Shown here: one piece after another, positions 1 through 64,000 of the stretch
How the letters are laid out: each line of letters begins with the position of its first letter
Position numbering within the stretch: the first letter of the stretch is position 1
NCBI RefSeq assembly: GCF_003790525.1
Contig: NZ_CP033635.1
Source: Escherichia coli
GTDB lineage: Bacteria; Pseudomonadota; Gammaproteobacteria; Enterobacterales; Enterobacteriaceae
Length of the DNA stretch: 64,000 nucleotides
Reading direction: 5' to 3' (one strand)
Notes under the pieces: generated by a model
Seen by the model: the letters and a program-made list of their open reading frames with translations, nothing else
Told to the model about the DNA's origin: nothing
The model's database searches: none
Position numbers and translations under genes: made by a program

Positions 1-11065: not shown

Positions 11066-12189
11066 TGCGCCATTTACGCAATATTTTTAATCTGGGTATC
11101 AAAGAGTTGCGCAGTTTGCTCGGTGATAAAGCGATGCTGACGCTGATTGTCTTCTCGTTTACGGTGTCGGTGTATTCGTCAGCGACCGTTACGCCAGGAT
11201 CGTTGAACCTCGCGCCGATCGCCATTGCCGATATGGATCAATCGCAGTTATCGAACAGGATCGTTAACAGCTTCTATCGCCCGTGGTTTTTGCCACCGGA
11301 GATGATCACCGCCGATGAGATGGATGCCGGGCTGGACGCCGGACGCTATACCTTCGCGATAAATATTCCGCCTAATTTTCAGCGTGATGTCCTCGCCGGA
11401 CGCCAGCCAGATATTCAGGTGAACGTCGATGCCACGCGCATGAGCCAGGCATTTACCGGCAACGGGTATATCCAGAATATTATCAACGGTGAAGTGAACA
11501 GCTTTGTCGCGCGCTACCGTGATAACAGCGAACCGTTGGTATCGCTGGAAACCCGGATGCGCTTTAACCCGAACCTCGATCCCGCGTGGTTTGGCGGGGT
11601 GATGGCGATCATCAACAACATTACCATGCTGGCGATTGTGTTGACCGGATCGGCACTGATCCGCGAGCGTGAACACGGCACGGTGGAACACTTACTGGTG
11701 ATGCCGATAACGCCGTTTGAGATCATGATGGCAAAGGTCTGGTCGATGGGGCTGGTGGTGCTGGTGGTGTCGGGATTATCGCTGGTGCTGATGGTGAAAG
11801 GTGTACTGGGTGTACCGATTGAAGGCTCGATCCCGCTGTTTATGCTGGGCGTGGCGCTCAGTCTGTTTGCCACCACGTCAATCGGCATTTTTATGGGGAC
11901 GATAGCGCGTTCAATGCCGCAACTGGGGCTGCTGGTGATTCTGGTGCTGCTGCCGCTGCAAATGCTTTCCGGTGGCTCCACGCCGCGCGAAAGTATGCCG
12001 CAGATGGTGCAGGACATTATGTTGACCATGCCGACGACACACTTTGTCAGCCTCGCGCAGGCCATTCTCTACCGTGGTGCCGGATTCGAAATCGTCTGGC
12101 CGCAGTTCCTGACGCTGATGGCAATTGGCGGCGCGTTTTTTACCATTGCGCTGCTGCGATTCAGGAAGACGATTGGGACAATGGCGTAA
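11062..12189 (+). CDS. yhhJ: ABC-2 family transporter permease YhhJ
   Basis: Start taken at ATG 11062 ([18 protein letters not shown]...), overlapping the rbbA stop TGA; 375 aa, hydrophobic C-terminal half. Confidence 0.85.
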
Positions 12190-12200
12190 GGAAGGGAAAC

Positions 12201-12250
12201 TTGACTTCATATTGTGATGTCATACTATTGATGTCATAAAGTGAAGTCAT
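12201..12250 (+). promoter_or_regulatory. Putative sigma70 promoter and operator repeats of the HicA/HicB-like operon
   Basis: TTGACT (12201-12206), 16-bp spacer, TACTAT (12223-12228); inverted repeat TGACTTCA (12202-12209) / TGAAGTCA (12242-12249) and direct repeats TGATGTCATA; AAGGA SD at 12251-12255. Confidence 0.35.
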
Positions 12251-12305
12251 AAGGACATGCCATGAGAACCCTGGTACAGGCTTTACGGAAGAAACAAAAA
12301 ATACA

Positions 12306-12536
12306 TTGGATCAAATATTTAAATCTCCTGTTCCTCAAGGGATTAAGTGGTCTGATATAGAGTCACTGGTTAAAGCATTAGGCGGAGAAATTAAGGAAGG
12401 AAGAGGTTCGCGTTGTAAGTTCATACTAAATATGAGCGTTGCGTGTTTCCATCGGCCTCATCCGTCGCCAGATACCGATAAAGGCGCTGTAGAAAGCGTG
12501 CGTGACTGGTTACTAAGTATAGGGGTAAAACCATGA
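12306..12536 (+). CDS. HicA-like toxin (YcfA/HicA family); TTG start as drawn, possibly frameshifted relative to an upstream ATG at 12262
   Basis: Core IKWSDIESLVKALGGEIKEGRGSRCKF...FHRPHP...VRDWLLSIGV resembles HicA-family mRNA interferase toxins; stop overlaps the downstream antitoxin ATG (ATGA). See finding on the A6 tract. Confidence 0.55.
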   Translation: MDQIFKSPVPQGIKWSDIESLVKALGGEIKEGRGSRCKFILNMSVACFHRPHPSPDTDKGAVESVRDWLLSIGVKP

Positions 12537-12892
12537 TCAAACTGAAGACGCCAAACTCTATGGAGATTGCCGGGCAACCTGCTGTTATCACTTACGTGCC
12601 AGAACTGAATGCATTTCGTGGCAAATTCCTGGGCTTGTCAGGTTATTGTGATTTTGTCTCTGACAGCATTCAGGGGCTGCAAAAAGAAGGGGAGCTTTCC
12701 CTGCGAGAGTATCTTGAGGATTGTAAAGCTGCGGGTATTGAGCCGTATGCGCGTACAGAAAAGATTAAGACCTTTACATTACGCTATCCAGAATCGCTGA
12801 GTGAACGCCTTAATAATGCGGCTGCGCAGCAACAAGTCTCTGTAAATACTTATATTATTGAAACGCTAAATGAGCGTTTGAATCATTTATAA
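12533..12892 (+). CDS. HicB-like antitoxin with C-terminal ribbon-helix-helix DNA-binding domain
   Basis: 119-aa ORF; N-terminal HicB-like region (YxGxF...EDCKAAGIEP) and C-terminal RHH-like TLRYPESLSERLNNAAAQQQVSVNTYIIETLNERL; AGGGG SD; overlaps toxin stop. Confidence 0.65.
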   Translation: MIKLKTPNSMEIAGQPAVITYVPELNAFRGKFLGLSGYCDFVSDSIQGLQKEGELSLREYLEDCKAAGIEPYARTEKIKTFTLRYPESLSERLNNAAAQQQVSVNTYIIETLNERLNHL

Positions 12893-12941
12893 CTTATAGC
12901 GGCCCAACAATTTCTGTTGCGCCGCTATATTTTTGTGGCTC

Positions 12942-13802
12942 TTAAGATGCCTTTCTAATCAATCGATGCCCCTCATTCATCATCAGGATTTTGCTATACA
13001 CATCTTCCTCGACGGCATTTTTTGCTGATGCCATCACTCGTGCCAGATTCGCCTCGTTGTGATTATTCACATACGCTTTGCCGACGGCAGTGATAAACGC
13101 TTTGCGCAGATCGCTGGCGATATTCACTTTAGCGACGCGATAATTAACGAAACTGCGTAATATCTCCGGGGCGATACCGGAGCCGCCGTGAATAACCAGC
13201 GGCACCGGGCTGACTTCGGCAATGCGCTTCAGCAGGGGGATATCGATCCGCGGTATATCGTCCAGGCCATGAACGTTACCAATAGAAACTGCCAGCATGT
13301 CGCAACCGGTGCGTTCGACAAAGGTCTTCACCTTTTCCGGTTCCGTTTTGCAATCGGCTTCGCTGACGTGATCGTCTTCTTTGCCGAGAATCGCCCCCAG
13401 CTCCGCTTCAACCGGTACGCCATAGGATTTACAGAAATCGACAGCTTCCTGGGTGAAAGCGATATTCTCTTCAAAAGAGAATGCGGCACCGTCAATCATG
13501 ACCGAGGTAAAGCCCGCGCGCACCGCCTGTTTAACATCCTCCTGAGTTTTCCCGTGATCAAGATGAAGACTGACCGGAACATCCATTTTATCAGCGTGAC
13601 GTTTCACGATTTCATAAATGTAATCGTATCCCGACAGTTGTGCATTGGTGGGCGCAATCTGAATGAAGTTGGGTAATCCTGAACGCTCAATGGCGTTTAA
13701 AATTGAAATCGTTGTCTCCAGATTGGTGGTATTAAATGCGCCCGCTAATACCCGTTTTTCCTGAATGCGGTCGAGCAGTATCCGTCCATTAACTAATGGC
13801 AT
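12942..13802 (-). CDS. Class II ketose-bisphosphate aldolase (GatY/KbaY/FbaA family)
   Basis: 286-aa ORF with zinc-site motif SLHLDHG and GxxHG typical of class II tagatose/fructose-bisphosphate aldolases; last gene of the minus-strand PTS operon. Confidence 0.8.
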   Translation of the reverse strand: MPLVNGRILLDRIQEKRVLAGAFNTTNLETTISILNAIERSGLPNFIQIAPTNAQLSGYDYIYEIVKRHADKMDVPVSLHLDHGKTQEDVKQAVRAGFTSVMIDGAAFSFEENIAFTQEAVDFCKSYGVPVEAELGAILGKEDDHVSEADCKTEPEKVKTFVERTGCDMLAVSIGNVHGLDDIPRIDIPLLKRIAEVSPVPLVIHGGSGIAPEILRSFVNYRVAKVNIASDLRKAFITAVGKAYVNNHNEANLARVMASAKNAVEEDVYSKILMMNEGHRLIRKAS

Positions 13803-13833
13803 ATTGAAAACCTCATCTTTTAATATCAGTTAA

Positions 13834-14103
13834 TTATTCAGCTTCACCGAAGCGGTCGCGAAATAAGGTAGTGAGAGTTTGTATTGCCTCGTTTTCATCA
13901 TCACCTTCGCAGCGTATTTCCACCGTTTTTCCGCCTTTTATTCCGGCGCGCATAATATTCATCATGCTGGTGGCATTAATATCATTACCTTCATAATGCA
14001 GCGTCACTTTACAGCTATATTTTTTGGCGGCTTTCGCCAGACAGGCCGCCGGACGTGCATGCAGGCCAGTACTGTTTCTGACCTCCACGGTTTTACTCAA
14101 CAT
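13834..14103 (-). CDS. HPr-family phosphocarrier protein (operon-dedicated paralog)
   Basis: 89-aa ORF with active-site His15 context GLHARPA and HPr-like length; start overlaps the kinase stop by 11 nt. Confidence 0.8.
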   Translation of the reverse strand: MLSKTVEVRNSTGLHARPAACLAKAAKKYSCKVTLHYEGNDINATSMMNIMRAGIKGGKTVEIRCEGDDENEAIQTLTTLFRDRFGEAE

Positions 14104-15601
14104 AGTGCTCCTCCCGATGATGTAATGGCATCACGCCTTCTTGCTGTAATTTCAACTGATACCAGCTTTTCCATTTGTGCTGATAACGCTGTAATTGATG
14201 GTATCTCGCCCGATTCGGTAACAAACGTTGGGCTATGGTGACTTGCGGCGGTGGAATATCCGGTGCGGCGGTTAATAATGCTCCGACAGAAACCGCCTCG
14301 TTAAATGCAATTGCTTCAACCGGACGCTGTAAAATATCCGCCTTTAATTGCAGCCAAAGGGGATTACGGGTTGCCGGACCTATCACTTTTAACGCGCTGG
14401 TGCCGGGCACATTAAAACAGGCGAAGCAGTTGGCAAATTCCATGGTTAATCCCAGTGAGACGCTGGCAATTAACATATCGATATTTAACGTATCGCCAAG
14501 CCCATAAAATAATCCTCGGGTATGGCGATTTTTATAGGGCGAACCCGAACCGCGAAGATGCGGAATAAAAACGGGAATGTCATCGAGCGACCAGTTCCCC
14601 GCCAGGTAATCCGCATGTCCGCGAGTAAGTGATGCGGCGATCTCCTCATCGGTTAGCCGGAACGTGTTGCGCAGCCACTCCAGAGCGAAACCGCCCACCG
14701 GCAGCGACGCAAACAGGGTGAACTGGTTTGCAAGCGAATAACAGCCGTTTGCCAGCTTGTCACGTTTGGCATGTTCATCCAGCGTCGGTTGTGTATCCAG
14801 TTGCAGAATGCCTTCTGTGGTGCCCGTCGAGTTAAGGATATCGCCCGGCGTCATCTGCAACGCCCGCGCACCCACCATATGGTCATGCCCGGCCAGCGTC
14901 ACGCTGACCGGTTGCAAGAACCCAAGCGTTTTGCAGAGCGACTCGCTGACCCATCCGGCGTGCTCGCCTGGCTGCACCAATGGCGCAAATGCTGAACAGG
15001 GAACGTGTAACAACGCCGCCGCTTTCGCTGACCATTCGCCTTTACGCACGTCCAGACACAGCGTACGGCTGGCTAAGGTGATATCCGTACGCTGTTCGCC
15101 AGTCAGCCGCCAGAGCAGTACTTCCGGCGCATGTAGCCAACGCAGGCCGCGGCGATTACGCAGTGGATAATGCTCCAGCAACCAACGCATTTTGAAGGCA
15201 GAGTAATTGCTGTGCAGCGGTAGCCCGCAGATGTCATAAAGCGCCGCACTGTCTGCCTCACTAAGCGTTGCCAGGTACTCTTCACCGCGGCGGTCATACC
15301 ATGCCAGCATTGGCGTCAGGATCTCGCCATGCTCGTCAAGAAACACCCCTGACTCGCCAAAACTGGCAATGCTTATCCGCCTGACCGGCAGCGGCGAAGC
15401 GGCGCTCAGTTGCGCTATTGCCTGGCGGACCTCCTGCCAGAGGGCGTCGATATCGAAATCGACATCGCCCTGTGGGGAGATCTGTTTTGCCGTCACGAAT
15501 TTATGCGCGCCCAACGTCGTTGCATCCAGGCAGGAAAAGCAGGTGACTTTGCAATTGGTGGTGCCAATATCGATAACGATAGCTGCGCTGTTATCAGGCA
15601 T
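14093..15601 (-). CDS. FGGY-family carbohydrate kinase
   Basis: 502-aa ORF with FGGY N-terminal motif VIDIGTTNCK and two actin-like ATPase halves; overlaps the EIIC stop by 8 nt. Confidence 0.75.
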   Translation of the reverse strand: MPDNSAAIVIDIGTTNCKVTCFSCLDATTLGAHKFVTAKQISPQGDVDFDIDALWQEVRQAIAQLSAASPLPVRRISIASFGESGVFLDEHGEILTPMLAWYDRRGEEYLATLSEADSAALYDICGLPLHSNYSAFKMRWLLEHYPLRNRRGLRWLHAPEVLLWRLTGEQRTDITLASRTLCLDVRKGEWSAKAAALLHVPCSAFAPLVQPGEHAGWVSESLCKTLGFLQPVSVTLAGHDHMVGARALQMTPGDILNSTGTTEGILQLDTQPTLDEHAKRDKLANGCYSLANQFTLFASLPVGGFALEWLRNTFRLTDEEIAASLTRGHADYLAGNWSLDDIPVFIPHLRGSGSPYKNRHTRGLFYGLGDTLNIDMLIASVSLGLTMEFANCFACFNVPGTSALKVIGPATRNPLWLQLKADILQRPVEAIAFNEAVSVGALLTAAPDIPPPQVTIAQRLLPNRARYHQLQRYQHKWKSWYQLKLQQEGVMPLHHREEHYVE

Positions 15602-16952
15602 AAACCGTGCTCCGCGTCATTCGGAAAATGCCATACAGTACCAGGGCGATAACCGGCACCAGACCAATGGCGATGAGATTGCCGTTGAAGATTTCCAGCA
15701 GCCAGAAGCGGAACGGGTTACCGCCATCAAGGAAACTGGAAACCTGGCCGCTGGAGCCTTCGGCAAATTTGAAGTTAACGTCTTTCGCCATTCCGGTAAT
15801 AAACGGCGCGATTTTAGTGGCAATCCACAGGTCGGCAATAATCACCGGGATCGCCGCCAGAACGGTGCGGAAAATATTGCCACGGCTGGCTAAAGCAATC
15901 ATCGACGCCATTACCGCCAGGTTGGCAAGGTCACCAAGCGGCAGGACTTCATTACCTGGGAGGACAAACGCGATAAAGACCGAGATTGGCGTCAGCAGCA
16001 GGGCGGTGGAGATAATCGCCGGGTTACCTACGGCAACGGCGATATCCAGGCCGATATAGAGATCGTCACGGTCAGGGTATTTGGCATTGAGATACTTTTT
16101 AATGGCTTCAGACAGCGGTAATAAACCTTCCATCAGGATGCGTACCATGCGTGGCAGGATGAACATCACACCGCCAATGCTGATGCCAAGCAGCAAGACT
16201 TTTTTGAAATCGTATCCGGCAATTACGCCGAGCAGAATGCCCAGAATAGTGCCAACCATCATCGGTTCGCCGAAGATGCCAAACTTTTTCTGTACGGTTT
16301 CCGGGTCGATATGAATACGATTGAGGCCAGGGATATGGTCGATGATTTTGTCGACCAGCAGACCGACCGGGAAGAACACCACCGAAGAGAGCGTCGGCAA
16401 TGAGATCCCTTCCAGGCCAAAGTATTTTTGTACCAGTGGCGCAGACCAGTCGGCGAGTTTTAGCACCACCACTGCGGCAATCGCGGCCGCCAGCAAACCA
16501 AAGAACAGGCTGCCGGTGCTGTAATAAACCAGCGTACCGGCAAGGGCAAAATGCCAGTAGTTCCACATATCTACATCAACGGTGCGGGTTTTATTCAACG
16601 CCAGCATTGCGACATTAATCAGAATGGTCAGGGGAATAACAAACGGGGCAATTGGCGACCCCCAGGTAATGGCAGAAAGCGGCGGCCAGCCTAAATCCAC
16701 CACCGGTAAATTAATTCCGGTGCGTTCAACCATCGCCTGGGCCGCTGGCCCGACATTGCTGGTAAGAATATCGAAAATGGCATAAATACCGACAAAACCA
16801 ATGCCGACCGTTAATGACGAGCGTAAGGCTTTAGCGGGTTTTACTTTAAAACAGAGAGCAAGAATAAATAACACCAACGGCAACATTACCGTGGGGCCAA
16901 ATCCCAATATATATTGCACAATATTATAGAGGGTATGCGCGATATCGTTCAT
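15594..16952 (-). CDS. PTS galactitol-family EIIC permease
   Basis: Start taken at the internal ATG (MNDIAHTLYNIV...) preceded by AAGAGG; 452 aa, polytopic, collinear with GatC-type IIC proteins. Confidence 0.8.
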   Translation of the reverse strand: MNDIAHTLYNIVQYILGFGPTVMLPLVLFILALCFKVKPAKALRSSLTVGIGFVGIYAIFDILTSNVGPAAQAMVERTGINLPVVDLGWPPLSAITWGSPIAPFVIPLTILINVAMLALNKTRTVDVDMWNYWHFALAGTLVYYSTGSLFFGLLAAAIAAVVVLKLADWSAPLVQKYFGLEGISLPTLSSVVFFPVGLLVDKIIDHIPGLNRIHIDPETVQKKFGIFGEPMMVGTILGILLGVIAGYDFKKVLLLGISIGGVMFILPRMVRILMEGLLPLSEAIKKYLNAKYPDRDDLYIGLDIAVAVGNPAIISTALLLTPISVFIAFVLPGNEVLPLGDLANLAVMASMIALASRGNIFRTVLAAIPVIIADLWIATKIAPFITGMAKDVNFKFAEGSSGQVSSFLDGGNPFRFWLLEIFNGNLIAIGLVPVIALVLYGIFRMTRSTVYA

Positions 16953-17025
16953 AATAAACCTCTTTTTCAGGCGAGAGCGCACCTCGCGTTAGCGCCTGAT
17001 GGAGTGGGTTGGAATTAATTATTAA

Positions 17026-17307
17026 TTACTTTTTAAGAATCGAAACAATTTGCGCCAGCACTTTCTCTTCGCCAATACCGGTAATAATGGGTAAGCCGTT
17101 AACCACCGGCACGTCGAGTTCATAAGGCACTTTAGTCGTTGAAACAACCAGCGCTACGCCGTCGGTATTACCGGGTAAAGAGGCAACGTTGGTTTGGGAA
17201 TAATTGACGTTAAGGCCGTGCTCTTTGCAATACTCCATGACTTTTTCTGTTACCGCCGTGGATGTGGCAATACCTGTGGCGCAGACAAATAAAATGGTTT
17301 GACTCAT
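17026..17307 (-). CDS. PTS galactitol-family EIIB
   Basis: 93-aa ORF with N-terminal phospho-Cys context ILFVCATGIATS. Confidence 0.8.
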   Translation of the reverse strand: MSQTILFVCATGIATSTAVTEKVMEYCKEHGLNVNYSQTNVASLPGNTDGVALVVSTTKVPYELDVPVVNGLPIITGIGEEKVLAQIVSILKK

Positions 17308-17789
17308 ATTTCACCTCGTTCATTCATTTTGTTTAAGATTACTGTGTGTATTTCTGTTGTTTCCATCGTAAGCAAGGCTTGCATAAAGGGCGTATCCTGA
17401 ATCATCTCCATAATCCAGCCCAGGGCATTTAATTGTTTGTTACTTTCGCTTAAGGCGAGCAAAAAAATCACCCTGACAGGCACGGGATCAGGGTCGCCGC
17501 CCATATCGGCAAACTCTACCGGCTCTGGCAAAATACCGACGGCAATTGCATTGTGCCGGACATGTTTATGGTCCGTGTGCGGAATGGCGACGCACGGTGG
17601 TTCGGTAGGCAGCCCCGTTGGATACGTCGCCTCACGTTTCAGTACGTGATTGGCAAAATCAGGGACCACCAGCTCAGCAGCAACCAACGGTTGCGCTAAC
17701 TGACGGATGATCTGTTCAACGCTTAACCCTGCCGGAAGTCGTTGAATATAATTTTCCTGAAACTGTATGCCTTGCATTTTATTCCTCAT
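17304..17789 (-). CDS. PTS EIIA (mannitol/fructose-type EIIA-2 fold)
   Basis: 161-aa ORF with AIPH phospho-His motif; 4-nt overlap with EIIB start. Confidence 0.75.
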   Translation of the reverse strand: MRNKMQGIQFQENYIQRLPAGLSVEQIIRQLAQPLVAAELVVPDFANHVLKREATYPTGLPTEPPCVAIPHTDHKHVRHNAIAVGILPEPVEFADMGGDPDPVPVRVIFLLALSESNKQLNALGWIMEMIQDTPFMQALLTMETTEIHTVILNKMNERGEI

Positions 17790-17801
17790 AAAAAAGTGTA
17801 T

Positions 17802-18548
17802 TTAACTCACTTCCCGCCGTTGCAGCACGGTGCCCAGATAATATTTATTTCCTTTTAACCAGACGTTGCCAAACTCAACGGGTAACTCTCGGGAGAAAAA
17901 GACTAACTGCTCCAGATGCAAAACGGGTGCATCTTCACTGATATCTAAAAAATGACCGCGTTCATTACCAATTAATCGCGCGGCATAGCGACTTTCCGAG
18001 TAACGAATTTTTCTTTGCGACAAACTTTCTATTGTTGGAAATAAATTGTGTTGATTAAAATCGATTTCCACGATGCCGGGGCATAGCTCAATATTGATAC
18101 GGTTCTCTATCAGCATCGCTTTTTCATCACCAATTGAACGTAAACGCTCAAGGTAAAGAATATCCTGACCGGGCGTTATTCTTAATTTCTCTGCCACATA
18201 ACGATTAGCCGGTTCAATCCGTGACGTAATAACTTCAGTGGTAAAATGTATTTTCTGGCTTTCCAGCGATTCCGCGAATGACAATAATCCTTCACCTAAC
18301 GGATATGCCACGTTCTCTTTTTTGACAAAAGTTCCCTTCCCCTGGACCTGAATCAACACGCCTTCTTTTACCAGTTGGGCGACCGCTTTTTTAACGGTTC
18401 CCCGACTCACTTCCAGCATATCCATAATCTGGTATTCCGAAGGAATGCGATCGTCTTCCACCAGATCCCCGGTATAAATACTTTCTCTTATCCACTCCAC
18501 CACTTGTTGATAGAGCGGTATTTGTGACGACTTACTTAATGATTTCAT
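17802..18548 (-). CDS. GntR/HutC-family transcriptional regulator (HTH plus UTRA effector domain)
   Basis: Track ORF to 18557 (GTG); ATG at 18546-18548 (MKSLSKSSQIPLYQQ...) with AGGTG SD preferred. N-terminal GntR wHTH (SEYQIMDMLEVSRGTVKKAVAQL). Confidence 0.8.
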   Translation of the reverse strand: MKSLSKSSQIPLYQQVVEWIRESIYTGDLVEDDRIPSEYQIMDMLEVSRGTVKKAVAQLVKEGVLIQVQGKGTFVKKENVAYPLGEGLLSFAESLESQKIHFTTEVITSRIEPANRYVAEKLRITPGQDILYLERLRSIGDEKAMLIENRINIELCPGIVEIDFNQHNLFPTIESLSQRKIRYSESRYAARLIGNERGHFLDISEDAPVLHLEQLVFFSRELPVEFGNVWLKGNKYYLGTVLQRREVS

Positions 18549-18571
18549 GGCGCGCACCTGAACATTTACAG

Positions 18572-18585
18572 TTGTCTATGGACAA
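18572..18585 (-). promoter_or_regulatory. Putative GntR-family operator upstream of the PTS regulator
   Basis: Palindrome TTGTCTATGGACAA matching the GntR/HutC consensus, followed by a direct repeat GACAA; lies just upstream of the regulator start. Confidence 0.4.
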
Positions 18586-18746
18586 TCATGGACAACTTCA
18601 AGCGTATAGTAGGTGAACGGGAGAAAAAGAGGATCGAAGCGTCTCACATTTTGAGGGACCAAATCGTGATCAAAAAAATGTGACGTGAGTCGATATTTGG
18701 CAGGAATTTACTGCGCCGTCAGGAAATAACGGCGCGTGGGTAGGTG

Positions 18747-21550
<2,804 letters not shown>

Positions 21551-21554
<4 letters not shown>

Positions 21555-22495
21555 GCGTGGGCTCCTTCATGACGACGAATACGTGGGTCCAGCGCGGCGT
21601 TGAGCAAATCGACAATCAAATTACAGACCACAAAAACCACCACCATCATCAGCGTAAAGCACTGGATCACCGGATAGTCACGGTTGAAAATCGCCGACAC
21701 CGCATAGCGCCCGACGCCCGGCCAGGCAAAGATGTTTTCGATAATCATCGTCCCGCCAATCAGTTCGCCAATGTGCATCCCCACGGCGGTGATCATCGGC
21801 AGCGAGGCATTGCGCAGGATGTGGCGGCGTTCGGTCTGTTTGTCGTTCAGGCCGCGCAGTCGCGCCCAGGTCACATGACGCTGACCGGCGACGTCCAGCA
21901 TACTGGCGCGCAGCAGACGCGCGTTAATCGCCAGCGACATAAAAGCGATGGAAACCGCAGGCAAAATGATGTGCTGCCAGCCGCCGTAACCCATCGCGGG
22001 CAGCCATTGCAGATACACTGAAAATGCCATCACCAGTAAAAACGCCAACCAGAAGTTAGGCATCGACACGCCAAGAAACGCGATAAAACGCACGGCGAAA
22101 TCCGGCAGGCGGTCGCGATGGCGCGCCGCCCAGATGCCGAGCGGCACGGAAGTGAGCAGAATTAATACCAGCGCCGCACCCGCCAGCTCCAGCGTGGCGG
22201 GCAGGAAGGTCAGCATATCGTCCAGCACCGGGCGTTGGCTGGCGAATGAGATACCAAAGTCAAGATGCAGCGCTTTCCACAACCAGGTTCCGTACTGCAC
22301 GTACAACGGCTGATCCAGCCCCAGCATGGTGCGGGTAGAAGCCAGCATTTCCGGCGTCGGCGGCAGGTTAGACAGACGCAGATAATCGAGCGCCGGGTCG
22401 CCGGTGCCGAGGCGCAGCATCAGAAAAATGATCACCGAGGCGGCGAGCACCATCGGGATCAGCAGCAGAAAGCGGCGTAATACATAACGCAACAT
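21551..22495 (-). CDS. nikB: Nickel ABC transporter permease NikB
   Basis: 314-aa polytopic permease. Confidence 0.9.
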
Positions 22496-24069
22496 TAAGG
22501 TTTCACCGGTTTAATCTGTTCGAACGGGATTTCGGTGGCGATCGGCGCGTAGGGGATGTTACCCAGTTCCGGTTTTGAAACCACCATCATTGAGATATAG
22601 CTGATGGGCAGATAAACCGCCTCGTTATGCAGACGGGTCAGAATGTCGCGATACAGTGCCTGACGTTGTGTTTCGTCGTGTGTCGCCAGCACTTCGCCAA
22701 TCTCTTTATCAATCAGTGGCTTGTCGGCTAAACCTTGCTGTGCCTGGAAGTCAGCGTGCGACGGTACGCGCATTGAACTCAGGAAGGCGTGTGGATCGTA
22801 TGGCGCGCCCCAGGTACGGTGGAAAATCATGCCAAAACGACCGTCGCGCTGACGAGCATAGATACTGCTCTCTTCTTCGCCGATCAGCGTGACATCCGCG
22901 CCAATCTGGCGCATATCAGCCTGAATGATTTCGGCCATTGATTTGCTTAACGCATCGGTGCCGATGAACGACAGTTCAATGCGCAGCGGCTGACCATTTT
23001 TCTCGCGGATGTCTTTGCCTGCGGGCAGCGTCCAGCCTGCTTGTTCCAGCAACGCTTTCGCTTTCTGCGGATCGTACTGGCGCGGTTTCAGGCCGAGATT
23101 GGCATAGGGCACGGAAGGGGCAAACAGGGTGTCGGCGACCTGCTGGGTGCCATACAACGCGTTATCGATCAGCGATTTTTTGTTTACCGCGTAATTGAGA
23201 GCTTCACGTACGGCCAGCTCGTTGGTGGGGGCTTTGGCAGTATTGAGCGCCAGCATCACGGTTTCGATCGGCTGTGACAGTTGGGTGTGGTAAGCCGAGT
23301 TCTGGCTAAAGCGGGCGAAGGTATCGAGCGGTAATAGCCCTTCATTACCGTATAGTAGATCGATATCGCCGGTTTCAAACGCTACTGCGCGGGTAGTCGG
23401 GTCTGGGATGACGTTAAAAGTGATCTTCTTAATCGCCGGCTTTTCGCCCCAGTAGTTTTCGTTACGGACGAAGACATCGTACTGATTCAGTTTCGATTCC
23501 TGCAAAACCCACGGCCCGGTGCCAATCGGCGCTTTAATCCCATTCATGGTTTCATGGTTTTTAAACTGCGAGGGGGCGATAAAGCGGAAAGGGCGCGGCA
23601 GGGCCAGTTCTTGCAGGAAAGGATAGTAGGCGCTTTTCAGGGTGATTTGCAGCTCGTTTTTGCTGAGTGCTTTGACATCAACAATCTGGTTTGCCAGCTC
23701 CAGCCAGGCGTGACGTTGACGGTTGTCGAGCACAGCGCGGAAGTTTTCTGCCGCGGCCTCTGCATCAAACGGTTCACCGTTAGAGAATTTCACATCATCA
23801 CGCAGGGTGAAGGTCCAGGTTTTGCCATCTTCTGAATGGGTCCAGCTTTTTGCCAGCCACGGGATCACCGAACCGTCTGCCTGATATTTCACCAGTGGTT
23901 CATAAACCATGCTCTGGGCGAACATTTGGTTAGGCGTGTAAAGGTGCGGGTTTAGTGGCCCGACATTCACCGGCCAGGCGGTGGTGATTTCATCTGGTGC
24001 AGCGGCATGGACGATAAAAGACGCACAAGCCAGCAGCGCAAATAGAGTGCGGCGGAGTGTAGAGAACAT
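22495..24069 (-). CDS. nikA: Periplasmic nickel-binding protein NikA
   Basis: 524-aa ORF with signal peptide, solute-binding-protein family 5 fold. Confidence 0.9.
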
Positions 24070-24106
24070 GGTAACCCCAATGGATTAAAATAGATGGCGG
24101 AAATAA

Positions 24107-24134
24107 GTATGACGATTTTAAGTATTCGTCATAC
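24107..24134 (-). promoter_or_regulatory. NikR operator in the nikA promoter
   Basis: Palindrome GTATGA-N16-TCATAC (24107-24112 and 24129-24134), about 40 bp upstream of the nikA start codon. Confidence 0.7.
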
Positions 24135-24179
24135 TGATTACCTGTTCTGGATCAATAGATGGGCAGTCGGGTGGGCGGA

Positions 24180-24767
24180 TCAGTTAACTGAATCGATCCA
24201 TTGCACACTGTCGGCGGTGAGCGTAAAGGGGGTAGGGGTGCAGATCGCCAGGCTTAAATTTTCTAGCTGACAATGGCTGACTGACAGCGAGGAGTTATAG
24301 GTGCTGTCTACGCTGACGATTTGCCAGGCGCTGCCGCCACGCTGTTTAACGATGGCTTCTTTGCGCGTCCAGATGCGCCAGAACATTTCCAGTTGCTGAT
24401 CAGGATGCACGGCGTCCATCTCGGCATGTTCCCCAAGGCTGAATACGGCGTTCGCCAGCCAGCGCCAGTTGGCGCGCGGGCGAATCACTTCGATATCGCA
24501 GCCGACTTCGCCTTCATCGCTCAACAGCAGGGCGATATCGTCACCGCTATGGCTTAAGTTGAACCATAGCGGCGTTTCCGGCGCGAATGCAGGTTTGCCT
24601 TGTTCGCCATAGATGATCTCCGGTAGCGGGGAAAGCGTGTGCGAAAGCAATGCACGCCCCGCCAGCCAGCGTTCGCGTCGTGGACCTTGCGGTGCTTGCT
24701 CGCGTAAACCCGGTGGCAGAGGAGCTGCGCTTAAGGTCGAAACTTTCCCCAGAACTATCCGATACAT
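24180..24767 (-). CDS. acpT: 4'-phosphopantetheinyl transferase AcpT
   Basis: 195-aa ORF matching E. coli AcpT. Confidence 0.85.
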   Translation of the reverse strand: MYRIVLGKVSTLSAAPLPPGLREQAPQGPRRERWLAGRALLSHTLSPLPEIIYGEQGKPAFAPETPLWFNLSHSGDDIALLLSDEGEVGCDIEVIRPRANWRWLANAVFSLGEHAEMDAVHPDQQLEMFWRIWTRKEAIVKQRGGSAWQIVSVDSTYNSSLSVSHCQLENLSLAICTPTPFTLTADSVQWIDSVN

Positions 24768-24821
24768 ATCAGGGCCAACGTTTAATGGAAAATGAAAGTG
24801 CGTATCGTAACACTTGTCGCC

Positions 24822-25871
24822 TCATCCCGGTAATCGACTTTTCGGTCTGCCCGGTCCCAGTAAAATCGCCAGTTTGCTACCGCCTTTGGTGGTTTCCATC
24901 CAGATTTTACACACGCTGGTTAATGGTACCGAAAGTAGCATCCCTACCGGGCCGAGCAGCCATCCCCAAATTAACAATGAAAGAAATACCACCATGGTGG
25001 ACATCCCCAGGCGATGGCCCATCATCCGTGGTTCTAAAATATTGCCGATGACCATATGGACCACTAAAAACAATGCGCCGACCAGAATACATTCGTAAAC
25101 GCCATTAAACAGCAGCACCTGAATCATTGGCGGTACGGCGGAAATTACCGCGCCGATATTGGGCACGTAGTTGAGCAAAAACGCCAGTACTGCCCACATC
25201 AGCGCAAACTGTACGCCCATTAGCGCCAGCCCCAGCCAGACGATTACGCCTGTCCATAAACTTAGCAGTGTCTTCAATGCAAGATAGTGCGAAACACCTT
25301 TTAAGGCGCGGTGTAGTCCGGCGATGTGAATCTGTGGATTATTCAACGCAAAACGCATTTTGTAAGGGACGTGGCGCACTTCAAACAGCATGAAAACTAC
25401 GGTCATCACCAGCAAAAGCACGCTCGCCATTGCCCCGGAAAGCCCGGTCATTAGCGCCGTGGTGAAGGTAACCATTTTTTCCGAGTCCATCCGCTGCAGC
25501 ATTCGCTCCGGCGACATATGCAAATTAAGAAAAGGCAACATCTCCTGCAATTTAAAAAGTTTGCGCGTCAGCTCCTTATTAAACTTCGGCAGCATAGAGA
25601 TAAATTCGTTAAACGATGCCGCCAGTACGCCGACCAGCGCGGTTAGTGCGATCAGCATCACCACCACCACAATCGTAATGGCAACGGGGCGTTGTACTCC
25701 CCGACGAATAAACCAGGTGACGAGCGGGTTGAGGACGATGGCAAAAAACAGCGCCAGTAACAGCTGCACAATGATATCTGCCGCTGCGTGAATTCCCGCG
25801 AGGATCACCACCAGCGAGGCCAGCTTGAGCAGAATGTGCATGCCCGTTTTATCGGGTTGAGGGGTTTCCAT
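24822..25871 (-). CDS. yhhT: AI-2E family transporter YhhT
   Basis: Start taken at internal ATG (METPQPDKTGMHILLKLASL...), 349 aa, polytopic. Confidence 0.85.
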   Translation of the reverse strand: METPQPDKTGMHILLKLASLVVILAGIHAAADIIVQLLLALFFAIVLNPLVTWFIRRGVQRPVAITIVVVVMLIALTALVGVLAASFNEFISMLPKFNKELTRKLFKLQEMLPFLNLHMSPERMLQRMDSEKMVTFTTALMTGLSGAMASVLLLVMTVVFMLFEVRHVPYKMRFALNNPQIHIAGLHRALKGVSHYLALKTLLSLWTGVIVWLGLALMGVQFALMWAVLAFLLNYVPNIGAVISAVPPMIQVLLFNGVYECILVGALFLVVHMVIGNILEPRMMGHRLGMSTMVVFLSLLIWGWLLGPVGMLLSVPLTSVCKIWMETTKGGSKLAILLGPGRPKSRLPG

Positions 25872-26002
25872 TGGGGCTTCCTTGTGACTTTTTGTATTAA
25901 GTGTAGCGGGAGTCACGCCAGCAATATTCTGATTCTTACTGCTGATTTTCACGTCAGCACGTGGTAAAAATGAAACACTGTTGTAAAAATGTGGTGATCC
26001 TC

Positions 26003-27220
26003 ATGCCCGAACCCGTAGCCGAACCCGCGCTAAACGGATTGCGCCTGAATTTGCGCATTGTCTCCATTGTCATGTTTAACTTCGCCAGCTACCTCACCAT
26101 CGGGTTGCCGCTCGCTGTATTACCGGGCTATGTCCATGATGTGATGGGATTTAGTGCCTTCTGGGCAGGGTTGGTTATCAGCCTGCAATATTTCGCCACC
26201 TTGCTGAGCCGTCCTCATGCCGGACGTTACGCCGATTTGCTGGGACCCAAAAAGATTGTCGTCTTCGGTTTATGCGGCTGCTTTTTGAGCGGTCTGGGAT
26301 ATCTGACGGCGGGATTAACCGCCAGTCTGCCCGTCATCAGCCTGTTATTACTGTGCCTGGGGCGCGTAATCCTTGGGATTGGGCAAAGTTTTGCCGGAAC
26401 GGGATCGACCCTGTGGGGTGTTGGCGTGGTTGGTTCGCTACATATCGGGCGGGTGATTTCGTGGAACGGTATTGTCACTTACGGGGCGATGGCGATGGGT
26501 GCGCCGTTAGGTGTCGTGTTTTATCACTGGGGCGGATTGCAGGCGTTAGCGTTAATCATTATGGGCGTGGCGCTGGTGGCCATTTTGTTGGCGATCCCGC
26601 GTCCGATGGTAAAAGCCAGTAAAGGCAAACCGCTGCCGTTTCGTGCGGTGCTTGGGCGCGTCTGGCTGTACGGTATGGCGCTGGCACTGGCTTCCGCCGG
26701 ATTTGGCGTTATCGCCACCTTTATCACGCTGTTTTATGACGCTAAAGGTTGGGACGGTGCGGCTTTCGCGCTGACGCTGTTTAGCTGTGCGTTTGTCGGT
26801 ACGCGTTTGTTATTCCCTAACGGCATTAACCGTATCGGCGGCTTAAACGTGGCGATGATTTGCTTTAGCGTTGAGATAATCGGCCTGCTACTGGTTGGCG
26901 TGGCGACTATGCCGTGGATGGCGAAAATCGGCGTCTTACTCGCGGGGGCGGGGTTTTCGCTGGTGTTCCCGGCATTGGGCGTAGTGGCGGTAAAAGCGGT
27001 TCCGCAGCAAAATCAGGGGGCGGCGCTGGCAACTTACACCGTATTTATGGATTTATCGCTTGGCGTGACCGGACCACTGGCTGGGCTGGTGATGAGTTGG
27101 GCGGGCGTCCCGGTGATTTATCTGGCGGCGGCGGGACTGGTCGCAATCGCGTTATTACTGACGTGGCGATTAAAAAAACGGCCTCCGGTGGAAGTACCTG
27201 AGGCCATCTCATCATCTTAA
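26003..27220 (+). CDS. yhhS: MFS transporter YhhS
   Basis: Start taken at ATG 26003 (MPEPVAEPALNGLRLNL...), 405 aa, 12-TM MFS architecture. Confidence 0.85.
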   Translation: MPEPVAEPALNGLRLNLRIVSIVMFNFASYLTIGLPLAVLPGYVHDVMGFSAFWAGLVISLQYFATLLSRPHAGRYADLLGPKKIVVFGLCGCFLSGLGYLTAGLTASLPVISLLLLCLGRVILGIGQSFAGTGSTLWGVGVVGSLHIGRVISWNGIVTYGAMAMGAPLGVVFYHWGGLQALALIIMGVALVAILLAIPRPMVKASKGKPLPFRAVLGRVWLYGMALALASAGFGVIATFITLFYDAKGWDGAAFALTLFSCAFVGTRLLFPNGINRIGGLNVAMICFSVEIIGLLLVGVATMPWMAKIGVLLAGAGFSLVFPALGVVAVKAVPQQNQGAALATYTVFMDLSLGVTGPLAGLVMSWAGVPVIYLAAAGLVAIALLLTWRLKKRPPVEVPEAISSS

Positions 27221-27223
27221 AAC

Positions 27224-27781
27224 TTACTGAATAACCAGCGTATTAATGATGTTTTCTGCGGTGGTCTGTGCTTTTTGCTGATCGTCAGCGGGCAGTGTAA
27301 TTTGCATGGTCAGTAGTTGATTACCCACGTTACCCAGAATAACGGAAGAGTACGCCGTCTGGCCTTTCGCGGAGATAATGCTGTCTAACTGCTGCATTTT
27401 GTGACCTTTCAGCTCAATGGCTTTATTGGTTACCACTTGCAGCTGCGGATCGCGGCTACGTTGCTGATCTTCCAGGCGCTTCGCCAGCACCGCCAGATCT
27501 TCTTTCGGATCATCGCCCATGATGACGATGACTGCTTTTTGCCCGGTGGCGTCGGACCAGACATGCATGTTATTAGCCTGCGTTCCCAGCTTACCGCTCT
27601 GGTCGGTCATATCCGCTGGCAGCGAGAAACTTAACTTGCCATCAAGCAGGTTGACGGGATTCCCGGTAGCGTTACTTTCCGCGACCGAACCCTGCGCCGT
27701 AGCGTTAGTGTCTTTATCATCACAGGCCGCAAGCCCCATAACCAGCAGGCCAATTCCGACATATTTAACCAGATTGCGCAT
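27224..27781 (-). CDS. dcrB: Periplasmic lipoprotein DcrB
   Basis: Start taken at ATG giving [20 protein letters not shown] (lipobox), 185 aa. Confidence 0.85.
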
Positions 27782-27853
27782 TGACTTCTTCCTTTCGATA
27801 AACGGCCATAACGGCTCATTCATCCATCTTATCACAACTCTGATAACGAACCT

Positions 27854-28519
27854 TTAACTCGCCTGCAAAGCGTTGATTTCGGATTTATCTGCCAGTCTTT
27901 TCAACAGCATATTGAGTAATACGCCATACATTGGCAGGAAGAAAACGATACTGATTAACACTTTGAAACAGTAATCGACCAGCGCGATTTCCATCCAGTG
28001 TTCAGCCATAAAGGCATCTGGGCTGCGCCAGAAGGCAATGAAGAAGAAGGCCAGCGTGTCGCTGACGTTACCAAACAGGGTGGAAGCCGTCGGTGCCAGC
28101 CACCAGCGACGACTCTGACGCAGGCGGTTAAAAACGTGCACGTCGAGGATTTGCCCCAGCGCGTAGGCCATGAAACTGGCGGTGGCGATACGGGCGACAA
28201 ACAGGTTGAAGTGGGCGAGCGCGCCGAATCCCTGCCAGGAACCCATATAGAACAGCGACGAGATGACGTAGGAGATCAGTAACGCCGGGATCATCACCGC
28301 AAAGATGATACGACGGGCCAGCGGTGCGCCAAAAATACGCACAGTCAGGTCGGTAGCAAGGAAAATAAACGGAAAGCTAAACGCGCCCCAGGTGGTATGG
28401 AAACCAAAAATGGATACGGGAAGCTGAACCAGATAGTTACTGGAGGTGATCACCAGAAGATGAAATAACGATAACCAGAACAACGCCTTATAGCGTTGAG
28501 TTTGCGAGAAAACGTTCAT
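27854..28519 (-). CDS. yhhQ: Queuosine precursor transporter YhhQ
   Basis: 221-aa polytopic membrane ORF matching YhhQ. Confidence 0.85.
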   Translation of the reverse strand: MNVFSQTQRYKALFWLSLFHLLVITSSNYLVQLPVSIFGFHTTWGAFSFPFIFLATDLTVRIFGAPLARRIIFAVMIPALLISYVISSLFYMGSWQGFGALAHFNLFVARIATASFMAYALGQILDVHVFNRLRQSRRWWLAPTASTLFGNVSDTLAFFFIAFWRSPDAFMAEHWMEIALVDYCFKVLISIVFFLPMYGVLLNMLLKRLADKSEINALQAS

Positions 28520-28739
28520 ATTGTACCTTTTTGATTAACCATTGGGGTGAGGGAACCCAATACGTACGACACGTCTGTTACCTTAACATAATAACGTGCT
28601 GACCCTTTTTTCGAGCCGCCGCATGATACTGCTTTACGTTAACAATGCAATGGTTAATTTTCACGCAATCGTTAACCTGGTTTGCTTACGGACTCACAGG
28701 GCGTAAACTAGCGCCGTTTTTTTATGTGATGAGAAGAAA

Positions 28740-28985
28740 ATGACCGATCTCTTTTCCAGCCCTGACCACACACTCGACGCACTTGGCCTGCGCTGCCCGG
28801 AACCAGTAATGATGGTGCGCAAAACAGTGCGCAATATGCAGCCAGGTGAAACGTTGCTGATTATTGCTGACGATCCGGCGACGACACGCGATATTCCTGG
28901 GTTTTGTACCTTTATGGAACACGAACTGGTTGCGAAAGAGACGGATGGACTGCCTTATCGTTATTTGATTCGCAAATCGGGGTAA
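28740..28985 (+). CDS. tusA: Sulfur carrier protein TusA
   Basis: 81-aa ORF with CPxP motif ([12 protein letters not shown]). Confidence 0.9.
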
Positions 28986-29038
28986 GGTGGATCAGGCTAG
29001 CGGACCGATCGCGCTCAATTTTGCGGCTTGCAACCGGT

Positions 29039-29176
29039 TTGTAGGACGGATAAAAAGTTCAAGCTGCATCTGGCGATACGGTGCGCAATGCCTGATGCGA
29101 CGCTGTCGCGTCTTATCATGCCTACGAGTTCGATGCCCTGTGTAGGCCAGATAAGGCGTTTACGCCGCATCCGGCA
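29039..29176. repeat. REP/BIME cluster
   Basis: Two inversely oriented REP-type palindromic units (GCCTGATGCGACGCTGTCGCGTCTTATCATGCCTAC and TGTAGGCCAGATAAGGCGTTTACGCCGCATCCGGCA) plus a partial unit. Confidence 0.7.
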
Positions 29177-29199
29177 CGCAAACGTAATGGAATGCACAA

Positions 29200-29508
29200 A
29201 TGGATTATTTAATTCCAGTTTGTCTGGCATTGCTGGGATTGCTCGCGATCTTCACCCCCAATTGGCTGATCCCTGTTTTTATCGTCGTGGGGGGATGGCT
29301 GGGGGTACTTGCCTGGGGTTGGCTCTGGCTAATGATTTTTTTACCTTTACTTAACGGTGTCGGGCTTGCTTATGCCCTGTGGTTGATGTTCAAAAGGCCA
29401 TCCATAGCATCCCGCCTGGTTGCTGCATGCTGTGTTATCTCCGTCATTCTGATGTTAGCGCTTTATTATGCTTTCCTGACTATGCCGCCGTTCCCGCCTC
29501 AGCACTAA
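29200..29508 (+). CDS. Hypothetical small membrane protein (3 predicted TM helices, Trp-rich)
   Basis: 102-aa ORF between the REP cluster and the zntA 3' end; strongly hydrophobic; no clear SD; may be spurious. Confidence 0.3.
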   Translation: MDYLIPVCLALLGLLAIFTPNWLIPVFIVVGGWLGVLAWGWLWLMIFLPLLNGVGLAYALWLMFKRPSIASRLVAACCVISVILMLALYYAFLTMPPFPPQH

Positions 29509-29540
29509 GCCTGATAGCCAGAGGCTATCAGGCAACACTT

Positions 29541-31739
29541 TTACTTCCTGCGCAACAATCTTAACGCATTCGCCGTCACCAGCACCGTCGCACCCGTATC
29601 TGCCAGCACCGCCAGCCATAGCCCGGTCATTCCTAACAGTGTGGTGACGAGGAAAACGCCTTTCAGCCCCAGCGCAATGGTGATGTTCTGGCGGATATTG
29701 GCGTGAGTGGCGCGTGCCAGTTCAATCATTTGCACCAGACCGCGCAGGTGGTTATGGGTTAATGCTGCATCGGCGGTTTCCAGCGCCACGTCTGTGCCAC
29801 TGCCCATTGCAATCCCGATGGCGGCAGCTTTCATCGCTGGCGCGTCGTTAATACCATCACCGACCATCGCCAGCGGCGCATGTTGATTCAGCTCGGTCAC
29901 CGCTTTGACTTTATCTTCCGGCAACAGGCCCGCTTTAAATTCCAGCCCCAACTCCCCGGCAATTGCCGCCGCGGCGCGTGGATTATCGCCGGTGAGGATC
30001 ACTCCTTTAACCCCCAGCGCGTTCAGTTCACTGATAGCAGTTGCAGCATCGGCGCGCAGGGTATCCTGCAACGCAATGACACCCAGCACGTCATCATTAC
30101 GTACTACCAGCACTACCGTTTGCCCGGCGCTTTCCAGTTCATTAATCAAACCAGCAAATGCATCAGCAGGATGTTTTCCGGCAGCGCATATCAACACGCG
30201 CTCACCGTTAACCTGCGCTTCAATGCCAGACCCGACCAGCGCCCGCTGTGATTGGGCGGTGGGAATGGCGAGTTCAGCAACCTGTGCTTCGCGCACAATG
30301 GCTTGTGCCAGTGGATGCGTCGCGCCTTGCTCGACCGCCGCCGCCAGTGTCAGCAGTTCAGATTCACTAATACCCGTTGCCGGATGAATCGCGGTAACGC
30401 GCGGTTTACCGACGGTCAGCGTACCGGTTTTATCAAACGCCACCTGGGTAACACGACCCAGCTGCTCCAGCGCCGCGCCGCCTTTAATCAACGCCCCACG
30501 ACGCGCTGCTGCCGCCAGCCCGGAGGTAATCGCCGCGGGCGTGGAGATAACTAACGCACACGGGCAACCAATCAGCAGCAGCGTCAGCCCTTTATAAATC
30601 CACTCTTGCCAGCTGGCGGCAAACAGCAGCGGCGGCACCAGCGTCACCAGCAGAGCGACGGCCATAATCGCTGGCGTGTAGATACGGCTGAAACGGTCGA
30701 TAAACCGCTCAATGGGGGCGCGACGCTCTTCGGCTTCTTCGATCAGTTTCAGAATCCGGTCAATGGCGCTGGCACCCGGTTCTGACAGCACTTCCAGCGT
30801 TACCAGACGGTCTACGCTGGTGGCACCAGCAGGGACTTTATCGCCCGTTGCGCGCTCCACCGGAATGGATTCTCCGGTCAGGGCGCTTTCATCAAAACTG
30901 GCAAACGGTGAGAGCAGTTTACCGTCGGCAGGCAAACGCCCACCTGCCGCAACTTCAATCACATCGCCAGGGCGCAGGCTGTTAATCGCCACCTCTTCAC
31001 GCTCACCGTTACGCAGACGCGTGGCGGTTTCCGGTTTCAGCGCCATTAACGCGCTAACGCCCTGACGCGCGCGGCTGGCGGCCCAGCCTTCCAGTCGTTC
31101 ACCAATCAAAAACAGCAGCAACACCATCGCAGCTTCAGCCGTTGCGCCAATAAACAGCGCACCAATAGCGGCTACGCTCATTAAGGTTTCAATGGCGAAG
31201 TAGCTGCCAGATTTGATCAGCCGTAATGCCTGACGAGCAATCGGGTACAGCCCAACCAGCGTGGTCGCGATAAACGCCAGTTGACCAAACGGATGATTGA
31301 ACTGCTCCAGACCCCAGCTGATTGCCATCATCACGATTAGCGTAATCAGCGGCAGATTCTCTTTCAGGCGTGATGCTTGTGGTTCGTCGGTGGTCTGTTC
31401 ATCGCGCAGGGAATAGCCCGCTTTTTGCACCGCAGATTCAACCTGGGCACGGATGTCATTGTCGGCATCGACTACCAATTTTTCGGTGGCGAACAACACC
31501 TGCACCTGATTCACGCCTGCAAGCTGGCGCACGGCATTTTCCACTTTGCGCGCACAGGCGGCGCAGTCCATGCCGCTGACTTTCCAGCTATAGCGGGTGC
31601 CGGAGACGCTTTCAGAGAGCGTTGGCGTGCTGGAACATGCGCCATCGCAGCAACAGTCGTTGGTGTTCTGTACCGTAGTTAGCGGTTTGAACGCAGCAAA
31701 TTGAGGGGCTTTCTTGCCGTGATTGTCAGGAGTCGACAT
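29541..31739 (-). CDS. zntA: Zn/Cd/Pb-exporting P1B-type ATPase ZntA
   Basis: 732-aa ORF with N-terminal metal-binding GMDCAAC, CPC transmembrane motif and DKTGTLT phosphorylation site. Confidence 0.95.
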   Translation of the reverse strand: MSTPDNHGKKAPQFAAFKPLTTVQNTNDCCCDGACSSTPTLSESVSGTRYSWKVSGMDCAACARKVENAVRQLAGVNQVQVLFATEKLVVDADNDIRAQVESAVQKAGYSLRDEQTTDEPQASRLKENLPLITLIVMMAISWGLEQFNHPFGQLAFIATTLVGLYPIARQALRLIKSGSYFAIETLMSVAAIGALFIGATAEAAMVLLLFLIGERLEGWAASRARQGVSALMALKPETATRLRNGEREEVAINSLRPGDVIEVAAGGRLPADGKLLSPFASFDESALTGESIPVERATGDKVPAGATSVDRLVTLEVLSEPGASAIDRILKLIEEAEERRAPIERFIDRFSRIYTPAIMAVALLVTLVPPLLFAASWQEWIYKGLTLLLIGCPCALVISTPAAITSGLAAAARRGALIKGGAALEQLGRVTQVAFDKTGTLTVGKPRVTAIHPATGISESELLTLAAAVEQGATHPLAQAIVREAQVAELAIPTAQSQRALVGSGIEAQVNGERVLICAAGKHPADAFAGLINELESAGQTVVLVVRNDDVLGVIALQDTLRADAATAISELNALGVKGVILTGDNPRAAAAIAGELGLEFKAGLLPEDKVKAVTELNQHAPLAMVGDGINDAPAMKAAAIGIAMGSGTDVALETADAALTHNHLRGLVQMIELARATHANIRQNITIALGLKGVFLVTTLLGMTGLWLAVLADTGATVLVTANALRLLRRK

Positions 31740-31774
31740 GGCATCCTCCGGTTAAGTTTTTTCTCATTAACCGA

Positions 31775-31806
31775 AGGATACACTCTGGAGTCGACTCCAG
31801 AGTCAA
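31775..31806 (-). promoter_or_regulatory. zntA promoter with ZntR (MerR-family) operator
   Basis: On the minus strand: TTGACT -35, 20-bp spacer containing the perfect palindrome ACTCTGGAGTCGACTCCAGAGT (31782-31803), TATCCT -10. The long spacer is typical of MerR-type promoters. Confidence 0.7.
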
Positions 31807-31812
31807 GTTTTA

Positions 31813-32439
31813 TCAGAGATACAGCGAGCGGACGATGAGGAAGTGACCAGCAAAGTAGCAGGCCGCAGCAATCGCGTTGTCCGCACGGAAGCGGCGGCGA
31901 TAGTGACTACCCAGCCAGACAAAGTTACTGATAAACAGCAACGAAGCGCCGACAAACGCAGAGAGTGCCGGAGCGGTCGGACGGAAGAACCACAGTTCAC
32001 CTGCCAGCCACACCATCACCAGCGTCATGCCGATAAACGTGCAGATAGGCCAACGATACTCTTCCAGACGCGTCCAGATAATCGCCAGTAACAGCGCGCC
32101 CAGAACCAACAGTACCAACGGCAGAGGCCAGAAGAAGGAGAGCGTCATCTGACTGGCGAAATAGATGGTGTACAGCAGGTGCGAGAGGAAAAACGCGCCG
32201 ATGGCGTACATCAGACGTTGACGTGGCAACAGGGTTAGCGCATCGCCCAGCAGTGAGGCACACAGCCCCGCCAGCACCAGATAGCTAATGGCGTCGAACA
32301 TCGGCGCTTGCCAGGCCAGCAACAGCAGGAGAAGAAGGGTTAACGGTTTAAACACCCAGCGTTGCCAGGTTGGCCCACGATACGATGCATCCACAGATAG
32401 CCATGCGGAAAGACAGACAGCGATAAACGACCAAAGCAT
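31813..32439 (-). CDS. yhhN: Inner membrane protein YhhN
   Basis: 208-aa polytopic ORF matching YhhN. Confidence 0.85.
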
Positions 32440-32579
32440 CTTAGTTCCTTGAATTCGTTATTTTTTCGTAAGCGGAATGCCTACGGTCTTGCTTCCAGTT
32501 TAGTGGCGAGGGTGGACGGATGACAACACCATAACTGGCAGGGTATGCTTATTTCCGCATTTTCCGATGAGGGATAAAG

Positions 32580-32939
32580 ATGAGTAAACCACCTCTTTTC
32601 TTTATTGTTATCATTGGCTTAATCATCGTCGCCGCATCGTTTCGTTTTATGCAACAACGACGGGAAAAAGCTGATAATGATATGGCACCGCTCCAGCAAA
32701 AGCTGGTGGTGGTGAGCAACAAGCGGGAAAAACCGATTAACGATCGCCGTTCGCGCCAGCAGGAAGTAACTCCGGCAGGCACCAGTATGCGCTATGAGGC
32801 AAGCTTCAAACCGCAAAGCGGAGGAATGGAGCAGACGTTTCGCCTAGACGCCCAGCAGTACCACGCCCTGACAGTGGGCGATAAAGGTACGCTGAGCTAT
32901 AAAGGAACGCGCTTTGTCAGCTTTATAGGCGAACAATAA
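32580..32939 (+). CDS. yhhM: DUF2500 membrane-anchored protein YhhM
   Basis: 119-aa ORF with N-terminal TM helix. Confidence 0.85.
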   Translation: MSKPPLFFIVIIGLIIVAASFRFMQQRREKADNDMAPLQQKLVVVSNKREKPINDRRSRQQEVTPAGTSMRYEASFKPQSGGMEQTFRLDAQQYHALTVGDKGTLSYKGTRFVSFIGEQ

Positions 32940-32941
32940 GG

Positions 32942-33211
32942 TTATTTTTTAACTTTAAATTTCTTCTGCCAGACCAGCAGTTCAAACACGCCGAAAAGGA
33001 AAATCCGCACCTTTTCGGCGGTGGTCATCTGCGGGCCATCTTTCGGCAAAGTGGATTTCAATAGCGCCAGCTGCATACCATGCATCAGCACGGTAAAAAT
33101 CAGCGCCACGTTAACGAAAATATTCAGCGGACGCGGGAAGGGATGCACCAGGTTGAGGATTAAAAATCCCCAAACGCAGAGCATTAACAAACGTCCAATA
33201 TTAATCAACAT
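32942..33211 (-). CDS. yhhL: DUF1145 small membrane protein YhhL
   Basis: Start taken at internal ATG (MLINIGRLLMLCVWGFL...), 89 aa. Confidence 0.8.
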   Translation of the reverse strand: MLINIGRLLMLCVWGFLILNLVHPFPRPLNIFVNVALIFTVLMHGMQLALLKSTLPKDGPQMTTAEKVRIFLFGVFELLVWQKKFKVKK

Positions 33212-33797
33212 CACTTTCTCCTTGTGCTTCGCGTTGATACAGCCGATAAGCCACCTGACCCGCCACTTTTTCCCGATGTAATGACCAGTTCGCCGGAACA
33301 GTGGGCAGACCGTTTTCGACTTCGCTTTCGACATAAATCAGGGCTTCGTCAGCCAGCCAGCCGTTATCTTCCAGTAAATTTATCGTCTCTTCTAACAATC
33401 CACGGCGGAACGGTGGATCGACAAACACGATATTATGCGGTGTGCCTTTTTGCGCCAGGAATGACATCGCGTTGCTGTTCACCACGCGTGCATTGCCTGC
33501 TTTTAGTGTCGCCAGATTCTTAATTAACTGCTGAGAAACCGCACGATCCATCTCAATCAACGTGGCCCCCGCAGCGTAGCGCGATAACGCTTCCAGCCCC
33601 AGCGCGCCGCTTCCGGCGAAGCAATCCAGACATTGGGCGTCAACAATGACCGGAGCCAGCCAGTTAAACAACGTTTCGCGTACGCGGTCGGTGGTGGGGC
33701 GCAGACCTGGGCTATCAGGAACCGGGAGTTTACGGCCTCGCCACTGCCCGCCAATAATGCGGATTTGGCCGCTGCCGGAATGATTCGGTTTTTTCAT
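33201..33797 (-). CDS. rsmD: 16S rRNA m2G966 methyltransferase RsmD
   Basis: 198-aa ORF with SAM-binding motif LDCFAGSGALGLEA and DPPF motif. Confidence 0.9.
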   Translation of the reverse strand: MKKPNHSGSGQIRIIGGQWRGRKLPVPDSPGLRPTTDRVRETLFNWLAPVIVDAQCLDCFAGSGALGLEALSRYAAGATLIEMDRAVSQQLIKNLATLKAGNARVVNSNAMSFLAQKGTPHNIVFVDPPFRRGLLEETINLLEDNGWLADEALIYVESEVENGLPTVPANWSLHREKVAGQVAYRLYQREAQGESDVD

Positions 33798-33946
33798 GAT
33801 AAATTGCTCAATCCGCCAGATAACACATACTTGCAGGCGGTGATGTGAATTAAGTTAAGTGATAGACTATTTCATCATTTTTTTAGCTGCTATGTACATA
33901 GCGTTAACGCTGTGCCATGAAGCAACAGCGAGGAGTGTAGTCGCAA

Positions 33947-35485
33947 ATGGCGAAAGAAAAAAAACGTGGCTTTTTTTCCTGGCTGGGCTTTGGTCAAAAA
34001 GAGCAGACCCCGGAAAAAGAGACAGAAGTTCAGAATGAACAACCAGTTGTAGAAGAAATCGTTCCGGCGCAAGAGCCTGTGAAGGCTTCTGAACAAACCG
34101 TTGAAGAGCAGCCGCAGGCGCATACTGAAGCCGAGGCGGAAACTTTTGCTGCCGACGTTGTGGAAGTTACTGAACAGGTTGCTGAAAGTGAAAAAGCGCA
34201 GCCTGAAGCTGTTGCTGAACCGGAAGTTATTACTGAGCCGGAAACGATAGTTGAAGAAACGCCAGCGTCAGTCATTGAACCTGAAGTTACGCCAGAGCCA
34301 GTGGCTATCGAGCGTGAAGAGCTGCCGTTGCCGGAAGACGTCAACGCCGAAGAGGTTTCGCCAGAAGAGTGGCAGGCTGAAGCGGAAACCCTAGAGATTG
34401 TCGAAGCGGCGGAAGAAGAAGCGGCTAAAGAAGACATCACCGACGAAGAGCTGGAAGCACAGGCGCTGGCTGCCGAAGCGGCAGAAGAGGCGGTAATGGT
34501 GGTTTCTCCGGCAGAAGAAGAGCAGCCGGTGGAAGAAATCGCTCAGGAGCAGGAAAAACCGACCAAAGAAGGTTTCTTCGCGCGCCTGAAACGCAGCCTG
34601 TTAAAAACCAAAGAAAATCTCGGTTCCGGATTTATCAGCCTGTTCCGCGGTAAAAAAATCGACGATGATCTGTTTGAAGAGCTGGAAGAACAGCTGTTGA
34701 TCGCCGATGTGGGCGTGGAAACCACACGTAAAATTATCACCAATCTGACGGAAGGCGCATCCCGCAAGCAGCTTCGTGATGCCGAGGCGCTCTATGGCCT
34801 GCTGAAAGAAGAGATGGGCGAGATTCTGGCGAAAGTCGATGAGCCGCTGAATGTTGAAGGTAAAACGCCGTTCGTGATCCTGATGGTGGGCGTCAACGGT
34901 GTGGGTAAAACCACGACGATTGGTAAGCTGGCGCGTCAGTTTGAGCAGCAGGGTAAATCGGTGATGCTGGCGGCAGGCGATACTTTCCGTGCGGCAGCGG
35001 TTGAACAGCTTCAGGTCTGGGGTCAGCGCAACAATATTCCGGTGATTGCCCAGCATACCGGTGCGGATTCCGCTTCTGTTATCTTCGACGCCATTCAGGC
35101 CGCTAAAGCGCGTAACATCGACGTCCTGATTGCCGATACCGCCGGACGCCTGCAAAACAAATCGCACCTGATGGAAGAGTTGAAGAAAATCGTCCGCGTG
35201 ATGAAGAAACTCGACGTTGAAGCTCCGCATGAAGTTATGCTGACTATTGATGCCAGCACCGGGCAGAATGCGGTAAGCCAGGCCAAACTGTTCCACGAAG
35301 CCGTTGGCTTAACCGGCATCACGCTAACGAAACTGGACGGCACGGCGAAAGGCGGGGTAATTTTCTCGGTGGCTGACCAGTTTGGTATCCCTATCCGCTA
35401 CATTGGTGTCGGCGAACGTATTGAGGATTTGCGTCCGTTTAAGGCGGACGACTTTATAGAGGCACTTTTTGCCCGAGAGGATTAA
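33947..35485 (+). CDS. ftsY: Signal recognition particle receptor FtsY
   Basis: 512-aa ORF: acidic repeat-rich A domain then NG domain with GVNGVGKTTT, DTAGR, TKLDG motifs. Confidence 0.95.
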   Translation: MAKEKKRGFFSWLGFGQKEQTPEKETEVQNEQPVVEEIVPAQEPVKASEQTVEEQPQAHTEAEAETFAADVVEVTEQVAESEKAQPEAVAEPEVITEPETIVEETPASVIEPEVTPEPVAIEREELPLPEDVNAEEVSPEEWQAEAETLEIVEAAEEEAAKEDITDEELEAQALAAEAAEEAVMVVSPAEEEQPVEEIAQEQEKPTKEGFFARLKRSLLKTKENLGSGFISLFRGKKIDDDLFEELEEQLLIADVGVETTRKIITNLTEGASRKQLRDAEALYGLLKEEMGEILAKVDEPLNVEGKTPFVILMVGVNGVGKTTTIGKLARQFEQQGKSVMLAAGDTFRAAAVEQLQVWGQRNNIPVIAQHTGADSASVIFDAIQAAKARNIDVLIADTAGRLQNKSHLMEELKKIVRVMKKLDVEAPHEVMLTIDASTGQNAVSQAKLFHEAVGLTGITLTKLDGTAKGGVIFSVADQFGIPIRYIGVGERIEDLRPFKADDFIEALFARED

Positions 35486-35487
35486 CA

Positions 35488-36156
35488 ATGATTCGCTTTG
35501 AACATGTCAGCAAGGCTTATCTCGGTGGGAGACAGGCGCTGCAGGGCGTTACGTTCCATATGCAGCCGGGTGAGATGGCGTTTCTGACCGGTCATTCCGG
35601 CGCAGGGAAAAGTACCCTCCTGAAGCTGATCTGTGGGATTGAGCGGCCCAGCGCCGGGAAAATCTGGTTTAGCGGCCATGACATCACGCGTCTGAAAAAC
35701 CGTGAAGTTCCGTTTCTGCGCCGCCAGATTGGCATGATTTTCCAGGATCACCATCTACTGATGGACCGTACTGTCTACGATAATGTGGCGATCCCGCTGA
35801 TTATCGCCGGTGCCAGCGGTGACGATATTCGTCGCCGGGTGTCGGCGGCACTGGATAAAGTCGGGCTACTGGACAAAGCGAAGAACTTTCCTATTCAGCT
35901 TTCCGGCGGTGAACAACAACGTGTTGGCATTGCCCGCGCGGTGGTGAACAAGCCTGCGGTACTGCTGGCGGATGAACCGACCGGTAACCTGGACGACGCG
36001 TTGTCGGAAGGCATTTTACGTCTGTTTGAAGAGTTTAACCGCGTTGGGGTAACCGTATTGATGGCAACGCACGACATCAACCTGATCTCGCGGCGTTCCT
36101 ATCGCATGCTCACCCTGAGCGATGGTCACTTGCATGGAGGCGTGGGCCATGAATAA
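35488..36156 (+). CDS. ftsE: Cell division ABC ATPase FtsE
   Basis: 222-aa ORF with Walker [10 protein letters not shown] and LSGGEQQR signature. Confidence 0.95.
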
Positions 36157-37207
36157 GCGCGATGCAATCAATCATATTCGGCAGTTTGGCGGGCGTCTGG
36201 ATCGCTTCCGTAAATCGGTCGGCGGCTCTGGCGACGGCGGTCGTAACGCGCCAAAACGGGCGAAATCCTCGCCAAAACCGGTAAATCGCAAAACCAACGT
36301 TTTCAACGAACAGGTGCGCTATGCCTTCCACGGCGCATTGCAGGATCTGAAAAGCAAACCGTTCGCCACGTTTTTAACGGTGATGGTTATCGCCATCTCC
36401 CTGACGCTGCCCAGCGTCTGTTATATGGTGTACAAAAACGTTAACCAGGCGGCGACGCAATATTATCCGTCACCGCAAATCACTGTTTATCTGCAAAAAA
36501 CGCTGGACGATGACGCCGCTGCGGGCGTGGTGGCACAGTTGCAGGCCGAGCAAGGCGTGGAGAAAGTGAATTATCTTTCTCGTGAAGACGCACTGGGCGA
36601 GTTCCGTAACTGGTCTGGTTTTGGTGGTGCGCTGGATATGCTGGAAGAAAACCCGCTTCCGGCAGTGGCGGTGGTGATCCCGAAACTCGATTTTCAGGGG
36701 ACGGAATCACTGAATACGCTGCGTGATCGTATCACCCAGATCAACGGCATTGACGAAGTGCGGATGGATGACAGCTGGTTTGCCCGTCTGGCGGCGTTAA
36801 CCGGGCTGGTCGGGCGCGTTTCCGCGATGATCGGCGTGTTGATGGTGGCAGCAGTGTTCCTCGTCATCGGTAACAGTGTGCGCCTGAGTATCTTTGCTCG
36901 CCGTGACTCCATTAACGTGCAGAAACTGATTGGTGCGACGGATGGTTTCATCCTGCGCCCGTTCCTATACGGAGGCGCATTGCTGGGATTTTCTGGCGCA
37001 TTGTTGTCATTAATTTTGTCAGAAATTCTGGTGCTGCGATTGTCATCGGCGGTTGCGGAAGTGGCGCAGGTTTTCGGAACGAAGTTTGATATCAATGGTT
37101 TATCGTTCGATGAATGCCTGCTATTGCTGCTGGTATGCTCGATGATTGGCTGGGTGGCAGCGTGGCTTGCCACGGTACAACATTTACGCCACTTTACGCC
37201 TGAATAA
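36149..37207 (+). CDS. ftsX: Cell division ABC permease-like protein FtsX
   Basis: Start taken at ATG 36149 ([15 protein letters not shown]...), 352 aa; overlaps ftsE stop. Confidence 0.9.
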
Positions 37208-37330
37208 TAAAAGCGTGTTATACTCTTTCCCTACAATGGGTTCCGTAGCAGGGAAAGAGACCCCGTTGTCTCTTCCCGGTATTTCATCTCTATGTCACAT
37301 TTTGTGCGTAATTTATTCACAGCGTTGCAT

Positions 37331-37358
37331 TGAACTTGTGGATAAAATCACTGTCTGA
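37331..37358 (+). promoter_or_regulatory. rpoH P3 promoter (sigmaE-dependent)
   Basis: TGAACTT (37331-37337), 16-bp spacer, TCTGA (37354-37358), matching the sigmaE consensus GGAACTT-N16-TCTGA, about 95 bp upstream of rpoH ATG. Confidence 0.55.
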
Positions 37359-37451
37359 TAAAACAGTGAATGATAACCTCGTTGCTCTTAAGCTCTGGCA
37401 CAGTTGTTGCTACCACTGAAGCGCCAGAAGATATCGATTGAGAGGATTTGA

Positions 37452-38306
37452 ATGACTGACAAAATGCAAAGTTTAGCTTTAGCCCCAGTTGGCAACCTGG
37501 ATTCCTACATCCGGGCAGCTAACGCGTGGCCGATGTTGTCGGCTGACGAGGAGCGGGCGCTGGCTGAAAAGCTGCATTACCATGGCGATCTGGAAGCAGC
37601 TAAAACGCTGATCCTGTCTCACCTGCGGTTTGTTGTTCATATTGCTCGTAATTATGCGGGCTATGGCCTGCCACAGGCGGATTTGATTCAGGAAGGTAAC
37701 ATCGGCCTGATGAAAGCAGTGCGCCGTTTTAACCCGGAAGTGGGTGTGCGCCTGGTCTCCTTCGCCGTTCACTGGATCAAAGCAGAGATCCACGAATACG
37801 TTCTGCGCAACTGGCGTATCGTCAAAGTTGCGACCACCAAAGCGCAGCGCAAACTGTTCTTCAACCTGCGTAAAACCAAGCAGCGTCTGGGCTGGTTTAA
37901 TCAGGATGAAGTCGAAATGGTGGCCCGTGAACTGGGCGTAACCAGCAAAGACGTACGTGAGATGGAATCGCGTATGGCGGCACAGGACATGACCTTTGAC
38001 CTGTCTTCCGATGACGATTCCGACAGCCAGCCGATGGCTCCGGTGCTCTATCTGCAGGATAAATCATCTAACTTTGCTGACGGCATCGAAGATGATAACT
38101 GGGAAGAGCAGGCGGCAAACCGTCTGACCGACGCGATGCAAGGTCTGGACGAGCGTAGCCAGGATATCATCCGCGCGCGCTGGCTGGACGAAGACAACAA
38201 GTCCACGTTGCAGGAACTGGCTGACCGTTACGGTGTTTCCGCTGAGCGTGTGCGTCAGCTGGAAAAGAACGCGATGAAAAAATTGCGCGCTGCCATTGAA
38301 GCGTAA
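37452..38306 (+). CDS. rpoH: Heat-shock sigma factor sigma32 RpoH
   Basis: 284-aa [49 protein letters not shown]... Confidence 0.95.
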
Positions 38307-38325
38307 TTTCCGCTATTAAGCAGAG

Positions 38326-38360
38326 AACCCTGGATGAGAGTCCGGGGTTTTTGTTTTTTG
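38326..38360 (+). terminator. rpoH rho-independent terminator
   Basis: GC-rich stem CCCTGGA / TCCGGGG with one bulge, followed by TTTTTGTTTTTTG, 20 bp after the rpoH stop. Confidence 0.6.
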
Positions 38361-38577
38361 GGCCTCTACAATAATCAGTTTCCCCCTCCGGCAAAACGCC
38401 AATCCCCACGCAGATTGTTAATAAACTGTCAAAATAGCTATTCCAATATCATAAAAATGGGGTATGTTTTAGCAGAGTATGCTGCTAAAGCACGGGTGGC
38501 TACGTATAAAACGAAATAAAGTGCTGCACAACAACATCACAACACACGTAATAACCAGAAGAGTGGGGATTCTCAGG

Positions 38578-39681
38578 ATGAACATAAAGGGTAAAGCGTT
38601 ACTGGCAGGATGTATCGCGCTGGCATTCAGCAATATGGCTCTGGCAGAAGATATTAAAGTCGCCGTCGTAGGCGCAATGTCCGGTCCGGTGGCGCAGTAC
38701 GGTGACCAGGAGTTTACTGGTGCTGAGCAGGCGGTTGCGGATATCAATGCTAAAGGTGGTATCAAAGGCAACAAACTGCAAATCGTGAAATATGACGATG
38801 CCTGTGACCCGAAACAGGCGGTTGCGGTGGCGAACAAAGTCGTTAACGACGGCATTAAATATGTGATTGGTCACCTCTGTTCTTCATCAACGCAGCCAGC
38901 GTCAGACATCTATGAAGATGAAGGCATTTTAATGATCACCCCAGCGGCAACCGCGCCAGAGCTGACCGCCCGTGGCTATCAGCTGATCCTGCGCACTACC
39001 GGCCTGGACTCCGACCAGGGGCCGACGGCGGCGAAATATATTCTTGAGAAAGTGAAACCGCAACGCATTGCTATCGTTCACGACAAACAGCAGTACGGCG
39101 AAGGTCTGGCGCGTGCGGTGCAGGACGGCCTGAAGAAAGGCAATGCTAACGTGGTGTTCTTTGATGGTATTACCGCTGGGGAAAAAGATTTCTCAACCCT
39201 GGTGGCGCGTCTGAAGAAAGAGAATATCGACTTCGTTTACTACGGTGGTTATCACCCGGAAATGGGGCAAATCCTGCGTCAGGCACGCGCGGCAGGGTTG
39301 AAAACTCAGTTTATGGGGCCGGAAGGTGTGGCTAACGTTTCGCTGTCTAACATTGCGGGCGAATCAGCGGAAGGGCTGCTGGTGACCAAGCCGAAGAACT
39401 ACGATCAGGTTCCGGCGAACAAACCCATTGTTGATGCGATCAAAGCGAAAAAACAGGACCCAAGCGGCGCGTTCGTCTGGACCACCTACGCCGCGCTGCA
39501 ATCTTTGCAAGCGGGGCTGAATCAGTCTGACGATCCGGCGGAGATCGCTAAATACCTGAAAGCGAACTCGGTTGATACGGTGATGGGGCCGCTTAGCTGG
39601 GATGAGAAAGGCGATCTGAAAGGCTTTGAGTTCGGCGTATTTGACTGGCACGCCAACGGCACGGCGACCGATGCGAAGTAA
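38578..39681 (+). CDS. livJ: Periplasmic Leu/Ile/Val-binding protein LivJ
   Basis: Start taken at ATG 38578 ([23 protein letters not shown] signal peptide), 367 aa. Confidence 0.9.
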
Positions 39682-39740
39682 TCATTAATCGGCAACTTTG
39701 GGTTGCCGCCAAATTGCTAATATCGAGTACGTTGCTTCAT

Positions 39741-39840
39741 GCCGGATACGGCGTAAACGCCTTATCCGGCCTACAAGATTCAAAGAAATCAGTAAATTGC
39801 AGCACACATTGTAGGCCTGATAAGCGTAGCGCATCAGGCA
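39741..39840. repeat. REP/BIME pair
   Basis: GCCGGATACGGCGTAAACGCCTTATCCGGCCTACA and inverted TGTAGGCCTGATAAGCGTAGCGCATCAGGCA. Confidence 0.7.
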
Positions 39841-39868
39841 ATATCACTTGTGAAATCAAACTTGACGA

Positions 39869-40252
39869 TTAACGCTTCTCCCAGCCACCCTGTTGTGCCG
39901 TAAATCCCAGTGCTCGCATAAACGCCGTCATCACGCCGCGATCTTCCACGCCAGCATCCGCCATCCACCAACATGAAACGCCAGGATTGGTACGCAAAAC
40001 CTCTTCCAGCAGATATTGCCCCACACCGCGACGGCGGGTGACTTCCCGCACGCGCAGGGAATCCAGTGCCCCCTCAGTGCCGCTTAAGGTTACCCGCACG
40101 GCCGCGAGCAGGCGCTCGTTAAAACGCGCGGCGTAGATGCGGTGGTTATCGTCAACCTGTAAAGAGGAAGGGGAATATTCCGGCCAGATCTTTTGCAGGT
40201 CAATCCGGTCCTGGTCGCTAAAGTTTTCTAATCGAATGATGGTCAGCTTCAT
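39869..40252 (-). CDS. panM: PanD maturation factor PanM (GNAT fold)
   Basis: 127-aa ORF MKLTIIRLENFSDQDRIDLQKIWPEYSPSSLQ... Confidence 0.85.
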   Translation of the reverse strand: MKLTIIRLENFSDQDRIDLQKIWPEYSPSSLQVDDNHRIYAARFNERLLAAVRVTLSGTEGALDSLRVREVTRRRGVGQYLLEEVLRTNPGVSCWWMADAGVEDRGVMTAFMRALGFTAQQGGWEKR

Positions 40253-40675
40253 GGGGAACCCGTGTAAATCACAAAAGTGGAACCAGTGTAGCGAAATAAT
40301 TTAATCGGAGGCTTTCTCTTTTTTATTTCTTTTGGCAGGTGATTAATTTTTTTTCAGCAATAATTACAAAGTTAAAACATTAGAGAATGAAAAATATCCA
40401 GCATAATCCCCTAAATGGTAGTGAATTATTCTGCCCTTTGTACCGTTATTTTATGCTGACAACGGCGCTCTTTTCTGTTTATCTATCAATAAATTCAGAA
40501 TATTATCTGTTCTTAATCGACTGAAAAATAGGGATTTTAATCGCTATCATCACAAAATACTGCGCTAAACCCTTAATCAGACAGGTAAAAACAGTGCAGT
40601 ATAAAAAAAGAACAGTCTGATTTGTTAACACATAAAAACAAAGCAACACAACATCACGAATGGGGATTTTTGACT

Positions 40676-41785
40676 ATGAAACGGAATGCGAAAACTATCA
40701 TCGCAGGGATGATTGCACTGACAATTTCACACACCGCTATGGCTGACGATATTAAAGTCGCCGTTGTCGGCGCGATGTCCGGCCCGATTGCCCAGTGGGG
40801 CGATATGGAATTTAACGGCGCGCGTCAGGCAATTAAAGACATTAATGCCAAAGGGGGAATTAAGGGCGATAAACTGGTTGGCGTGGAATATGACGACGCC
40901 TGCGACCCGAAACAAGCCGTTGCGGTCGCCAACAAAATCGTTAACGACGGCATTAAATACGTTATTGGTCATCTGTGTTCTTCTTCTACCCAACCTGCAT
41001 CAGATATCTACGAAGACGAAGGTATTTTGATGATCTCGCCGGGGGCGACCAACCCGGAGCTGACCCAACGCGGTTATCAATACATCATGCGTACTGCCGG
41101 GCTGGATTCTTCCCAGGGGCCAACGGCGGCAAAATACATTGTTGAGACGGTGAAGCCCCAGCGCATCGCCATCATTCACGACAAACAACAGTATGGCGAA
41201 GGGCTGGCACGTTCGGTGCAGGACGGGCTGAAAGCGGCTAACGCCAACGTTGTCTTCTTCGACGGTATTACCGCGGGTGAGAAAGATTTCTCCGCGCTGA
41301 TCGCCCGCCTGAAAAAAGAAAACATCGACTTCGTTTACTACGGCGGTTACTACCCGGAAATGGGGCAGATGCTGCGCCAGGCCCGTTCCGTTGGCCTGAA
41401 AACCCAGTTTATGGGGCCGGAAGGTGTGGGTAATGCGTCGTTGTCGAATATTGCTGGCGATGCTGCCGAAGGCATGTTGGTCACTATGCCAAAACGCTAT
41501 GACCAGGATCCGGCAAATCAGGGCATCGTTGATGCGCTGAAAGCAGACAAGAAAGATCCGTCCGGGCCATATGTCTGGATCACTTACGCGGCGGTGCAAT
41601 CTCTGGCGACTGCACTTGAGCGTACCGGCAGCGATGAGCCGCTGGCGCTGGTGAAAGATTTAAAAGCTAACGGTGCAAACACCGTAATTGGGCCGCTGAA
41701 CTGGGATGAAAAAGGCGATCTTAAGGGATTTGATTTTGGTGTCTTCCAGTGGCACGCCGACGGTTCATCCACGGCAGCCAAGTGA
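40676..41785 (+). CDS. livK: Periplasmic leucine-specific binding protein LivK
   Basis: Start taken at ATG 40676 ([23 protein letters not shown]), 369 aa; paralog of livJ. Confidence 0.9.
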
Positions 41786-41832
41786 TCATCCCACTGCCCG
41801 TGAAAAACGGGCGGGTTTAGAAAGGTTACCTT

Positions 41833-42759
41833 ATGTCTGAGCAGTTTTTGTATTTCTTGCAGCAGATGTTTAACGGCGTCACGCTGGGCAGTACCTACGC
41901 GCTGATAGCCATCGGCTACACCATGGTTTACGGCATTATCGGCATGATCAACTTCGCCCACGGCGAGGTTTACATGATTGGCAGCTACGTCTCCTTTATG
42001 ATCATCGCTGCACTGATGATGCTGGGAATTGATACCGGCTGGCTGCTGGTGGCGGCGGGATTCGTTGGCGCAATCGTCATTGCCAGCGCCTACGGCTGGA
42101 GTATCGAACGGGTGGCCTATCGCCCGGTGCGTAACTCTAAGCGCCTGATTGCGCTTATTTCCGCAATCGGCATGTCTATCTTCCTGCAAAACTACGTCAG
42201 CCTGACCGAAGGTTCGCGCGACGTGGCGCTGCCGAGCCTGTTTAACGGTCAGTGGGTGGTAGGCCATAGCGAAAACTTCTCTGCCTCTATTACTACCATG
42301 CAGGCGGTTATCTGGATTGTTACTTTCCTCGCCATGCTGGCGCTGACGATTTTCATTCGCTATTCCCGTATGGGGCGAGCCTGCCGTGCCTGCGCGGAAG
42401 ATCTGAAAATGGCGAGCCTGCTTGGCATCAACACCGACCGGGTGATTGCGCTGACCTTTGTGATTGGCGCGGCGATGGCGGCGGTGGCGGGTGTGCTGCT
42501 CGGTCAGTTCTACGGCGTAATTAACCCCTACATCGGCTTTATGGCCGGGATGAAAGCCTTTACCGCTGCGGTGCTCGGTGGGATTGGCAGCATTCCGGGA
42601 GCGATGATTGGCGGCCTGATTCTGGGGATTGCGGAGGCGCTCTCTTCTGCCTATCTGAGTACGGAATATAAAGATGTGGTCTCATTCGCCCTGCTGATTC
42701 TGGTGTTGCTGGTGATGCCGACCGGTATTCTGGGTCGCCCGGAGGTAGAGAAAGTATGA
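41833..42759 (+). CDS. livH: Branched-chain amino acid ABC permease LivH
   Basis: 308-aa polytopic ORF. Confidence 0.9.
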
Positions 42760-44033
42760 AACCGATGCATATTGCAATGGCGCTGCTCTCTGCCGCCATG
42801 TTCTTTGTGCTGGCGGGCGTCTTTATGGGCGTGCAACTGGAGCTGGATGGCACCAAACTGGTGGTCGACACGGCTTCAGAGATCCGTTGGCAGTGGGTGT
42901 TTATCGGCACGGCGGTGGTCTTTTTTTTCCAGCTTTTGCGACCGGCTTTCCAGAAAGGGCTAAAAAGCGTTTCCGGGCCGAAGTTTATTCTGCCCGCGAT
43001 TGATGGCTCCACGGTGAAGCAAAAGCTGTTTCTCGTGGCGCTGCTGGTGCTTGCGGTGGCGTGGCCGTTTATGGTTTCACGTGGGACGGTGGATATCGCC
43101 ACCCTGACCATGATCTACATTATTCTCGGTCTCGGGCTGAACGTGGTGGTAGGTCTTTCTGGTCTGCTGGTGCTGGGATACGGCGGTTTTTACGCTATCG
43201 GCGCTTACACTTTTGCGCTGCTCAATCACTATTACGGCTTGGGCTTCTGGACCTGTCTGCCGATTGCCGGGTTGATGGCGGCGGCGGCGGGCTTCCTGCT
43301 CGGTTTTCCGGTGCTGCGTCTGCGCGGTGACTATCTGGCGATCGTTACCCTCGGGTTCGGCGAAATCGTGCGCATATTGCTGCTCAATAACACCGAAATT
43401 ACCGGCGGCCCGAACGGAATCAGTCAGATCCCGAAACCGACTTTCTTCGGCCTTGAGTTCAGCCGTACCGCCCGTGAAGGCGGCTGGGACACGTTCAGCA
43501 ATTTCTTTGGCCTGAAATACGATCCCTCCGATCGCGTCATCTTCCTCTACCTGGTGGCGTTGCTGCTGGTGGTGTTAAGCCTGTTTGTCATTAACCGCCT
43601 GCTGCGGATGCCGCTGGGGCGTGCGTGGGAAGCGTTGCGTGAAGATGAAATCGCTTGTCGTTCGCTGGGCTTAAGCCCGCGTCGTATCAAGCTGACTGCC
43701 TTTACCATCAGCGCTGCGTTTGCCGGTTTTGCCGGAACGTTGTTTGCTGCGCGTCAGGGCTTTGTCAGCCCGGAATCCTTCACCTTTGCCGAATCGGCGT
43801 TTGTGCTGGCGATAGTGGTGCTCGGCGGTATGGGCTCGCAATTTGCGGTAATTCTGGCGGCAATTTTGCTGGTGGTGTCGCGCGAATTGATGCGTGATTT
43901 CAACGAATACAGCATGTTAATGCTTGGTGGTTTGATGGTGCTGATGATGATCTGGCGTCCGCAGGGCTTGCTGCCCATGACGCGCCCGCAACTCAAGCTG
44001 AAGAACGGCGCAGCGAAAGGAGAGCAGGCATGA
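42756..44033 (+). CDS. livM: Branched-chain amino acid ABC permease LivM
   Basis: 425-aa polytopic ORF; 4-nt overlap with livH and livG. Confidence 0.9.
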
Positions 44034-44797
44034 GTCAGCCATTATTATCTGTTAACGGCTTGATGATGCGCTTCGGCGGCCTGCTGGCGGTGAACAACGT
44101 CAATCTTGAACTGTACCCGCAGGAGATCGTCTCGTTAATCGGCCCTAACGGTGCCGGAAAAACCACGGTCTTCAACTGCCTGACCGGATTCTATAAACCC
44201 ACCGGCGGCACCATTTTACTGCGCGATCAGCATCTGGAAGGTTTACCGGGGCAGCAAATCGCCCGAATGGGCGTGGTGCGCACCTTCCAGCATGTGCGTC
44301 TGTTCCGTGAAATGACGGTAATTGAAAACCTGCTGGTGGCGCAGCATCAGCAACTGAAAACCGGGCTGTTCTCTGGCCTGTTGAAAACGCCTTCTTTCCG
44401 TCGCGCCCAGAGCGAAGCGCTCGACCGCGCCGCTACCTGGCTTGAGCGCATTGGTTTGTTGGAACACGCCAACCGTCAGGCGAGTAACCTGGCCTATGGC
44501 GACCAGCGTCGTCTGGAGATCGCCCGCTGCATGGTGACGCAGCCGGAGATTTTAATGCTCGACGAACCGGCAGCAGGACTTAACCCGAAAGAGACGAAAG
44601 AGCTGGATGAGCTGATTGCCGAACTGCGTAATCATCACAACACCACTATCTTGTTGATTGAACACGATATGAAGCTGGTGATGGGAATTTCAGACCGAAT
44701 TTACGTGGTCAATCAGGGGACGCCGCTGGCAAACGGTACACCGGAGCAGATCCGTAATAACCCGGACGTGATCCGTGCCTATTTAGGTGAGGCATAA
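44030..44797 (+). CDS. livG: Branched-chain amino acid ABC ATPase LivG
   Basis: 255 aa, Walker [10 protein letters not shown]. Confidence 0.9.
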
Positions 44798-44798
44798 G

Positions 44799-45512
44799 AT
44801 GGAAAAAGTCATGTTGTCCTTTGACAAAGTCAGCGCCCACTACGGCAAAATCCAGGCGCTGCATGAGGTGAGCCTGCATATCAATCAGGGCGAGATTGTC
44901 ACCCTCATTGGCGCGAACGGGGCGGGGAAAACCACCTTGCTCGGCACGTTATGCGGCGATCCGCGCGCCACCAGTGGGCGAATTGTGTTTGATGATAAAG
45001 ACATTACCGACTGGCAGACAGCGAAAATCATGCGCGAAGCGGTGGCGATTGTTCCGGAAGGGCGTCGTGTTTTCTCGCGGATGACGGTGGAAGAGAACCT
45101 GGCAATGGGCGGCTTTTTTGCCGAACGCGACCAGTTCCAGGAACGCATAAAGTGGGTGTATGAACTGTTTCCGCGTCTCCATGAACGCCGTGTTCAGCGG
45201 GCGGGCACCATGTCCGGCGGTGAGCAGCAGATGCTGGCGATTGGGCGCGCGCTGATGAGCAACCCGCGTTTGTTGTTGCTTGATGAGCCATCGCTCGGGC
45301 TGGCACCGATTATCATCCAGCAAATTTTCGACACCATCGAACAACTGCGCGAGCAGGGGATGACCATCTTCCTCGTCGAGCAGAACGCCAACCAGGCGCT
45401 GAAGCTCGCTGATCGCGGCTACGTGCTGGAAAACGGTCATGTGGTGCTCTCCGATACTGGTGATGCACTACTGGCGAATGAAGCGGTGAGAAGTGCGTAT
45501 TTAGGCGGGTAA
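44799..45512 (+). CDS. livF: Branched-chain amino acid ABC ATPase LivF
   Basis: Start taken at ATG 44799 (MEKVMLSFDKVSAHYGKIQALH...), 237 aa, Walker A GANGAGKTT. Confidence 0.9.
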   Translation: MEKVMLSFDKVSAHYGKIQALHEVSLHINQGEIVTLIGANGAGKTTLLGTLCGDPRATSGRIVFDDKDITDWQTAKIMREAVAIVPEGRRVFSRMTVEENLAMGGFFAERDQFQERIKWVYELFPRLHERRVQRAGTMSGGEQQMLAIGRALMSNPRLLLLDEPSLGLAPIIIQQIFDTIEQLREQGMTIFLVEQNANQALKLADRGYVLENGHVVLSDTGDALLANEAVRSAYLGG

Positions 45513-45518
45513 ATTATC

Positions 45519-45551
45519 AATAACCCGGCAGCTAAGTTCTGCCGGGTTATT
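45519..45551. terminator. Hairpin after livF
   Basis: Perfect 13-bp inverted repeat AATAACCCGGCAG / CTGCCGGGTTATT with 7-nt loop, 7 bp after the livF stop; no strong T-run. Confidence 0.5.
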
Positions 45552-45630
45552 CGTCCGTATACAGACTTGTTTCAACAGACCGGGAGGATTAAAACCAGAC
45601 CACTTATTTGCCACGGAAAGGTTTGCTCCC

Positions 45631-46377
45631 ATGCATTATGCCGTTGTTGTCATGCTTGAACTGCTTTGCTGTATTCACGCTTACCGTACCGGACAAGAGC
45701 GGTACTGGATTTTTATCATTTTCTGTTTTCCGGTGATTGGCTGCGTGGCGTATTTCGTCATAGTGATGTTGCCTGAAACGGGCGCTGACCGTCACGGGCA
45801 TACTTTGCTGATGCGCCTGCAGGACAAACTCAACCCTGAGCGCCACCTGCGCAAATTAACCGAAGAACTGGCGATTGCCGAGACGAATCAAAACCATTAT
45901 GCGTTGGCTAATGAACTGGTGTGTCTGGGGCGTTATCACGAAGCTGTTCCCCATTATCAGCAGGCGTTAAGCGGGATATTCGTCCATGAAGCGGCAATGA
46001 TGCTAAGCCTGGCGCAGGCGCAGTTTGCCATTCAGGAGTTCGCCGCCTGTCAGCAGACGCTGGAAGATGTGATGCGTTATAACCCCGATTTTCAGTCGGC
46101 AGACGGGCATTTGTTATTTGCCAGAGCGTTAGCCGCACAAGAAAAATACGCTGATGCGGAAAGCGAGTTTGAGGTGTTGATTTCTTATTACTCCGGCCCG
46201 CAGGCGCGTATTTACTATGCGGAAATGTTGGCGAAAATGAGTCGGTTACGTGAAGCCAACGAGCAGTATATTGCTGTGGTTGATACGGCTAAACGTTCAA
46301 AACCACATTATAGAAAACACCACCGGGAATGGATTAAGACCGCCAATGAACGGCTGAAGCAGAGTGTGGTGCAATGA
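45631..46377 (+). CDS. Hypothetical membrane-anchored protein: N-terminal PLDc_N-like two-helix domain plus C-terminal TPR-like helical domain
   Basis: 248-aa ORF; N-terminus VVVMLELLCCIHAYRTGQERYWIFIIFCFPVIGCVAYFVIV resembles the PLD-nuclease N-terminal membrane domain; remainder predicted helical-repeat. Own terminators downstream. Confidence 0.55.
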   Translation: MHYAVVVMLELLCCIHAYRTGQERYWIFIIFCFPVIGCVAYFVIVMLPETGADRHGHTLLMRLQDKLNPERHLRKLTEELAIAETNQNHYALANELVCLGRYHEAVPHYQQALSGIFVHEAAMMLSLAQAQFAIQEFAACQQTLEDVMRYNPDFQSADGHLLFARALAAQEKYADAESEFEVLISYYSGPQARIYYAEMLAKMSRLREANEQYIAVVDTAKRSKPHYRKHHREWIKTANERLKQSVVQ

Positions 46378-46447
46378 AAATCTTCTTTGCCGTTAGACCA
46401 GTGTCGCGGCAATCTTTTGTTAAAATTGAAAAATGTAGCTCTCATCG

Positions 46448-46485
46448 GGCAGCAAAACTGGACGCAGAATTTGCTGCCATTTTTG
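46448..46485 (+). terminator. Rho-independent terminator downstream of the 248-aa ORF
   Basis: Stem GGCAGCAAA / TTTGCTGCC followed by ATTTTTG; a second hairpin GGCGATTA / TAATCGCC + TCTTTT lies at about 46507-46537. Confidence 0.55.
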
Positions 46486-46600
46486 CTCTTCATGGTAAGG
46501 AGTTCTGGCGATTAGCTGGCCGTTAATCGCCTCTTTTCAGTGCATTCTCGGGATATCCGTGCCCCATCTCCCATTTTCCCTCACCCGTACCGTCACCGCC

Positions 46601-46618
46601 TTGTCATCTTTCTGACAC
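46601..46618 (+). promoter_or_regulatory. Pho box (PhoB-binding site) of the ugpB promoter
   Basis: TTGTCATCTTTCTGACAC resembles the two-direct-repeat pho box consensus CTGTCATA(A/T)A(T/A)CTGTCA(C/T), about 120 bp upstream of ugpB. Confidence 0.5.
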
Positions 46619-46736
46619 CTTACTATCTTAAAAATGTAACAAAATAGTTATTTTTCTGTAATTCGAGCATGTCATGTTACCCCGCGAGCATAAAACGCGT
46701 GAATTCGCGCATTCGGTACAACAAGAGAGATAATCA

Positions 46737-48053
46737 ATGAAACCGTTACGTTATACAGCTTCAGCACTGGCGCTCGGACTGGCTTTAATGGCAAATGCGC
46801 AGGCAGCGACGACCATTCCGTTCTGGCATTCTATGGAAGGGGAACTGGGTAAAGAGGTGGATTCTCTGGCCCAACGTTTTAACGCCGAAAACCCGGATTA
46901 CAAAATTGTACCGACCTATAAAGGCAACTACGAACAGAATTTAAGCGCGGGGATTGCCGCATTTCGTACCGGCAACGCTCCGGCTATTTTGCAGGTTTAT
47001 GAAGTTGGCACCGCCACCATGATGGCGTCGAAAGCCATTAAACCGGTATATGACGTGTTTAAAGAGGCGGGGATTCAGTTCGATGAGTCGCAGTTTGTGC
47101 CGACGGTTTCAGGCTACTACTCCGACAGCAAAACTGGGCACTTACTCTCCCAGCCGTTCAACAGCTCGACTCCCGTTCTCTATTACAACAAAGACGCCTT
47201 CAAGAAAGCCGGTTTAGACCCGGAACAGCCGCCGAAAACCTGGCAGGATCTGGCGGACTATGCCGCGAAACTGAAAGCCTCCGGTATGAAGTGCGGCTAC
47301 GCCAGCGGCTGGCAGGGCTGGATCCAACTGGAAAACTTTAGCGCCTGGAACGGTCTGCCGTTTGCCAGCAAAAACAACGGCTTTGACGGCACAGACGCGG
47401 TGCTGGAGTTCAACAAGCCGGAGCAGGTGAAACACATCGCTATGCTCGAAGAGATGAACAAGAAGGGCGATTTCAGCTACGTCGGGCGTAAGGATGAATC
47501 CACCGAGAAGTTCTATAACGGTGATTGCGCGATGACGACCGCCTCTTCCGGTTCTCTTGCCAACATTCGCGAGTACGCCAAATTTAACTATGGCGTAGGC
47601 ATGATGCCTTACGATGCCGATGCGAAAGACGCGCCGCAAAACGCCATTATCGGCGGAGCCAGTCTATGGGTAATGCAGGGTAAAGATAAAGAAACCTACA
47701 CCGGCGTGGCGAAGTTCCTCGACTTCCTCGCAAAGCCAGAAAACGCTGCCGAGTGGCATCAGAAAACCGGCTATCTGCCAATCACTAAAGCGGCGTATGA
47801 CCTGACCCGTGAGCAGGGCTTTTACGAGAAAAACCCAGGAGCGGATATTGCCACGCGTCAGATGCTGAACAAGCCACCGTTGCCGTTCACCAAAGGTTTG
47901 CGTCTGGGCAACATGCCGCAGATCCGCGTGATTGTGGATGAAGAGCTGGAGAGCGTGTGGACCGGTAAGAAGACACCACAGCAGGCGCTGGATACTGCCG
48001 TTGAGCGTGGGAACCAGTTACTGCGCCGCTTTGAGAAATCGACGAAGTCTTAA
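46737..48053 (+). CDS. ugpB: Periplasmic sn-glycerol-3-phosphate-binding protein UgpB
   Basis: 438-aa ORF with signal peptide. Confidence 0.95.
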
Positions 48054-48061
48054 TCAGTGTA

Positions 48062-48130
48062 ATGTCGGATGCGTTTCGCTTATCTGACCTGGCATCGCGT
48101 GTAGGCCGGATAAGCGAAGCGCATCCGGCA
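48062..48130. repeat. REP/BIME element between ugpB and ugpA
   Basis: Inverted REP-type units (TGTCGGATGCGTTTCGCTTATCTGACC ... GTGTAGGCCGGATAAGCGAAGCGCATCCGGCA). Confidence 0.65.
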
Positions 48131-48150
48131 CAGTTCAGGAATTAACTGTA

Positions 48151-49038
48151 ATGTCATCATCCCGTCCGGTGTTCCGCTCGCGCTGGCTGCCTTATCTGCT
48201 GGTCGCGCCGCAGCTCATCATCACCGTTATCTTTTTTATCTGGCCTGCGGGCGAAGCGTTGTGGTACTCGCTGCAAAGTGTCGATCCATTTGGTTTCTCC
48301 AGCCAGTTTGTCGGCCTGGATAACTTCGTCACGCTGTTTCACGACAGCTACTATCTCGACGCCTTCTGGACGACGATAAAATTCAGCACCTTTGTCACCG
48401 TCAGCGGTTTGCTGGTGTCACTGTTCTTCGCGGCGTTGGTGGAGTACATCGTGCGCGGCAGCCGTTTCTATCAAACCTTAATGCTGCTGCCGTATGCCGT
48501 GGCTCCCGCCGTTGCCGCCGTATTATGGATCTTCCTGTTTAACCCCGGTCGCGGGCTGATCACCCATTTTCTCGCTGAGTTCGGCTACGACTGGAACCAC
48601 GCGCAAAACAGCGGTCAGGCGATGTTCCTGGTGGTGTTTGCCTCAGTGTGGAAGCAAATCAGCTACAACTTTCTGTTCTTCTATGCCGCGCTGCAATCCA
48701 TCCCCCGTTCGTTGATCGAAGCCGCAGCCATTGATGGGGCTGGCCCGATTCGCCGCTTCTTTAAGATTGCGCTGCCGCTTATCGCTCCGGTGAGTTTCTT
48801 CCTGCTGGTGGTGAACCTGGTGTATGCCTTCTTCGACACCTTCCCGGTGATCGACGCCGCCACGTCCGGCGGGCCAGTACAGGCCACCACGACGCTGATT
48901 TATAAGATCTACCGTGAAGGCTTTACCGGACTGGATTTGGCTTCGTCTGCCGCGCAGTCGGTGGTGTTGATGTTCCTCGTCATCGTGCTGACGGTGGTGC
49001 AGTTCCGCTATGTTGAAAGCAAGGTACGTTACCAATGA
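48151..49038 (+). CDS. ugpA: G3P ABC transporter permease UgpA
   Basis: 295-aa polytopic ORF. Confidence 0.9.
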
Positions 49039-49880
49039 TTGAGAACCGTCCGTGGCTGACAATATTCAGCCATACCATGCTGATCCTCGGGATCGCGGTG
49101 ATCCTCTTCCCGCTGTACGTGGCGTTTGTCGCGGCGACACTGGATAAACAAGAAGTCTATGCCGCGCCGATGACGCTAATCCCCGGCACACATCTGCTGG
49201 AAAACATCCACAACATCTGGGTAAACGGGGTAGGCACGAATAGTGCGCCGTTCTGGCGGATGTTGCTTAACAGCTTCGTGATGGCGTTCAGCATTACGCT
49301 CGGCAAAATTACCGTCTCGATGCTCTCGGCATTTGCCATTGTCTGGTTTCGTTTTCCGCTACGTAACCTCTTCTTCTGGATGATTTTTATCACCCTGATG
49401 CTGCCGGTTGAAGTGCGTATCTTCCCGACGGTGGAAGTCATCGCTAACCTGAAAATGCTCGACAGCTACGCAGGTTTAACGCTGCCGCTGATGGCCTCGG
49501 CGACCGCGACCTTCCTGTTCCGCCAGTTCTTTATGACGCTGCCGGATGAGCTGGTGGAAGCGGCGCGGATCGACGGTGCGTCACCAATGCGTTTCTTTTG
49601 CGACATCGTTTTTCCGCTGTCCAAAACTAATCTGGCGGCGCTGTTTGTGATCACCTTTATTTACGGCTGGAACCAGTATTTGTGGCCGTTGTTGATTATT
49701 ACCGATGTGGATCTCGGCACCACCGTAGCAGGGATTAAAGGGATGATCGCCACAGGCGAAGGCACCACGGAATGGAACTCGGTGATGGCGGCGATGTTGT
49801 TAACCCTGATCCCACCAGTAGTGATTGTTTTAGTGATGCAGCGTGCCTTCGTGCGCGGCCTGGTCGATAGTGAGAAATAA
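49035..49880 (+). CDS. ugpE: G3P ABC transporter permease UgpE
   Basis: 281-aa polytopic ORF; overlaps ugpA stop. Confidence 0.9.
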
Positions 49881-49881
49881 G

Positions 49882-50952
49882 ATGGCAGGACTGAAATTAC
49901 AGGCAGTAACCAAAAGCTGGGATGGCAAAACCCAGGTCATTAAACCGCTGACCCTTGATGTGGCGGATGGCGAATTTATCGTGATGGTCGGGCCGTCTGG
50001 CTGCGGGAAATCGACGTTATTGCGAATGGTGGCCGGACTGGAGCGGGTAACGACGGGCGATATCTGGATCGACCGCAAGCGTGTCACCGAAATGGAGCCG
50101 AAAGATCGCGGAATTGCGATGGTGTTCCAGAACTACGCGCTCTATCCGCATATGAGCGTAGAGGAGAACATGGCGTGGGGGCTGAAAATTCGCGGCATGG
50201 GCAAGCAACAAATTGCCGAACGTGTTAAAGAAGCGGCGCGCATTCTGGAGCTGGACGGCCTGCTTAAGCGCCGCCCGCGTGAGCTATCTGGCGGTCAGCG
50301 TCAGCGTGTGGCGATGGGGCGTGCGATTGTGCGTGAGCCGGCAGTGTTCCTGTTTGATGAGCCGCTCTCTAACCTCGATGCCAAGCTGCGTGTGCAGATG
50401 CGTCTTGAACTGCAACAGCTGCACCGTCGCCTGAAAACGACTTCACTCTACGTTACCCACGATCAGGTTGAGGCGATGACGCTCGCCCAGCGAGTAATGG
50501 TGATGAACGGCGGCGTTGCCGAACAGATTGGCACGCCAGTGGAAGTCTACGAAAAGCCCGCCAGCCTGTTTGTAGCGAGTTTTATCGGCAGCCCGGCGAT
50601 GAACCTACTGGCTGGCCGCGTGAATAACGAAGGTACGCATTTCGAACTGGATGGTGGTATTACGCTGCCGCTAAACGGTGGCTACCGTCAGTATGCCGGG
50701 CGTAAAATGACCCTCGGCATTCGCCCGGAACATATAGCGCTAAGCTCGCAGGCAGAAGGTGGTGTGCCGCTGGTGATGGACACGCTGGAGATCCTCGGCG
50801 CAGATAACCTGGCGCACGGACGCTGGGGCGAACAGAAGCTGGTGGTGCGACTGGCACATCAGGAGCGCCCGACGGCAGGCAGCACGCTGTGGCTGCATCT
50901 GCCGGAAAATCAGCTACATCTTTTTGATGGTGAAACAGGACAACGAGTATGA
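49882..50952 (+). CDS. ugpC: G3P ABC transporter ATPase UgpC
   Basis: Start taken at ATG 49882 ([15 protein letters not shown]...), 356 aa, Walker [10 protein letters not shown]. Confidence 0.9.
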
Positions 50953-51692
50953 GTAACTGGCCTTATCCCCGCATCGTCGCCCATCGTGGCGGCGGTAAAC
51001 TGGCCCCGGAGAACACCCTGGCAGCAATCGACGTCGGGGCAAAATACGGTCATAAGATGATCGAATTTGACGCGAAGTTATCGAAAGATGGCGAGATCTT
51101 CCTGCTCCATGACGACAATCTTGAACGCACCAGCAACGGCTGGGGCGTCGCGGGCGATCTGAACTGGCAGGATTTACTGCGCGTGGATGCAGGCAGTTGG
51201 TACAGCAAAGCGTTTAAAGGTGAGCCACTGCCGTTGCTTTCGCAGGTGGCGGAACGTTGTCGCAAACACGGGATGATGGCGAATATCGAAATCAAACCCA
51301 CCACTGGCACCGGGCCATTAACGGGCAAAATGGTGGCGCTGGCGGCACGCGAACTGTGGGCCGGAATGACGCCGCCGCTGCTGTCATCGTTTGAGATTGA
51401 TGCTTTAGACGCCGCGCAACAAGCAGTACCAGAACTGCCGCGCGGTTTATTGCTTGATGAGTGGCGCGACGACTGGCGAGAATTGACCGCGCGACTGGGC
51501 TGCGTCTCTATTCATCTCAATCATAAGTTGCTCGATAAAGCGCGAGTGATGCAGTTGAAAGACGCCGGATTACGGATTCTGGTTTATACCGTCAATAAAC
51601 CCCAGCGCGCGGCAGAGTTGCTGCGCTGGGGCGTGGATTGCATCTGTACCGATGCGATTGATGTGATTGGTCCGAACTTTACGGCCCAATAG
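50949..51692 (+). CDS. ugpQ: Glycerophosphodiester phosphodiesterase UgpQ
   Basis: 247-aa ORF with GDPD-family N-terminus ([10 protein letters not shown]). Confidence 0.9.
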
Positions 51693-52119
51693 TTTTCAAC
51701 GGTATATCAGGCTGCGGCGTGCCGGGTTGATTCAGCATGTCGCCGTTTCTCCTCTCCGGCAACATATGCTGCTGATTCAACGAACTATCCGGATTACGGT
51801 TGCTGTTTAACATCCCGCCATTGGTGTTGGGCAGCATTTGCTGCCGGGCGGGATTTCGCTCCCCCGGCTGTGACTGCAACACCCGCTGAGAATTATTGTT
51901 TATCTGGTTTTCTAAATGCTGTTGTTGCAACTGAGTTTGCGTTTTCAGTTGCTGATTCAGCATCCCTTTTTGCTGGATTTGCTGCGTTTGCATTTGGGTT
52001 TGCATCCGCTGCTGACTGGGGATCTGATACCCCGGCTGGTTAGGGTTGTTCAGAGTATTAATGGGCTGTGCAAAGCCGACAAACGGCAGGAGTGCCGTTA
52101 GAATCAGAAGTCGTTTCAT
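51679..52119 (-). CDS. yhhA: Gln-rich secreted protein YhhA (DUF2756)
   Basis: 146-aa ORF with signal peptide and Q-rich low-complexity body. Confidence 0.8.
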
Positions 52120-52238
52120 CGCGTATCCTCCTCTGAAGATATTCTTTAAGTTTACTCCTTTCCTGCAATCATCAGGATTAATTCAGAGTTATATACCAGG
52201 CTTAGCTGGGGTTGCCCCTTAATCTCTGGAGAATAACG

Positions 52239-53984
52239 ATGATAAAACCGACGTTTTTACGCCGGGTGGCCATTGCTGCTCTGTTCACAGGAAGTTGTTT
52301 TAGTACGGTAGCCGCGCCACCTGCGCCGTCTCCTGTTTCTTACGGCGTGGAGGAAGATGTCTTTCATCCGGTACGCGCGAAACAGGGGATGGTGGCGTCT
52401 GTCGATGCCACTGCCACCCAAGTGGGGGTAGATATTCTAAAGGAGGGCGGGAATGCCGTTGATGCTGCCGTGGCAGTGGGCTACGCGCTGGCGGTAACGC
52501 ATCCGCAGGCAGGAAATTTGGGCGGTGGTGGTTTTATGCTGATCCGCTCGAAAAATGGCAATACCACCGCTATCGATTTCCGCGAAATGGCACCCGCCAA
52601 AGCGACCCGCGATATGTTCCTTGATGATCAGGGCAACCCGGACAGCAAAAAATCACTCACTTCGCATCTGGCTTCTGGTACGCCCGGTACGGTAGCAGGT
52701 TTCTCGCTGGCGTTGGAGAAGTACGGCACCATGCCGTTGAACAAAGTGGTGCAACCGGCGTTTAAACTGGCACGCGATGGTTTTATCGTTAACGACGCGT
52801 TGGCTGACGATCTCAAAACCTACGGTAGCGAAGTATTGCCGAATCACGAAAACAGCAAGGCTATCTTCTGGAAAGAGGGCGCGCCGCTGAAAAAGGGTGA
52901 CAAGCTGGTGCAGGCGAACCTGGCAAAGAGCCTGGAGATGATTGCCGAAAACGGCCCGGACGAATTCTACAAAGGCACGATAGCGGAACAGATTGCCCAG
53001 GAGATGCAGAAAAACGGTGGCTTGATCACTAAAGAAGATTTAGCGGCGTATAAAGCGGTCGAACGTACACCGATTAGCGGCGAATATCGCGGGTATCAGG
53101 TTTACTCGATGCCACCGCCATCTTCCGGTGGGATTCATATCGTGCAGATCCTCAATATCCTGGAAAACTTCGATATGAAGAAATATGGCTTTGGCAGTGC
53201 CGACGCGATGCAAATCATGGCAGAAGCTGAGAAATACGCCTACGCCGACCGCTCGGAATATCTTGGCGATCCGGATTTTGTCAAAGTACCGTGGCAGGCG
53301 CTGACCAATAAAGCCTATGCCAAATCTATTGCCGATCAAATCGATATCAATAAAGCGAAGCCATCCAGCGAAATTCGCCCCGGCAAGCTTGCGCCTTATG
53401 AGAGTAATCAAACTACCCATTACTCAGTGGTGGATAAAGACGGTAACGCGGTGGCGGTGACCTATACGCTGAACACCACCTTCGGTACGGGCATTGTCGC
53501 GGGCGAGAGCGGTATTCTGCTTAATAACCAGATGGATGATTTCTCCGCCAAACCGGGCGTACCGAACGTTTACGGGCTGGTGGGCGGCGATGCCAACGCC
53601 GTCGGGCCGAATAAACGCCCGCTGTCGTCGATGTCACCAACCATTGTGGTCAAGGATGGTAAAACCTGGCTGGTCACCGGAAGCCCAGGCGGTAGCCGGA
53701 TTATCACCACTGTGCTGCAAATGGTGGTGAATAGCATCGATTATGGAATGAACGTCGCCGAAGCGACCAATGCGCCGCGTTTCCACCATCAGTGGTTGCC
53801 GGACGAGCTGCGTGTCGAAAAAGGGTTTAGCCCGGATACGATCAAGCTGCTGGAAGCAAAAGGTCAGAAAGTGGCGCTGAAAGAGGCGATGGGCAGTACA
53901 CAAAGCATTATGGTTGGGCCGGACGGTGAGCTGTACGGTGCATCCGACCCACGCTCGGTGGATGATTTAACTGCGGGGTATTAA
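52239..53984 (+). CDS. ggt: Gamma-glutamyltranspeptidase Ggt
   Basis: Start taken at ATG 52239 (MIKPTFLRRVAIAAL...), 581 aa; catalytic Thr in TTHYSVVDKDGNAV. Confidence 0.9.
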   Translation: MIKPTFLRRVAIAALFTGSCFSTVAAPPAPSPVSYGVEEDVFHPVRAKQGMVASVDATATQVGVDILKEGGNAVDAAVAVGYALAVTHPQAGNLGGGGFMLIRSKNGNTTAIDFREMAPAKATRDMFLDDQGNPDSKKSLTSHLASGTPGTVAGFSLALEKYGTMPLNKVVQPAFKLARDGFIVNDALADDLKTYGSEVLPNHENSKAIFWKEGAPLKKGDKLVQANLAKSLEMIAENGPDEFYKGTIAEQIAQEMQKNGGLITKEDLAAYKAVERTPISGEYRGYQVYSMPPPSSGGIHIVQILNILENFDMKKYGFGSADAMQIMAEAEKYAYADRSEYLGDPDFVKVPWQALTNKAYAKSIADQIDINKAKPSSEIRPGKLAPYESNQTTHYSVVDKDGNAVAVTYTLNTTFGTGIVAGESGILLNNQMDDFSAKPGVPNVYGLVGGDANAVGPNKRPLSSMSPTIVVKDGKTWLVTGSPGGSRIITTVLQMVVNSIDYGMNVAEATNAPRFHHQWLPDELRVEKGFSPDTIKLLEAKGQKVALKEAMGSTQSIMVGPDGELYGASDPRSVDDLTAGY

Positions 53985-53989
53985 TATCT

Positions 53990-54018
53990 TAAGCCCTCTC
54001 CCGGTAGGTGAGGGCTTA
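53990..54018. terminator. Bidirectional hairpin between convergent ggt and yhhY
   Basis: Stem TAAGCCCTC / GAGGGCTTA with 11-nt loop in a 60-bp intergenic gap. Confidence 0.5.
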
Positions 54019-54044
54019 AATGACAAACGTAGATTGCAAATTCT

Positions 54045-54533
54045 CTATTTCACCCGCGCCATATAATACGCATCGACATATTCACCATTACGCAGCGCGT
54101 ACTTCTTGCCAGTCCCTTCAATCTCAAAGCCAAATTTTTTATAGACCTTAATTGCTGGCGCGTTATCGACGAACACCGTTAGCTCAATACGATCTACCCG
54201 CAACCAGTTGTCGCACATTTCAATCATCTCTCGCATCAGGGCGCTGGCGACGCCGCGGTTCTTCCAACGGGAGTCGACACAGATACCAAAGTCGGCAACA
54301 TGACTGCGGTGTGGGCGTTGTTGCACGTCAATGGTGAGATGGCCTACGACGATTCCATCAATACAGGCGACTAACTGCTTGATGCCGGGGCGAGCGGTGA
54401 GTCGTTCCAGCCACATTTGTTCTGAAGGATGAGGCACCTGTAGCGTGTTGTAATACACCTCCGGCTGGGCGTGAATCTGCCTGATGGCCTCGTAATCGCG
54501 TGTTTCTGCGTGGCGTATTACTATCTCACTCAT
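54045..54533 (-). CDS. yhhY: GNAT-family N-acetyltransferase YhhY
   Basis: Start taken at internal ATG (MSEIVIRHAETRDYEAIRQIH...), 162 aa. Confidence 0.85.
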   Translation of the reverse strand: MSEIVIRHAETRDYEAIRQIHAQPEVYYNTLQVPHPSEQMWLERLTARPGIKQLVACIDGIVVGHLTIDVQQRPHRSHVADFGICVDSRWKNRGVASALMREMIEMCDNWLRVDRIELTVFVDNAPAIKVYKKFGFEIEGTGKKYALRNGEYVDAYYMARVK

Positions 54534-54628
54534 TCCTTTGTCCTCTTTGGGGTAAATGTCCCTTTCAACATCATTGACTTTCAAATGCGAGTCAAATGCA
54601 TTTTTTTGCAAAAAGTGTTGGACAAGTG

Positions 54629-54649
54629 CGAATGAGAATGATTATTATT
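54629..54649 (+). promoter_or_regulatory. Fur box overlapping the ryhB promoter
   Basis: GCGAATGAGAATGATTATTATT resembles the Fur consensus GATAATGATAATCATTATC, immediately upstream of the RyhB 5' end. Confidence 0.6.
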
Positions 54650-54654
54650 GTCTC

Positions 54655-54744
54655 GCGATCAGGAAGACCCTCGCGGAGAACCTGAAAGCACGACATTGCT
54701 CACATTGCTTCCAGTATTACTTAGCCAGCCGGGTGCTGGCTTTT
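54655..54744 (+). ncRNA. ryhB: Fur-regulated iron-sparing small RNA RyhB
   Basis: Sequence GCGATCAGGAAGACCCTCGCGGAGAACCTGAAAGCACGACATTGCTCACATTGCTTCCAGTATTACTTAGCCAGCCGGGTGCTGGCTTTT recognised as RyhB, ending in its terminator hairpin GCCAGC-CGGGT-GCTGGC + T9; sits in the yhhY/yhhX intergenic region. Confidence 0.9.
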
Positions 54745-54866
54745 TTTTTGACCTTTCGTTCTCAATTTATCCTCGGGAAGTGCTTGTGTTCGTTATGCGC
54801 ACTCCAGTAGGAACCACGTCCGCTTTGCGCTAAGGTGTAAATAACCACCTTAAAAAGGACGAAATC

Positions 54867-55904
54867 ATGGTCATTAACTGCGCCTTTATTGGCTTCGGCA
54901 AAAGCACCACCCGTTACCATCTGCCGTATGTACTTAACCGCAAGGATAGCTGGCATGTCGCGCATATTTTTCGCCGCCATGCGAAGCCGGAAGAACAGGC
55001 CCCCATTTATTCCCATATCCATTTCACCAGCGATCTCGACGAAGTGCTAAACGATCCCGATGTTAAGCTGGTTGTCGTCTGCACCCACGCGGACAGCCAC
55101 TTCGAGTACGCGAAGCGCGCGCTGGAAGCCGGGAAAAATGTGCTGGTCGAAAAACCGTTCACTCCGACAATTGCGCAGGCGAAAGAGCTGTTTGCACTGG
55201 CGAAAAGCAAAGGGCTGATCGTTACGCCGTATCAGAATCGTCGCTTTGATTCCTGTTTCCTGACAGCGAAAAAAGCGATTGAAAGCGGCAAGCTGGGAGA
55301 GATTGTCGAAGTGGAAAGCCATTTTGACTATTACCGCCCGGTGGCAGAAACCAAACCTGGGCTGCCGCAGGATGGCGCGTTCTATGGCCTTGGTGTGCAT
55401 ACGATGGACCAGATTATTTCTCTGTTCGGTCGCCCGGATCACGTCGCTTATGACATCCGCAGCCTGCGTAATAAAGCCAATCCGGACGACACCTTTGAAG
55501 CGCAGCTGTTTTATGGCGATCTAAAAGCCATCGTCAAAACCAGCCATCTGGTGAAAATCGATTATCCGAAATTTATCGTTCACGGTAAGAAAGGTTCGTT
55601 TATTAAATACGGTATCGACCAGCAGGAAACCAGCCTGAAGGCTAATATTATGCCGGGCGAACCGGGATTCGCAGCGGATGATTCGGTCGGTGTGCTGGAG
55701 TATGTCAATGACGAGGGTGTGACGGTCAGAAAAGAGATGAAGCCGGAGGTGGGCGATTACGGGCGCGTTTATGATGCGTTGTATCAAACCATCACCAACG
55801 GTGCGCCAAATTACGTCAAGGAATCTGAAGTTCTTACCAATTTGGAAATCCTTGAACGCGGTTTTGAGCAAGCCTCTCCCTCCACAGTGACTCTCGCGAA
55901 GTAA
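54867..55904 (+). CDS. yhhX: Gfo/Idh/MocA-family NAD(P)-dependent oxidoreductase YhhX
   Basis: 345-aa ORF with N-terminal Rossmann motif AFIGFGKS. Confidence 0.9.
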   Translation: MVINCAFIGFGKSTTRYHLPYVLNRKDSWHVAHIFRRHAKPEEQAPIYSHIHFTSDLDEVLNDPDVKLVVVCTHADSHFEYAKRALEAGKNVLVEKPFTPTIAQAKELFALAKSKGLIVTPYQNRRFDSCFLTAKKAIESGKLGEIVEVESHFDYYRPVAETKPGLPQDGAFYGLGVHTMDQIISLFGRPDHVAYDIRSLRNKANPDDTFEAQLFYGDLKAIVKTSHLVKIDYPKFIVHGKKGSFIKYGIDQQETSLKANIMPGEPGFAADDSVGVLEYVNDEGVTVRKEMKPEVGDYGRVYDALYQTITNGAPNYVKESEVLTNLEILERGFEQASPSTVTLAK

Positions 55905-56026
55905 GTTTGATGGCCCCTCGAATAGTTCAATTTTTTTGAACAGAGGGGTCAATTTTCACCCTCTATCATCCCAGGCAGATCGGGTCCACACTAAGCCCAT
56001 CGAAAACATTCAGGGGGCGAATACAA

Positions 56027-56722
56027 ATGATCTACTTACGCAAAGCAAATGAACGTGGTCATGCAAATCATGGCTGGCTGGATTCCTGGCATACTTTCTC
56101 TTTTGCCAACTATTACGATCCGAACTTTATGGGCTTCTCCGCGCTGCGCGTGATTAACGACGACGTGATTGAAGCAGGGCAGGGCTTTGGCACTCACCCG
56201 CATAAAGATATGGAAATTTTGACCTACGTGCTGGAAGGTACTGTTGAGCACCAGGACAGCATGGGCAATAAAGAGCAGGTTCCGGCGGGTGAGTTCCAGA
56301 TTATGAGTGCGGGTACGGGTATCCGTCACTCTGAGTACAACCCAAGCAGCACCGAGCGTCTGCATCTGTATCAGATCTGGATCATGCCTGAAGAAAACGG
56401 CATTACGCCGCGTTATGAACAGCGTCGCTTCGATGCCGTACAGGGCAAACAGCTGGTGCTCTCGCCGGATGCGCGAGATGGTTCGCTGAAAGTGCATCAG
56501 GATATGGAACTGTATCGTTGGGCATTGCTGAAAGATGAGCAGTCGGTGCATCAGATTGCCGCTGAACGCCGCGTCTGGATCCAGGTGGTGAAAGGCAATG
56601 TCACCATTAACGGCGTGAAAGCCTCGACCAGCGATGGTCTGGCAATCTGGGATGAGCAGGCAATCTCCATTCATGCGGATAGCGACAGCGAAGTGTTACT
56701 GTTCGATCTGCCGCCGGTTTAA
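56027..56722 (+). CDS. yhhW: Pirin-like quercetin 2,3-dioxygenase YhhW
   Basis: 231-aa cupin ORF with metal-binding His cluster (GFGTHPHKDMEI). Confidence 0.9.
   Translation: MIYLRKANERGHANHGWLDSWHTFSFANYYDPNFMGFSALRVINDDVIEAGQGFGTHPHKDMEILTYVLEGTVEHQDSMGNKEQVPAGEFQIMSAGTGIRHSEYNPSSTERLHLYQIWIMPEENGITPRYEQRRFDAVQGKQLVLSPDARDGSLKVHQDMELYRWALLKDEQSVHQIAAERRVWIQVVKGNVTINGVKASTSDGLAIWDEQAISIHADSDSEVLLFDLPPV

Positions 56723-64000: not shown

Follow-up and report, generated by a model that had tools for sequence, protein, structure and literature searches.

The interval between yhhJ and nikR in Escherichia coli is a polymorphic locus at which, with a probability that we put at about three in four, a seven-gene operon specifying a route of ketose uptake and cleavage is the ancestral content, a hicAB gene pair is a later insertion and the rhsB element of K-12 is a derived replacement. 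In the 64,000-nucleotide stretch of DNA analysed here (the window), yhhJ ends at position 12189 and the convergent nikR gene occupies positions 18747–19148 on the minus strand. The interval between them (12190–18746) contains nine genes, eight intact and one pseudogene (hicA), arranged in two modules: hicAB (12190–12941) and an operon (12942–18746) coding for a GntR regulator, the PTS components EIIA, EIIB and EIIC, an FGGY kinase, an HPr and a class II aldolase. The gene coordinates agree with the RefSeq annotation of near-identical genomes, and all the genes of the interval already bear family-level names in RefSeq. The window is a well-populated, already-annotated variant of the locus, an ordinary state and no new mobile island.

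Four haplotypes at the yhhJ–nikR locus

K-12 lacks all nine genes, as claimed in the preliminary description: between nikR and yhhJ, MG1655 has a wholly different content, namely rhsB, yhhH, yrhC and yhhI, and this site corresponds to rhs locus 9 of Jackson et al. 2009 (PMC2935791). Junction-specific searches of 5426 complete E. coli genomes distinguished four haplotypes, with counts that agree with those obtained for whole segments. The commonest is rhsB (2098 genomes), followed by hicAB without the operon (1491) and the operon without hicAB (1056); the combination found in the window is the least common (581 genomes, about 11%, including O157:H7 EDL933). Since hicAB without the operon and the operon without hicAB are both common, the idea of a single island, put forward initially, is unsupported: hicAB and the operon are independent modules with separate distributions. 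The 110-nt spacer characteristic of the hicAB-only haplotype had no match in the other haplotypes.

EDL933 and hundreds of other E. coli genomes display the order yhhJ–hicA–hicB–aldolase–HPr–kinase–IIC–IIB–IIA–GntR–nikR, identical to that of the window. The O157:H7 genomes sampled are 96.6% identical to the window locus at the nucleotide level, EDL933 itself having matched only a 301-bp junction probe (97.0%). They differ from the window in that they carry an intact 91-aa hicA; the window operon alleles are nearer those of B2 strains.

The homology breaks coincide with the yhhJ and nikR stop codons. We found no integrase or insertion sequence within the segment, no tRNA gene between positions 8000 and 23000, no meaningful direct repeats flanking the segment and no copy of it on E. 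coli plasmids. Neither the K-12 rhsB region nor the RhsB protein showed similarity to any part of the window, and no remnant of an Rhs core, tip or H-repeat was present. The view that the segment is not a recently mobile element and looks like an allele replacement at a variable site was thus borne out, as was the reported absence of integrase and IS.

The operon is most likely the older occupant of the site

The direction of the replacement appears to be the reverse of that first proposed. In E. whittamii and Citrobacter amalonaticus, the operon lies in the same context, between nikDE–nikR and yhhJ–rbbA; in a cryptic Escherichia clade (Escherichia sp. MOD1-EC7003), it directly follows nikR, yhhJ having been lost. 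The third-codon identity between the window and E. whittamii is 81–90% for the operon genes and 83–89% for the flanks, the corresponding values for C. amalonaticus being 41–63% and 54–62%. This synteny in sister taxa, together with a divergence like that of the flanks, implies that the operon is most likely the older occupant and rhsB, as found in K-12, the newcomer. The operon would have been inherited with its flanks since before the split between Escherichia and C. amalonaticus, although the whole nik–operon–yhhJ block could have been gained by C. amalonaticus through transfer instead of descent. A REP sequence located after yhhJ is common to K-12 and to the operon-only haplotype, where it follows a 283-aa aldolase gene. 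The rhsB/H-repeat state of K-12 probably derives from this REP-bearing haplotype and was probably propagated through homologous recombination between the core genes on either side.

The opposite reading, that of a single accessory island that was acquired horizontally, replaced rhsB at a hotspot and was kept by a HicAB addiction module, is in our opinion highly improbable. It would account for the absence of the segment from K-12, for its patchy distribution in E. coli and for its GC content, which is 48.8% versus 53.2% and 56.5% in the flanks, with a GC3 that is also below theirs. Such a composition would be compatible with an ancient foreign origin, and the presence of the operon in unrelated contexts in other genera indicates that it has moved over long timescales. 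However, the independent segregation of the two modules, the conserved synteny with flank-like synonymous divergence, the absence of mobility signs at the segment and on plasmids, and the decay of hicA, which is frameshifted in the window and repeatedly damaged elsewhere, all run against it. The stabilising role that had been attributed to the toxin–antitoxin pair is unsupported, given the frameshift in the window hicA, the independent inactivation of hicA in other lineages with an intact hicB and the persistence of the operon in about 1056 genomes devoid of hicAB.

The two modules meet at a hairpin with a 15-bp stem (12895–12929, inverted repeat 93% complementary), located between the convergent hicB and aldolase genes and likely to act as a bidirectional terminator. 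Homology to the window stops at position 12903 in hicAB-only genomes and begins at positions 12956–12964 in operon-only genomes. In strain CS5L, an IS1 is inserted between hicB and the aldolase gene. At the other end, a second hairpin (GCGCCGT...ACGGCGC, 18713–18735, minus strand), which belongs to the operon-bearing haplotype, lies just 3' of the nikR stop codon and is presumed to be the nikR terminator; nikR itself ends with TAA where the operon is present but with TGA in hicAB-only genomes and in K-12.

According to our preferred scenario, hicAB would have entered the locus separately and later, at a point bounded by the yhhJ stop codon and the terminator of the aldolase gene. Alternatively, the window haplotype could be a recombinant of the hicAB-only and operon-only haplotypes. 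Recombination at the locus is evident: the aldolase, HPr, IIB, IIA and gntR genes of the window are 98.5–99.4% identical to those of a B2 strain, and the kinase and EIIC genes 96.7% and 97.9%, but the nik genes only 94.7–95.8%; moreover, the nikR stop codon and the bases downstream vary with the haplotype. Yet the window aldolase retains the ancestral 286-aa form, whose C-terminus (...R(K/Q)AS) is found in the window, in Citrobacter and in five other genera, as well as a simple hairpin, whereas the operon-only E. coli haplotype carries a 283-aa aldolase form disrupted by a REP and therefore cannot have supplied that end. The hicAB-plus-operon state is also present in the genome of a separate Escherichia species, E1V33. 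An origin by recombination is therefore improbable, and we favor the insertion of hicAB beside a resident operon.

A frameshifted toxin gene and an intact antitoxin gene

The gene content announced in the preliminary description, a HicA/HicB-like pair and a minus-strand operon of GntR, PTS, kinase and aldolase genes, proved correct, except that hicA is not intact. Alignment with the intact O157:H7 allele reveals that hicA (12262–12536, plus strand) comprises 275 nt instead of 276 owing to a 1-bp deletion that converts A7 to A6 at positions 12296–12301 and shifts the frame at codon 13; the longest remaining open reading frame starts at a TTG codon (12306) and encodes 76 aa. The hicB gene (12533–12892, plus strand), whose start codon overlaps the hicA stop codon (ATGA), encodes an intact 119-aa antitoxin (Pfam HicB PF05534, E=3.5e-15), with weak matches to Arc/CopG ribbon–helix–helix models over residues 76–116; RefSeq genomes annotate its product as a HicB family antitoxin. 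Upstream of hicA, a promoter-like site (TTGACT-16-TACTAT, 12201–12228, plus strand) overlaps an imperfect palindrome of TGATGTCATA-type repeats (12202–12222 and 12229–12249, plus strand) detected by an inverted repeat search, which is presumed to be the HicB operator. One 14-nt repeat unit in this region is present or absent depending on the lineage.

The pair resembles HicAB type II toxin–antitoxin systems, such as that of K-12, by its gene order, with a HicA_toxin gene located 5' of an overlapping HicB gene, by the C-terminal ribbon–helix–helix of HicB and by the palindromic promoter region. It departs from them by an N-terminal extension of about 29 residues in HicA and by the pseudogene status of hicA in the window. 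The intact HicA ortholog matches Pfam HicA_toxin (PF07927, E=3.7e-9), but no match to solved HicA structures was detectable at the sequence level; the position that we take, by eye, to be the canonical GSH reads GSR in HicA of this locus.

Could the window hicA still be functional, the 76-aa protein initiated at the internal TTG being part of a live toxin–antitoxin or defence module? The Pfam HicA domain spans residues 30–80 of the 91-aa protein, lies 3' of the frameshift and is wholly retained in the 76-aa form; the frame after the lesion is open and encodes a sequence identical to that of intact alleles. In addition, about 789 genomes carry a hicA with a stop at codon 2 and an open downstream frame, for which PGAP calls a 76-aa HicA. 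On the other hand, there is no obvious Shine–Dalgarno sequence 5' of the TTG codon, the 76-aa form lacks the conserved KKQKNTL N-terminal stretch, and the same allele in strain CS5L, which is 100% identical, is flagged by PGAP as a frameshifted pseudogene. Furthermore, four independent lesions were identified among the 13 hicA alleles examined, hicA having been disrupted independently, with hicB intact, in no fewer than three lineages besides that of the window; such recurrent frameshift and nonsense lesions suggest that selection on the toxin is relaxed or negative. A functional toxin is unlikely, though conceivable, and the frameshift would leave an autoregulated orphan HicB.

The operon and its control region

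The first gene of the operon (17802–18548; like all those that follow, on the minus strand) encodes a 248-aa GntR-family regulator of the HutC subfamily, with full-length matches to the PhnF, HutC and TreR-type NCBIfam models. It is followed by the genes for a GatA/FruA-type EIIA with an IPH motif (157 aa, 17304–17777; NF007236, 57 bits, cutoff 139; TIGR00848, 49.6 bits), a GatB-like EIIB with Cys9 (93 aa, 17026–17307; NF007643, 60 bits, cutoff 95) and a galactitol (Gat) family EIIC (452 aa, 15594–16952; TIGR00827 EIIC-GAT, E=7.5e-143, 476 bits, below the cutoff of 542), 89–96% identical in amino acids across the other Enterobacterales genera sampled. The 502-aa FGGY-family kinase (14093–15601) matches the NCBIfam models of XylB (146 bits, cutoff 380), GlpK and FucK best, all far below cutoff, and its closest PDB relatives, glycerol and xylulose kinases, reach only E~1e-24; on sequence comparison, it belongs to no characterised subfamily. 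The operon-specific HPr-like phosphocarrier (89 aa, 13834–14103; TIGR01003, 103.5 bits, cutoff 47.9) carries His15 and Ser46. The last gene encodes a class II (zinc) ketose-bisphosphate aldolase (286 aa, 12942–13802; NF005943, 556 bits, cutoff 364) with motifs HLDHG at residue 80, GNVHG at 175 and HGGSG at 205, and a C-terminus (...IRKAS) common to other genera; its nearest solved relative is the AgaY tagatose-bisphosphate aldolase (1GVF, E=3.6e-48). At its start, the kinase gene overlaps the end of the EIIC gene by 8 nt, and the HPr gene likewise overlaps that of the kinase gene by 11 nt; with a further 4-nt overlap, these amount to translational coupling.

Upstream of gntR, conservation defines a predicted GntR/HutC operator (18571–18596, minus strand), composed of the palindrome TTGTCCATAGACAA (18572–18585) and an upstream half-site. 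It lies between a -10-like element, TACTATAC (18604–18611), and the gntR start codon, and is almost invariant in 10 loci of other species and genera. Cross-genus comparison also revealed two CRP-like sites (18633–18693, minus strand), TGTGAGACGCTTCGAT (18633–18648) and a degenerate one (18678–18693), the distal site being close to the consensus TGTGA-N6-TCACA in other genera. The operator and the CRP-like sites are present in 11 loci. These features suggest that the HutC-type repressor sits on the palindrome, over the promoter, and that CRP activates transcription.

A putative route for a galactitol-like ketose

The operon probably serves to import a galactitol-like ketose, phosphorylate it twice and cleave it, a substrate class and order of steps deduced from the protein families encoded. 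In the presence of the cognate sugar, phosphate would pass from the dedicated HPr to EIIA (His) and EIIB (Cys), the GatC-like EIIC would import and phosphorylate the ketose, the FGGY kinase would add a second phosphate at the opposite end and the zinc aldolase would split the resulting bisphosphate into triose phosphates. To our knowledge, FGGY kinases act on free sugars and not on sugar phosphates, so the second phosphorylation would be without precedent. A search of the full-text literature found no paper on the operon.

Like K-12 gatYZABCD, the operon combines Gat-family EIIA, EIIB and EIIC with a class II ketose-bisphosphate aldolase, and could be regarded as a second galactitol or D-tagatose system; this possibility fits both the EIIC score against the GatC-type model and the fact that AgaY and GatY, two aldolases of tagatose bisphosphate, are the closest relatives of the aldolase. 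However, all three EII components fall below the galactitol equivalog cutoffs, the regulator is of the GntR/HutC type instead of the DeoR type of GatR, and a kinase and an HPr are present. No dehydrogenase or isomerase is encoded; the lack of a GatD-type dehydrogenase and of GatZ excludes galactitol as a direct substrate.

As for D-tagatose, the tagKTH–gatYZ system relies on a kinase of the PfkB family (TagK) and an EII of the fructose family (TagT), whereas the window operon has an FGGY kinase and Gat-family EII components. PMC9720028 describes the same order of PTS, kinase and aldolase for the use of D-tagatose by Klebsiella oxytoca and Salmonella, via a monophosphate and a 1,6-bisphosphate cleaved by a class II aldolase, with an HPr-like component of its own (TagH). 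The same paper states that E. coli was considered incapable of growth on D-tagatose and that, in Nissle 1917, deletion of an unrelated ABC-type cluster abolishes growth on this sugar (PMC9720028). Nissle 1917 is a B2 strain, and the operon is present in the two B2 reference strains looked at. A second galactitol or D-tagatose system is thus unlikely, and a ketose of the galactitol-like class remains our preferred substrate.

Gene content and haplotypes of the yhhJ–nikR interval

Between the end of yhhJ (12189) and nikR (18747–19148, minus strand), the window carries nine genes: (i) hicA (12262–12536) and hicB (12533–12892) on the plus strand; and (ii) on the minus strand, those for a class II aldolase (12942–13802), an HPr-like protein (13834–14103), an FGGY kinase (14093–15601), a Gat-family EIIC (15594–16952), an EIIB (17026–17307), an EIIA (17304–17777) and a GntR regulator (17802–18548). 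The same nine-gene list is found in the RefSeq annotations of near-identical genomes. The order from nikR to yhhJ in K-12 MG1655 is rhsB, yhhH, yrhC and yhhI, and the nikR–yhhJ interval is a listed rhs locus (Jackson et al. 2009, PMC2935791). Since the RefSeq lists, the MG1655 gene order and that publication agree, the preliminary description was right both in counting nine genes with no K-12 counterpart at this place and in recalling the position of rhsB in K-12.

The distribution of these genes was assessed by running the whole segment (12190–18746), and then probes spanning each junction, against 5426 complete E. coli genomes. The whole-segment matches were of three kinds, covering only the first 714 bp (hicAB), only the part from ~12960 onward (the operon), or both. 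The hicB–aldolase junction probe, diagnostic of the window type (hicAB plus operon), detected 581 genomes, including O157:H7 EDL933 and O145:H28; the yhhJ–REP–aldolase probe (operon only) detected 1056, including the type strain DSM 30083 and ATCC 25922; the hicB–nikR probe (hicAB only) detected 1491, among them O104:H4, as judged by its match pattern; and the nikR–rhsB probe detected 2098, including K-12. The four haplotypes total 5226 of the 5426 genomes, about 200 fitting none of the four junction probes. An apparent fifth haplotype in strain HH97, with a "hexulose-6-phosphate synthase" beside hicB, is actually a hicAB-only locus and looks like an assembly artefact, given that hicA, hicB and nikR are called as frameshifted or atypical in it. 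Altogether, the operon is present in about 1600 of the 5426 genomes, O157:H7, the E. coli type strain and ATCC 25922 included, and the same search found no copy on E. coli plasmids. The segment is one of the common haplotypes of a polymorphic locus; it is already annotated and was first sequenced with O157:H7. The proposal of a single island does not hold, because hicAB and the operon occur separately across E. coli genomes; nor is the segment recently mobile or kept in place by its toxin–antitoxin pair.

Boundaries of the segment

Between haplotypes, homology stops at the yhhJ stop codon on one side and at the nikR stop codon on the other; nikR ends with TAA in the haplotypes that carry the operon and with TGA in K-12 and the hicAB-only genomes. 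Inspection of the ORFs and of the annotation confirmed that the segment contains no integrase and no transposase or IS gene; a tRNA scan found no tRNA gene at the segment, and no Rfam family was detected in 11000–20000 at E ≤ 0.1. The search for short direct repeats at the junctions advocated in the preliminary description, here extended to att sites, returned chance-level short matches only, and the search for Rhs core remnants (blastn with the K-12 variable region, tblastn with RhsB) likewise yielded no match in the segment to the core, tip or H-repeat beyond chance-level short ones, the only other similarity being that of the flanking genes; the rest of the window was equally free of Rhs and H-repeat sequence. 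The only mobile-element event nearby was seen in strain CS5L (locus L002, 3700–4530), where an IS1 separates the hicB and aldolase genes and shortens hicB by one codon; the window lacks this IS1, CS5L being otherwise 100% identical to it across the segment.

In the hicAB-only haplotype, hicB and nikR are separated by a 119-nt spacer (12705–12823 of L004, a locus of this type) that includes a perfect hairpin with a 13-bp stem, AACTGAACTTAAT...ATTAAGTTCAGTT. Past its first ~11 nt, a hicB-proximal tail that is shared, this spacer displays no similarity to the other haplotypes or to the sister-species loci that were fetched; therefore, the hicAB-only state is not a simple deletion.

The operon is an old resident of the site

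Using the kinase as a query across one genome per prokaryotic species, we found the seven-gene operon in Escherichia whittamii and Citrobacter amalonaticus, in both species between nikR and yhhJ. It also adjoins nikR in the cryptic-clade genome Escherichia sp. MOD1-EC7003, and genes for the kinase and HPr are present on a fragment from Escherichia albertii. The surroundings of the operon are unrelated to these in Enterobacter, Pantoea, Cedecea, Rahnella, Phytobacter, Izhakiella and Trabulsiella. In MOD1-EC7003 (L009, 11650–14600), yhiM, yhiN and pitA come directly after the aldolase gene and its REP element, and the genome lacks the DUF4049 genes as well as the entire yhiI–rbbA–yhhJ efflux-like cluster.

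Divergence was compared with that of the flanking genes rbbA, yhhJ, nikR, nikE and nikD as third-codon-position identity to the window. It amounts to 81–90% for the operon genes versus 83–89% for the flanks in E. whittamii, and to 41–63% versus 54–62% in C. amalonaticus. Recent mobility is contradicted by this occupancy of the same site in both species with a divergence comparable to that of the flanks, from which it follows that the operon has been at the site about as long as they have. The suggested comparison of GC content did bring out a difference, the operon being lower (49.6% versus 53–56% for the flanks), which might point to a foreign origin at a much earlier time.

The 3' end of the aldolase gene comes in two forms. 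The window aldolase has 286 residues and a C-terminus reading ...LIRKAS, and the aldolases of C. amalonaticus and of five further genera share this ending. In operon-only E. coli, E. whittamii and MOD1-EC7003, the aldolase is 283 residues long and ends in ...L(G/M/V)K, with a REP element directly after it. The same REP-containing sequence lies 3' of yhhJ in K-12, truncated there by the H-repeat element. The simplest reading of these arrangements would be that (i) the ancestral order was nikR, operon, terminator and yhhJ, as in Citrobacter; (ii) one lineage gained hicAB at a point between the terminator and yhhJ, giving the window haplotype, which is found in Escherichia sp. E1V33 too; (iii) the REP element replaced the 3' end of the aldolase gene in another lineage; and (iv) an rhsB element subsequently displaced the operon on a REP-bearing chromosome. 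This order of events would correct the K-12-centred reading of the locus: the apparent island would be the older state and K-12 rhsB the insertion.

Alleles at the locus have clearly been shuffled by recombination. The window aldolase, HPr, IIB, IIA and gntR genes are 98.5–99.4% identical to those of a B2 strain, the kinase and EIIC genes 96.7% and 97.9%, and the nik genes only 94.7–95.8%.

hicAB, a passenger unrelated to the operon and often in decay

The preliminary assignment of a HicA/HicB-like pair holds at the level of protein families. Intact HicA from O157:H7 matches the Pfam family HicA_toxin (PF07927; E = 3.7e-9, residues 30–80), with no NCBIfam or solved-structure match, and HicB matches the Pfam family HicB (PF05534; E = 3.5e-15), with weak matches to Arc/CopG ribbon-helix-helix proteins and only noise against solved structures. 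What had been overlooked is that the window hicA is frameshifted: a 1-bp deletion reduces an A7 tract to A6 at 12296–12301 and shifts the frame from codon 13, so that the window has no intact translatable hicA toxin ORF. The same allele in CS5L is called a frameshifted pseudogene by PGAP. A shortened HicA of 76 residues may be translated from the TTG codon at 12306. The start of hicB overlaps the end of hicA (ATGA, 12533–12536). In every allele at the locus, HicA residues ~50–56 (numbered on the intact orthologue of locus L001, 3073–3348) read GSRCKF at what, judged by eye, would be the position of the GSH motif with the catalytic histidine in canonical HicA toxins.

Upstream of hicA, a promoter-like site (12201–12228) and an imperfect palindrome built from TGATGTCATA-type repeats overlap each other, a layout that is usual for antitoxin autoregulation. 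A 14-nt unit of this palindrome, TGATGTCATACTAT (12215–12228 in the window and homologous positions in the comparison loci L005, L032 and L024), is present or absent by lineage, Escherichia sp. E1V33 being among those that lack it; the presumed hicAB operator therefore comes in two- and three-repeat forms.

Comparison of 13 hicA alleles, 12 of them from E. coli, revealed independent lesions in four: the −1 frameshift that the window and CS5L have in the A7 tract, a −2 deletion next to this tract (O166:H15 JNE070796), Q26* (EC200461) and R2* (13C1079T). The R2* allele is one of a class with 94.6% identity that comprises about 789 genomes, as judged by identical match parameters. hicB is intact in all 13, and eight of the 12 from E. 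coli specify one and the same protein, WP_000593555.1. The idea that the toxin–antitoxin pair stabilizes the operon is at odds with two findings: the toxin has been lost repeatedly with the antitoxin kept, and the operon persists in 1056 genomes without hicAB.

Proteins and regulation of the operon

The aldolase scores above the cutoffs of the NCBIfam equivalog NF005943 (556 versus 364 bits) and TIGR00167 (220.7 versus 215.6), its nearest solved structure is the tagatose-bisphosphate aldolase AgaY, and the zinc-ligand histidine motifs HLDHG, GNVHG and HGGSG are present; by family model and motifs, it is classed as a class II (metal-dependent) ketose-bisphosphate aldolase. The HPr-like protein exceeds the HPr family model cutoff and contains His15 and Ser46, and the translations display the phosphorelay residues of HPr (GLH15ARP), EIIA (AIPHTD) and EIIB (FVC9ATG). 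Scores against the galactitol models stay under the cutoffs (476 versus 542 bits for EIIC, 60 versus 95 for EIIB and 57 versus 139 for EIIA), which makes the three components members of the Gat family without being galactitol equivalogs. Unlike the galactitol (gat) PTS operon, the window operon has neither a dehydrogenase (GatD) nor GatZ among its seven genes. The kinase is an FGGY protein weakly similar to xylulose, glycerol and fuculose kinases, the nearest solved structures being distant glycerol and xylulose kinases only, and the regulator is a HutC-subfamily GntR protein.

Conservation is uneven: across genera, amino acid identity is 84–96% for EIIC, EIIB, GntR and usually the aldolase, versus 44–84% for the kinase, EIIA and HPr. 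Protein by protein, window 12942–18548 against comparison loci L010–L023 gives 89–96% for EIIC, 85–95% for EIIB, 62–80% for the kinase, 59–75% for EIIA and 44–84% for HPr. Recent mosaic transfer could produce such a contrast (EIIC ~90%, kinase ~63%), but third positions show the same degree of saturation in every gene, and the unevenness is therefore attributed to selective constraint. The 3' gene order varies by genus (kinase–HPr–aldolase, kinase–aldolase–HPr, or aldolase beside gntR).

A 26-bp element, GTTGTCCATGATTGTCCATAGACAAC (18571–18596), lies between a −10-like sequence, TACTATAC, and the gntR start codon; it includes the palindrome TTGTCCATAGACAA, a predicted operator, and is nearly invariant among 11 loci from many genera. 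CRP-like sites are found upstream and approach the consensus TGTGA-N6-TCACA in other genera. The short gntR–EIIA gap (24 nt) and three gene overlaps (IIA/IIB, 4 nt; IIC/kinase, 8 nt; kinase/HPr, 11 nt), together with the operator and CRP-like sites, indicate a predicted single transcript that would be activated by CRP and repressed by GntR.

A possible pathway and its substrate

No dehydrogenase, isomerase or glycosidase is encoded among the operon genes, hence the proposed route from PTS to kinase to aldolase. A galactitol-like ketose would be imported and phosphorylated by the PTS, the FGGY kinase would add a second phosphate at the opposite end of the sugar, and the zinc aldolase would split the resulting bisphosphate into triose phosphates. 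Rhamnulose and fuculose kinases of the FGGY family phosphorylate C1, beside the keto group. We tentatively propose, with a probability of roughly 0.3, that the operon specifies an undescribed carbohydrate pathway in which a PTS-made ketose phosphate is phosphorylated by the FGGY kinase, itself in translational coupling with a Gat-type EIIC and a private HPr, the substrate being a gut or plant sugar outside the assigned E. coli pathways; this pathway would be present in ~30% of E. coli, among them O157:H7 and, from B2, strains such as ATCC 25922, and its conservation would extend across Enterobacterales. We know of no report of an FGGY-family enzyme phosphorylating a PTS-generated ketose phosphate.

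D-tagatose comes to mind as a substrate, as the PTS route for this sugar in Klebsiella (PMC9720028) has the same PTS–kinase–aldolase logic. It is doubtful here, because according to the same paper E. coli was regarded as tagatose-negative and, in Nissle 1917, growth on tagatose is abolished by deletion of an ABC-type cluster; that ABC-transporter cluster is unrelated to the present locus. Neither is the vpe carbohydrate-permease locus (Martinez-Jehanne 2012) the locus studied here, since it lies in a different region, together with deoK. Full-text literature searches (yhhJ with nikR, OI-139, and FGGY/galactitol/HPr/aldolase/PTS) found no paper on the function of the operon. The practical value is modest. 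What is left of scientific interest is the substrate of this widely conserved operon and its unusual kinase step, the substrate being the one question here worth an experiment. Operon and operator alike are conserved across many Enterobacterales genera.

In Enterobacter cancerogenus (L012, 3863–4945), a gene divergent from and upstream of an operon variant with the aldolase after gntR would be UxuA-like (mannonate dehydratase-like), to judge by its N-terminal sequence; Pantoea sp. (L014) has the same operon variant. This neighbour might hint at a hexuronate-related substrate, or be a coincidence.

Other features of the window

Both DUF4049 paralogues, yhiL-like (~3427–5016) and yhiJ-like (~5278–6900), are intact on the plus strand of the window according to the CS5L annotation; yhiL is a pseudogene in K-12, and the first DUF4049 copy is frameshifted in 13C1079T. 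A 102-residue hydrophobic ORF (29200–29508, plus strand), annotated as a hypothetical protein in CS5L, lies between tusA and zntA, an interval that we take to be without a gene in K-12. Finally, the CS5L annotation places a gene for a 248-residue tetratricopeptide-repeat protein between livF and ugpB (45631–46377, plus strand), which, compared with K-12, could be a further small accessory insertion.

Follow-up and report, generated by a model that had tools for sequence, protein, structure and literature searches.

The short intergenic region in front of a HicAB-like toxin-antitoxin pair in E. coli carries a promoter-like sequence overlaid with repeats, and the question that this locus raises is whether the repeats form the operator through which the antitoxin controls its own operon. 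A sequence-only reading of the window (the whole 64-kb stretch of E. coli DNA analysed in this study) had described, in the 70 bp upstream of the toxin gene, a sigma70-like promoter (TTGACT-16-TACTAT), an 8-bp inverted repeat flanking it and a set of direct repeats, and had proposed autorepression by the RHH domain of a HicB-like antitoxin. Each of these sequence elements was found again in our analysis, within an intergenic region of 72 bp, and the features of the locus are collected in Table 1. With a probability of roughly 85%, we read the yhhJ-hicA region as the sigma-70 promoter of hicAB combined with a four-box HicB operator, through which the operon would be self-repressed by way of the RHH domain; the comparison of related loci supports this reading well.

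Table 1. Coordinates of the features of the hicAB locus in the window.
Feature	Position	Strand	Remarks
yhhJ stop codon	12187-12189		
yhhJ-hicA intergenic region	12190-12261		72 bp
-35 hexamer TTGACT	12201-12206	+	Inside box 1; TTGAC(T/G)TCA kept at the same position in orthologs
24-nt direct repeat	12201-12224 / 12228-12251		79% identical
Box 1, TGACTTCA	12202-12209	+	Consensus form; overlaps -35; most orthologs have a box over -35
21-nt imperfect inverted repeat	12202-12222 / 12229-12249		
Box 2, TGATGTCA	12215-12222	+	In promoter spacer; clade-specific; least certain site
Direct repeat TGATGTCATA	12215-12224 / 12229-12238		Copies 14 bp apart
14-bp unit missing from the deletion allele	12215-12228		Equivalent to box 2 plus -10
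-10 hexamer TACTAT	12223-12228	+	16-nt spacer after -35; TAnAAT in orthologs, abutting or overlapping box 3
Box 3, TGATGTCA	12229-12236	+	Abuts -10; spans predicted start site
Predicted transcription start	~12235		From promoter position
Box 4, TGAAGTCA	12242-12249	+	Consensus box, inverted; in 5' UTR, 13 bp after box 3
Shine-Dalgarno AGGA	12252-12255	+	6 nt before hicA ATG; GGA after box 4 kept in the anchored ortholog alignment
hicA, frameshifted	12262-12536	+	A run 12296-12301 has 6 A; 7 A in most E. coli
hicA codon 2	12265-12267		TAA in E. coli 600468
hicA-derived ORF	12262-12360		32 aa
hicA-derived ORF	12306-12536		76 aa; TTG start; entire HicA domain
hicA stop/hicB start overlap	12533-12536		ATGA
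hicB	12533-12892	+	119 aa, intact; predicted N-terminal partial RNase H-like domain and C-terminal RHH
Candidate intrinsic terminator	12895-12934	+	Hairpin 12895-12929, then TTTTT; directly after hicB stop
Aldolase/HPr/FGGY-kinase genes	12942-15601	-	Downstream of hicAB

The locus lies on the E. coli chromosome, flanked on one side by yhhJ, which encodes an ABC-transporter permease, and on the other by a convergently oriented class II aldolase gene. hicAB is inserted here as an accessory element: of 5426 complete E. coli genomes, 2070 (~38%) matched an 851-bp query over most of its length, chromosomally every time, and in K-12 and BL21 the match was limited to the end of yhhJ, with the adjacent hicAB missing. 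No paper on this yhhJ-adjacent locus was found in the literature searched. The gene pair has the layout of one transcription unit, with a single promoter-like site 5' of hicA, overlapping hicA stop and hicB start codons and a hairpin after hicB that has a predicted stability of -21.2 kcal/mol (z -5.1; 0 of 200 shuffled sequences were equally stable). This hairpin and the T-run behind it probably terminate the operon; a simple terminator scan missed the hairpin because its stem is bulged. The surroundings vary among strains. The aldolase, HPr and FGGY-kinase genes downstream form a further variable island, nikR directly follows hicB in other strains (window 12190-15601 compared with loci L001, L002 and L003), and strain CS5L has an IS1 inserted inside the stretch that matches window 12100-12950.

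The toxin gene placed downstream of the promoter by the sequence-only reading is of HicA type, although it is not intact. Only after restoring one base did hicA match the dsRBD-like HicA_toxin family of Pfam (PF07927; E 2e-9; score 37.9 bits, cutoff 27), and the resulting 91-aa protein is the form conserved across genera. The six-A allele recurs in 25 of 1241 matching E. coli genomes, SMS-3-5 among them, and is therefore a lineage allele rather than a read error; NCBI PGAP flags the identical SMS-3-5 allele as 'frameshifted'. Full-length HicA is missing in this strain because of the frameshift, and residual toxin expression may come from the 76-aa ORF, which keeps the whole HicA domain. Since full-length HicA is blocked, the circuit in this strain probably works mainly as HicB self-control, and toxin-antitoxin autoregulation fits fully only the intact hicA alleles.

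The protein encoded by the antitoxin gene has the same sequence as the annotated HicB of other E. coli strains (WP_000593555.1); it matches Pfam HicB (PF05534, E 2e-15) and, below threshold, an Arc-like domain (E 0.008). In the AF2 model of HicB (pLDDT 83), residues 9-67 form four strands and a helix (pLDDT ~90), and two C-terminal helices follow the conserved strand segment KTFTLRYPE. A fold search with this model returned, as the best PDB entries, HicB of B. pseudomallei (6g26; E 0.02, Foldseek probability 1.0) and a HicB from E. coli (6u0i), and the modelled C-terminus aligns with the Arc repressor (1b28) with a TM of 0.66 and an rmsd of 2.9 Å over 43 residues. Searching the sequences of solved structures with HicB and HicA gave nothing meaningful, the best matches being Arc (E 0.27) and unrelated enzymes. 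The model suggests a partial RNase H-like fold in the N-terminal part, an assignment that rests on the fold because sequence identity is low. The Pfam match, the weak Arc match and the resemblance of the model to both B. pseudomallei HicB and Arc agree with the HicB-like, RHH-containing antitoxin that had been proposed. In the Gerdes classification, class 4 hicAB systems have hicA upstream and a HicB with an RHH domain. The locus combines a HicA domain, a predicted RNase H-like fold, a C-terminal RHH and the order hicA-then-hicB, which fits a type II toxin-antitoxin system of the HicAB family, class 4; by membership in this family, HicA would be toxic and HicB would neutralise it.

A consensus promoter scan recovered TTGACT-16-TACTAT upstream of hicA with 9 of 12 matches. 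Taken alone, this match is not significant, as 3 sites were found against 2.0 expected in the 1.3 kb scanned, and only its conservation in orthologs lends it weight. The repeats are equally present: TGACTTCA returns as its exact reverse complement, TGAAGTCA, on the other side of the promoter, TGATGTCATA occurs twice, and a repeat search returned the longer direct and imperfect inverted repeats listed in Table 1. What did not stand was their description as separate kinds of element. The better and simplest reading resolves the inverted and direct repeats into a single 8-bp pseudo-palindromic box, TGAnnTCA, present four times with start-to-start spacings of 13, 14 and 13 bp. The inverted repeat corresponds to boxes 1 and 4, which are the same box in opposite orientations, and the direct repeat to boxes 2 and 3. 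Between them the four boxes cover the -35 hexamer, spacer and predicted start site as well as the 5' UTR.

The box pattern was chosen post hoc from the window sequence and was then tested on independent loci, which therefore constitute the real test. Starting from a 27-member HicB alignment and one genome per species, the ortholog scan yielded 49 loci, with genera including Citrobacter, Enterobacter, Kosakonia, Trabulsiella, Photorhabdus, Xenorhabdus, Pectobacterium, Brenneria, Pantoea, Erwinia, Serratia, Buttiauxella and Cedecea, among others. Enrichment was calculated for the 38 hicAB loci outside Escherichia that had a usable upstream region, in ~20 genomic contexts. In the 100 bp 5' of hicA these loci contain 111 TGAnnTCA boxes, that is 29.2 per kb compared with 0.29 per kb elsewhere in the same loci, an enrichment of ~100-fold. 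At least one box was present in 38/38 loci, at least two in 33/38 and four in 15, and the central dinucleotide was CT in 81 boxes and CG, which makes the box a perfect palindrome, in 15. Start-to-start spacings of 13 bp were observed 41 times and spacings of 26-27 bp 20 times. We compared 45 loci, with the window and the alleles from E. coli and Escherichia among them, and counted 23 distinct gene contexts on the upstream side and 23 on the downstream side; the boxes are kept despite these differing flanks and thus belong to the hicAB module and not to its neighbourhood. Conservation of the repeats in orthologous loci was one of the points on which the sequence-only reading could have failed, and it was found.

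The alignment of these upstream regions, anchored on their most conserved box, shows a consistent architecture. An upstream pair of boxes lies at ~-71 and -58 from the hicA ATG, the second of which is the -35 element itself (TTGACTTCA); an unconserved spacer follows and then a -10 element, TAnAAT, its final T doubling as the opening T of a second box pair at ~-32 and -19, with a GGA ribosome-binding site next. The position of box 3 is the most conserved, at ~-32 in 18/38 loci, with its partner 13 bp downstream retained. Orthologs keep TTGAC(T/G) and TAnAAT at matching relative positions, and the conserved hexamers point to a sigma-70 promoter of hicAB with a predicted start site. The comparison gives a family box consensus of TGACTTCA or TGACGTCA, which can be written as TGAC(T/G)TCA.

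The E. coli layout differs from this architecture in its upstream half. The far-upstream box of most genera is missing in E. coli because yhhJ ends there, and box 2 lies in the spacer, exactly 13 bp after the -35 box. At the place of box 2, Citrobacter sedlakii, which shares the yhhJ context, has TGCTGTCA with one mismatch, and Enterobacter has CGCTATCA; in other genera the spacer is unconserved, and there is nothing corresponding to box 2 beyond the Escherichia/Citrobacter/Enterobacter clade. A local 14-bp duplication may account for part of the resemblance. One may therefore ask whether the boxes are HicB sites but function is confined to boxes 3 and 4, the pair that other genera keep, possibly together with box 1, with box 2 a look-alike in a spacer that is nearly information-free in most genera. 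The ~800 E. coli genomes that are one 14-bp unit shorter, and nonetheless have a workable TTGACT-16-TAAAGT promoter and three boxes, speak for such a restriction. Box 2, however, is an exact TGAnnTCA match placed exactly 13 bp from box 1, at the spacing that dominates in the orthologs, which argues that the canonical pair was recreated in a clade that had lost its far-upstream partner, and the one-mismatch box of C. sedlakii stands at the same place. We regard a functionless box 2 as possible but somewhat doubtful, and favour a four-box operator whose upstream pair may have been rebuilt one step downstream in E. coli.

The alleles found within E. coli vary in the same stretch. The deletion between the TGATGTCATA repeats, which also occurs in Escherichia sp. 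E1V33, removes one repeat unit and leaves three boxes at 13-bp steps, with the -10 hexamer again abutting a box. Since C. sedlakii is collinear with the four-position layout, the short allele is the product of a deletion and the long allele is no recent duplication. The sampled deletion strain, E. coli 600468 (L002 1585-1720), also has a TAA stop at hicA codon 2, and PGAP annotates a CTG-start 76-aa HicA for it. Between the window and the 600468 allele, hicB shows 6 nucleotide and 0 amino-acid differences and the hicA core 17 nucleotide and 3 amino-acid differences, so that both the hicA core and hicB look to be under constraint. Present in ~38% of complete E. coli genomes with three promoter/toxin alleles, the locus offers a natural experiment on the decay of toxin-antitoxin control.

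The strongest in silico argument for HicB itself, and not a host factor, as the reader of the boxes comes from the covariation of the box with the predicted RHH beta-strand. Among 27 orthologs the strand residues K79, F81, T82, L83, R84, Y85, P86 and E87 are invariant, in parallel with the invariant TGA..TCA of the boxes. In a small sample of seven distant loci, with homologs from plasmid records among the sources, the box sequence shifts with this strand: KTFTLRYP-type strands accompany TGAC(T/G)TCA, and GKFNVRI-type strands accompany TGGTACCA-type boxes in the same paired layout. A Salmonella plasmid HicB with 50% identity and the strand KSFTLRYP has four copies of TGACGTCA at -75, -62, -33 and -20, and an E. 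coli paralog next to flhA (45% identity, KRLTLRVP) has TGACACCA and TGACGTCA alternating at -73, -60, -33 and -20. The four GKFNVRI-type loci, on plasmids of Shewanella, Enterobacter hormaechei, Acinetobacter and Vitreoscilla, have TGGTACTA, TAGTATCA or TGATACCA boxes and no TGAnnTCA upstream of hicA, and the spacing is 13 bp in the three of them that have two matching boxes. In detail, the Shewanella locus (40% identity, GKFNVRISPE) has TGGTACTA, TAGTATCA, TGATACTA and TGGTACTA; that of E. hormaechei (38%, GKVSTRLTPE) has TGGTATCA and TGATACCA; that of Acinetobacter (34%, GKFNTRIPPK) has TAGTACCA and TGGTACTA; and that of Vitreoscilla (40%, GRFNVRINPK) has TAGTACTA, then TGGTACTG 13 bp downstream. 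The window family, in comparison, holds 121 boxes of the TGAnnTCA type and 1 of the TGGTACCA type. The combinations KTFTLRY/TGACGTCA and GKFNVRI/TGGTACCA represent a natural specificity pair for studying how RHH beta-strands read DNA.

From these observations a mechanism can be proposed. One dimeric RHH unit of HicB would occupy each TGAnnTCA box, its two-stranded beta-sheet, built from the strand KTFTLRYPE, reading the TGA/TCA half-sites in the major groove. The boxes would act as 13-bp pairs, 1 with 2 and 3 with 4, and one HicB tetramer might span either such a pair or an interval of 26-27 bp; once occupied, the boxes would cover the -35 hexamer and spacer together with the start site and the early part of the transcribed DNA, exclude RNA polymerase and so repress the operon in vivo. 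At a spacing of 13 bp, adjacent boxes face different sides of the helix, which counts against this model. By analogy with the HicAB systems of E. coli K-12 and B. pseudomallei, excess HicA may relieve the repression. The array has the properties of an autoregulatory operator, in that palindromic sites lie over the operon's own core promoter, are conserved independently of their flanks and track the residues predicted to read them. The autorepression by the RHH domain of HicB put forward in the sequence-only reading is thereby supported on comparative grounds, through box enrichment, fixed positions and beta-strand covariation. Other RHH proteins offer parallels for such an arrangement: MetJ binds tandem 8-bp palindromic met-boxes, AGACGTCT, with one dimer per box, and FitA RHH dimers bind 8-bp half-sites, TGCTATCA. 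The met-box core GACGTC resembles TGACGTCA, a resemblance of mechanism only, as MetJ and FitA are unrelated to HicB outside the RHH fold. The geometries also differ, met-boxes being contiguous with an 8-bp repeat and FitA sites lying 20 bp apart, compared with the 13 bp of the pairs in the window.

A further-reaching reading takes the RHH-DNA geometry to be both fixed and previously undescribed, with 8-bp pairs exactly 13 bp apart even where TGACGTCA is exchanged for TGGTACCA, and sees in E. coli a rebuilt operator and a module on its way to becoming a self-controlled stand-alone regulator. It may apply to the COG4226/PF05534 type of HicAB, with a 119-aa HicB and a 91-aa HicA. In E. coli, on this account, the far-upstream partner may have been lost and a new partner box may have arisen in the promoter spacer, and the start of the toxin gene may be eroding by lineage, through the frameshift or the codon-2 stop, with HicB unchanged. 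Taken as a whole, we consider this elaboration unlikely, and retain self-repression of hicAB through a HicB operator as our reading.

Binding of the boxes by a host transcription factor, which would place the operon under host control, deserves consideration because HicB binding is a prediction and TGACGTCA-like palindromes are recognisable by many dimeric regulators. The consensus sites of two candidates are TGTGA-N6-TCACA for CRP and TTGAT-N4-ATCAA for FNR. By eye, the promoter contains no good site for either, with a single half-site matching in each case, and both candidates were rejected. There is a precedent for host control in the hicAB of E. coli K-12, which has a promoter under CRP-S/Sxy beside the one controlled by HicB (PMC11594946). 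The boxes of the window family, however, stay with the module in 23 or more contexts and in many genera, and another 8-mer takes their place exactly where HicB has a different beta-strand. We therefore judge a host factor to be a very improbable reader of the array.

The repeats could also be functionless, arising by chance or as a by-product of a 14-bp tandem duplication in AT-rich intergenic DNA. In favour of this view, the TGATGTCATA repeat recurs after 14 bp, many E. coli are one 14-bp unit shorter, which shows slippage, and the promoter match is not significant in isolation. The expected number of chance occurrences within 70 bp is ~0.03 for an 8-bp inverted repeat and ~0.002 for a 10-bp direct repeat. 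The pattern TGANNTCA is not enriched in the 64-kb window as a whole (16 observed against 14.6 expected), and 4 of these 16 occurrences fall within 48 bp. In 2000 simulated windows of the same dinucleotide make-up (Markov-1), the largest cluster held one box in 1790, two boxes in 209, three boxes in 1 and four boxes in 0. Boxes 1, 3 and 4 are moreover positionally conserved across genera that share no flanking sequence, and the collinearity of C. sedlakii with all four positions makes the short allele a deletion, so that conservation largely refutes an origin by chance or duplication, which we hold to be extremely unlikely. Just as little credence is due to an action of the repeats in RNA, as HicA cleavage sites or as structure in the hicAB leader: HicA is an RNase and boxes 3 and 4 would be transcribed from a start at ~12235, but boxes 1 and 2, like the far-upstream pair of the orthologs, lie 5' of the -10 hexamer and are not transcribed from this promoter. 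The palindromic form of the boxes, their presence in either orientation and their covariation with a DNA-binding beta-strand also speak against a role in RNA.

The preferred reading, self-repression by HicB, corresponds to what has been reported for related systems. HicBs of the RHH type bind operators in their own promoters, and the examples characterised to date form tetramers that contain two RHH units (PMC11594946). In Y. pestis, HicB3 binds two sites, BS1 and BS2, in PhicA3, the main one overlapping the -10 element, and HicB binds and represses there on its own as well as in complex with HicA (PMC11594946). The Y. pestis HicA3-HicB3 system thus resembles the window in having several operator sites around the promoter. 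It differs in the form of these sites (two 15-bp inverted repeats, compared with four 8-bp boxes paired at 13 bp), in the 174-bp gap between hicA3 and hicB3, where hicA and hicB of the window overlap, and in its HicA3, which is unlike the 91-aa window HicA with its N-terminal extension. The two HicB proteins are not detectably similar, since no match with E<1 was obtained among solved structures, including 4P78. HicB of B. pseudomallei is an RHH tetramer on a palindrome over the -10 element, and excess HicA frees it from DNA (PMC11594946). This HicAB complex (PDB 6G26) is the best structural match to our HicB model at only 11% sequence identity; a single palindromic site has been reported for it, in contrast to the array of four boxes, and its HicA is short (~60 aa compared with 91 aa in the window). 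Among characterised operators, those of Y. pestis and B. pseudomallei come nearest to the array in the window.

In E. coli K-12, HicB (hicAB, or yncN/ydcQ) represses a promoter of its own operon through the hicO operator, and the operon has two promoters, P1 under CRP-S/Sxy and the repressed P2 (PMC11594946). Species and toxin family are shared with the window, whereas the K-12 HicB has a helix-turn-helix domain in place of the RHH, and the two K-12 promoters contrast with the window locus, in which no promoter-like site within hicA, corresponding to an internal hicB promoter, came out of the consensus scan. Two other systems were considered as relatives and rejected. For S. meliloti, the HicB identified by tblastn with 30% identity is encoded on a plasmid and differs from the characterised chromosomal pair smc04441/smc04269, whose HicB begins MRNYIGLI. 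The gonococcal HicB, for which a DNase I footprint exists, resembles that of B. pseudomallei (133 aa; its HicA has 60 aa) and, like the characterised S. meliloti HicB, belongs to another HicB lineage. The literature searched held nothing on a TGAnnTCA-type box in connection with hicB or antitoxins, a paper on an IncI2 plasmid HicAB gave no operator description, and neither a sequence-detectable solved structure nor a published operator, nor any report of binding or repression, was found for the subfamily of the window HicB. Our analysis thus provides a concrete candidate operator, TGAC(T/G)TCA in 13-bp pairs, for a widespread enterobacterial HicAB subfamily. The result agrees with the textbook model of toxin-antitoxin autoregulation, an ordinary type of control to which it poses no challenge.

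Some E. coli have a second hicAB paralog of this subfamily, 45% identical, which in E. coli TUM18781 lies between flhA and yafL and has a four-box array of its own in the same layout; cross-talk of the two E. coli HicBs on TGACGTCA-type boxes is conceivable.

Follow-up and report, generated by a model that had tools for sequence, protein, structure and literature searches.

A one-nucleotide loss from a coding A tract and the very probable conversion of a yhhJ-adjacent hicA toxin gene into a frameshift pseudogene in a clonal lineage of Escherichia coli

The window analyzed here is a 64,000-nucleotide stretch of an Escherichia coli chromosome (contig NZ_CP033635.1) in which rbbA occupies positions 8330–11065 and yhhJ, the upstream neighbor of the region discussed below, ends at 12189. 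Between yhhJ and a sugar-utilization island lies a type II toxin-antitoxin operon, hicAB, whose two genes are both on the plus strand, the hicA pseudogene at 12262–12536 and the hicB antitoxin gene at 12533–12892; hicB is followed by a class II aldolase gene on the minus strand. The region 3′ of hicB is variable. In the window, in strain SMS-3-5 and in O157 it is an island with genes for the class II aldolase, an HPr-like protein and an FGGY kinase, and in CUVET19-1704, CFSAN029787 and Citrobacter nikR lies directly after hicB. Strain CS5L, which belongs to the same clonal lineage as the window (see below), has an IS1 element immediately 3′ of hicB that is missing from the window and from SMS-3-5. 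The Citrobacter gene order, rbbA-yhhJ-hicAB-nikR, suggests that hicAB is ancestral at the yhhJ site.

A consensus scan finds a sigma-70-like promoter at 12201–12228 (plus strand; TTGACT and TACTAT separated by 16 nt, 9 of 12 matches), and its position directly upstream of the hicA Shine-Dalgarno sequence and ATG makes it the putative hicAB promoter. Four operator-like half-sites of 8 nt, spaced 13–14 nt apart, lie here (TGACTTCA at 12202–12209, TGATGTCA at 12215–12222 and again at 12229–12236, and TGAAGTCA at 12242–12249), and together they form a 21-nt inverted repeat over the promoter, with arms at 12202–12222 and 12229–12249 that are 76% complementary. Operons of the hicAB type are known to be autoregulated (PMC11594946), and this array is probably the HicB operator. 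The hicB gene is intact and encodes 119 amino acids; its product matches Pfam HicB (PF05534, E = 3.5e-15) and has weak RHH/Arc/CopG matches at its C-terminus. Its ATG overlaps the hicA stop codon by 4 nt (ATGA), so that toxin and antitoxin genes are directly adjacent, and the pair is also present in Citrobacter and Serratia. The sequence GGGG at 12522–12525 could serve as hicB's own Shine-Dalgarno sequence. Over this stretch SMS-3-5 does not differ from the window, and its HicB is WP_000593555.1, a protein also encoded by loci in which hicA is intact.

The toxin gene itself lacks the intact ORF that is expected of the HicA family. An ATG at 12262, preceded by the Shine-Dalgarno sequence AAGGA (12251–12255, read from the sequence; 6-nt spacer), opens a frame (12262–12360, plus strand) that consists of 13 native codons and 19 out-of-frame codons, encodes MRTLVQALRKKQKIHWIKYLNLLFLKGLSGLI and ends in a TAG at 12358–12360. 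The HicA core (12306–12536, plus strand; codons 16–91 of the ancestral gene) is in the −1 frame relative to this ATG. It can be reached only from the TTG at 12306, which opens a 76-codon frame ending at 12536, and the sole Shine-Dalgarno-like sequence near that TTG is a GGAAG 14 nt upstream. The two frames meet in a run of six As at 12296–12301 (plus strand), the site of a one-nucleotide deletion from an ancestral run of seven within AAA CAA AAA AAT; the frame is broken after codon 13, and the gene measures 275 nt as against 276 nt for its intact form. The original prediction had described the two frames and their ribosome binding sequences correctly, and comparison with relatives bears out its further proposals that the A run is the point of the frameshift and that one added A would give a continuous HicA of 91 amino acids.

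Among 5426 complete E. coli genomes the hicAB locus is present in 2073, always on the chromosome. Full-length matches in relatives are 712 nt long compared with 711 nt for the query, and in the alignment the extra base is the seventh A of the run. When tract lengths were counted with short queries that are independent of haplotype background, about 1250 of the complete genomes had seven As, none had eight, and no insertion in the run was seen in any genome of the census. Six As were found in 26 genomes, namely 24 with the window haplotype, the O157 strain AR-0429, and strain Res13-Sevr-PER07-33, in which the six As are followed by a C. The approximately 1250 A7 genomes have one ORF for a 91-amino-acid HicA, a single base different from the window arrangement, which is thus not a chance one, and RefSeq annotates it there as a single 276-nt gene for a “type II toxin-antitoxin system HicA family toxin” that starts at the equivalent of ATG 12262. 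The nearest haplotype, that of strain 2014C-3075, is the window haplotype with A7, and in a comparison of 84 nt that A is the only difference; its HicA protein (WP_001259770.1) has exactly the sequence of the repaired window protein. The intact orthologs are separated from the window gene by an indel that is not divisible by three and lies at the break point, the mark of a frameshift pseudogene.

The repaired 91-amino-acid protein matches Pfam HicA_toxin (PF07927) over residues 30–80 (E = 3.7e-9), and its homologs carry precomputed hits to the same family; NCBIfam and PADLOC scans of HicA (in its TTG and repaired forms) and of HicB gave no match. An AF2 model of the repaired protein, made with 66 homologs as input (mean pLDDT 91.6), has a predicted dsRBD-like alpha-beta-beta-beta-alpha core with helices at 30–39 and 74–86 and strands at 43–46, 51–56 and 59–64. 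A Foldseek search of the PDB with this small domain model gave no significant match; among its top entries was the Burkholderia pseudomallei HicA 6g26 (TM 0.60–0.64 on the target, rmsd 2.7–3.2, nonsignificant E of about 0.7). The single HicA relative detectable in a PDB sequence-profile search was 9svk, with a marginal E of 0.09, and a His-tag/MazE match in that search was set aside as spurious. Neither of these two PDB searches found a solved structure for a close relative of this protein. In the profile alignment R51 falls on the GSH histidine of the 9svk HicA, in agreement with the earlier observation that GSR replaces the usual GSH here. The motif (G49-S50-R51) lies at 12406–12414, and the canonical catalytic GSH histidine is absent; that histidine is essential in the HicA proteins of Yersinia pestis, B. 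pseudomallei, Streptococcus pneumoniae and E. coli K-12 (PMC11594946). G49 and R51 are invariant in alignments of both 24 and 66 homologs, and S50 is invariant in the former and present in at least 90% of the latter. The 66-sequence alignment of GSR-type HicA proteins spans several phyla, and in it FHRPHPSPDTDKG is nearly invariant; the later HRPHP histidines are conserved, in line with the earlier remark that the FHRPHP His is retained. The GSR-type proteins have about 29 extra N-terminal residues (window 12262–12348), predicted to form two helices, and they range from the Enterobacterales to the Acidobacteriota and Azospirillum. Judging from these alignments, GSR is an invariant hallmark of an apparently uncharacterized HicA subfamily and not a lesion. 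Several members of the family (P0053, P0059, P0061, P0079 and H130, the last from strain HH97) come from records that call them “hexulose-6-phosphate synthase”, evidently a propagated misannotation. The literature yielded no functional study assignable to the yhhJ-adjacent hicAB and, on HicA and frameshifting, nothing on this locus; the Gerdes survey of HicA contexts (PMC10865869) has nothing on GSR variants or N-terminal extensions.

The N-terminal part of this protein, which includes the codons at which the two frames of the window part, is conserved. Homologs in Citrobacter, Klebsiella, Serratia, Dickeya, Xenorhabdus, Pectobacterium, Sodalis and others are about 91 amino acids long, are encoded by a single ORF and align with the repaired ATG-start protein over its full length, including its N-terminus. 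The most distant ones (Azospirillum, Acidobacteriota and metagenomes) have 84 amino acids and begin with MKRKHQKTLEQIF, eight residues upstream of Leu16. In a DNA alignment of E. coli, Citrobacter and Serratia, the hicA ATG and the GG core of its Shine-Dalgarno sequence are invariant. T15 and L16 are invariant, or nearly so, among HicA homologs, and codon 16 reads TTG in E. coli; Citrobacter and a second E. coli allele have CTG at this position, and Serratia has TTA. Between genera, a comparison in which synonymous sites are saturated, pN/pS is 0.04–0.13 for codons 8–15 and 0.09–0.18 for the core, values that indicate strong purifying selection on codons 8–15, which are as constrained as the core. 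In the AF2 model the first 20 residues have pLDDT values of 91–97 and form helices 2–6 and 10–19 ahead of the dsRBD-like core, with Leu16 inside the second of these.

The original prediction offered four accounts of the A6 run, an inactivating one-nucleotide deletion, a sequencing error in a homopolymer, slippage that controls toxin dosage, and a genuine TTG start, and the evidence selects the first. If the run were a sequencing or assembly error, the strain would truly be A7 and its hicA intact. Loss of a single base in an A run is a classic long-read error, and the two A6 singletons, AR-0429 and Res13-Sevr-PER07-33, could be such errors. For the window itself this is extremely improbable. 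A6 occurs on the exact 84-nt window haplotype in 24 independently sequenced complete genomes, which come from humans, chickens, dogs, a pangolin and river water and from many depositing groups, and which include SMS-3-5 (NC_010498), a Sanger-era finished genome of 2008 that agrees with the window at all of the 1484 nt compared. A segment of 24 kb, which lies 8–32 kb from hicA in the window, is ∼100% identical in exactly those 24 genomes, and the next-best genomes have 99.1% identity over it; because the A6 genomes coincide with this identity set, A6 is an inherited clonal marker and not a read error, since random errors would not track phylogeny. The deletion is real and is vertically inherited in one clonal lineage. 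It was also already known to public annotation, which records this hicA as frameshifted; the PGAP label “frameshifted” is present in all four of the A6 records opened (SMS-3-5, CS5L, Res13-Sevr-PER07-33 and AR-0429). Outside the lineage, A6 is found on two further haplotype backgrounds, at positions 701–975 of L006 (the Res13-Sevr-PER07-33 locus, in which roughly 35 of 1484 positions, the base adjoining the A run among them, do not match the window) and at 590–864 of L007 (the O157 AR-0429 locus). The A7 to A6 deletion has thus probably occurred on three or more occasions, though assembly errors may account for the two singletons. Since A6 is seen on two other haplotypes and A8 never, the tract looks as a deletion-prone homopolymer is expected to look. 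Its occurrence on at least three backgrounds does imply that the tract is mutable, and one could imagine a phase-variable contingency switch in which A7 (toxin on) and A6 (toxin off) interconvert at high frequency. Such a switch is scarcely credible, however, as length does not vary among very close relatives: all 24 lineage members are A6 with no revertant, the other approximately 1250 genomes are uniformly A7 with no A8, and other genera have no A run at all. Contingency tracts are typically longer than a run of six or seven bases.

The two remaining accounts have active toxin being made from the window sequence as it stands. In one, HicA is still produced as a 76-residue protein from the weak TTG at 12306 and the ORF that starts at the upstream ATG is a leader peptide. 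TTG is permitted as a bacterial start codon, the 12306–12536 ORF spans the whole Pfam HicA domain, and for the ATG-TAA allele described below, found in 793 genomes, PGAP begins the CDS at the equivalent CTG. Nevertheless this is very unlikely. Codon 16 is a synonymous leucine codon that varies among TTG, CTG and TTA across genera, and TTA cannot initiate; no homolog starts at the equivalent of TTG 12306, and even the 84-amino-acid forms keep a basic K/R-K/R-x-H/Q-x-x-T-L segment upstream of it; the codons on its 5′ side are as constrained as the core; Leu16 falls midway along a helix that is predicted with confidence; and GGAAG is 14 nt away from a site that would be traversed by ribosomes from the strong ATG. 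By these comparisons TTG 12306 is the Leu16 codon and not a start. Termination-reinitiation at this TTG was rejected, because the stop codon of the leader ORF lies 54 nt downstream of it. In the other account, a −1 ribosomal slip or an A added by RNA polymerase at the run gives rise to HicA. The evidence gives no support to programmed slippage as a control of toxin dosage: the split into two frames is a derived state that few genomes show, homologs in other genera are all single ORFs, and at the site of the run Citrobacter has AAA AAG CAA AGG AAT and Serratia AAA AGG CAA AAG AAC. The 0-frame phase at the run is CAA-AAA-ATA, so tandem −1 slippage was rejected; there is no X XXY YYZ heptamer, and the run of six As falls short of the 8–9 A/T taken as the minimum for a slippage site (thresholds from PMC1851650 and PMC1088944). 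Adventitious recoding, in which traces of wild-type HicA are made and the deletion is a knock-down rather than a null, is a possibility to be taken seriously, though it is less probable than complete inactivation. A plausible route is that peptidyl-tRNA-Lys slips from AAA 12298–12300 to 12297–12299 with the rare AUA codon waiting in the A site, and the slipped reading is exactly the wild-type sequence, KKQKNTLD. Runs of six As in E. coli give 25–60% −1 frameshifting if phased C-AAA-AAA, and single-tRNA A-AAA slips in IS1 and PVM occur at 0.3–1% (PMC1851650); in Salmonella, many frameshift pseudogenes yield protein at a low level and have been called “pseudo-pseudogenes” (PMC9122581). Against this, the phase here permits just the inefficient single-tRNA route, no stimulatory downstream RNA structure was found in 12296–12375 (MFE −11.6 kcal/mol, z = 0.17 relative to shuffled sequences), the upstream GGAAG is 4 nt from the run as opposed to roughly 10 nt in dnaX, and selection against transcriptional-slippage runs is evident in many bacterial genomes only at about 9 A/T (PMC1088944). 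Single-tRNA P-site slippage could plausibly leak about 1% or less, and since the layout is not conserved any such leak would be incidental and not designed dosage control.

The window lineage is not the only one in E. coli with a damaged hicA at this site. A second hicA allele is present in 793 of the 5426 complete genomes (793 of the about 2073 with the hicAB locus), and 791 of these share the same 99-nt sequence. The allele, seen for instance at 1542–1817 of L004 (CFSAN029787), begins ATG TAA and so has a stop as its second codon; it retains A7 and has CTG as the Leu16 codon. It is also without the 14 bp that correspond to window positions 12215–12228, which comprise one operator-like half-site and the −10 hexamer. 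PGAP annotates this allele as a 76-amino-acid CDS that starts at the CTG (WP_042014162.1), and its HicB is unchanged. Because the divergence between the second and the common allele is mostly synonymous (pN/pS about 0.08–0.10), the second allele was functional before the nonsense change. Three rare E. coli HicA variants (P0037, P0066 and P0074) have aberrant N- or C-termini and look like further frameshift lesions that have been called as ORFs. All but one of the loci checked encode the same HicB, WP_000593555.1. Together with the A6 events, these alleles suggest that E. coli often loses or silences hicA and keeps hicB. A stronger version, that the yhhJ-locus hicA is a recurrent target of toxin silencing with hicB kept unchanged, is distinctly improbable. 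If selection were involved, HicB might be retained as an anti-addiction factor or regulator, trace toxin might be retained through −1 slippage or noncanonical initiation, and the locus would represent a natural tuning of a toxin-antitoxin module toward antitoxin only, in a HicA subfamily without the canonical catalytic histidine.

The hicA gene of the window lineage is, then, very probably an ordinary inherited frameshift pseudogene created by the loss of one nucleotide from a coding A7 run. The ancestral E. coli gene has seven As within codons 11–14, and the ancestor of the SMS-3-5 clonal lineage lost one of them, replication slippage being the most likely cause. Ribosomes should still start at ATG 12262, leave the frame after Lys13 and stop at 12358–12360, and the product would be a 32-residue peptide that lacks the entire HicA fold. 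At TTG 12306, with no usable Shine-Dalgarno sequence and overrun by ribosomes from the ATG, meaningful synthesis of toxin is not expected. Because promoter, operator-like repeats and hicB are all intact, the antitoxin/repressor is probably still made with essentially no toxin, and we infer from the sequence that the A6 lineage has lost HicA toxicity and continues to express HicB. The lineage is too clonal to reveal relaxed selection on the hicA remnant. In inventories of toxin-antitoxin and defense systems, the yhhJ-adjacent hicAB of A6 strains should be counted as an orphan antitoxin and not as a functional system, and a frame broken at a short homopolymer warrants a check of the population before recoding is called. 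Beyond correct annotation the significance is small; the locus is of modest interest as a case of chromosomal toxin-antitoxin decay, with several independent N-terminal lesions of hicA, an unchanged hicB, and a toxin of the GSR-type HicA subfamily.

Compared with known systems, the locus most resembles the RHH-type HicAB pairs of Y. pestis (HicA3B3), B. pseudomallei and S. pneumoniae, with which it shares the toxin-first order and ATGA stop/start overlap, the HicA_toxin domain with its predicted alpha-beta-beta-beta-alpha core, the RHH-like C-terminal region of HicB, and palindromic repeats overlapping the promoter; it is unlike characterized HicA systems in its broken toxin ORF, in having GSR for GSH (PMC11594946), and in its about 29 extra N-terminal residues. 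The E. coli K-12 HicAB (yncN/ydcQ) belongs to the same Pfam family and has the same operon logic, but it is at a different chromosomal locus, its HicA has 58 amino acids with a GSxH histidine (His23), and the DNA-binding domain of its HicB is an HTH and not an RHH (PMC11594946); the window HicA has no close similarity to K-12 HicA, and the PDB profile search, with matches taken at E ≤ 1, gave no E. coli HicA chain. Programmed frameshift sites such as dnaX (A-AAA-AAG), IS1 insAB (A-AAA-AAC) and the 9A/9T IS elements likewise have an A run at the junction of two frames and need a −1 shift. In window hicA, unlike those sites, the split is not conserved, there is no in-phase heptamer, the Shine-Dalgarno-like sequence is misplaced and no structure follows, and the A6 run is too short for efficient RNA polymerase slippage. 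Ordinary homopolymer frameshift pseudogenes do not differ from it in substance: they show the same loss of a single base from a coding A run in one lineage, have intact orthologs and are flagged automatically, and the only peculiarity of the window gene among them is that it encodes the toxin of a toxin-antitoxin pair whose antitoxin gene is intact.

Follow-up and report, generated by a model that had tools for sequence, protein, structure and literature searches.

A widespread Escherichia coli operon joining a galactitol-family PTS, an FGGY kinase and a class II aldolase is a candidate ketose-degradation unit

Positions 12942..18548 of the window (the whole stretch of 64,000 nucleotides of Escherichia coli DNA that was analysed) hold seven intact minus-strand genes forming a sugar-uptake and breakdown operon. 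The open reading frames agree with the RefSeq annotation of E. coli SMS-3-5 (NC_010498.1; DNA identity 100%), and they cannot be attributed to chance because the block is kept, in a single copy and at no less than 95% DNA identity, in 1635 further complete genomes and also as a cassette across phyla. Base-by-base inspection of the junctions bore out the tight packing reported in the preliminary description: stop and start codons overlap by 4 nt (ATGA) between EIIA and EIIB, 8 nt between EIIC and kinase and 11 nt between kinase and HPr, the intergenic gaps measure 24, 73 and 31 nt, and a Shine-Dalgarno-like motif precedes every start codon. The operon is chromosomal, flanked by nikR on one side and hicBA-yhhJ on the other; rhsB occupies the corresponding site in K-12. 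Because these are the flanking genes, no dehydrogenase, isomerase or epimerase gene accompanies the operon on either side, and none lies within it; family models and flanks thus agree with the gene content first described. The operon is present in 1637 of 5426 complete E. coli genomes (~30%), including O157:H7 and urinary-tract strains. Given this frequency, a Salmonella counterpart (STM3779-STM3785) and many relatives in Firmicutes and Actinobacteria, its earlier characterization as unusual was overstated.

The first gene (17802..18548, minus strand) encodes a 248-aa GntR/HutC-family regulator that matches HutC-type GntR models; its orthologs contain PF00392 and PF07702 (UTRA) domains, and the AGGTG-N6-ATG start context is conserved. 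Between its start codon and a putative -10 box, TACTAT (18606..18611, minus strand; placed solely by conservation and spacing, and TATCAT or TATTAT in relatives), lies a putative HutC-type operator, AAGTTGTCCATGATTGTCCATAGACAACT (18570..18598, minus strand), composed of a direct TTGTCC repeat and the palindrome TTGTC-CATA-GACAA. Of 18 Enterobacterales loci, 16 have the palindrome TGTC(C/T)ATAGACA at this position, and related TTGTAC / TTGTATATAGACAA repeats precede the cassettes of Enterococcus, Listeria, Selenomonas and Mitsuokella. The regulator is probably an autoregulated repressor, which would keep the operon repressed at the TTGTCC/TTGTC-N4-GACAA operator; binding of a sugar phosphate of the pathway to the UTRA domain would lift repression. 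Further upstream, a putative CRP-like site, TGTGA-N6-TCGAT (18633..18648, minus strand), is centred at about -41.5 from the inferred transcription start. The consensus promoter scan did not call this site; its TGTGA lies 29 nt from the -10 box, as checked in both E. coli and Salmonella, and the half-site recurs upstream of most other Enterobacterales cassettes. Its position suggests catabolite control of the operon. At the distal end, the aldolase and hicB genes converge on a strong hairpin (12895..12929; RNA fold -22.9 kcal/mol, z = -5.6). Followed by a T-run on the plus strand only, it is likely a shared or bidirectional terminator.

Four minus-strand genes encode PTS components. EIIA (PTS_EIIA_2 type, 157 aa; 17304..17777, alternative ATG at 17789) and EIIB (Gat type, 93 aa; 17026..17307) match GatA and GatB best, and the columns of EIIA His67 and EIIB Cys9 are kept in at least 95% of 65 and 68 homologs, respectively. 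The galactitol (Gat)-family EIIC (452 aa; 15594..16952, alternative GTG at 16982) scores 476 bits against TIGR00827 (E 8e-143), under the galactitol-specific cut-off of 542; its orthologs carry PF03611, and it is 76-77% identical to the Enterococcus and Listeria proteins. The HPr paralog (89 aa; 13834..14103) reaches 103.5 bits against TIGR01003 (cut-off 47.9) and has both His15 and Ser46. At the sequence level the phosphorelay is intact, with HPr His15, EIIA His, EIIB Cys and a Gat-type EIIC all in place. The HPr had been called dedicated; it exists as described, but the system does not always include it: Firmicute core cassettes have none, and the lineage carried by Escherichia/Citrobacter differs from that of Salmonella/Klebsiella in sequence (46% identity; Ser46 in E. 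coli, Gly46 in Salmonella) and in gene position.

The 502-aa kinase (14093..15601, minus strand) matches only FGGY models and reaches the profile cut-off of none of the characterised FGGY subfamilies. It retains the FGGY motifs and the catalytic Asp position, and its sequence marks it as a sugar-type enzyme of an uncharacterised subfamily, not a member of a non-sugar one. A fold search with its AlphaFold model (pLDDT 94) singled out no subfamily, with glycerol, xylulose and gluconate kinases matched at TM 0.83 and ≤22% identity; the best matches in sequence and in fold include glycerol kinases. In the tree, the kinase family forms a single clade (100/100) that groups with FucK/RhaB at a bootstrap of 48%. 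A Gly-His-Asp (G-H-D) motif before the catalytic Asp is common only to this kinase and the C1-kinases FucK and RhaB, while the Arg-Glu motif that follows a conserved strand in GlpK (“NQRETT”) reads “FGESG” here. The kinase also evolves much faster than EIIC and the aldolase: E. coli and Enterococcus proteins share 37% identity, against 76% for EIIC and 69% for the aldolase.

The last gene (12942..13802, minus strand) encodes a 286-aa class II (Zn) ketose-phosphate aldolase of the NF005943/PRK07998 family (556 bits, cut-off 364) that retains the Zn and catalytic residues. It keeps the Arg aligned with the “DPR” distal-phosphate Arg of GatY/KbaY/FbaA (also AgaY/FBA). Across the family, this column is R in 53%, K in 20% and S in 14%, and G or A occurs even among closely related enterobacterial orthologs. 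YdjI, which has the same fold, carries His at this position and is a monophosphate (octuluronate-1-phosphate) aldolase according to EcoCyc-derived annotation. The initial statement that the aldolase needs a bisphosphate was an assumption, and because the fold includes YdjI and the distal-phosphate Arg varies, the aldolase could also act before the kinase.

Across 80 loci of other species, the kinase is constantly paired with an NF005943-type aldolase, and the core cassette has no other conserved enzyme. Core cassettes were found in Enterobacterales, Enterococcus, Listeria, Lacticaseibacillus, Pediococcus, Selenomonas, Pectinatus, Mitsuokella and Coriobacteriia. The other phosphoryl transfer falls to a Gat-type PTS in Enterobacterales, Firmicutes, Negativicutes and Coriobacteriia, and to a second FGGY kinase in Actinobacteria. 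In the loci without a PTS, which have MFS or ABC uptake (Microbacterium, Arthrobacter, Actinoplanes and others), an XylB-like FGGY kinase (305-319 bits on TIGR01312) adjoins the cassette kinase, and the actinobacterial clusters place two or three FGGY kinases beside the aldolase. Since these loci pair two FGGY kinases, two phosphoryl transfers are always encoded. The XylB-like partners from Actinobacteria and from a second Enterococcus cluster are only 22% identical, so we rejected their treatment as one conserved “omega-kinase”. Polyol versions in Pantoea, Raoultella, Erwinia and Bacillus encode Zn-dehydrogenases as well, including a GatD-like one (238-244 bits) in Pantoea, Raoultella and Bacillus. 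The overlap of EIIC stop and kinase start was found again in the distant cassettes inspected.

The closest relative, Salmonella enterica STM3779-STM3785, comprises the same seven families (GntR, EIIA, EIIB, EIIC-Gat, FGGY, class II aldolase and HPr) and shares the operator and promoter motifs; protein identities are 89% for EIIC and aldolase, 83% for EIIB, 81% for GntR, 63% for the kinase and 61% for EIIA. It differs in chromosomal site (adjoining uhp, whereas the E. coli operon adjoins nikR/yhhJ) and in the order of the last two genes (aldolase-HPr in Salmonella, HPr-aldolase in E. coli). This locus was listed as a PTS island for an unknown carbohydrate in 2013 and 2024 papers and has been described as a subspecies I acquisition; our literature search found no functional study of it or of the E. 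coli operon.

We found no characterised pathway to which the whole operon is orthologous, and the proposed distinction from the gat, aga/kba and sgc systems holds. The E. coli gat operon (gatYZABCD-R) likewise combines Gat-family EIIA, EIIB and EIIC with a class II ketose-bisphosphate aldolase, but identities to its proteins are low (aldolase 37%, or 37-38% across GatY/KbaY; EIIB 37%, EIIA 25%, EIIC about 44%). It has a DeoR-type rather than a GntR-type regulator and encodes no kinase, whereas the present cassette lacks GatD and GatZ. Relative to sgc, EIIC is 40% identical to SgcC and an SgcE-type gene is absent.

On balance, we consider it somewhat probable that the operon is a self-contained catabolic unit for a ketose, acting through a ketose bisphosphate and aldol cleavage. 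In the manner of galactitol and GatABC, the sugar would enter via EIIC and receive a phosphate at its terminal hydroxyl group. Translational coupling ties the kinase gene to that of EIIC, and the FGGY kinase would then use ATP on the other end, probably C1 beside the keto group; FucK and RhaB, the only enzymes with which it shares the G-H-D motif, are C1-kinases. In FucK/FucA and RhaB/RhaD, too, an FGGY kinase acting on C1 of a 2-ketose is paired with a Zn-dependent DHAP aldolase. These kinases are 18-22% identical to ours and their substrates are free 6-deoxy-ketoses in pathways without a PTS, and FucA and RhaD, of unrelated fold, cleave monophosphates. The proposed ketose-phosphate 1-kinase would supply a ketose 1,omega-bisphosphate, which the aldolase would split into DHAP and an aldose phosphate; for a hexulose, the latter would be glyceraldehyde 3-phosphate. 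As first stated, the substrate is not evident from sequence, also after these comparisons; most likely it is a hexulose that yields a bisphosphate refractory to cleavage by the housekeeping aldolase FbaA.

The conserved kinase-aldolase core, accompanied by either a PTS or a second kinase, favours this double-phosphorylation route, and this part of the earlier proposal stands, the bisphosphate requirement having been assumed. By analogy, the polyol cassettes with a GatD-like dehydrogenase resemble the route from galactitol through tagatose-6-P to the bisphosphate. The operon would follow the logic of the fru operon (FruB, FruK, FruA) and the tag pathway of Klebsiella and Salmonella (TagT/TagH, TagK, GatY/GatZ), with an FGGY enzyme replacing the PfkB-type 1-phosphokinase. 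The tag/fru kinase is a PfkB-family enzyme that acts on the 1-phosphate. All three share a pathway-specific HPr-like carrier; the tag/fru EII is of the fructose rather than the Gat family, and the tag aldolase needs a GatZ partner, whereas ours belongs to the separate NF005943 family and has no GatZ/KbaZ gene. In the D-tagatose pathway, the PTS yields a ketose monophosphate, and an ATP-dependent kinase converts it to the ketose 1,6-bisphosphate, which is then cleaved by a class II aldolase (PMC9720028). The pathway logic is thus already known from the fru, tag and gat systems, of which the operon would be a widespread variant. Against the bisphosphate route we count the variable distal-phosphate Arg, the 48% bootstrap, a fold search favouring no subfamily, the divergence of the XylB-like partners, the fast kinase evolution and the lack of FGGY precedent: we know of no FGGY kinase acting on a phosphorylated sugar, and a literature search found none. 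The job of the kinase is probably one new to its family.

That novelty would be avoided if, as in liver fructose metabolism, the PTS produced a ketose 1-phosphate, the aldolase released DHAP and a free aldehyde (e.g. glyceraldehyde), and the kinase served as a triokinase. Requiring the same three activities, this scheme fits every gene architecture, and the glycerol kinase matches, the Arg variability and YdjI are compatible with it; yet the kinase resembles ketose C1-kinases in its active-site motif and, weakly, in its placement in the tree, the GlpK motif is replaced, the Arg is retained in the E. coli aldolase itself, and coupling to EIIC in each distant cassette inspected is unexpected for a generic triose kinase. 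We therefore hold it to be a coherent but doubtful alternative. Quite unlikely is a parallel-entry arrangement, in which the PTS and the kinase make the same ketose monophosphate from external and free internal sugar, respectively, and PfkA/PfkB phosphorylates it ahead of the aldolase. It keeps the kinase on a conventional unphosphorylated substrate and has a precedent in the galactitol pathway, where phosphorylation of tagatose-6-P depends on PfkA, but it leaves unexplained both the multiple FGGY kinases of PTS-less actinobacterial clusters and the retention, whatever the phylum, of an EIIC-coupled salvage kinase by every PTS cassette. The operon might instead be a horizontally acquired island, silenced or decaying, that no longer serves catabolism or whose PTS proteins are mainly regulatory. 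This would suit the G+C of the operon genes (0.43-0.55, against 0.55-0.56 in the neighbours), the lack of a known phenotype and the description of the Salmonella ortholog as AT-rich and H-NS-repressed, but is very improbable given seven intact, highly conserved frames, catalytic and phosphorelay residues kept across phyla, and the inclusion of the Salmonella genes among those expressed in a permissive caecal community.

The D-tagatose cluster of E. coli Nissle at accC/yhdT (ABC transporter, sugar kinases, tagatose-bisphosphate aldolase) is likewise accessory and converts a rare ketohexose via a bisphosphate to triose phosphates. It differs from the present operon in its ABC uptake, in kinases of about 310-320 aa, which is not FGGY size, and in its locus and phylogroup pattern, the present operon being carried also by O157:H7.

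The seven minus-strand genes at 12942-18548 form a real and intact operon. From the regulator onward, intact open reading frames encode a GntR/HutC regulator (17802-18548), EIIA (17304-17777), EIIB (17026-17307), EIIC (15594-16952), an FGGY kinase (14093-15601), HPr (13834-14103) and a class II aldolase (12942-13802), and each of the seven starts is preceded by a Shine-Dalgarno-like motif. Base-by-base inspection of the junctions revealed overlaps of 4 nt between EIIA and EIIB (ATGA), 8 nt between EIIC and the kinase, and 11 nt between the kinase and HPr, with the remaining intergenic gaps measuring 24, 73 and 31 nt. The tight packing reported in the preliminary description was thus reproduced exactly, coordinates and overlaps included, and its remark on missing enzymes was borne out as well: no dehydrogenase, isomerase or epimerase gene was found inside or adjoining the block. 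EIIC and the kinase have the highest G+C content (0.51-0.55, against 0.43-0.49 in the other five genes). The window is 100% identical to the E. coli SMS-3-5 chromosome (NC_010498.1), where nikR (18747-19148) flanks the operon on one side and a hicAB module and yhhJ lie on the other. The hicA/hicB toxin-antitoxin genes (12306-12892, plus strand) are directly downstream of the aldolase gene and convergent with it; RefSeq marks hicA as frameshifted in SMS-3-5, and the module also flanks the operon in O157:H7 Sakai.

The block is present in 1637 of 5426 complete E. coli genomes at 95-100% DNA identity, with one copy in each and always on the chromosome. No plasmid carriage was detected among the carrier records, the two "plasmid" matches being 4.9-Mb records, i.e. 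chromosomes. Carriers include O157:H7 Sakai, CFT073, an ST131 strain and APEC O1:K1:H7. The Sakai copy (ECs_4349-4355) occupies the same nikR / hicBA-yhhJ site, as does the block in Escherichia whittamii and Citrobacter amalonaticus, while K-12 has rhsB, yhhH and yhhI there. In K-12 MG1655 the nikR-yhhJ interval (3619192-3625514) holds rhsB, yhhH and a transposase gene in place of the PTS operon and hicAB; given these different contents, the interval is a hotspot for accessory DNA.

The operon was initially described as unusual, but at this frequency it is not rare, and its Salmonella ortholog had already been recognised as a system of unknown function. The STM3779-STM3785 island of Salmonella, which adjoins uhp, encodes the same seven families in one operon with orthologous sequences; its last two genes run aldolase-HPr, and its HPr is of another lineage. 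[quoted passage not shown] Our literature search found no functional study of the operon, of its Salmonella or O157 counterparts, or of ketose systems combining an FGGY kinase, a PTS and an aldolase (including tagatose, allulose/psicose and RB-TnSeq work).

The transport proteins belong to the PTS galactitol (Gat) family (TC 4.A.5), as indicated by a Gat-type EIIC (TIGR00827, 476 bits, E = 8e-143, 406 of 407 model positions; PF03611 in orthologs) together with a separate EIIB and an EIIA_2-type EIIA, whose top NCBIfam matches are GatB and GatA. Conservation of the EIIB Cys9 and EIIA His67 columns is at least 95% (68 and 65 homologs, respectively). None of the three proteins reached the galactitol-specific GatABC equivalog cut-off (EIIC 476 vs 542, EIIB 60 vs 95, EIIA 57 vs 139 bits), and identity to the galactitol EII counterparts is 25-44%, with EIIC about 44% identical to gatC. 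The regulator falls into the HutC subfamily of the GntR family (PF00392 winged helix and PF07702 UTRA domain on orthologs); its best NCBIfam matches are all HutC-type, none of them at its cut-off.

Comparison with characterised pathways confirmed that the operon differs from gat, aga/kba and sgc, since their gene contents are absent, the model cut-offs are not reached and EIIC is only 40% identical to SgcC. No GatD or GatZ gene of the gat pathway (gatYZABCD) occurs between nikR and hicB in the window. The aga/kba system relies on a mannose-family EIIABCD, AgaS/AgaA and KbaY/KbaZ, in contrast to the Gat-type EII of the operon, and the sgc cluster (sgcXBCQAER) encodes the SgcE epimerase, SgcQ, SgcX and the DeoR-type SgcR, none of which is found in the operon. 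Pathways of the fru/tag type, in which the 1-phosphokinase is a PfkB-family enzyme, use a fructose-family EII, whereas the operon combines a Gat EII with an FGGY kinase; the pathway logic may coincide, but the protein families differ. Two further candidates were set aside. The vpe PTS operon, described in uropathogenic E. coli, is reported from a region that includes the deoK operon; as no deoK lies near nikR/yhhJ in the window, O157 or K-12, its reported location marks it as a different locus. The D-tagatose cluster of E. coli Nissle is at a different locus (accC/yhdT), is based on an ABC transporter and uses different kinases (PMC9720028).

The kinase is a genuine FGGY carbohydrate kinase (PF00370 and PF02782, i.e. 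FGGY_N and FGGY_C, on close homologs), in which D11, G13, T15, D240 and G260-T261, covering the D-x-G-T-T loop, the catalytic Asp and the second G-T-x-x loop, are invariant across 56 sequences. Profile assignment, which the preliminary description had suggested, returned matches to FGGY models only and of the sugar type, yet the protein came near the equivalog cut-off of no characterised subfamily, AraB and GntK included (best scores XylB 146 vs 380, GlpK 130 vs 590, FucK 120 vs 471, RhaB 58 vs 528, LsrK 46 vs 528 bits). Identity to the K-12 FGGY paralogs is 16-22%. The family forms a separate monophyletic clade (support 100/100) that joins FucK/RhaB in just 48 of 100 bootstraps. The FGGY fold is certain as judged from the AlphaFold model (pLDDT 94), which matches solved glycerol, xylulose and gluconate kinases with a TM score of 0.83. 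A Foldseek search of the PDB with this model gave no clue to specificity, as all FGGY subfamilies matched about equally (TM 0.76-0.84, identity at most 22%). The sole sequence clue to regiochemistry is a Gly-His-Asp motif at the catalytic Asp, which the family shares with FucK and RhaB alone; XylB, GlpK, LyxK, AraB and LsrK have other residues there. Within the FGGY family, FucK and RhaB are the two enzymes known to place a phosphate on C1 of a 2-ketose.

The aldolase is a class II, metal-dependent enzyme (PF01116) with the three Zn-binding His residues, the LHxDH Asp and the catalytic Glu loop; D82, H83, H178, H205, E142 and N227 show no variation among 87 members of the family, and 86 of the 87 also share a Lys, specific to this family, in the catalytic loop "GKEDD". 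Proposed assignment among GatY, KbaY and FbaA found it to fit none of them: it stayed below the cut-off of all their models (GatY 239 vs 383, KbaY 182 vs 542 bits) and instead belongs to NCBIfam NF005943 (556 bits, cut-off 364), a family named just "class II aldolase". Its score for TIGR00167, the general ketose-bisphosphate aldolase subfamily, is likewise above the cut-off (220.7 vs 215.6 bits). Identity is 37-38% to K-12 GatY and KbaY, 36% to YdjI and 34% to FbaA.

To place the two enzymes in a wider context, we fetched 80 loci via the kinase alignment, one genome per species, and mapped homologs of all operon proteins. In a protein search, orthologs were 60-80% identical across Enterobacterales, after which identity dropped to 33-40% in other phyla. 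With R for the regulator, A, B and C for the EII components, K for the operon-type kinase and Ald for the aldolase, four architectures were distinguished. The first, R-A-B-C-K with HPr and aldolase, occurs in Escherichia, Citrobacter, Salmonella, Klebsiella oxytoca, Cedecea, Rahnella, Trabulsiella and others. The second, R-Ald-A-B-C-K or R-A-B-C-K-Ald without HPr or any other enzyme, was found in ten Enterococcus species, Listeria immobilis, Lacticaseibacillus, Pediococcus, Selenomonas, Centipeda, Pectinatus, Mitsuokella and Coriobacteriia. "Polyol" versions in Pantoea, Erwinia, Raoultella, Serratia and Bacillus form the third; they add one to three Zn-dehydrogenases, one of them GatD-like, and often SurE. 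The fourth, from Actinobacteria, lacks a PTS and pairs an MFS or ABC transporter with Ald-K-K2(-K3), where K2 is a XylB-like FGGY kinase. In all four the aldolase is NF005943, kinase and aldolase are the invariant pair, and two phosphoryl donors are encoded in every type, either PTS and kinase or kinase and kinase. Because no other conserved enzyme accompanies it, the core cassette, judged by gene content, must suffice to bring the substrate into central metabolism.

Several variants of these clusters were observed. In nine polyol cassettes of Pantoea, Erwinia, Raoultella and Enterobacter, a gene for a SurE-type 5'/3'-nucleotidase/phosphatase lies between HPr and the last dehydrogenase. Many PTS-less actinobacterial clusters (eight loci) carry three tandem FGGY kinases, the third of which (about 450-490 aa) has the G-H-D motif, groups with the operon kinase family (91/100) and has no good NCBIfam match. 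In the loci of Enterococcus raffinosus, malodoratus and avium, a second cluster at about 11900-20100 directly follows the Gat-PTS/FGGY cassette; besides another NF005943 aldolase and a XylB-like FGGY kinase (TIGR01312, 350 bits), it encodes a PRD/EIIA-domain regulator, mannose-family EIIA/B/C/D and a Zn-dehydrogenase. Here a PTS and an FGGY kinase are combined with this aldolase family in a third arrangement. The XylB-like partner kinases of Actinobacteria and Enterococcus are only 22% identical, which weakens the case for treating them as a single conserved omega-kinase.

We propose that a ketose would first receive a phosphate at each end and that a DHAP-dependent aldolase would then split it. 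By analogy with galactitol, the Gat-type EII would phosphorylate a terminal hydroxyl, and the FGGY kinase would add the C1 phosphate, as suggested by the Gly-His-Asp motif common to FucK and RhaB alone, taking the place of the PfkB-family 1-phosphokinase in the logic of fru and tag. Those two PTS pathways likewise proceed through phosphorylation at both ends followed by aldolase cleavage (PMC9720028). This bisphosphate route, put forward in the preliminary description, stands as the best-supported reading and is, in our estimate, somewhat better than an even bet; the cross-phylum gene patterns fit it, since the kinase and NF005943 aldolase are an invariant pair and two phosphoryl donors occur in all types.

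Whether the aldolase depends on a distal phosphate was approached through the residue that would bind it. Arg255 of the E. coli protein aligns with the distal-phosphate "DPR" Arg of GatY, KbaY and FbaA, but lies within "NLAR", and the column is variable over the 87 family members (R 53%, K 20%, S 14%, the rest G, A or N); even closely related orthologs from Enterobacterales can have G or A there. YdjI, whose annotated substrate is a monophosphate, has His at the aligned position. This variability leaves some room for a liver-type route, in which the PTS would deliver a ketose 1-phosphate, the aldolase would release DHAP and glyceraldehyde, and the kinase would act as a triokinase; we regard it as unlikely. 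That the kinase merely salvages free sugar while PfkA makes the bisphosphate appears less likely still.

The most economical guess for the substrate, based on established aldolase stereochemistry, is a 3S ketose other than fructose: a tagatose-like or L-sorbose-like hexulose, or a heptulose. Salmonella and Klebsiella already own tag genes for D-tagatose (PMC9720028), which is a weak argument against D-tagatose itself. More broadly, and with a chance we place just short of even, an FGGY subfamily acting on a sugar phosphate (a ketose omega-phosphate 1-kinase) and the NF005943 aldolase may constitute a horizontally mobile module, not described before, that processes a rare ketose and its polyols by "double phosphorylation then cleavage". 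Its supply would come from a Gat-type PTS in the Enterobacterales and Firmicutes and from a second FGGY kinase in Actinobacteria. In Salmonella and E. coli (phylogroups including O157:H7, ST131 and CFT073) the module would open a gut or plant sugar not yet listed as an enterobacterial carbon source.

Roughly one in three complete E. coli genomes has the operon intact, and a closely similar transporter and aldolase occur in Enterococcus and Listeria. Among the "known unknowns" that sugar metabolism in enterobacteria still offers, it ranks with the larger ones. Once the sugar is identified, a further nutrient niche of relevance to colonisation of and competition in the gut would be defined, and the generically named NF005943 family would gain a function; should the kinase prove to act on a ketose phosphate, FGGY chemistry would extend to phosphorylated substrates. 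The system is of value chiefly as a clearly delimited target, both for finding a substrate and for a possible new FGGY activity, and the comparative data narrow the problem to a few enzyme assays and growth tests.

The cassette components differ in how they diverged. When E. coli is compared with Enterococcus or Listeria, identity reaches 76-77% for EIIC, 67-69% for the aldolase and 63-65% for EIIB, but just 35-37% for the kinase and EIIA; with Enterococcus alone, 37% for both kinase and EIIA stands against 76% for EIIC and 69% for the aldolase. The same holds between E. coli and Salmonella (89% for EIIC and aldolase, 63% for the kinase, 61% for EIIA). Judged by these alignments, sequence change in the kinase and EIIA has been far more rapid than in EIIC and the aldolase. 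The cross-phylum identity of EIIC, aldolase and EIIB is far above expectation, which points to their spread by horizontal transfer.

The operon HPr is a true family member (TIGR01003, 103.5 bits, cut-off 47.9) with His15 and Ser46, and the active-site His15 (motif G-[LI]-H-A-R-P) is invariant in 37 of 37 cassette HPrs. Among otherwise orthologous enterobacterial cassettes, with the HPr of the window (13834-14103) included, two HPr lineages are found that are only 46% identical. The Escherichia/Citrobacter type, the only one with Ser46, is encoded before the aldolase gene, whereas the Salmonella/Klebsiella/Rahnella type, common to the polyol cassettes, has Gly46 and is encoded after it. These differences in sequence, residue 46 and gene position imply that HPr was replaced in the Escherichia/Citrobacter line. 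The HPr noted at the outset as dedicated is indeed part of the operon, but the two lineages with their different positions make it a replaceable accessory with no fixed tie to the kinase. A role as dedicated kinase partner or regulator, by analogy with HPr-LsrK and HPr-GlpK, found no support in synteny: the two genes are adjacent only in Escherichia and Citrobacter, and the Firmicute cassettes have no HPr.

Upstream of the regulator gene, three minus-strand elements are common to Enterobacterales. A putative CRP site (TGTGA-N6-TCGAT, 18648-18633) lies 29 nt before a conserved -10-like box (TACTAT, 18611-18606), a spacing that matches class II CRP promoter geometry, and is followed by a putative operator, AAGTTGTCCATGATTGTCCATAGACAACT (18598-18570), whose palindrome TGTC(C/T)ATAGACA is identically positioned in 16 of 18 loci. 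Ahead of the cassettes in Enterococcus, Listeria, Selenomonas and Mitsuokella there are related repeats (TTGTAC / TTGTATATAGACAA), and from this conservation we infer that regulator and operator probably travelled with the genes. A strong hairpin and putative terminator (12895-12929; -22.9 kcal/mol, z = -5.6), located 3' of the aldolase stop and shared with the convergent hicB, is followed by a T-run on the plus strand. A simple promoter/terminator scan gave no more matches than in shuffled sequence and missed the conserved promoter region. Elsewhere in the window (60091-63389, plus strand), yhgN and gntU are separated by an insertion of two overlapping genes. Their products, a 698-aa helicase of the RecQ family and a DprA-like protein of 431 aa, match the PADLOC PsyrT/PsyrA toxin-antitoxin / anti-phage pair with 1058 and 669 bits.

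Follow-up and report, generated by a model that had tools for sequence, protein, structure and literature searches.

The open reading frame of 102 codons between tusA and zntA of Escherichia coli, here named ORF102, is in our judgement a genuine gene, with a probability of roughly 0.78. As judged from sequence comparison it would encode a small, non-enzymatic, polytopic inner-membrane protein of a very small unnamed family, which is found in a few Enterobacteriaceae and always lies directly behind tusA in the same orientation. The analyzed stretch of DNA, 64,000 nucleotides of an E. coli contig, is referred to here as the window. The first-pass annotation of this stretch had left the choice between a small membrane protein and a chance ORF in REP-associated sequence. 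Conservation, the substitution pattern and the homologues described below support the membrane protein, whose translation is predicted.

The genes tusA and zntA are convergent, as noted before, and the gap between them measures 555 bp instead of the 556 bp given previously (last base of tusA at 28985, stop codon of zntA from 29541). ORF102 occupies 309 nt of this gap (102 codons) on the same strand as tusA. The coordinates of the features are listed in Table 1. The stretch from tusA to zntA (560 bases) was 100% identical to that of E. coli strain 2016C-3878. With a GC content of 0.495 as compared to 0.516 for the window the ORF is ordinary in composition, and since the locus is fixed across the genus as well, a horizontal acquisition on a mobile element was rejected.

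ORF102 had been described as looking unannotated. This does not hold, since PGAP already labels it as 'hypothetical protein' (WP_000385055.1). The corresponding UniProt entry is an uncharacterised protein, and the exact protein was present on at least 1,000 contigs of a large protein collection. A literature search found no publication on ORF102. The gene is annotated already, yet uncharacterised.

Table 1. Features of the tusA–zntA region in the window, and DUF2004-annotated genes at related loci
Feature	Location	Strand	Description and basis
tusA	28740..28985	+	sulfur carrier TusA, 81 aa; ORF list, PGAP annotation of the identical locus
REP-a	29041..29075	.	degenerate REP palindrome with GTAGG head; sequence, sub-threshold match to Rfam naRNA4
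REP-b	29090..29125	.	canonical REP palindrome; 1 mismatch to consensus GCCKGATGCGRCGYNNNNRCGYCTTATCMGGCCTAC
REP-c	29142..29176	.	REP palindrome in opposite orientation to REP-b; sequence, sub-threshold match to naRNA4
GGAA	29189..29192	+	weak Shine-Dalgarno-like motif, 8 nt before ATG; upstream alignments
ORF102	29200..29508	+	predicted Trp-rich polytopic small inner-membrane protein (WP_000385055.1); sequence, conservation, homologues
T7 run	29336..29342	+	inside ORF102; recurrent T7-to-T6 frameshift leading to truncated products of 61 aa (P0034; L022, L023)
Inverted repeat	29509..29533	.	perfect 11-bp repeat GCCTGATAGCC-AGA-GGCTATCAGGC; fills the 32-nt gap between the stops of ORF102 and zntA
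zntA	29541..31739	-	Zn/Cd/Pb P-type ATPase, convergent downstream neighbour; ORF list, PGAP
DUF2004-annotated gene	L004:1871-2365, E. coli GF4-3	-	PGAP
DUF2004-annotated gene	L008:3369-3866, E. albertii	-	PGAP
DUF2004-annotated gene	L009:3378-3872, Escherichia sp. MOD1-EC7003	-	PGAP
DUF2004-annotated gene	L011:688-1176, enterobacterium outside the Escherichia set	-	PGAP

The length of ORF102 alone is not beyond chance. Spurious ORFs of 108–160 aa are found in the window as well, e.g. antisense to zntA, and the significance of ORF102 therefore rests on its conservation. Among 5,426 complete E. coli genomes its DNA was detected at 317 places in 317 genomes, all of them chromosomal, and every carrier locus that was inspected had the ORF between tusA and zntA. 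Because the ORF DNA occurs only once per genome, with repetition confined to the REPs upstream, a REP-derived origin of the coding sequence was rejected.

To describe the conservation across the genus we compared nine Escherichia loci. These were: the window, three more E. coli alleles with identities of 98.9% (L005, over a 348-nt query), 94.6% (L004) and 92.4% (L003), and five species representatives obtained by a scan of GTDB genomes, namely Escherichia sp. E1V33, 'E. coli' SCPM-O-B-8794 (a separate species cluster), E. albertii NBRC 107761, Escherichia sp. MOD1-EC7003 and E. whittamii. In all nine loci ORF102 was exactly 309 nt long and free of indels and stops. The pooled pN/pS of this set was 0.38 with no stop codon, and this combination was seen in frame +1 only; the other frames had either a pN/pS of 0.8–2.0 or 4–11 stops. 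Variable sites were distributed over the codon positions 1, 2 and 3 as 22, 16 and 39 (chi-square p=0.004). The antisense frame -2 had a low pN/pS too, but was interrupted by 4–6 stops and was rejected as a real gene.

Between pairs of the four E. coli alleles omega ranged from 0.11 to 0.40. The flanking genes were more constrained across Escherichia (pN/pS of 0.06 for tusA and ~0.02 for zntA), so that selection on ORF102 is real but moderate. Taken together, the alignments indicate conservation of the frame throughout the genus Escherichia, with purifying selection of moderate strength. Conservation and dN/dS had been named before as a check of the ORF, and its outcome is in favour of a coding gene.

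The same applies to a second proposal, to ask whether the ORF persists when the REP array changes. The spacer between tusA and ORF102 varied with the REP content of the loci and measured 136, 144, 146, 214, 215, 253 and 453 nt, while ORF102 had 309 nt throughout.

In several pairs the pS of ORF102 was below that of tusA and zntA, e.g. 0.067 against ~0.31 for the window and L007 (strain SCPM-O-B-8794). This hints at recombination of the segment between Escherichia lineages or at an extra constraint at the nucleotide level. Separately, we observed that the 92% E. coli allele, found in O145-type strains, was nearly identical to the allele of Escherichia sp. E1V33.

With 317 carriers, ~94% of the 5,426 complete E. 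coli genomes are without the gene. In K-12 (L002) the REPs, ORF102 and the hairpin downstream of it are all gone and a gap of 101 bp is left. Strain NC101 (L021) has kept all three REPs and is missing ORF102. As these two deletions differ, ORF102 was deleted at least twice independently within E. coli. It is accessory and dispensable. In the carriers the gene appeared mostly intact: among 40 evenly sampled complete carrier genomes a CDS was annotated at the locus in each one, and in 37 of them the identity and score of the alignment were equal to those of an allele that had been checked to be intact.

Disrupted alleles do occur. The loss of one T from the T7 run within ORF102 was found on two allele backgrounds, the window type (strain B093) and the 98.9% allele (ERR4563795), which suggests either recurrent slippage or a homopolymer sequencing error. 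P0032 lost a single base a few codons past this run. Other frameshifts are by their positions attributed to runs of G6 and C5 close to the 5' end; in these alleles the start assigned by gene callers falls in the overlapping +2 frame ('MECTNG...'). Part of the frameshifts may represent homopolymer sequencing errors in draft assemblies. As a side observation, the +2 frame of the window holds a spurious ORF of 108 aa (29028-29354, + strand), which overlaps the REPs as well as the 5' half of ORF102. Gene callers extend into this frame for frameshifted alleles, and the resulting 'proteins' are chimeras, e.g. P0024 (168 aa) and P0026.

Frameshifts or stops in close relatives had been expected to speak against the ORF. 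Frameshifts in relatives were indeed found, but only in a minority, at homopolymer runs, and beside a large intact majority under purifying selection. Such a distribution fits a dispensable gene and not a non-gene.

A different reading of the same losses is that ORF102 is a decaying relic, which was functional in the Escherichia ancestor, is now in effect neutral in E. coli and is heading to loss, its intact frame reflecting a recent relaxation. Besides the absence from 94% of the complete E. coli genomes and the at least two deletions, this would be in agreement with the recurrent frameshifts at C5, G6 and T7 runs, with a Shine-Dalgarno sequence weaker than that of the homologues, and with the state of a short paralogue and of the DUF2004 gene nearby, both of which are already lost or broken in most lineages (see below). 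We nevertheless consider a relic unlikely. Omega between the window allele and the three other E. coli alleles was 0.11–0.36 without any stop or indel, the sampled carriers all have an annotated CDS that in 37 cases matches checked-intact alleles, and some of the frameshifts may be the mentioned homopolymer errors in draft assemblies. ORF102 as a maintained, though dispensable, gene is the reading which we follow here.

To search for distant homologues, a profile of the Escherichia proteins was compared by HMMER with 1.84 billion representative proteins. Nine matches were obtained in total: one intact protein of the Escherichia type, five fragments thereof, one repetitive protein of 360 aa, P0039 (83 aa, E=1.2e-5) and P0042 of Huaxiibacter chinensis (84 aa, E=9.7e-4). 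The repetitive 360-aa protein was taken as noise. A third short form, P0081 (86 aa as called), came from an indexed search. The short forms thus have 83-86 aa and are 35-39% identical to ORF102, and they are found in Huaxiibacter and two other enterobacteria. An HMM built from the short forms only matched residues 23-101 of the protein of the window with 46.9 bits. Omega between two of the short forms was 0.64.

The genes of the short forms follow tusA in the same orientation at a distance of 35-49 nt (L011, L012-L015, L016), and their loci are syntenic with the order yhhT-yhhS-dcrB-yhhQ-tusA ... zntA. That all three short forms occupy the same slot next to tusA argues against a chance similarity of hydrophobic proteins. 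The members have significant profile similarity to each other, and in the nine Escherichia loci, which include the window, as in the short-form loci the gene directly follows tusA in the same orientation. Behind tusA at the loci of Klebsiella pneumoniae, Superficieibacter and Scandinavium and at L017 no trace of the gene was found. As far as the searches reach, the family appears to be patchy, tiny and limited to a few Enterobacteriaceae.

Searches of Pfam (E<=1), NCBIfam, PHROGs, PADLOC and PDB sequences gave no usable family match for ORF102. A match to the monovalent cation/H+ antiporter subunit F (NF009243) reached 17.1 bits (E=0.0069) against a curated cut-off of 95 bits and was rejected as an effect of hydrophobic composition only.

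The homologues outside of Escherichia adjoin tusA directly without any REP. Together with the single-copy nature of the ORF this contradicts the earlier idea of a chance ORF in REP-associated sequence, and the association of ORF102 with REPs appears to be incidental.

A further feature common to the family forms is located upstream. In the alignment of the nine Escherichia loci, L011, L012, L016 and the short paralogue of L007, a AAGGAATG motif was found 8-9 nt before the start codon. The window has a weakened TGGAATG instead of AAGGAATG, which the Escherichia species of L007 retains. The ORF had been reported to be without a recognisable Shine-Dalgarno sequence; as the GGAA of the window aligns with the conserved AAGGAATG and is a degenerate form of it, the sequence is degraded and not absent. 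No sigma-70-like site was detected in a promoter and terminator scan of low sensitivity, which missed the tusA promoter region too.

These data also bear on the possibility that the conserved sequence is non-coding, as a 3' region of zntA or tusA or as a REP-associated structure, and that the open frame is accidental. Such a reading could draw on the ORFs of ~100 codons which arise by chance in the window, on the weak Shine-Dalgarno sequence, on the promoter scan and on the low pS of ORF102 relative to its flanks with its possible constraint at the nucleotide level. However, it does not account for the excess of third-position changes and the frame-specific pN/pS, nor for the complete lack of indels over 309 nt in nine lineages beside an indel-rich spacer. 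It also fails to account for homologues of 35-39% identity which in other genera occupy the same slot with a conserved Shine-Dalgarno sequence, and the antisense frame of similar pN/pS carries stops. We regard an accidental frame as very improbable, and it is largely refuted already.

The predicted protein is very hydrophobic and rich in Trp, as stated before (GRAVY 1.45; 6 Trp among 102 residues, 5.9%). Its charged and His residues are D2, K65, R66, R72 and H102, five in all. The AlphaFold model (pLDDT 77.6) consists of helices at residues 4-18, 24-65 and 69-94. A Foldseek search of this model against the PDB gave nothing with E<1 and only generic helical hairpins. For the short form P0039 (pLDDT 75.4) helices were predicted at residues 4-19, 22-45 and 49-77. 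N-P-D marks a break, which aligns with residues 39-42 (W-G-W-L) of ORF102, where the other short forms have N-D or S-D. For this reason the helix of 42 residues is most likely a helical hairpin. The three transmembrane helices assigned previously thus agree in number with the AlphaFold model, but one of these is 42 residues long and the comparison with the short forms indicates four. Based on the models we consider four transmembrane helices most likely.

In E. albertii NBRC 107761 (L008:3001-3306) W41-L42 within the Trp cluster is replaced by E-P (AWGEPW; G-E-P in the alignment). This non-conservative exchange is consistent with a turn between two helices.

According to the positive-inside rule, both termini of ORF102 (the N-terminus with M-D) would be located outside, with four helices between them. 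The only basic loop (K65-R66...R72; KRPSIASR) would be cytoplasmic and the Trp cluster W39, W41 and W43 would be placed at a periplasmic turn. The short, putatively ancestral form would have three helices and an N-terminus inside (M-K/R). Residues 1-19 of ORF102 resemble residues 21-39 as well as the N-terminus of the short forms, and a double match was found too; at 6.6-11.5 bits the signal is weak. The extra N-terminal helix of the Escherichia form was probably generated by a tandem duplication of helix 1.

Eleven residues are invariant in the whole family: P25, G32, W33, G55, L60, M63, R72, S81, M85, L88 and F98. No Cys, His or acidic residue is conserved across the family alignment, which argues against catalysis or metal/sulfur chemistry by the ORF102 protein itself. 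The conserved Gly, Asn and Ser residues in the helices may serve packing against the protein itself or against a larger membrane protein, with ORF102 acting as accessory or modulator. From the alignment, a structural or modulatory membrane subunit is the most likely role.

A membrane-active type I toxin or a holin-like prophage remnant, which would damage the membrane, is hardly credible: ORF102 is small, very hydrophobic, dispensable and sporadically inactivated, but with 102 aa and three to four helices it contrasts with the single helix of type I toxins of <60 aa, no Rfam antitoxin sRNA was found in 28500-29800, the charged C-terminal tail typical of holins is lacking, PHROGs and PADLOC gave no match, and the gene has a GC content close to that of the window and a fixed chromosomal slot across the genus, flanked by core genes and with no mobile-element genes nearby.

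Upstream of ORF102, at least two REP palindromes had been described in the gap and three are present. REP-b differs from the 36-nt REP consensus at one position only, a match that occurred in none of 100 shuffles, and forms an inverted, BIME-like pair with REP-a. REP-a and REP-c both fit the pattern GTAGG...GATAA...GCATC.GGC. The elements are imperfect palindromes of ~35 nt which match the consensus and have a GTAG(G) head, and they are of a kind that is dispersed in many copies over the extragenic DNA of each genome: the query part containing the REPs gave 29,143 matches in 5,339 of the 5,426 complete E. coli genomes, with a median of 5 in each (annotation 'none'). Positions 29086-29176 of the window, including REP-c, likewise match thousands of sites in E. 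coli genomes. REP-a is absent in strain 95-3192 and in K-12. The REP region folds somewhat better than shuffled sequences (z = -2.4).

The Rfam family naRNA4 (RF02564) is REP-derived and is transcribed from the REP325 cluster. The pair REP-a/REP-b aligns across the full 77-nt model (29044-29122) but with 46.6 bits stays below the gathering score of 59.5. A second sub-threshold match was located at 29145-29179. The naRNA4 match reflects common REP sequence and is no evidence for a naRNA gene.

Only 23 nt separate the end of REP-c from the start codon of ORF102, which leaves no room for a promoter. Considering in addition the distance of 35-49 nt between tusA and the homologues elsewhere, co-transcription with tusA is the simplest model, and the transcript of ORF102 would arise by read-through from the promoter of tusA. 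In operons such as malEFG, with REPs between malE and malF, REP/BIME elements stabilise the upstream mRNA segment and reduce the expression of the distal gene. By analogy, the REP array between tusA and ORF102 in Escherichia may be an mRNA-stabilising or attenuating element, where the inserted REPs would protect the tusA segment from 3' exonucleases and attenuate the distal expression. In both cases canonical REP palindromes are placed between two genes of the same strand; in contrast to malE-malF, the co-transcription of tusA and ORF102 is inferred only and the number of REPs varies among the lineages. Together with the weakened Shine-Dalgarno sequence, the REPs might keep the membrane protein low relative to TusA.

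Downstream of ORF102 the inverted repeat was kept in all seven loci with zntA directly after ORF102, among them the window, L003, L005, L006, L007 and L010. A few bases were changed: in L003 the first base of the stem, in L007 the base of the right arm beside the loop, and in L010 the loop. The loop (29520-29522) reads AGA in most loci and its complement TCT in E. whittamii (L010) with an unchanged stem, which looks like an inversion of the loop. In K-12 the hairpin is missing along with ORF102. The hairpin fails a simple terminator rule and was not flagged by the terminator scan. It is probably a bidirectional terminator or an mRNA-end structure common to both convergent transcripts.

The tusA–zntA interval showed additional differences among the lineages. 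In some loci, though not in the window, a convergent gene of ~164 aa is present between ORF102 and zntA, which PGAP annotates as a DUF2004-domain protein; a Pfam search gave no match for this protein. Strain SCPM-O-B-8794 carries a second, short-form ORF102 paralogue directly after tusA (L007:2575-2825), which starts with MKYAMPVFLALVSWL. A frameshift in a T8 run splits this paralogue; with T9 it would encode ~84 aa similar to the Huaxiibacter form. Its presence beside ORF102 defines a lineage with tandem paralogues. The short paralogue was absent from all complete E. coli genomes searched. In Huaxiibacter and in L016 a dctPQM TRAP transporter operon was found in the gap. Based on the compared loci, the ancestral order in Escherichia was probably tusA, (short paralogue), ORF102, convergent DUF2004 gene and zntA.

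Directly after tusA, K-12 (L002:3151-3251) and NC101 (L021:643-700) carry a G-rich palindromic element CCCTCACCCTAACCCTCTCCCCAGAGGGGCGAGGGGACCG which is not present in the window. The zntA-tusA gap of K-12 has been listed as a predicted G-quadruplex-hairpin site (PMC5100583). The last codons of tusA encode RKSG in the window and RKGG in K-12.

Among described proteins, ORF102 is closest in kind to the small polytopic inner-membrane proteins of E. coli, e.g. the neighbouring DUF1145 protein YhhL (~90 aa). It is similar to this class in size (80-105 aa), extreme hydrophobicity, few positive charges in one loop and the lack of catalytic residues. The setting in a cluster of membrane-protein genes (yhhL, yhhM, yhhN, zntA, yhhQ) is similar as well. 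It differs in that no Pfam or NCBIfam family resembles it by sequence or profile, in a far narrower taxonomic range and in the fixed adjacency to tusA. The kind of protein is ordinary, while the micro-family tied to tusA is previously undescribed.

What suggests a functional link to TusA is the gene order only. The pairs YeeD-YeeE and TsuB-TsuA take up thiosulfate, and the membrane proteins belong to the YedE/YeeE family (Pfam Sulf_transp). YeeE-type proteins have ~330-350 aa, nine helices and essential conserved cysteines. As in the YeeD-YeeE pairs, a TusA-fold carrier and an integral membrane protein are encoded by adjacent genes of one strand. In contrast, ORF102 and the short forms have 83-102 aa, no invariant Cys and no Pfam match at E<=1. 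Due to the missing Pfam match, the lack of conserved Cys and a quarter of the size, the pairing with YeeE is an analogy of gene order and not a family relationship. It would be a bold and quite improbable extension to see in the family a dedicated membrane partner of TusA, i.e. a minimal three- or four-helix protein which tethers or feeds the sulfur relay, for instance coupled to uptake or export of sulfur compounds, and which is retained only where this route matters, with the tandem paralogues forming a hetero-oligomeric channel.

With the present analysis an ambiguous hydrophobic ORF in REP-rich DNA becomes a defined and testable family of small membrane proteins. Its traits are a restricted taxonomic range, strict synteny with tusA, an apparent duplication of a helix and repeated loss in E. 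coli. Genes like ORF102 are typical of the accessory small-protein fraction which annotation pipelines label as 'hypothetical'. The TusA sulfur relay of E. coli is regarded as purely cytoplasmic, and if the linkage to tusA is functional, a membrane component would be added to this system. Otherwise ORF102 would be a modest case of a decaying gene in an intergenic hotspot of variation, where REPs were gained and lost, a G-rich hairpin was inserted and the DUF2004 gene disappeared.

Follow-up and report, generated by a model that had tools for sequence, protein, structure and literature searches.

Why is the FtsY protein encoded in this stretch of Escherichia coli DNA (64,000 nucleotides, referred to here as the window) longer than that of K-12, and which of the two lengths is the derived one? 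An earlier note on the sequence had estimated that the acidic A domain of this SRP receptor exceeds that of K-12 by about 15 residues. When the ORF translation was compared with the K-12 CDS as a check for identical length, the two lengths were found to differ: FtsY has 512 aa (1539 nt) in the window and 497 aa (1494 nt) in K-12.

FtsY architecture and the position of the extra residues

The gene lies in the orthologous position, in the ftsY-ftsE-ftsX operon and with the divergently transcribed rsmD on its other side. This gene order is the same in K-12 and SC516, and the window is collinear with K-12 across the ftsY region. The gene, its domains and the segments that account for the length difference were placed as follows:

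33947..35485, plus strand: ftsY coding sequence from the ORF list, 512 codons plus stop (1539 nt), SRP receptor FtsY
33947..34570, plus strand: A domain, acidic, low-complexity and N-terminal (aa 1-208)
33947..34029, plus strand: basic, lipid-binding N-terminal end of the A domain, MAKEKKRGFFSWLGFG..., invariant
34209..34220, plus strand: 12-nt segment encoding VAEP, from the alignments; missing from the 497- and 498-aa alleles
34259..34288, plus strand: 30-nt segment encoding TPASVIEPEV, from the alignments; missing from the 497- and 498-aa alleles, its placement sliding within a repeat
34459..34461, plus strand: single codon, the Gln of ...LEAQAL..., from the alignments; missing from the 497-aa allele of K-12, kept in the 498-aa majority
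34571..34600, plus strand: amphipathic membrane-targeting helix at the A-N junction, GFFARLKRSL, unchanged
34619..34816, plus strand: N domain, SRP54_N helical bundle (aa 225-290; Pfam PF02881, E = 4.3e-15)
34868..35470, plus strand: G domain, SRP54-type GTPase (aa 308-508; Pfam PF00448, E = 1.2e-79, full profile covered)

The first 208 aa contain 59 Glu, 30 Ala, 23 Val and 18 Pro at a net charge of -51, which bears out the earlier description of an acidic domain rich in E, P, V and A. The first Pfam domain match of FtsY starts at aa 225, with none upstream. As is typical of an A domain, the acidic stretch is bordered by an amphipathic, basic N-terminus on one side and the A-N junction helix on the other, and in the alignment both membrane-binding motifs, MAKEKKRGFFSWLGFG and GFFARLKRSL, are the same as in K-12. 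The 83 nt at the 5' end of ftsY showed no change across all E. coli alleles examined and an E. albertii-like allele, and the junction helix is invariant in every aligned sequence from Escherichia, Salmonella, Citrobacter and Klebsiella. Further downstream, an SRP54_N domain precedes the G domain, as in the SRP54-type GTPase family, and the translation contains the motifs GVNGVGKT, DTAGR and TKLD. The last 300 aa, in which most of the NG domain including the G domain lies, match a common 498-aa allele at 300 of 300 positions and K-12 at 299 of 300. By all criteria that can be tested on sequence, the protein is an enterobacterial FtsY, and its close match to K-12 suggests that it would bind SRP (Ffh/4.5S RNA) in a GTP-dependent manner and also bind SecYEG and lipids. 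An Rfam scan of 33000-36500 matched no RNA family. A Ser-rich antisense ORF of 136 aa (34030-34440, minus strand) was discarded as a by-product of the sense strand, which is rich in the Glu codons GAA and GAG; nothing marks it as a gene.

Protein and DNA alignments resolved the length difference into three gaps, all of them in-frame, inside the central A domain and within 34050-34560, the interval to which the earlier note had assigned it. In K-12 numbering, the 12-nt and 30-nt indels map close to residues 88 and 100, centrally within a disordered stretch (residues 38-140). The window allele thus shares with K-12 FtsY (WP_001040654.1, 497 aa) the gene, the rsmD / ftsY-ftsE-ftsX locus, the A-N-G order and both membrane motifs, and differs from it by the additional VAEP, TPASVIEPEV and Q in the central A domain. 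The A domain accounts for 12 non-synonymous differences between the two alleles, the NG domain for one.

Allele frequencies and the direction of change

Of 5,426 complete E. coli genomes, all except one contain ftsY, and the gene of the window was found at an identity of at least 99% in only 46 of the 5,426. For a census of the long allele, a query of 110 nt covering both extra pieces was used. This segment was complete in 49 of the 5,426 genomes (0.9%) at 97-100% identity, SMS-3-5 and SC516 among them. The ftsY gene of SC516 is 100% identical to that of the window over 1539 nt, and its annotated product (WP_001040624.1) is without any difference from the window allele; the 512-aa sequence is thus already known from RefSeq. 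Other E. coli 512-aa alleles are a few percent away from the window allele and have a different NG-domain haplotype. The long allele is putatively no clean marker of a single phylogroup. In a search with the short junction of K-12, coverage cannot separate long from short alleles, as the pieces are joined, and the identity bands alone are informative.

In a sample of 30 evenly spaced records, the lengths of ftsY were distributed as follows:

1497 nt (498 aa): 19 of 30 sampled records
1494 nt (497 aa): 8 of 30 sampled records
1539 nt (512 aa): 1 of 30 sampled records
1488 nt (495 aa): 1 of 30 sampled records
1377 nt (458 aa): 1 of 30 sampled records

The commonest FtsY length in this sample is 498 aa and not the 497 aa of K-12, and further in-frame deletions in other E. 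coli lead to the 495-aa and 458-aa alleles. Six complete genomes filed as E. coli, including SCU-172 (NZ_CP054353.1), carry an ftsY gene of 504 aa with 80-90% identity to that of the window. In the A-domain alignment this allele is almost identical to FtsY of E. albertii NBRC 107761, and the six records may be mislabelled or represent a divergent lineage. An A-domain search of a collection of 5.8 billion proteins returned mostly partial fragments, which are of little use for lengths, together with sequences from Salmonella, Citrobacter and Klebsiella and one E. albertii fragment.

Outgroups were collected with a DNA pattern derived from the invariant 5' end of ftsY, using one genome per species. 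The scan yielded ftsY from five representatives of Escherichia and from many other Enterobacteriaceae, but not from E. fergusonii, E. marmotae or E. ruysiae. Salmonella, Citrobacter and Klebsiella were left out of the polarity analysis because their central A domain is too diverged to align the indel columns reliably. Both extra pieces are present at the same positions, homologous but diverged, in E. whittamii (512 aa), in the divergent SCPM-O-B-8794, which is filed as E. coli (512 aa), and in Escherichia sp. E1V33 (509 aa). These three proteins share the A-domain architecture of the window FtsY and are diverged from it in sequence (A-domain pS 0.2-0.3, pN about 0.06); E1V33 is in addition without three residues (AEA). 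In E. albertii (504 aa) and Escherichia sp. MOD1-EC7003 (486 aa), the 4-aa piece is present together with two of the ten residues of the second piece, 24 of whose 30 nt are missing.

All of the examined non-coli Escherichia (E. albertii, E. whittamii, E1V33, MOD1-EC7003 and SCPM-O-B-8794) thus possess the 12-nt piece. Its ancestral status is therefore unambiguous, and these 12 nt were lost from the majority allele of E. coli. The polarity of the 30-nt piece is not as clean, as MOD1-EC7003, one of the two lineages in which 24 of the 30 nt are missing, has the smallest NG-domain synonymous distance of the non-coli genomes. This piece, too, is most simply read as ancestral to E. coli, with a homoplasious history for which either repeated deletion or insertion followed by recombination is needed. 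The earlier note had named in-frame repeat expansion or contraction as the source of the extra length. Since the long form is common to E. whittamii, E1V33 and SCPM-O-B-8794, the contraction half of this suggestion applies, to K-12 and most E. coli, while an expansion in this genome does not fit. The shorter forms are each one slip away from the long form, and the reverse would take more steps. Most likely, the long A-domain architecture is therefore ancestral and the K-12 form contracted. An expectation centred on K-12 is corrected accordingly: its FtsY is a contracted form and is not even of the common E. coli length.

On these alignments, the short allele is nevertheless not a simple two-deletion derivative of the long allele of the window. 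After simulated removal of both indels, the two alleles still differed by 11 substitutions over 109 nt, of which nine cluster in the interval between the indels; the rest of the ftsY region diverges from K-12 by about 2%. At several of the substituted sites, K-12 has the outgroup state and the window the derived state, so that the window allele would be ancestral in architecture and not in every base. The long and the short haplotype are both old. The NG domain of the window is nearest to a 498-aa allele (pS 0.023; 0.13-0.14 to other 512-aa alleles), and its A domain is nearest to the other E. coli 512-aa alleles (pS 0.04-0.05). This pattern indicates that ftsY is an intragenic mosaic that arose by recombination among E. 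coli alleles, so that the history of the allele differs from that of the strain.

Direct repeats, alternative explanations and likely consequence

Short direct repeats were found at each of the following sites, at a spacing that corresponds to the respective gap:

34203..34219, plus strand: CTGAA direct repeats (34203-34207 and 34215-34219), 12 nt apart, flanking the 12-nt indel
34259..34295, plus strand: ACGCCAG direct repeats (34259-34265 and 34289-34295), exactly 30 nt apart, flanking the 30-nt indel
34251..34279, plus strand: TTGAA direct repeats (34251-34255 and 34275-34279), 24 nt apart, fitting the 24-nt gap of the E. albertii-type 504-aa allele
34362..34489, plus strand: CAGAAGAG direct repeats (34362-34369 and 34482-34489), 120 nt apart, fitting the 120-nt in-frame deletion in strain PSJ-07 (458-aa allele)

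In-silico loss of one 30-nt period yields the K-12 junction, GAAGAA-ACGCC(A/G)G-AGCC. The ACGCCAG repeat family was also detected in a general repeat search (81% identity over 21 nt at 30-nt spacing). The repeats at the indels are microhomologies of 5-8 nt within degenerate PExxxE-like units and do not form an exact tandem repeat. Tandem Repeats Finder reported a sole array (15 nt x 2.1 at 34403-34434), which lies away from the indels. A change in the copy number of an exact repeat was rejected, since neither the tandem nor the general repeat search shows a clean array at the indels, and slippage between short repeats fits the indels better than a true tandem array would. Of the earlier description of this region as repeat-rich and slippage-prone, the low complexity, the degenerate repeats and the proneness to indels hold, while a clean tandem array does not.

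In-frame indel polymorphism that arises by slippage between short direct repeats in disordered low-complexity linkers is a general and well-known phenomenon, and in-frame deletion between such repeats is textbook material. The ftsY gene resembles such cases in that its indels are multiples of 3 nt, have flanking repeats of 5-8 nt at a spacing equal to the indel length and occur in a disordered part of the protein. Unlike contingency loci, in which an exact or near-exact tandem array changes its copy number, it has neither a homopolymer nor an exact tandem array at these sites, and its frame is never broken. Under this mechanism, the 12 nt and 30 nt would have been lost in frame in the ancestor allele of most E. 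coli, including K-12, probably through replication slippage or microhomology-mediated deletion between the two CTGAA and between the two ACGCCAG repeats, and one codon more would have disappeared from 497-aa alleles such as that of K-12.

We thus consider it highly probable that the ftsY gene of the window is an ordinary, catalogued natural allele that keeps a longer, probably ancestral A domain, from which most E. coli have lost 12 nt and 30 nt. The opposite direction, in which the long allele is derived and gained both pieces by duplication or slippage from a 498-aa ancestor, appears quite improbable. The first 14 nt of the 30-nt piece do match the next unit at 12 of 14 positions (ACGCCAGnGnCAGT), the repeat family with its 30-nt spacing would suit a duplication, and the long form is rare among the complete genomes. 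Past these 14 nt, however, the 30-nt units are unrelated (14 of 30 positions identical by eye), which argues against a recent duplication, and the outgroups have homologous pieces at the same positions. Introgression of the long A-domain haplotype from another Escherichia lineage by homologous recombination, as opposed to vertical retention, would be in line with the mosaic structure of the gene and with a local enrichment of substitutions near the indels (the 58 aligned bases of 34200-34299 include 10 mismatches, compared to about 2 per 100 nt elsewhere). We nevertheless regard it as unlikely. None of the sampled non-coli lineages is a close donor: the A-domain pS is 0.2-0.36 to SCPM-O-B-8794, E. 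whittamii, E1V33 and E. albertii and 0.13 to MOD1-EC7003, but only 0.04-0.05 to the E. coli long alleles, and an old long/short polymorphism whose alleles recombined within E. coli accounts equally well for the mosaic. An assembly or sequencing artefact has practically no probability as a source of the extra length and was rejected. Low-complexity sequence rich in GAA and CCG can mis-assemble in principle, but 49 independent complete genomes share the long segment, diverged copies occur in other Escherichia species, and the reading frame is intact.

A further question is whether the additional residues matter for the function of the tether. In K-12 FtsY, residues 8-18 bind lipids, whereas residues 38-140 were found by NMR to be intrinsically disordered and highly dynamic, and showed no lipid binding (PMC5094494). 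The latter stretch binds SecYEG non-specifically via its charge and acts as a flexible tether, and it has been proposed that the central A domain enables the NG domain to scan an area (PMC5094494). A membrane-targeting role has been described for the A-N junction helix (PMC2928010). The truncated variant FtsY-NG+1, in which Phe196 is all that is kept of the A domain, targeted a model substrate in vitro just 26% less efficiently (PMC2928010), and reportedly complements FtsY depletion (Eitan and Bibi 2004, as cited in PMC2928010). VAEP and TPASVIEPEV together add 14 residues, including three Glu, to the disordered acidic tether of the window FtsY, which is thereby about 7% longer between the lipid-binding N-terminal end and the A-N junction helix. 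Comparisons between Escherichia alleles gave pN/pS values of 0.2-0.57 for the A domain, 10-20 times higher than the 0-0.04 of the NG domain, and full-length FtsY spans 459-587 aa across the Enterobacteriaceae recovered. Because the tether is disordered, the A domain is mostly dispensable, its pN/pS is higher and the length of FtsY is variable, the effect of the 14 residues is probably small or nil and the difference near-neutral, in agreement with the earlier note, which had judged it probably neutral.

It is very unlikely, in our view, that the length of the acidic tether is tuned such that the 14 residues alter tethering to SecYEG or the encounter of SRP and FtsY and are kept by selection in some lineages. 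The electrostatic binding of the central A domain to the translocon and the proposed scanning by the NG domain (PMC5094494) would give such tuning a basis, A-domain length varies widely among Enterobacteriaceae, and an A-domain pN/pS below 1 points to some constraint. Yet FtsY can largely do without its A domain both in vivo and in vitro (PMC2928010), variants from 458 to 512 aa are tolerated in E. coli isolates, and the long allele has not spread beyond 0.9% of the genomes. Equally doubtful is the stronger version, according to which the long/short polymorphism is maintained, length and charge tune the hold at SecYEG, and the 512-aa form confers a lineage-specific advantage in the targeting of membrane proteins.

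A literature search found no paper on FtsY length polymorphism. The finding is of little consequence and would not surprise a specialist. Still, ftsY is a tidy case of in-frame deletions between short direct repeats in the disordered linker of an essential protein, and the natural series from 458 to 512 aa could be used as ready-made tether-length variants in work on the A domain. For annotation, a length mismatch of ftsY with K-12 is not an error.

Other differences from K-12 in the window

Several further segments of the window differ from K-12. At 53985-54041, the 3.4-kb ggt-yhhY segment of K-12 (a tssD/hcp-like gene, yrhA, IS1A, yrhD and yrhB) is absent, with about 57 nt at the junction. 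The tusA-zntA intergenic region (28977-29545) is about 450 bp longer than in K-12; its largest ORF (29200-29508, 102 aa) gave no Pfam match. The livF-ugpB interval (45513-46553) contains about 0.8 kb more than in K-12, including a 248-aa ORF (45631-46377) that gave weak matches to tetratricopeptide repeats and none in PADLOC.

In place of the rhsB-yhhH-ISEc1 segment of K-12, the window has 6.5 kb (12190-18748) with a HicB-like antitoxin ORF (12533-12892) and a minus-strand sugar-utilisation cluster consisting of a class II aldolase, an FGGY kinase, a PTS EIIC (GAT type), a PTS EIIA and a GntR/UTRA regulator. Between gntU and yhgN, a 3.5-kb insertion relative to K-12 (59952-63434) carries two overlapping genes. 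One of them encodes a RecQ/DEAD-type helicase of 698 aa (60091-62187) with a full-length PADLOC match to PsyrT (1058 bits), the other a DprA-like protein of 431 aa (62094-63389) with a full-length PADLOC match to PsyrA (669 bits). Judging from these matches, the gene pair is the known PsyrTA toxin-antitoxin and anti-phage defence system.

Follow-up and report, generated by a model that had tools for sequence, protein, structure and literature searches.

A K-12-absent Escherichia coli gene between livF and ugpB is predicted to encode a tetratricopeptide repeat protein with a ClsA-type membrane hairpin

Between the liv and ugp operons, in the interval that separates livF (44798-45512, stop at 45512) from ugpB (46737-48053, start at 46737), the window (the whole stretch of 64,000 nucleotides of Escherichia coli DNA analysed here) holds an ORF of 248 codons that begins with ATG and is read on the plus strand. 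A first-pass annotation, made from the sequence alone, had picked out this ORF, and its coordinates, start codon and N-terminal peptide were all recovered as claimed. The ORF is a genuine, uncharacterised gene that has already been annotated; strain SC516, the sequence of which matches the window at 100% identity, carries it as WP_000558843.1, and the O157:H7 version of the protein is WP_000558842.1. In O157:H7 Sakai it is most likely ECs4300, as ugpB is ECs4299 and livK is ECs4305 in the Sakai numbering (PMC2241611). The caveat of the first-pass annotation, that this might be a long-annotated conserved gene, therefore applies, given the probable Sakai locus tag and the generic tetratricopeptide repeat (TPR) name in RefSeq, and as annotation already exists the gene is unstudied rather than undiscovered. 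Literature searches with PLDc_N/PF13396, Z and ECs locus tags and the UniProt-style protein name found nothing on it, and ECs4300 was not found in the supplements of a Sakai growth-transition study. The gene had also been credited with its own start, which holds for translation but not for transcription: a Shine-Dalgarno-like sequence precedes the ATG and M1 is kept in 90% of 140 family members, which supports this start codon, whereas no convincing sigma-70 promoter was seen in the 79 nt between the hairpin behind livF and the ATG.

The gene is flanked on both sides by hairpins, the coordinates of which are given with those of the other features in Table 1. The U tract behind the hairpin that follows livF is weak and the terminator scan missed it; this hairpin is likely to terminate the liv operon or to stabilise its 3' end, and divides livF from the TPR gene. 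Downstream, where two hairpins had been claimed, both were found, the second having a clean 10-bp stem (46507-46531) followed by TCTTTTC, a terminator-like arrangement immediately upstream of the ugpB promoter region. Hairpins on both flanks, and the lack of any neighbour conserved across clades (see below), fit the description of a stand-alone gene. Rfam gave no match within 45300-46900. The 50-codon ORF that overlaps the stop codon of the TPR gene is the hypothetical protein WP_001302354.1 in SC516 and is unannotated in O157:H7; tblastn gave no match to half or more of it in the other Escherichia or Citrobacter loci, PADLOC and PHROG gave none, and the segment that contains it is missing in cryptic-clade Escherichia, where a single hairpin and ~60 bp are seen instead. 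We regard it as a probable annotation artefact and not a gene.

Table 1. Features at the livF-ugpB locus (positions in the window)
Feature	Position	Strand	Basis or remark
Long-allele block	45513..46553	+	Boundaries from aligning long and short alleles
13-bp hairpin directly 3' of livF	45519..45551	+	Folding dG -20.9 kcal/mol, z -5.8
Shine-Dalgarno-like GGAAAGG	45615..45621	+	9 nt 5' of the CDS ATG, read from the sequence
CDS, 248 aa, predicted PLDc_N-type membrane hairpin and TPR domain	45631..46377	+	RefSeq WP_000558843.1, 'tetratricopeptide repeat protein'
Predicted hydrophobic helix 1, residues ~3-20	45637..45690	+	Hydropathy; AlphaFold2 helix 2-20
Predicted hydrophobic helix 2, residues 26-47, with W26-x7-P34-x2-G37-x3-Y41 (PLDc_N core)	45706..45771	+	Pfam, hhalign, conservation
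Two predicted linker helices, residues 54-82	45790..45876	+	AlphaFold2 secondary structure
Predicted TPR domain, residues ~84-248, four helix-pair repeats and C-terminal capping helices	45880..46374	+	
50-codon ORF overlapping the TPR-gene stop codon (ATGA)	46374..46526	+	
First downstream hairpin-prone segment, with T5 run	46443..46494	+	Folding dG -17.6, z -2.8
Second downstream hairpin	46507..46541	+	Terminator scan; folding dG -19.5, z -3.5

Of 5426 complete E. coli genomes, 659 (~12%, including those of O157:H7 and O145:H28) carry the coding sequence, which is always chromosomal. The other 88%, K-12 among them, are without it, and the spacer between livF (b3454) and ugpB (b3453) in MG1655 is 398 bp long and gene-free, which bears out the remark in the first-pass annotation that the classical E. 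coli map has no gene here. The block that differs between the alleles runs from just after the livF stop to ~180 bp upstream of the ugpB ATG, and in most E. coli including K-12 it is replaced by an unrelated segment of ~215 bp, made up of a small terminator hairpin and a pair of palindromic units of the REP type. A 30-mer of this short allele recurs in the window with one mismatch at 29146-29175 (plus strand) and 39741-39770 (minus strand), where the number expected by chance is 0, and the short-allele element is therefore taken to be a dispersed REP. A repeat search of the K-12-type spacer turned up no exact inverted repeats.

The gene has homologues with conserved synteny in other Escherichia species and beyond, the order livF-TPR gene-ugpB being kept in cryptic-clade Escherichia, E. 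whittamii, E. albertii, Citrobacter freundii, Citrobacter sp. NCU1 and Pseudocitrobacter. In the type strain of E. albertii, NBRC 107761, the orthologue (L015 8001-8743) is a pseudogene, put out of frame from about residue 185 onwards by the deletion of one base pair, and Shigella records contain partial proteins. No Salmonella, Klebsiella or Enterobacter locus occurs among the best 80 of 260 matching genomes in a scan that used two peptide patterns only, which suggests that the gene is missing from these three genera. The simplest history is that the gene is ancestral at livF-ugpB in the Escherichia/Citrobacter lineage and that most E. coli have lost it by replacement; loss from 88% of E. coli implies that its function is not needed in most lineages.

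Other changes are seen at the same locus. In C. freundii the interval from the TPR gene to ugpB (L005-L007 5850-7324) contains unannotated ORFs of 93 and 135 aa together with a Phd antitoxin and Fic/Doc toxin pair, insertions which mark the livF-ugpB gap as a variable spot or insertion hotspot. Between the window strain and O157:H7 the synonymous divergence of livF and ugpB is 0.21-0.24 and that of the TPR gene between them only 0.065, and the livF of the window is closer to that of a cryptic-clade Escherichia (dS 0.16) than to that of O157:H7, a pattern that suggests mosaic recombination in the past of this locus. Elsewhere in the window, at ~60091-63389 (NZ_CP025048 2336047-2339345), a DprA-like gene overlaps a RecQ-family helicase gene between yhgN and gntU. 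K-12 is not known to have such a pair at this site, and the two genes look like a small accessory island that is possibly defence-related.

The protein belongs to a family that extends well beyond the enterobacteria. A search of 1.84 billion representative proteins with a profile built from 13 relatives returned at least 512 clusters (50% identity) at E<=1e-30, the best 150 of which are nearly all 240-255 aa long with end-to-end matches, and 260 species-level genomes encode a relative (the locus query was taken from the 13-sequence alignment, a 49-sequence alignment being too divergent). The top Foldseek matches in AFDB50 are members of the same ~245-aa family from Citrobacter, Xenorhabdus, Pseudomonas, Xanthomonas, Lysobacter, Gilliamella, Saezia (Beta), Maricaulis and Aliidongia (Alpha) and Desulfonema, and the family occurs in Gamma-, Beta- and Alphaproteobacteria. 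Its members are named in UniProt as 'Tetratricopeptide repeat protein', 'Cardiolipin synthase N-terminal domain-containing protein', 'membrane protein' and once 'LapB', and neither Pfam nor NCBIfam has a model specific to them. It is a large unnamed family with one fixed architecture of ~245 aa across Proteobacteria. N-terminal extensions seen in some homologues were considered as fused domains and rejected, as each such homologue has an internal Met where the canonical start falls and the extensions look like products of start mis-calling.

In a plasmid collection there were four full-length matches, on replicons of 1.6-2.3 Mb in Ralstonia and Methylobacterium, and a fifth that is partial (41% of the query) on a 373-kb Comamonas plasmid, and phage records contained no relative. 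An origin in anti-phage defence or in a prophage was rejected, there being no PADLOC or PHROG match and no phage record. The Enterobacteriaceae MAG Hs463 carries two tandem paralogues (L018 2129-2866 and 3035-3769) that are 37% and 45% identical to the window protein.

For the first ~50 residues a PLDc_N-type membrane hairpin of two helices is predicted, the module that anchors the cardiolipin synthase ClsA. A resemblance to PLDc_N had been proposed for the N-terminus and is supported by profile searches, by alignment with ClsA and by hydropathy. The Pfam PLDc_N match (PF13396) at residues 26-44 is marginal and covers helix 2 only (i-E 6.9e-4, score 20.0); among 49 diverse members 14 match this model at E<=1e-3 and 33 at E<=0.1, the best at 3.4e-6. 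When compared with residues 1-99 of ClsA from MG1655, the family profile aligned over 23 columns to ClsA residues 37-59, which are TM2 (hhalign E 3.7e-5), and the W-x7-P-x2-G-x3-Y spacing is identical in the two helices. Helix 1 is weaker in the E. coli protein owing to E10 and is clearly hydrophobic family-wide (mean Kyte-Doolittle 2.5); it ends in a near-invariant histidine, H16, which is followed by the loop [RK]-T-G-R. In 140 aligned members conservation reaches 98% at H16, 99% at W26, 93% at P34, 99% at G37, 99% at Y41 and 96% at P48, and PxxG is found in 130 of the 140. The best-conserved positions of the family are therefore those of the membrane hairpin and not of the TPR domain. As the hairpin is the most constrained part it probably does more than anchor passively, and might for example contact anionic lipids or a membrane partner.

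PLD-superfamily cardiolipin synthases have two HKD (HxKxxxxD) catalytic domains after the hairpin. An identity as a cardiolipin synthase or other PLD enzyme was rejected for the present protein, as neither PLDc nor PLDc_2 was matched in Pfam and NCBIfam and the C-terminal part is TPR. The likeness to ClsA is that of the anchor, which in both lies at the extreme N-terminus and has two hydrophobic helices, a short positively charged loop, the same helix 2 motif and a positively charged spacer ahead of the soluble domain. Unlike ClsA, the family has a TPR cargo in place of the HKD catalytic domain, a shorter loop and, as a feature of its own, the near-invariant histidine at the end of helix 1. 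The catalytic domain of ClsA is cytoplasmic in normal cells and inverts to the periplasm upon PE depletion or osmotic down-shock, and both activity and the inversion depend on the native two-helix hairpin (Sawasato, Dowhan and Bogdanov, Sci Adv 2025; PMC11698083). The PxxG of ClsA helix 2 was proposed in that work to permit a membrane-dipping conformation, although dual topology was not lost when the motif was mutated (PMC11698083).

The remaining ~165 residues, described in the first-pass annotation as a helical repeat, are modelled as four TPR repeats and a cap. AlphaFold2, run with the 13-sequence alignment (mean pLDDT 86.7, pTM 0.69), places helices at residues 2-20 and 23-51, the latter broken at residue 33 just before P34, then linker helices at 54-67 and 69-82, four helix pairs at 86-222 and capping helices at 225-247. 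Several TPR models in Pfam match this part of the protein (TPR_19 at 5.7e-5), so that profile search and structure prediction agree with the earlier description. The linker segment is Arg/Lys-rich across the family and has a proline, P69, that is 94% conserved. The conserved positions of the TPR domain are mostly structural Ala, Leu and Gly, and hence no binding site is evident. Among solved structures all matches were to TPR/PPR proteins and none of them covers the hairpin; the soluble bacterial TPR proteins MamA and YrrB are only 15-16% identical and are without the membrane hairpin, the likeness being that of the generic TPR fold.

Among characterised TPR proteins LapB (YciM) invites comparison. 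It is an inner-membrane-tethered cytoplasmic TPR adaptor of ~389 aa that controls the turnover of LpxC by FtsH, and has a single-helix anchor, 9 TPRs and a C-terminal rubredoxin-like zinc-binding domain. The present protein shares with it an N-terminal membrane anchor followed by TPRs and the proposed logic of a scaffold at the cytoplasmic face of the inner membrane, but it differs in its length of 248 aa, its four repeats, its predicted two-helix PLDc_N hairpin and its lack of C-terminal CxxC pairs. Identity with LapB was rejected on this size and repeat number and because no LapB model was among the NCBIfam matches at E<=1; the name given to one family member in UniProt looks like an over-annotation. 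Other NCBIfam candidates were likewise rejected since their scores fell far below the cut-offs: CpoB (YbgF; TIGR02795, 28.4 bits against 90.1), HemY (TIGR00540, 15.5 against 142), PrsT (TIGR02917, 17.2 against 312) and SctY (NF052415, 19.7 against 70). These sub-cut-off matches reflect generic TPR similarity only.

The neighbourhood of the gene was surveyed in 80 loci from species-level genomes, with all ORFs clustered by all-vs-all BLASTP and the clusters counted by genus, and no neighbour conserved across clades was found in them. The only widely shared cluster was an antisense ORF of the TPR gene itself, the rest being generic ABC ATPases or lineage-specific genes. Outside Escherichia/Citrobacter the family gene lies in unrelated neighbourhoods; in Budviciaceae, for example, its neighbours are an ABC-F ATPase and RhlE. 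Guilt by association therefore offered no candidate partner from the 80-locus clustering and was set aside as a route to one. Nine Xanthomonadales genomes (L065, L066, L068, L072, L073, L079, L080, L085 and L086) have accA directly upstream on the same strand, at less than 100 bp from the family gene and just before position 8001 of these loci, which is possibly a lineage-restricted link to lipid synthesis.

From these features we consider it fairly probable that this functional chromosomal gene encodes a small inner-membrane-tethered TPR adaptor, the TPR domain of which is predicted to be cytoplasmic. The PLDc_N hairpin would insert in the inner membrane and leave the TPR domain on the cytoplasmic side, where its concave surface would bind a putative protein partner and hold it at the membrane; the protein would then work in the manner of tethered adaptors of the LapB/YciM type whilst not being a member of the LapB family. 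The wording of the first-pass annotation, a membrane-tethered scaffold or adaptor, is a reasonable inference.

The orientation in the membrane is central to this proposal. Across the 140 family members the 15 residues after helix 2 carry on average +3.0 Lys/Arg and the first 25 carry +5.0, and one homologue has RRRR directly after helix 2; positive charges in such a place block translocation of the domain that follows, and in normal cells a hairpin of like kind, together with its positively charged spacer, retains the globular domain of ClsA in the cytoplasm (PMC11698083). The positive-inside rule and the ClsA analogy together place the TPR domain in the cytoplasm, which is the likelier side. 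From charge alone, however, the orientation is ambiguous, as the conserved [RK]-T-G-R inter-helix loop is positive too, with a mean of ~+2.2 Lys/Arg in its nine residues, and ClsA can itself invert under PE depletion or osmotic down-shock to bring its domain to the periplasm (PMC11698083). With the loop on the cytoplasmic side helix 2 would be a signal anchor and the TPR domain periplasmic, and the first residues after helix 2, which are acidic (P-[ED]), would suit that arrangement, as would a weak NCBIfam match to YbgF/CpoB (2e-6). YfgM, CcmI and CpoB (YbgF) are envelope TPR proteins, anchored in the inner membrane or associated with it, that have their TPR domains in the periplasm, and the protein would in that case be an envelope chaperone or adaptor like them. 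Unlike these three its charge pattern favours the cytoplasm, the matches to CpoB, HemY and others are far under their cut-offs, the TPR fold matches are generic and so uninformative on compartment, and no cytochrome-maturation, Tol-Pal or Sec genes were found near the family gene in the loci examined. We therefore regard a periplasmic TPR domain as unlikely.

The cytoplasmic adaptor must also be weighed against the reading that the gene is a decaying relic in E. coli, without current function and heading for the loss already seen in K-12. Absence from 88% of complete E. coli genomes, the frameshifted copy in the E. albertii type strain and the partial proteins in Shigella would be in keeping with decay, as would a GC3 below that of the neighbouring genes and an evolution several-fold faster than that of livF and ugpB. 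Where the gene is kept, however, it is kept whole, with a query coverage of 80% or more in all 659 matches and of 98-100% in 59 of the 60 genomes listed, and the length and architecture of the family are fixed across Proteobacteria. Furthermore, when the gene is compared pairwise with its counterparts in O157:H7, two cryptic-clade Escherichia and E. whittamii, dN/dS is 0.10-0.23, as against 0-0.05 for livF and ugpB in the same genomes, values which indicate purifying selection on the TPR gene that is more relaxed than on its neighbours. The gene thus appears dispensable, yet under purifying selection where it is retained, and decay seems to us very improbable. The same dN/dS values, taken with the RefSeq annotation, the full-length occurrence in 659 of 5426 genomes, the conserved locus and the conserved M1, mark the ORF as a real gene and not a chance one. 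Less credible still is a membrane-bound regulator, such as an anti-sigma-like or signalling protein, in place of a scaffold. A small PLDc_N protein of Bacillus subtilis, YxlE, is a reported negative regulator of SigY, no other part of the protein is as well conserved as the membrane module, which would be expected of a sensing element, and on one Pseudomonas-like contig an ECF sigma and zf-HC2 anti-sigma pair lies ~5 kb away. That pair, however, is neither adjacent nor on the same strand, no sigma or transcription factor is a conserved neighbour in the 80 loci, and no DNA-binding or sigma-binding domain was detected with Pfam or NCBIfam.

A tethered adaptor with its TPR domain in the cytoplasm remains our preferred reading, and on present evidence this is an ordinary, dispensable membrane-anchored TPR protein with an unusual anchor, both domains of which had already been caught by automated annotation. 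It is a long shot, by analogy with ClsA, that the PLDc_N hairpin is a portable lipid-responsive topology switch for which this family supplies a second, non-enzymatic cargo. Were that so, the lipid state of the membrane would set whether the TPR domain is exposed to the cytoplasm or the periplasm and would link membrane composition to protein-protein interaction. The conservation of the hairpin (H16, W26, PxxG and Y41), the positive charges that flank helix 2 and the adjacency of accA in Xanthomonadales are compatible with such a switch and are no proof of it, and lipid-sensing or flipping by the TPR protein is speculation. The gene is of modest interest as a conserved gene present in O157 and absent from K-12, an absence through which it has escaped functional genomics on laboratory strains, and as a natural second cargo of the ClsA hairpin. 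The family shows what looks like a ClsA-type hairpin reused with a non-catalytic cargo, and would offer a simple second system in which to ask whether that hairpin does no more than anchor or is a module that senses lipids and switches topology.

Follow-up and report, generated by a model that had tools for sequence, protein, structure and literature searches.

On comparison with other genomes, the 60-bp junction between the ggt and yhhY genes in the stretch of Escherichia coli DNA analysed here (the window; 64,000 nucleotides) is very probably the ancestral, never-occupied allele of a site that holds an islet in K-12; the islet would have been acquired elsewhere in E. coli, spread by recombination and remodelled. 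The difference between the two junctions is an ordinary presence/absence polymorphism of a documented islet and is already known in kind.

The junction in the window and in K-12

The two genes converge on a short spacer, the features of which are listed by position in the window.

52239-53984, plus strand: ggt (gamma-glutamyltransferase), 581 aa, with its TAA stop codon at 53982-53984; left flank of the junction.
53985-54044: ggt-yhhY spacer, 60 bp, separating the two convergent stop codons; the unoccupied form of the islet site.
53989-54019: stem-loop TTAAGCCCTCtCC-cggta-GGtGAGGGCTTAA, which folds on both strands; the sole stem-loop of the spacer.
54016-54044: 29-nt tail TTAAATGACAAACGTAGATTGCAAATTCT, from the GAGGGC end of the hairpin to the yhhY stop; replaced by the insert in islet-bearing genomes.
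54045-54533, minus strand: yhhY (GNAT N-acetyltransferase), 162 aa, with its TAG stop codon at 54045-54047 (CTA on the plus strand); right flank of the junction.

Both flanking genes were identified with NCBIfam equivalog models, ggt with NF007187 (gamma-glutamyltransferase, 1311 bits) and yhhY with NF007527 (N-acetyltransferase PRK10140, YhhY; 363 bits). Since NF007187 aligned from residue 10 of a 590-aa open reading frame, the ggt start was placed at the ATG at 52239, in agreement with the annotation of strain SC516; the yhhY start was placed at 54533 because NF007527 aligned to residues 27-188 of a longer open reading frame. Equivalog models also identified the neighbouring genes as ugpQ, yhhA and yhhX. 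Along a 1,251-bp junction query the window was 100% identical to SC516 (chicken, China). An Rfam scan of positions 53800-55000 (E ≤ 1) gave no match inside the spacer. The only match, further to the right, was the small RNA RyhB (RF00057; 83.1 bits, gathering score 55) at 54684-54748 on the plus strand, between yhhY and yhhX as in K-12.

The original prediction had put 60 bp between the two stop codons, a distance that the sequence and the list of open reading frames bear out, and had held that a K-12 segment with yrhB, an IS1-disrupted yrhA and yhhZ was absent from this genome. Both the K-12 arrangement and its absence were confirmed. In the MG1655 record the yhhY-ggt interval measures 3,454 bp, not 60, and contains yhhZ ('putative endonuclease'), yrhA split by IS1E (insA6/insB6), yrhD and yrhB. 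Pairwise BLAST of the window against K-12 showed homology through the final base of the ggt stop codon and again from a point 3 bp before the yhhY stop, the break lying only between the two stops; the aligned flanks were 96.4% (ggt) and 94.1% (yhhY) identical. The junction in the window was contiguous, and tblastn searches for YhhZ, YrhA and YrhB across the 64-kb window found no match.

Local identity to K-12 was 94.8-95.3% from ugp to ggt and about 93% in yhhY. Strong hyper-divergence around the junction was considered and rejected, since the whole window is just 96-97% identical to K-12; because the excess over that level is modest, no reading was built on local divergence.

Islet content and related systems

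In strain PSUO2 the islet is free of IS1 and measures 2,676 bp. Its GC content was 33.6%, and that of the O55:H7 insert at the same site 31.6%, compared with 53.8% for ggt and 51.7% for yhhY. YhhZ matched the Pfam family T6SS_HCP at its N-terminus (E = 1.2e-11; 45.4 bits, cut-off 23.5), and its C-terminal HNH match, at 17.3 bits, lay below the Pfam cut-off of 21.4. YrhB matched Imm35 (E = 1.2e-22, 80.2 bits); a Pfam search of YrhA, encoded directly downstream of yhhZ, and of YrhD returned no match. The islet is presumed to encode an Hcp-fused HNH-type nuclease toxin (YhhZ, 'Hcp-ET' class) together with YrhA as the presumed immunity protein.

These genes have been described before. YhhZ has been called an 'evolved Hcp' with a degenerate HNH domain (PMC2907695) and assigned to group 32 of the His-Me finger nucleases (PMC5714182), and the yhhZ-yrhAB cluster, which O104:H4 strains carry, has been listed as a predicted genomic island, 'Gist34' (PMC3309015). 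According to passages in PMC6730261 and in a preprint (bioRxiv 10.1101/2024.03.05.583533), Hcp-ET1 is an E. coli Hcp-HNH effector with DNase activity, which T6SS2 delivers and which ETI1, encoded downstream, neutralises; the same passages attribute the description of Hcp-ET1/ETI1 in STEC to Ma et al. 2017.

YhhZ resembles Hcp-ET1 in architecture: an Hcp domain lies at the N-terminus and a putative HNH-type domain at the C-terminus, and a small gene comes next. O104:H4 is both the source of Hcp-ET1 and a carrier of yhhZ-yrhAB. The likeness concerns genes that the window lacks. From this shared architecture and strain background we infer that YhhZ/YrhA may be the Hcp-ET1/ETI1 pair.

The K-12 islet yhhZ-yrhA-yrhD-yrhB (b3442-b3446) lies at the same chromosomal site, between yhhY and ggt, and the window is its unoccupied counterpart. 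Compared with the K-12 locus, the window has none of the islet genes, carries a different ggt hairpin and possesses the 29-nt tail. The junction marks the strain as one without a YhhZ-type Hcp-nuclease toxin and the adjacent immunity-type genes. If YhhZ is the T6SS2-delivered Hcp-ET1, strains with an empty site should be sensitive to islet-bearing, T6SS2-proficient E. coli.

Junction states and the direction of change

The state of the junction was scored in 5,426 complete E. coli genomes, the islet being called where at least 80% of its length was covered. Five states were distinguished.

Islet: 3,758 genomes (about 70% of E. coli, K-12 included).
The 60-bp spacer of the window: 896 genomes, O25b:H4-ST131 records among them.
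Second empty variant, 59 bp, with a K-12-type hairpin and the tail as in the window: 75 genomes.
yrhB only, in a 431-bp spacer: 233 genomes.
A 1,856-bp insert with a frameshifted DUF4225 gene and a small membrane ORF: 343 genomes (O157:H7, O55:H7 and relatives).

These states sum to 5,305 genomes; the remaining 120 or so differ, for example in carrying IS-associated partial islets. The counts were cross-checked with the 1,251-bp junction query, of which at least 80% was covered in 1,242 genomes, a figure near the 896 + 75 + 233 genomes with the two empty variants and the yrhB-only state. Together the two empty variants account for about 18% of the 5,426 genomes, and the ggt-yhhY site is a clean and easily typed presence/absence marker. 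The second empty variant also forms the junction of APEC E12049 (O78:H4), whose yhhY (L006, 7036-7524) reaches no more than about 83% identity with any other Escherichia yhhY in the comparison. The yhhX of this strain is 98.6-99.9% identical to E. coli alleles, and its yhhY looks like a locally imported, very divergent allele.

The boundaries of the inserts were read from a comparison of the junctions of the window, K-12, PSUO2, EC2341, O55:H7 and APEC E12049. In the occupied states a hairpin follows the ggt stop directly, in an allele different from that of the window, GGTTAGCGGCCCTCTTCGTGGGAAGAGGGC. Foreign DNA takes up the whole interval from ...GAGGGC(T) to the yhhY stop, and the 29-nt tail is gone. 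Target-site duplications had been proposed as the marks that would define the K-12 insertion, and none was found at the islet ends, nor was any terminal inverted repeat beyond short matches at chance level. The only such duplication is internal, the 9-bp GACATTAAA that flanks IS1E inside yrhA, and the IS1E insertion is an event later than the islet. The islet annotation in K-12 and PSUO2 contained no recombinase or integrase gene.

For the direction of change, one representative genome per GTDB species was scanned for YhhY relatives, and ggt, yhhX and yhhA were located at each locus. Outside E. coli, yhhY and ggt were adjacent and convergent in 38 of the 39 loci that have both genes, with spacers of 35-131 bp in the 19 loci that were read out. 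Direct junctions were found within Escherichia in E. albertii, E. whittamii, sp. E1V33, E69 and SCPM-O-B-8794 (the last two from records titled E. coli, yet as divergent as sister species) and in eight other genera, namely Pluralibacter, Pseudocitrobacter, Citrobacter, Lelliottia, Enterobacter, Yokenella, Klebsiella and Huaxiibacter. The sole exception was Franconibacter (F. pulveris, L033, 7490-10348), with 2,859 bp that contain three genes, for an ATPase, a permease and a lipoprotein, which resemble those of a methionine-type ABC transporter.

E. albertii, E. whittamii and the other Escherichia lineages possess an orthologous spacer of 60-70 bp, to which that of the window was identical at 55 of 60 (E1V33), 57 of 60 (E69) and 52 of 63 (E. 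albertii) positions. Because such spacers occur in other Escherichia and the two genes are directly adjacent in eight further genera, the direct 60-bp junction reads as the ancestral allele and not as a loss; this outgroup comparison fixes the direction of change, with the K-12 state appearing as the derived one.

A secondary loss would require that the window lineage once had the yhhZ-yrhB islet and deleted it precisely, leaving the 60-bp junction as a scar. The islet is indeed the majority state in E. coli, and PSUO2 carries it beside a yhhY allele nearly identical to that of the window. However, deletion cannot regenerate the window spacer, since islet-bearing genomes lack the 29-nt tail and have a different hairpin, and the spacer matches those of islet-free sister species at 52-57 of about 60 positions. 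A return to the empty state would instead require allelic replacement from an empty-site donor, in which case the allele itself would still be ancestral. Loss by deletion is therefore regarded as quite unlikely. Since flanking alleles have been reshuffled, 'ancestral' describes the allele and not necessarily unbroken descent in the window strain; a formerly islet-bearing lineage could have regained the empty allele through recombination.

The occupied states proved to be related to one another. The first 338 bp of the yrhB-only state are common with the islet, and its other 96 bp, next to yhhY, are unrelated to it. An origin of this state by simple deletion was rejected, as nothing in the full islet corresponds to these 96 bp. 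In the O157-type insert, positions 60-146 were 72% identical to the 5' end of yrhB and the 96-bp region of the yrhB-only state. Because the occupied states share the K-12-type hairpin and either yrhB or a remnant of it, they seem to descend from one acquisition in which internal cassettes were replaced, and not from repeated independent insertions. Such replacement is usual at polymorphic toxin/immunity loci.

The original prediction had spoken of an insertion hotspot in other strains. The site is variable, with at least five states, although the term overstates the case given the apparent descent of the occupied states from one remodelled acquisition. A true hotspot, with the junction or the hairpin end hit repeatedly and independently by different mobile cassettes, would account for the four different sequences that start after ...GAGGGC(T), namely those of the islet, of the O157/O55 insert and of the yrhB-only state, together with 385 bp of GC-rich DNA in strain HS-02. 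The metNIQ-like genes between yhhY and ggt in Franconibacter and the IS1E in K-12 yrhA could be counted on the same side. Nevertheless, the three main occupied states have in common the K-12-type hairpin and yrhB or its 72%-identical remnant (5' end and upstream region), and IS1E sits within the islet, not at the junction. The gap between hairpin and yhhY is only 29 nt, so that any tolerated event must map there, and the search for a recombinase, an att site or a target-site duplication at the junction was negative. The HS-02 sequence may be an assembly artefact. Repeated insertion thus seems unlikely.

The stretch in HS-02 (L007, about 7033-7385) is extremely GC-rich (CGCCCCGCCGGCCC...), lies after a hairpin of the window type and cuts yhhY short. 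Whether foreign DNA or an artefact of assembly, it is unlike all else at the locus.

The preferred history, then, starts from the empty junction. An AT-rich foreign islet of about 2.7 kb would have entered one E. coli lineage, taking the place of the 29-nt tail that separates the ggt hairpin from the yhhY stop and bringing in the YhhZ toxin, its presumed immunity protein YrhA, yrhD and the Imm35 immunity-type YrhB. Its spread and reshuffling among strains would have come next, presumably with the core genes on either side as the substrate for homologous recombination. The reshuffled flank in PSUO2 fits such a spread, since the islet there lies beside a yhhY allele 99.0% identical to that of the window (K-12 yhhY, 92.8%). 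Remodelling into the yrhB-only and O157/O55 variants would have followed, as well as the insertion of IS1E into yrhA in the K-12 lineage. The window genome would never have received the islet and would therefore be without its toxin and immunity genes.

Two other accounts of the locus were judged very unlikely. The empty and islet alleles might be an old polymorphism kept by selection, strains with and without the Hcp-nuclease/immunity pair coexisting through contact-dependent killing, which would account for the higher divergence of the linked ggt and yhhY alleles (93-95% identity against 96-97% elsewhere in the window), or the 3' end of the ggt hairpin might be a preferred breakpoint for cassette exchange. 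The pointers to either are the coincidence of the breakpoints and the modest rise in divergence, nothing more.

The spacer hairpin and other differences from K-12

The hairpin has the form TTAAGCCCTC-t-CC / cggta / GG-t-GAGGGCTTAA, with a 10-bp outer stem (TTAAGCCCTC / GAGGGCTTAA) and two inner pairs. The folding energy of an 81-nt context was -22.5 kcal/mol for the plus strand and -24.5 kcal/mol for the minus strand (z against shuffled sequences of -2.0 and -3.1, respectively). The original prediction of one bidirectional hairpin holds for the structure, which can form on both transcripts, but it does not qualify as a canonical intrinsic terminator in either direction. Neither strand has a T-run behind it, the tails being TTAAATGA (plus) and TTAAGATATT (minus), and a terminator scan of 53700-54400 on both strands, which required at least five T in eight positions, called no site. 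Like bidirectional intrinsic terminators, the window has a GC-rich stem-loop between converging stops that can fold on both transcripts; it differs from them in that its allele has no U-tract on either strand. A U-tract is present on the ggt side of the K-12-type hairpin allele (GAAGAGGGC-TATTTTGT).

The stem was kept in all seven Escherichia spacers, with three of 13 pairs altered on both sides yet still paired, and its position beside the ggt stop was constant in all Escherichia lineages compared. The hairpin is probably a shared 3'-end structure of the ggt and yhhY transcripts, a function suggested by its form and place.

That it might instead be a remnant of a dispersed repeat (a REP-like element) was considered highly improbable. 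The spacers of Enterobacter, Klebsiella, Citrobacter, Lelliottia and Pseudocitrobacter contain at least one GC-rich palindrome, of the types GCCGGGTGGCG... and CCCTCTCCC...GGGAGAGGG, which we take to resemble dispersed repeats. Against a repeat origin, E. coli genomes carry the window spacer in single copy (median of one place per genome, maximum of two), and the stem keeps its place next to the ggt stop across Escherichia lineages, with some compensatory changes. A 3'-end structure thus remains the preferred reading.

In E. albertii (L011, 6454-6521) the central part of the hairpin is the reverse complement of positions 53989-54019 of the window, with the loop CCTACCGG against CCGGTAGG. Judged from this alignment, the element appears to have been flipped in place between E. 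albertii and the species of the window.

The window differed from K-12 at three other places. About 6.6 kb (12190-18748) had no BLAST match to the corresponding K-12 interval, rhsB-yhhH-yrhC-yhhI, and this is probably different Rhs toxin/immunity content. Between livF and ugpB (45513-46553) the window has about 1 kb compared with 216 bp in K-12; an open reading frame there (45631-46377, plus strand) encodes 248 aa with TPR repeats and had no PADLOC match. Between gntU and yhgN (59952-63434) lies a 3.5-kb segment that is not in K-12, where the interval is 57 bp. Its two open reading frames, at 60091-62187 and 62094-63389 on the plus strand, encode a RecQ-like helicase and a DprA/SLOG-like protein, for which the PADLOC matches were to PsyrT (1058 bits) and PsyrA (669 bits); these matches identify the segment as a PsyrTA-type toxin-antitoxin/anti-phage defence pair. 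Empty at ggt-yhhY, the window is occupied by this pair 6 kb away.
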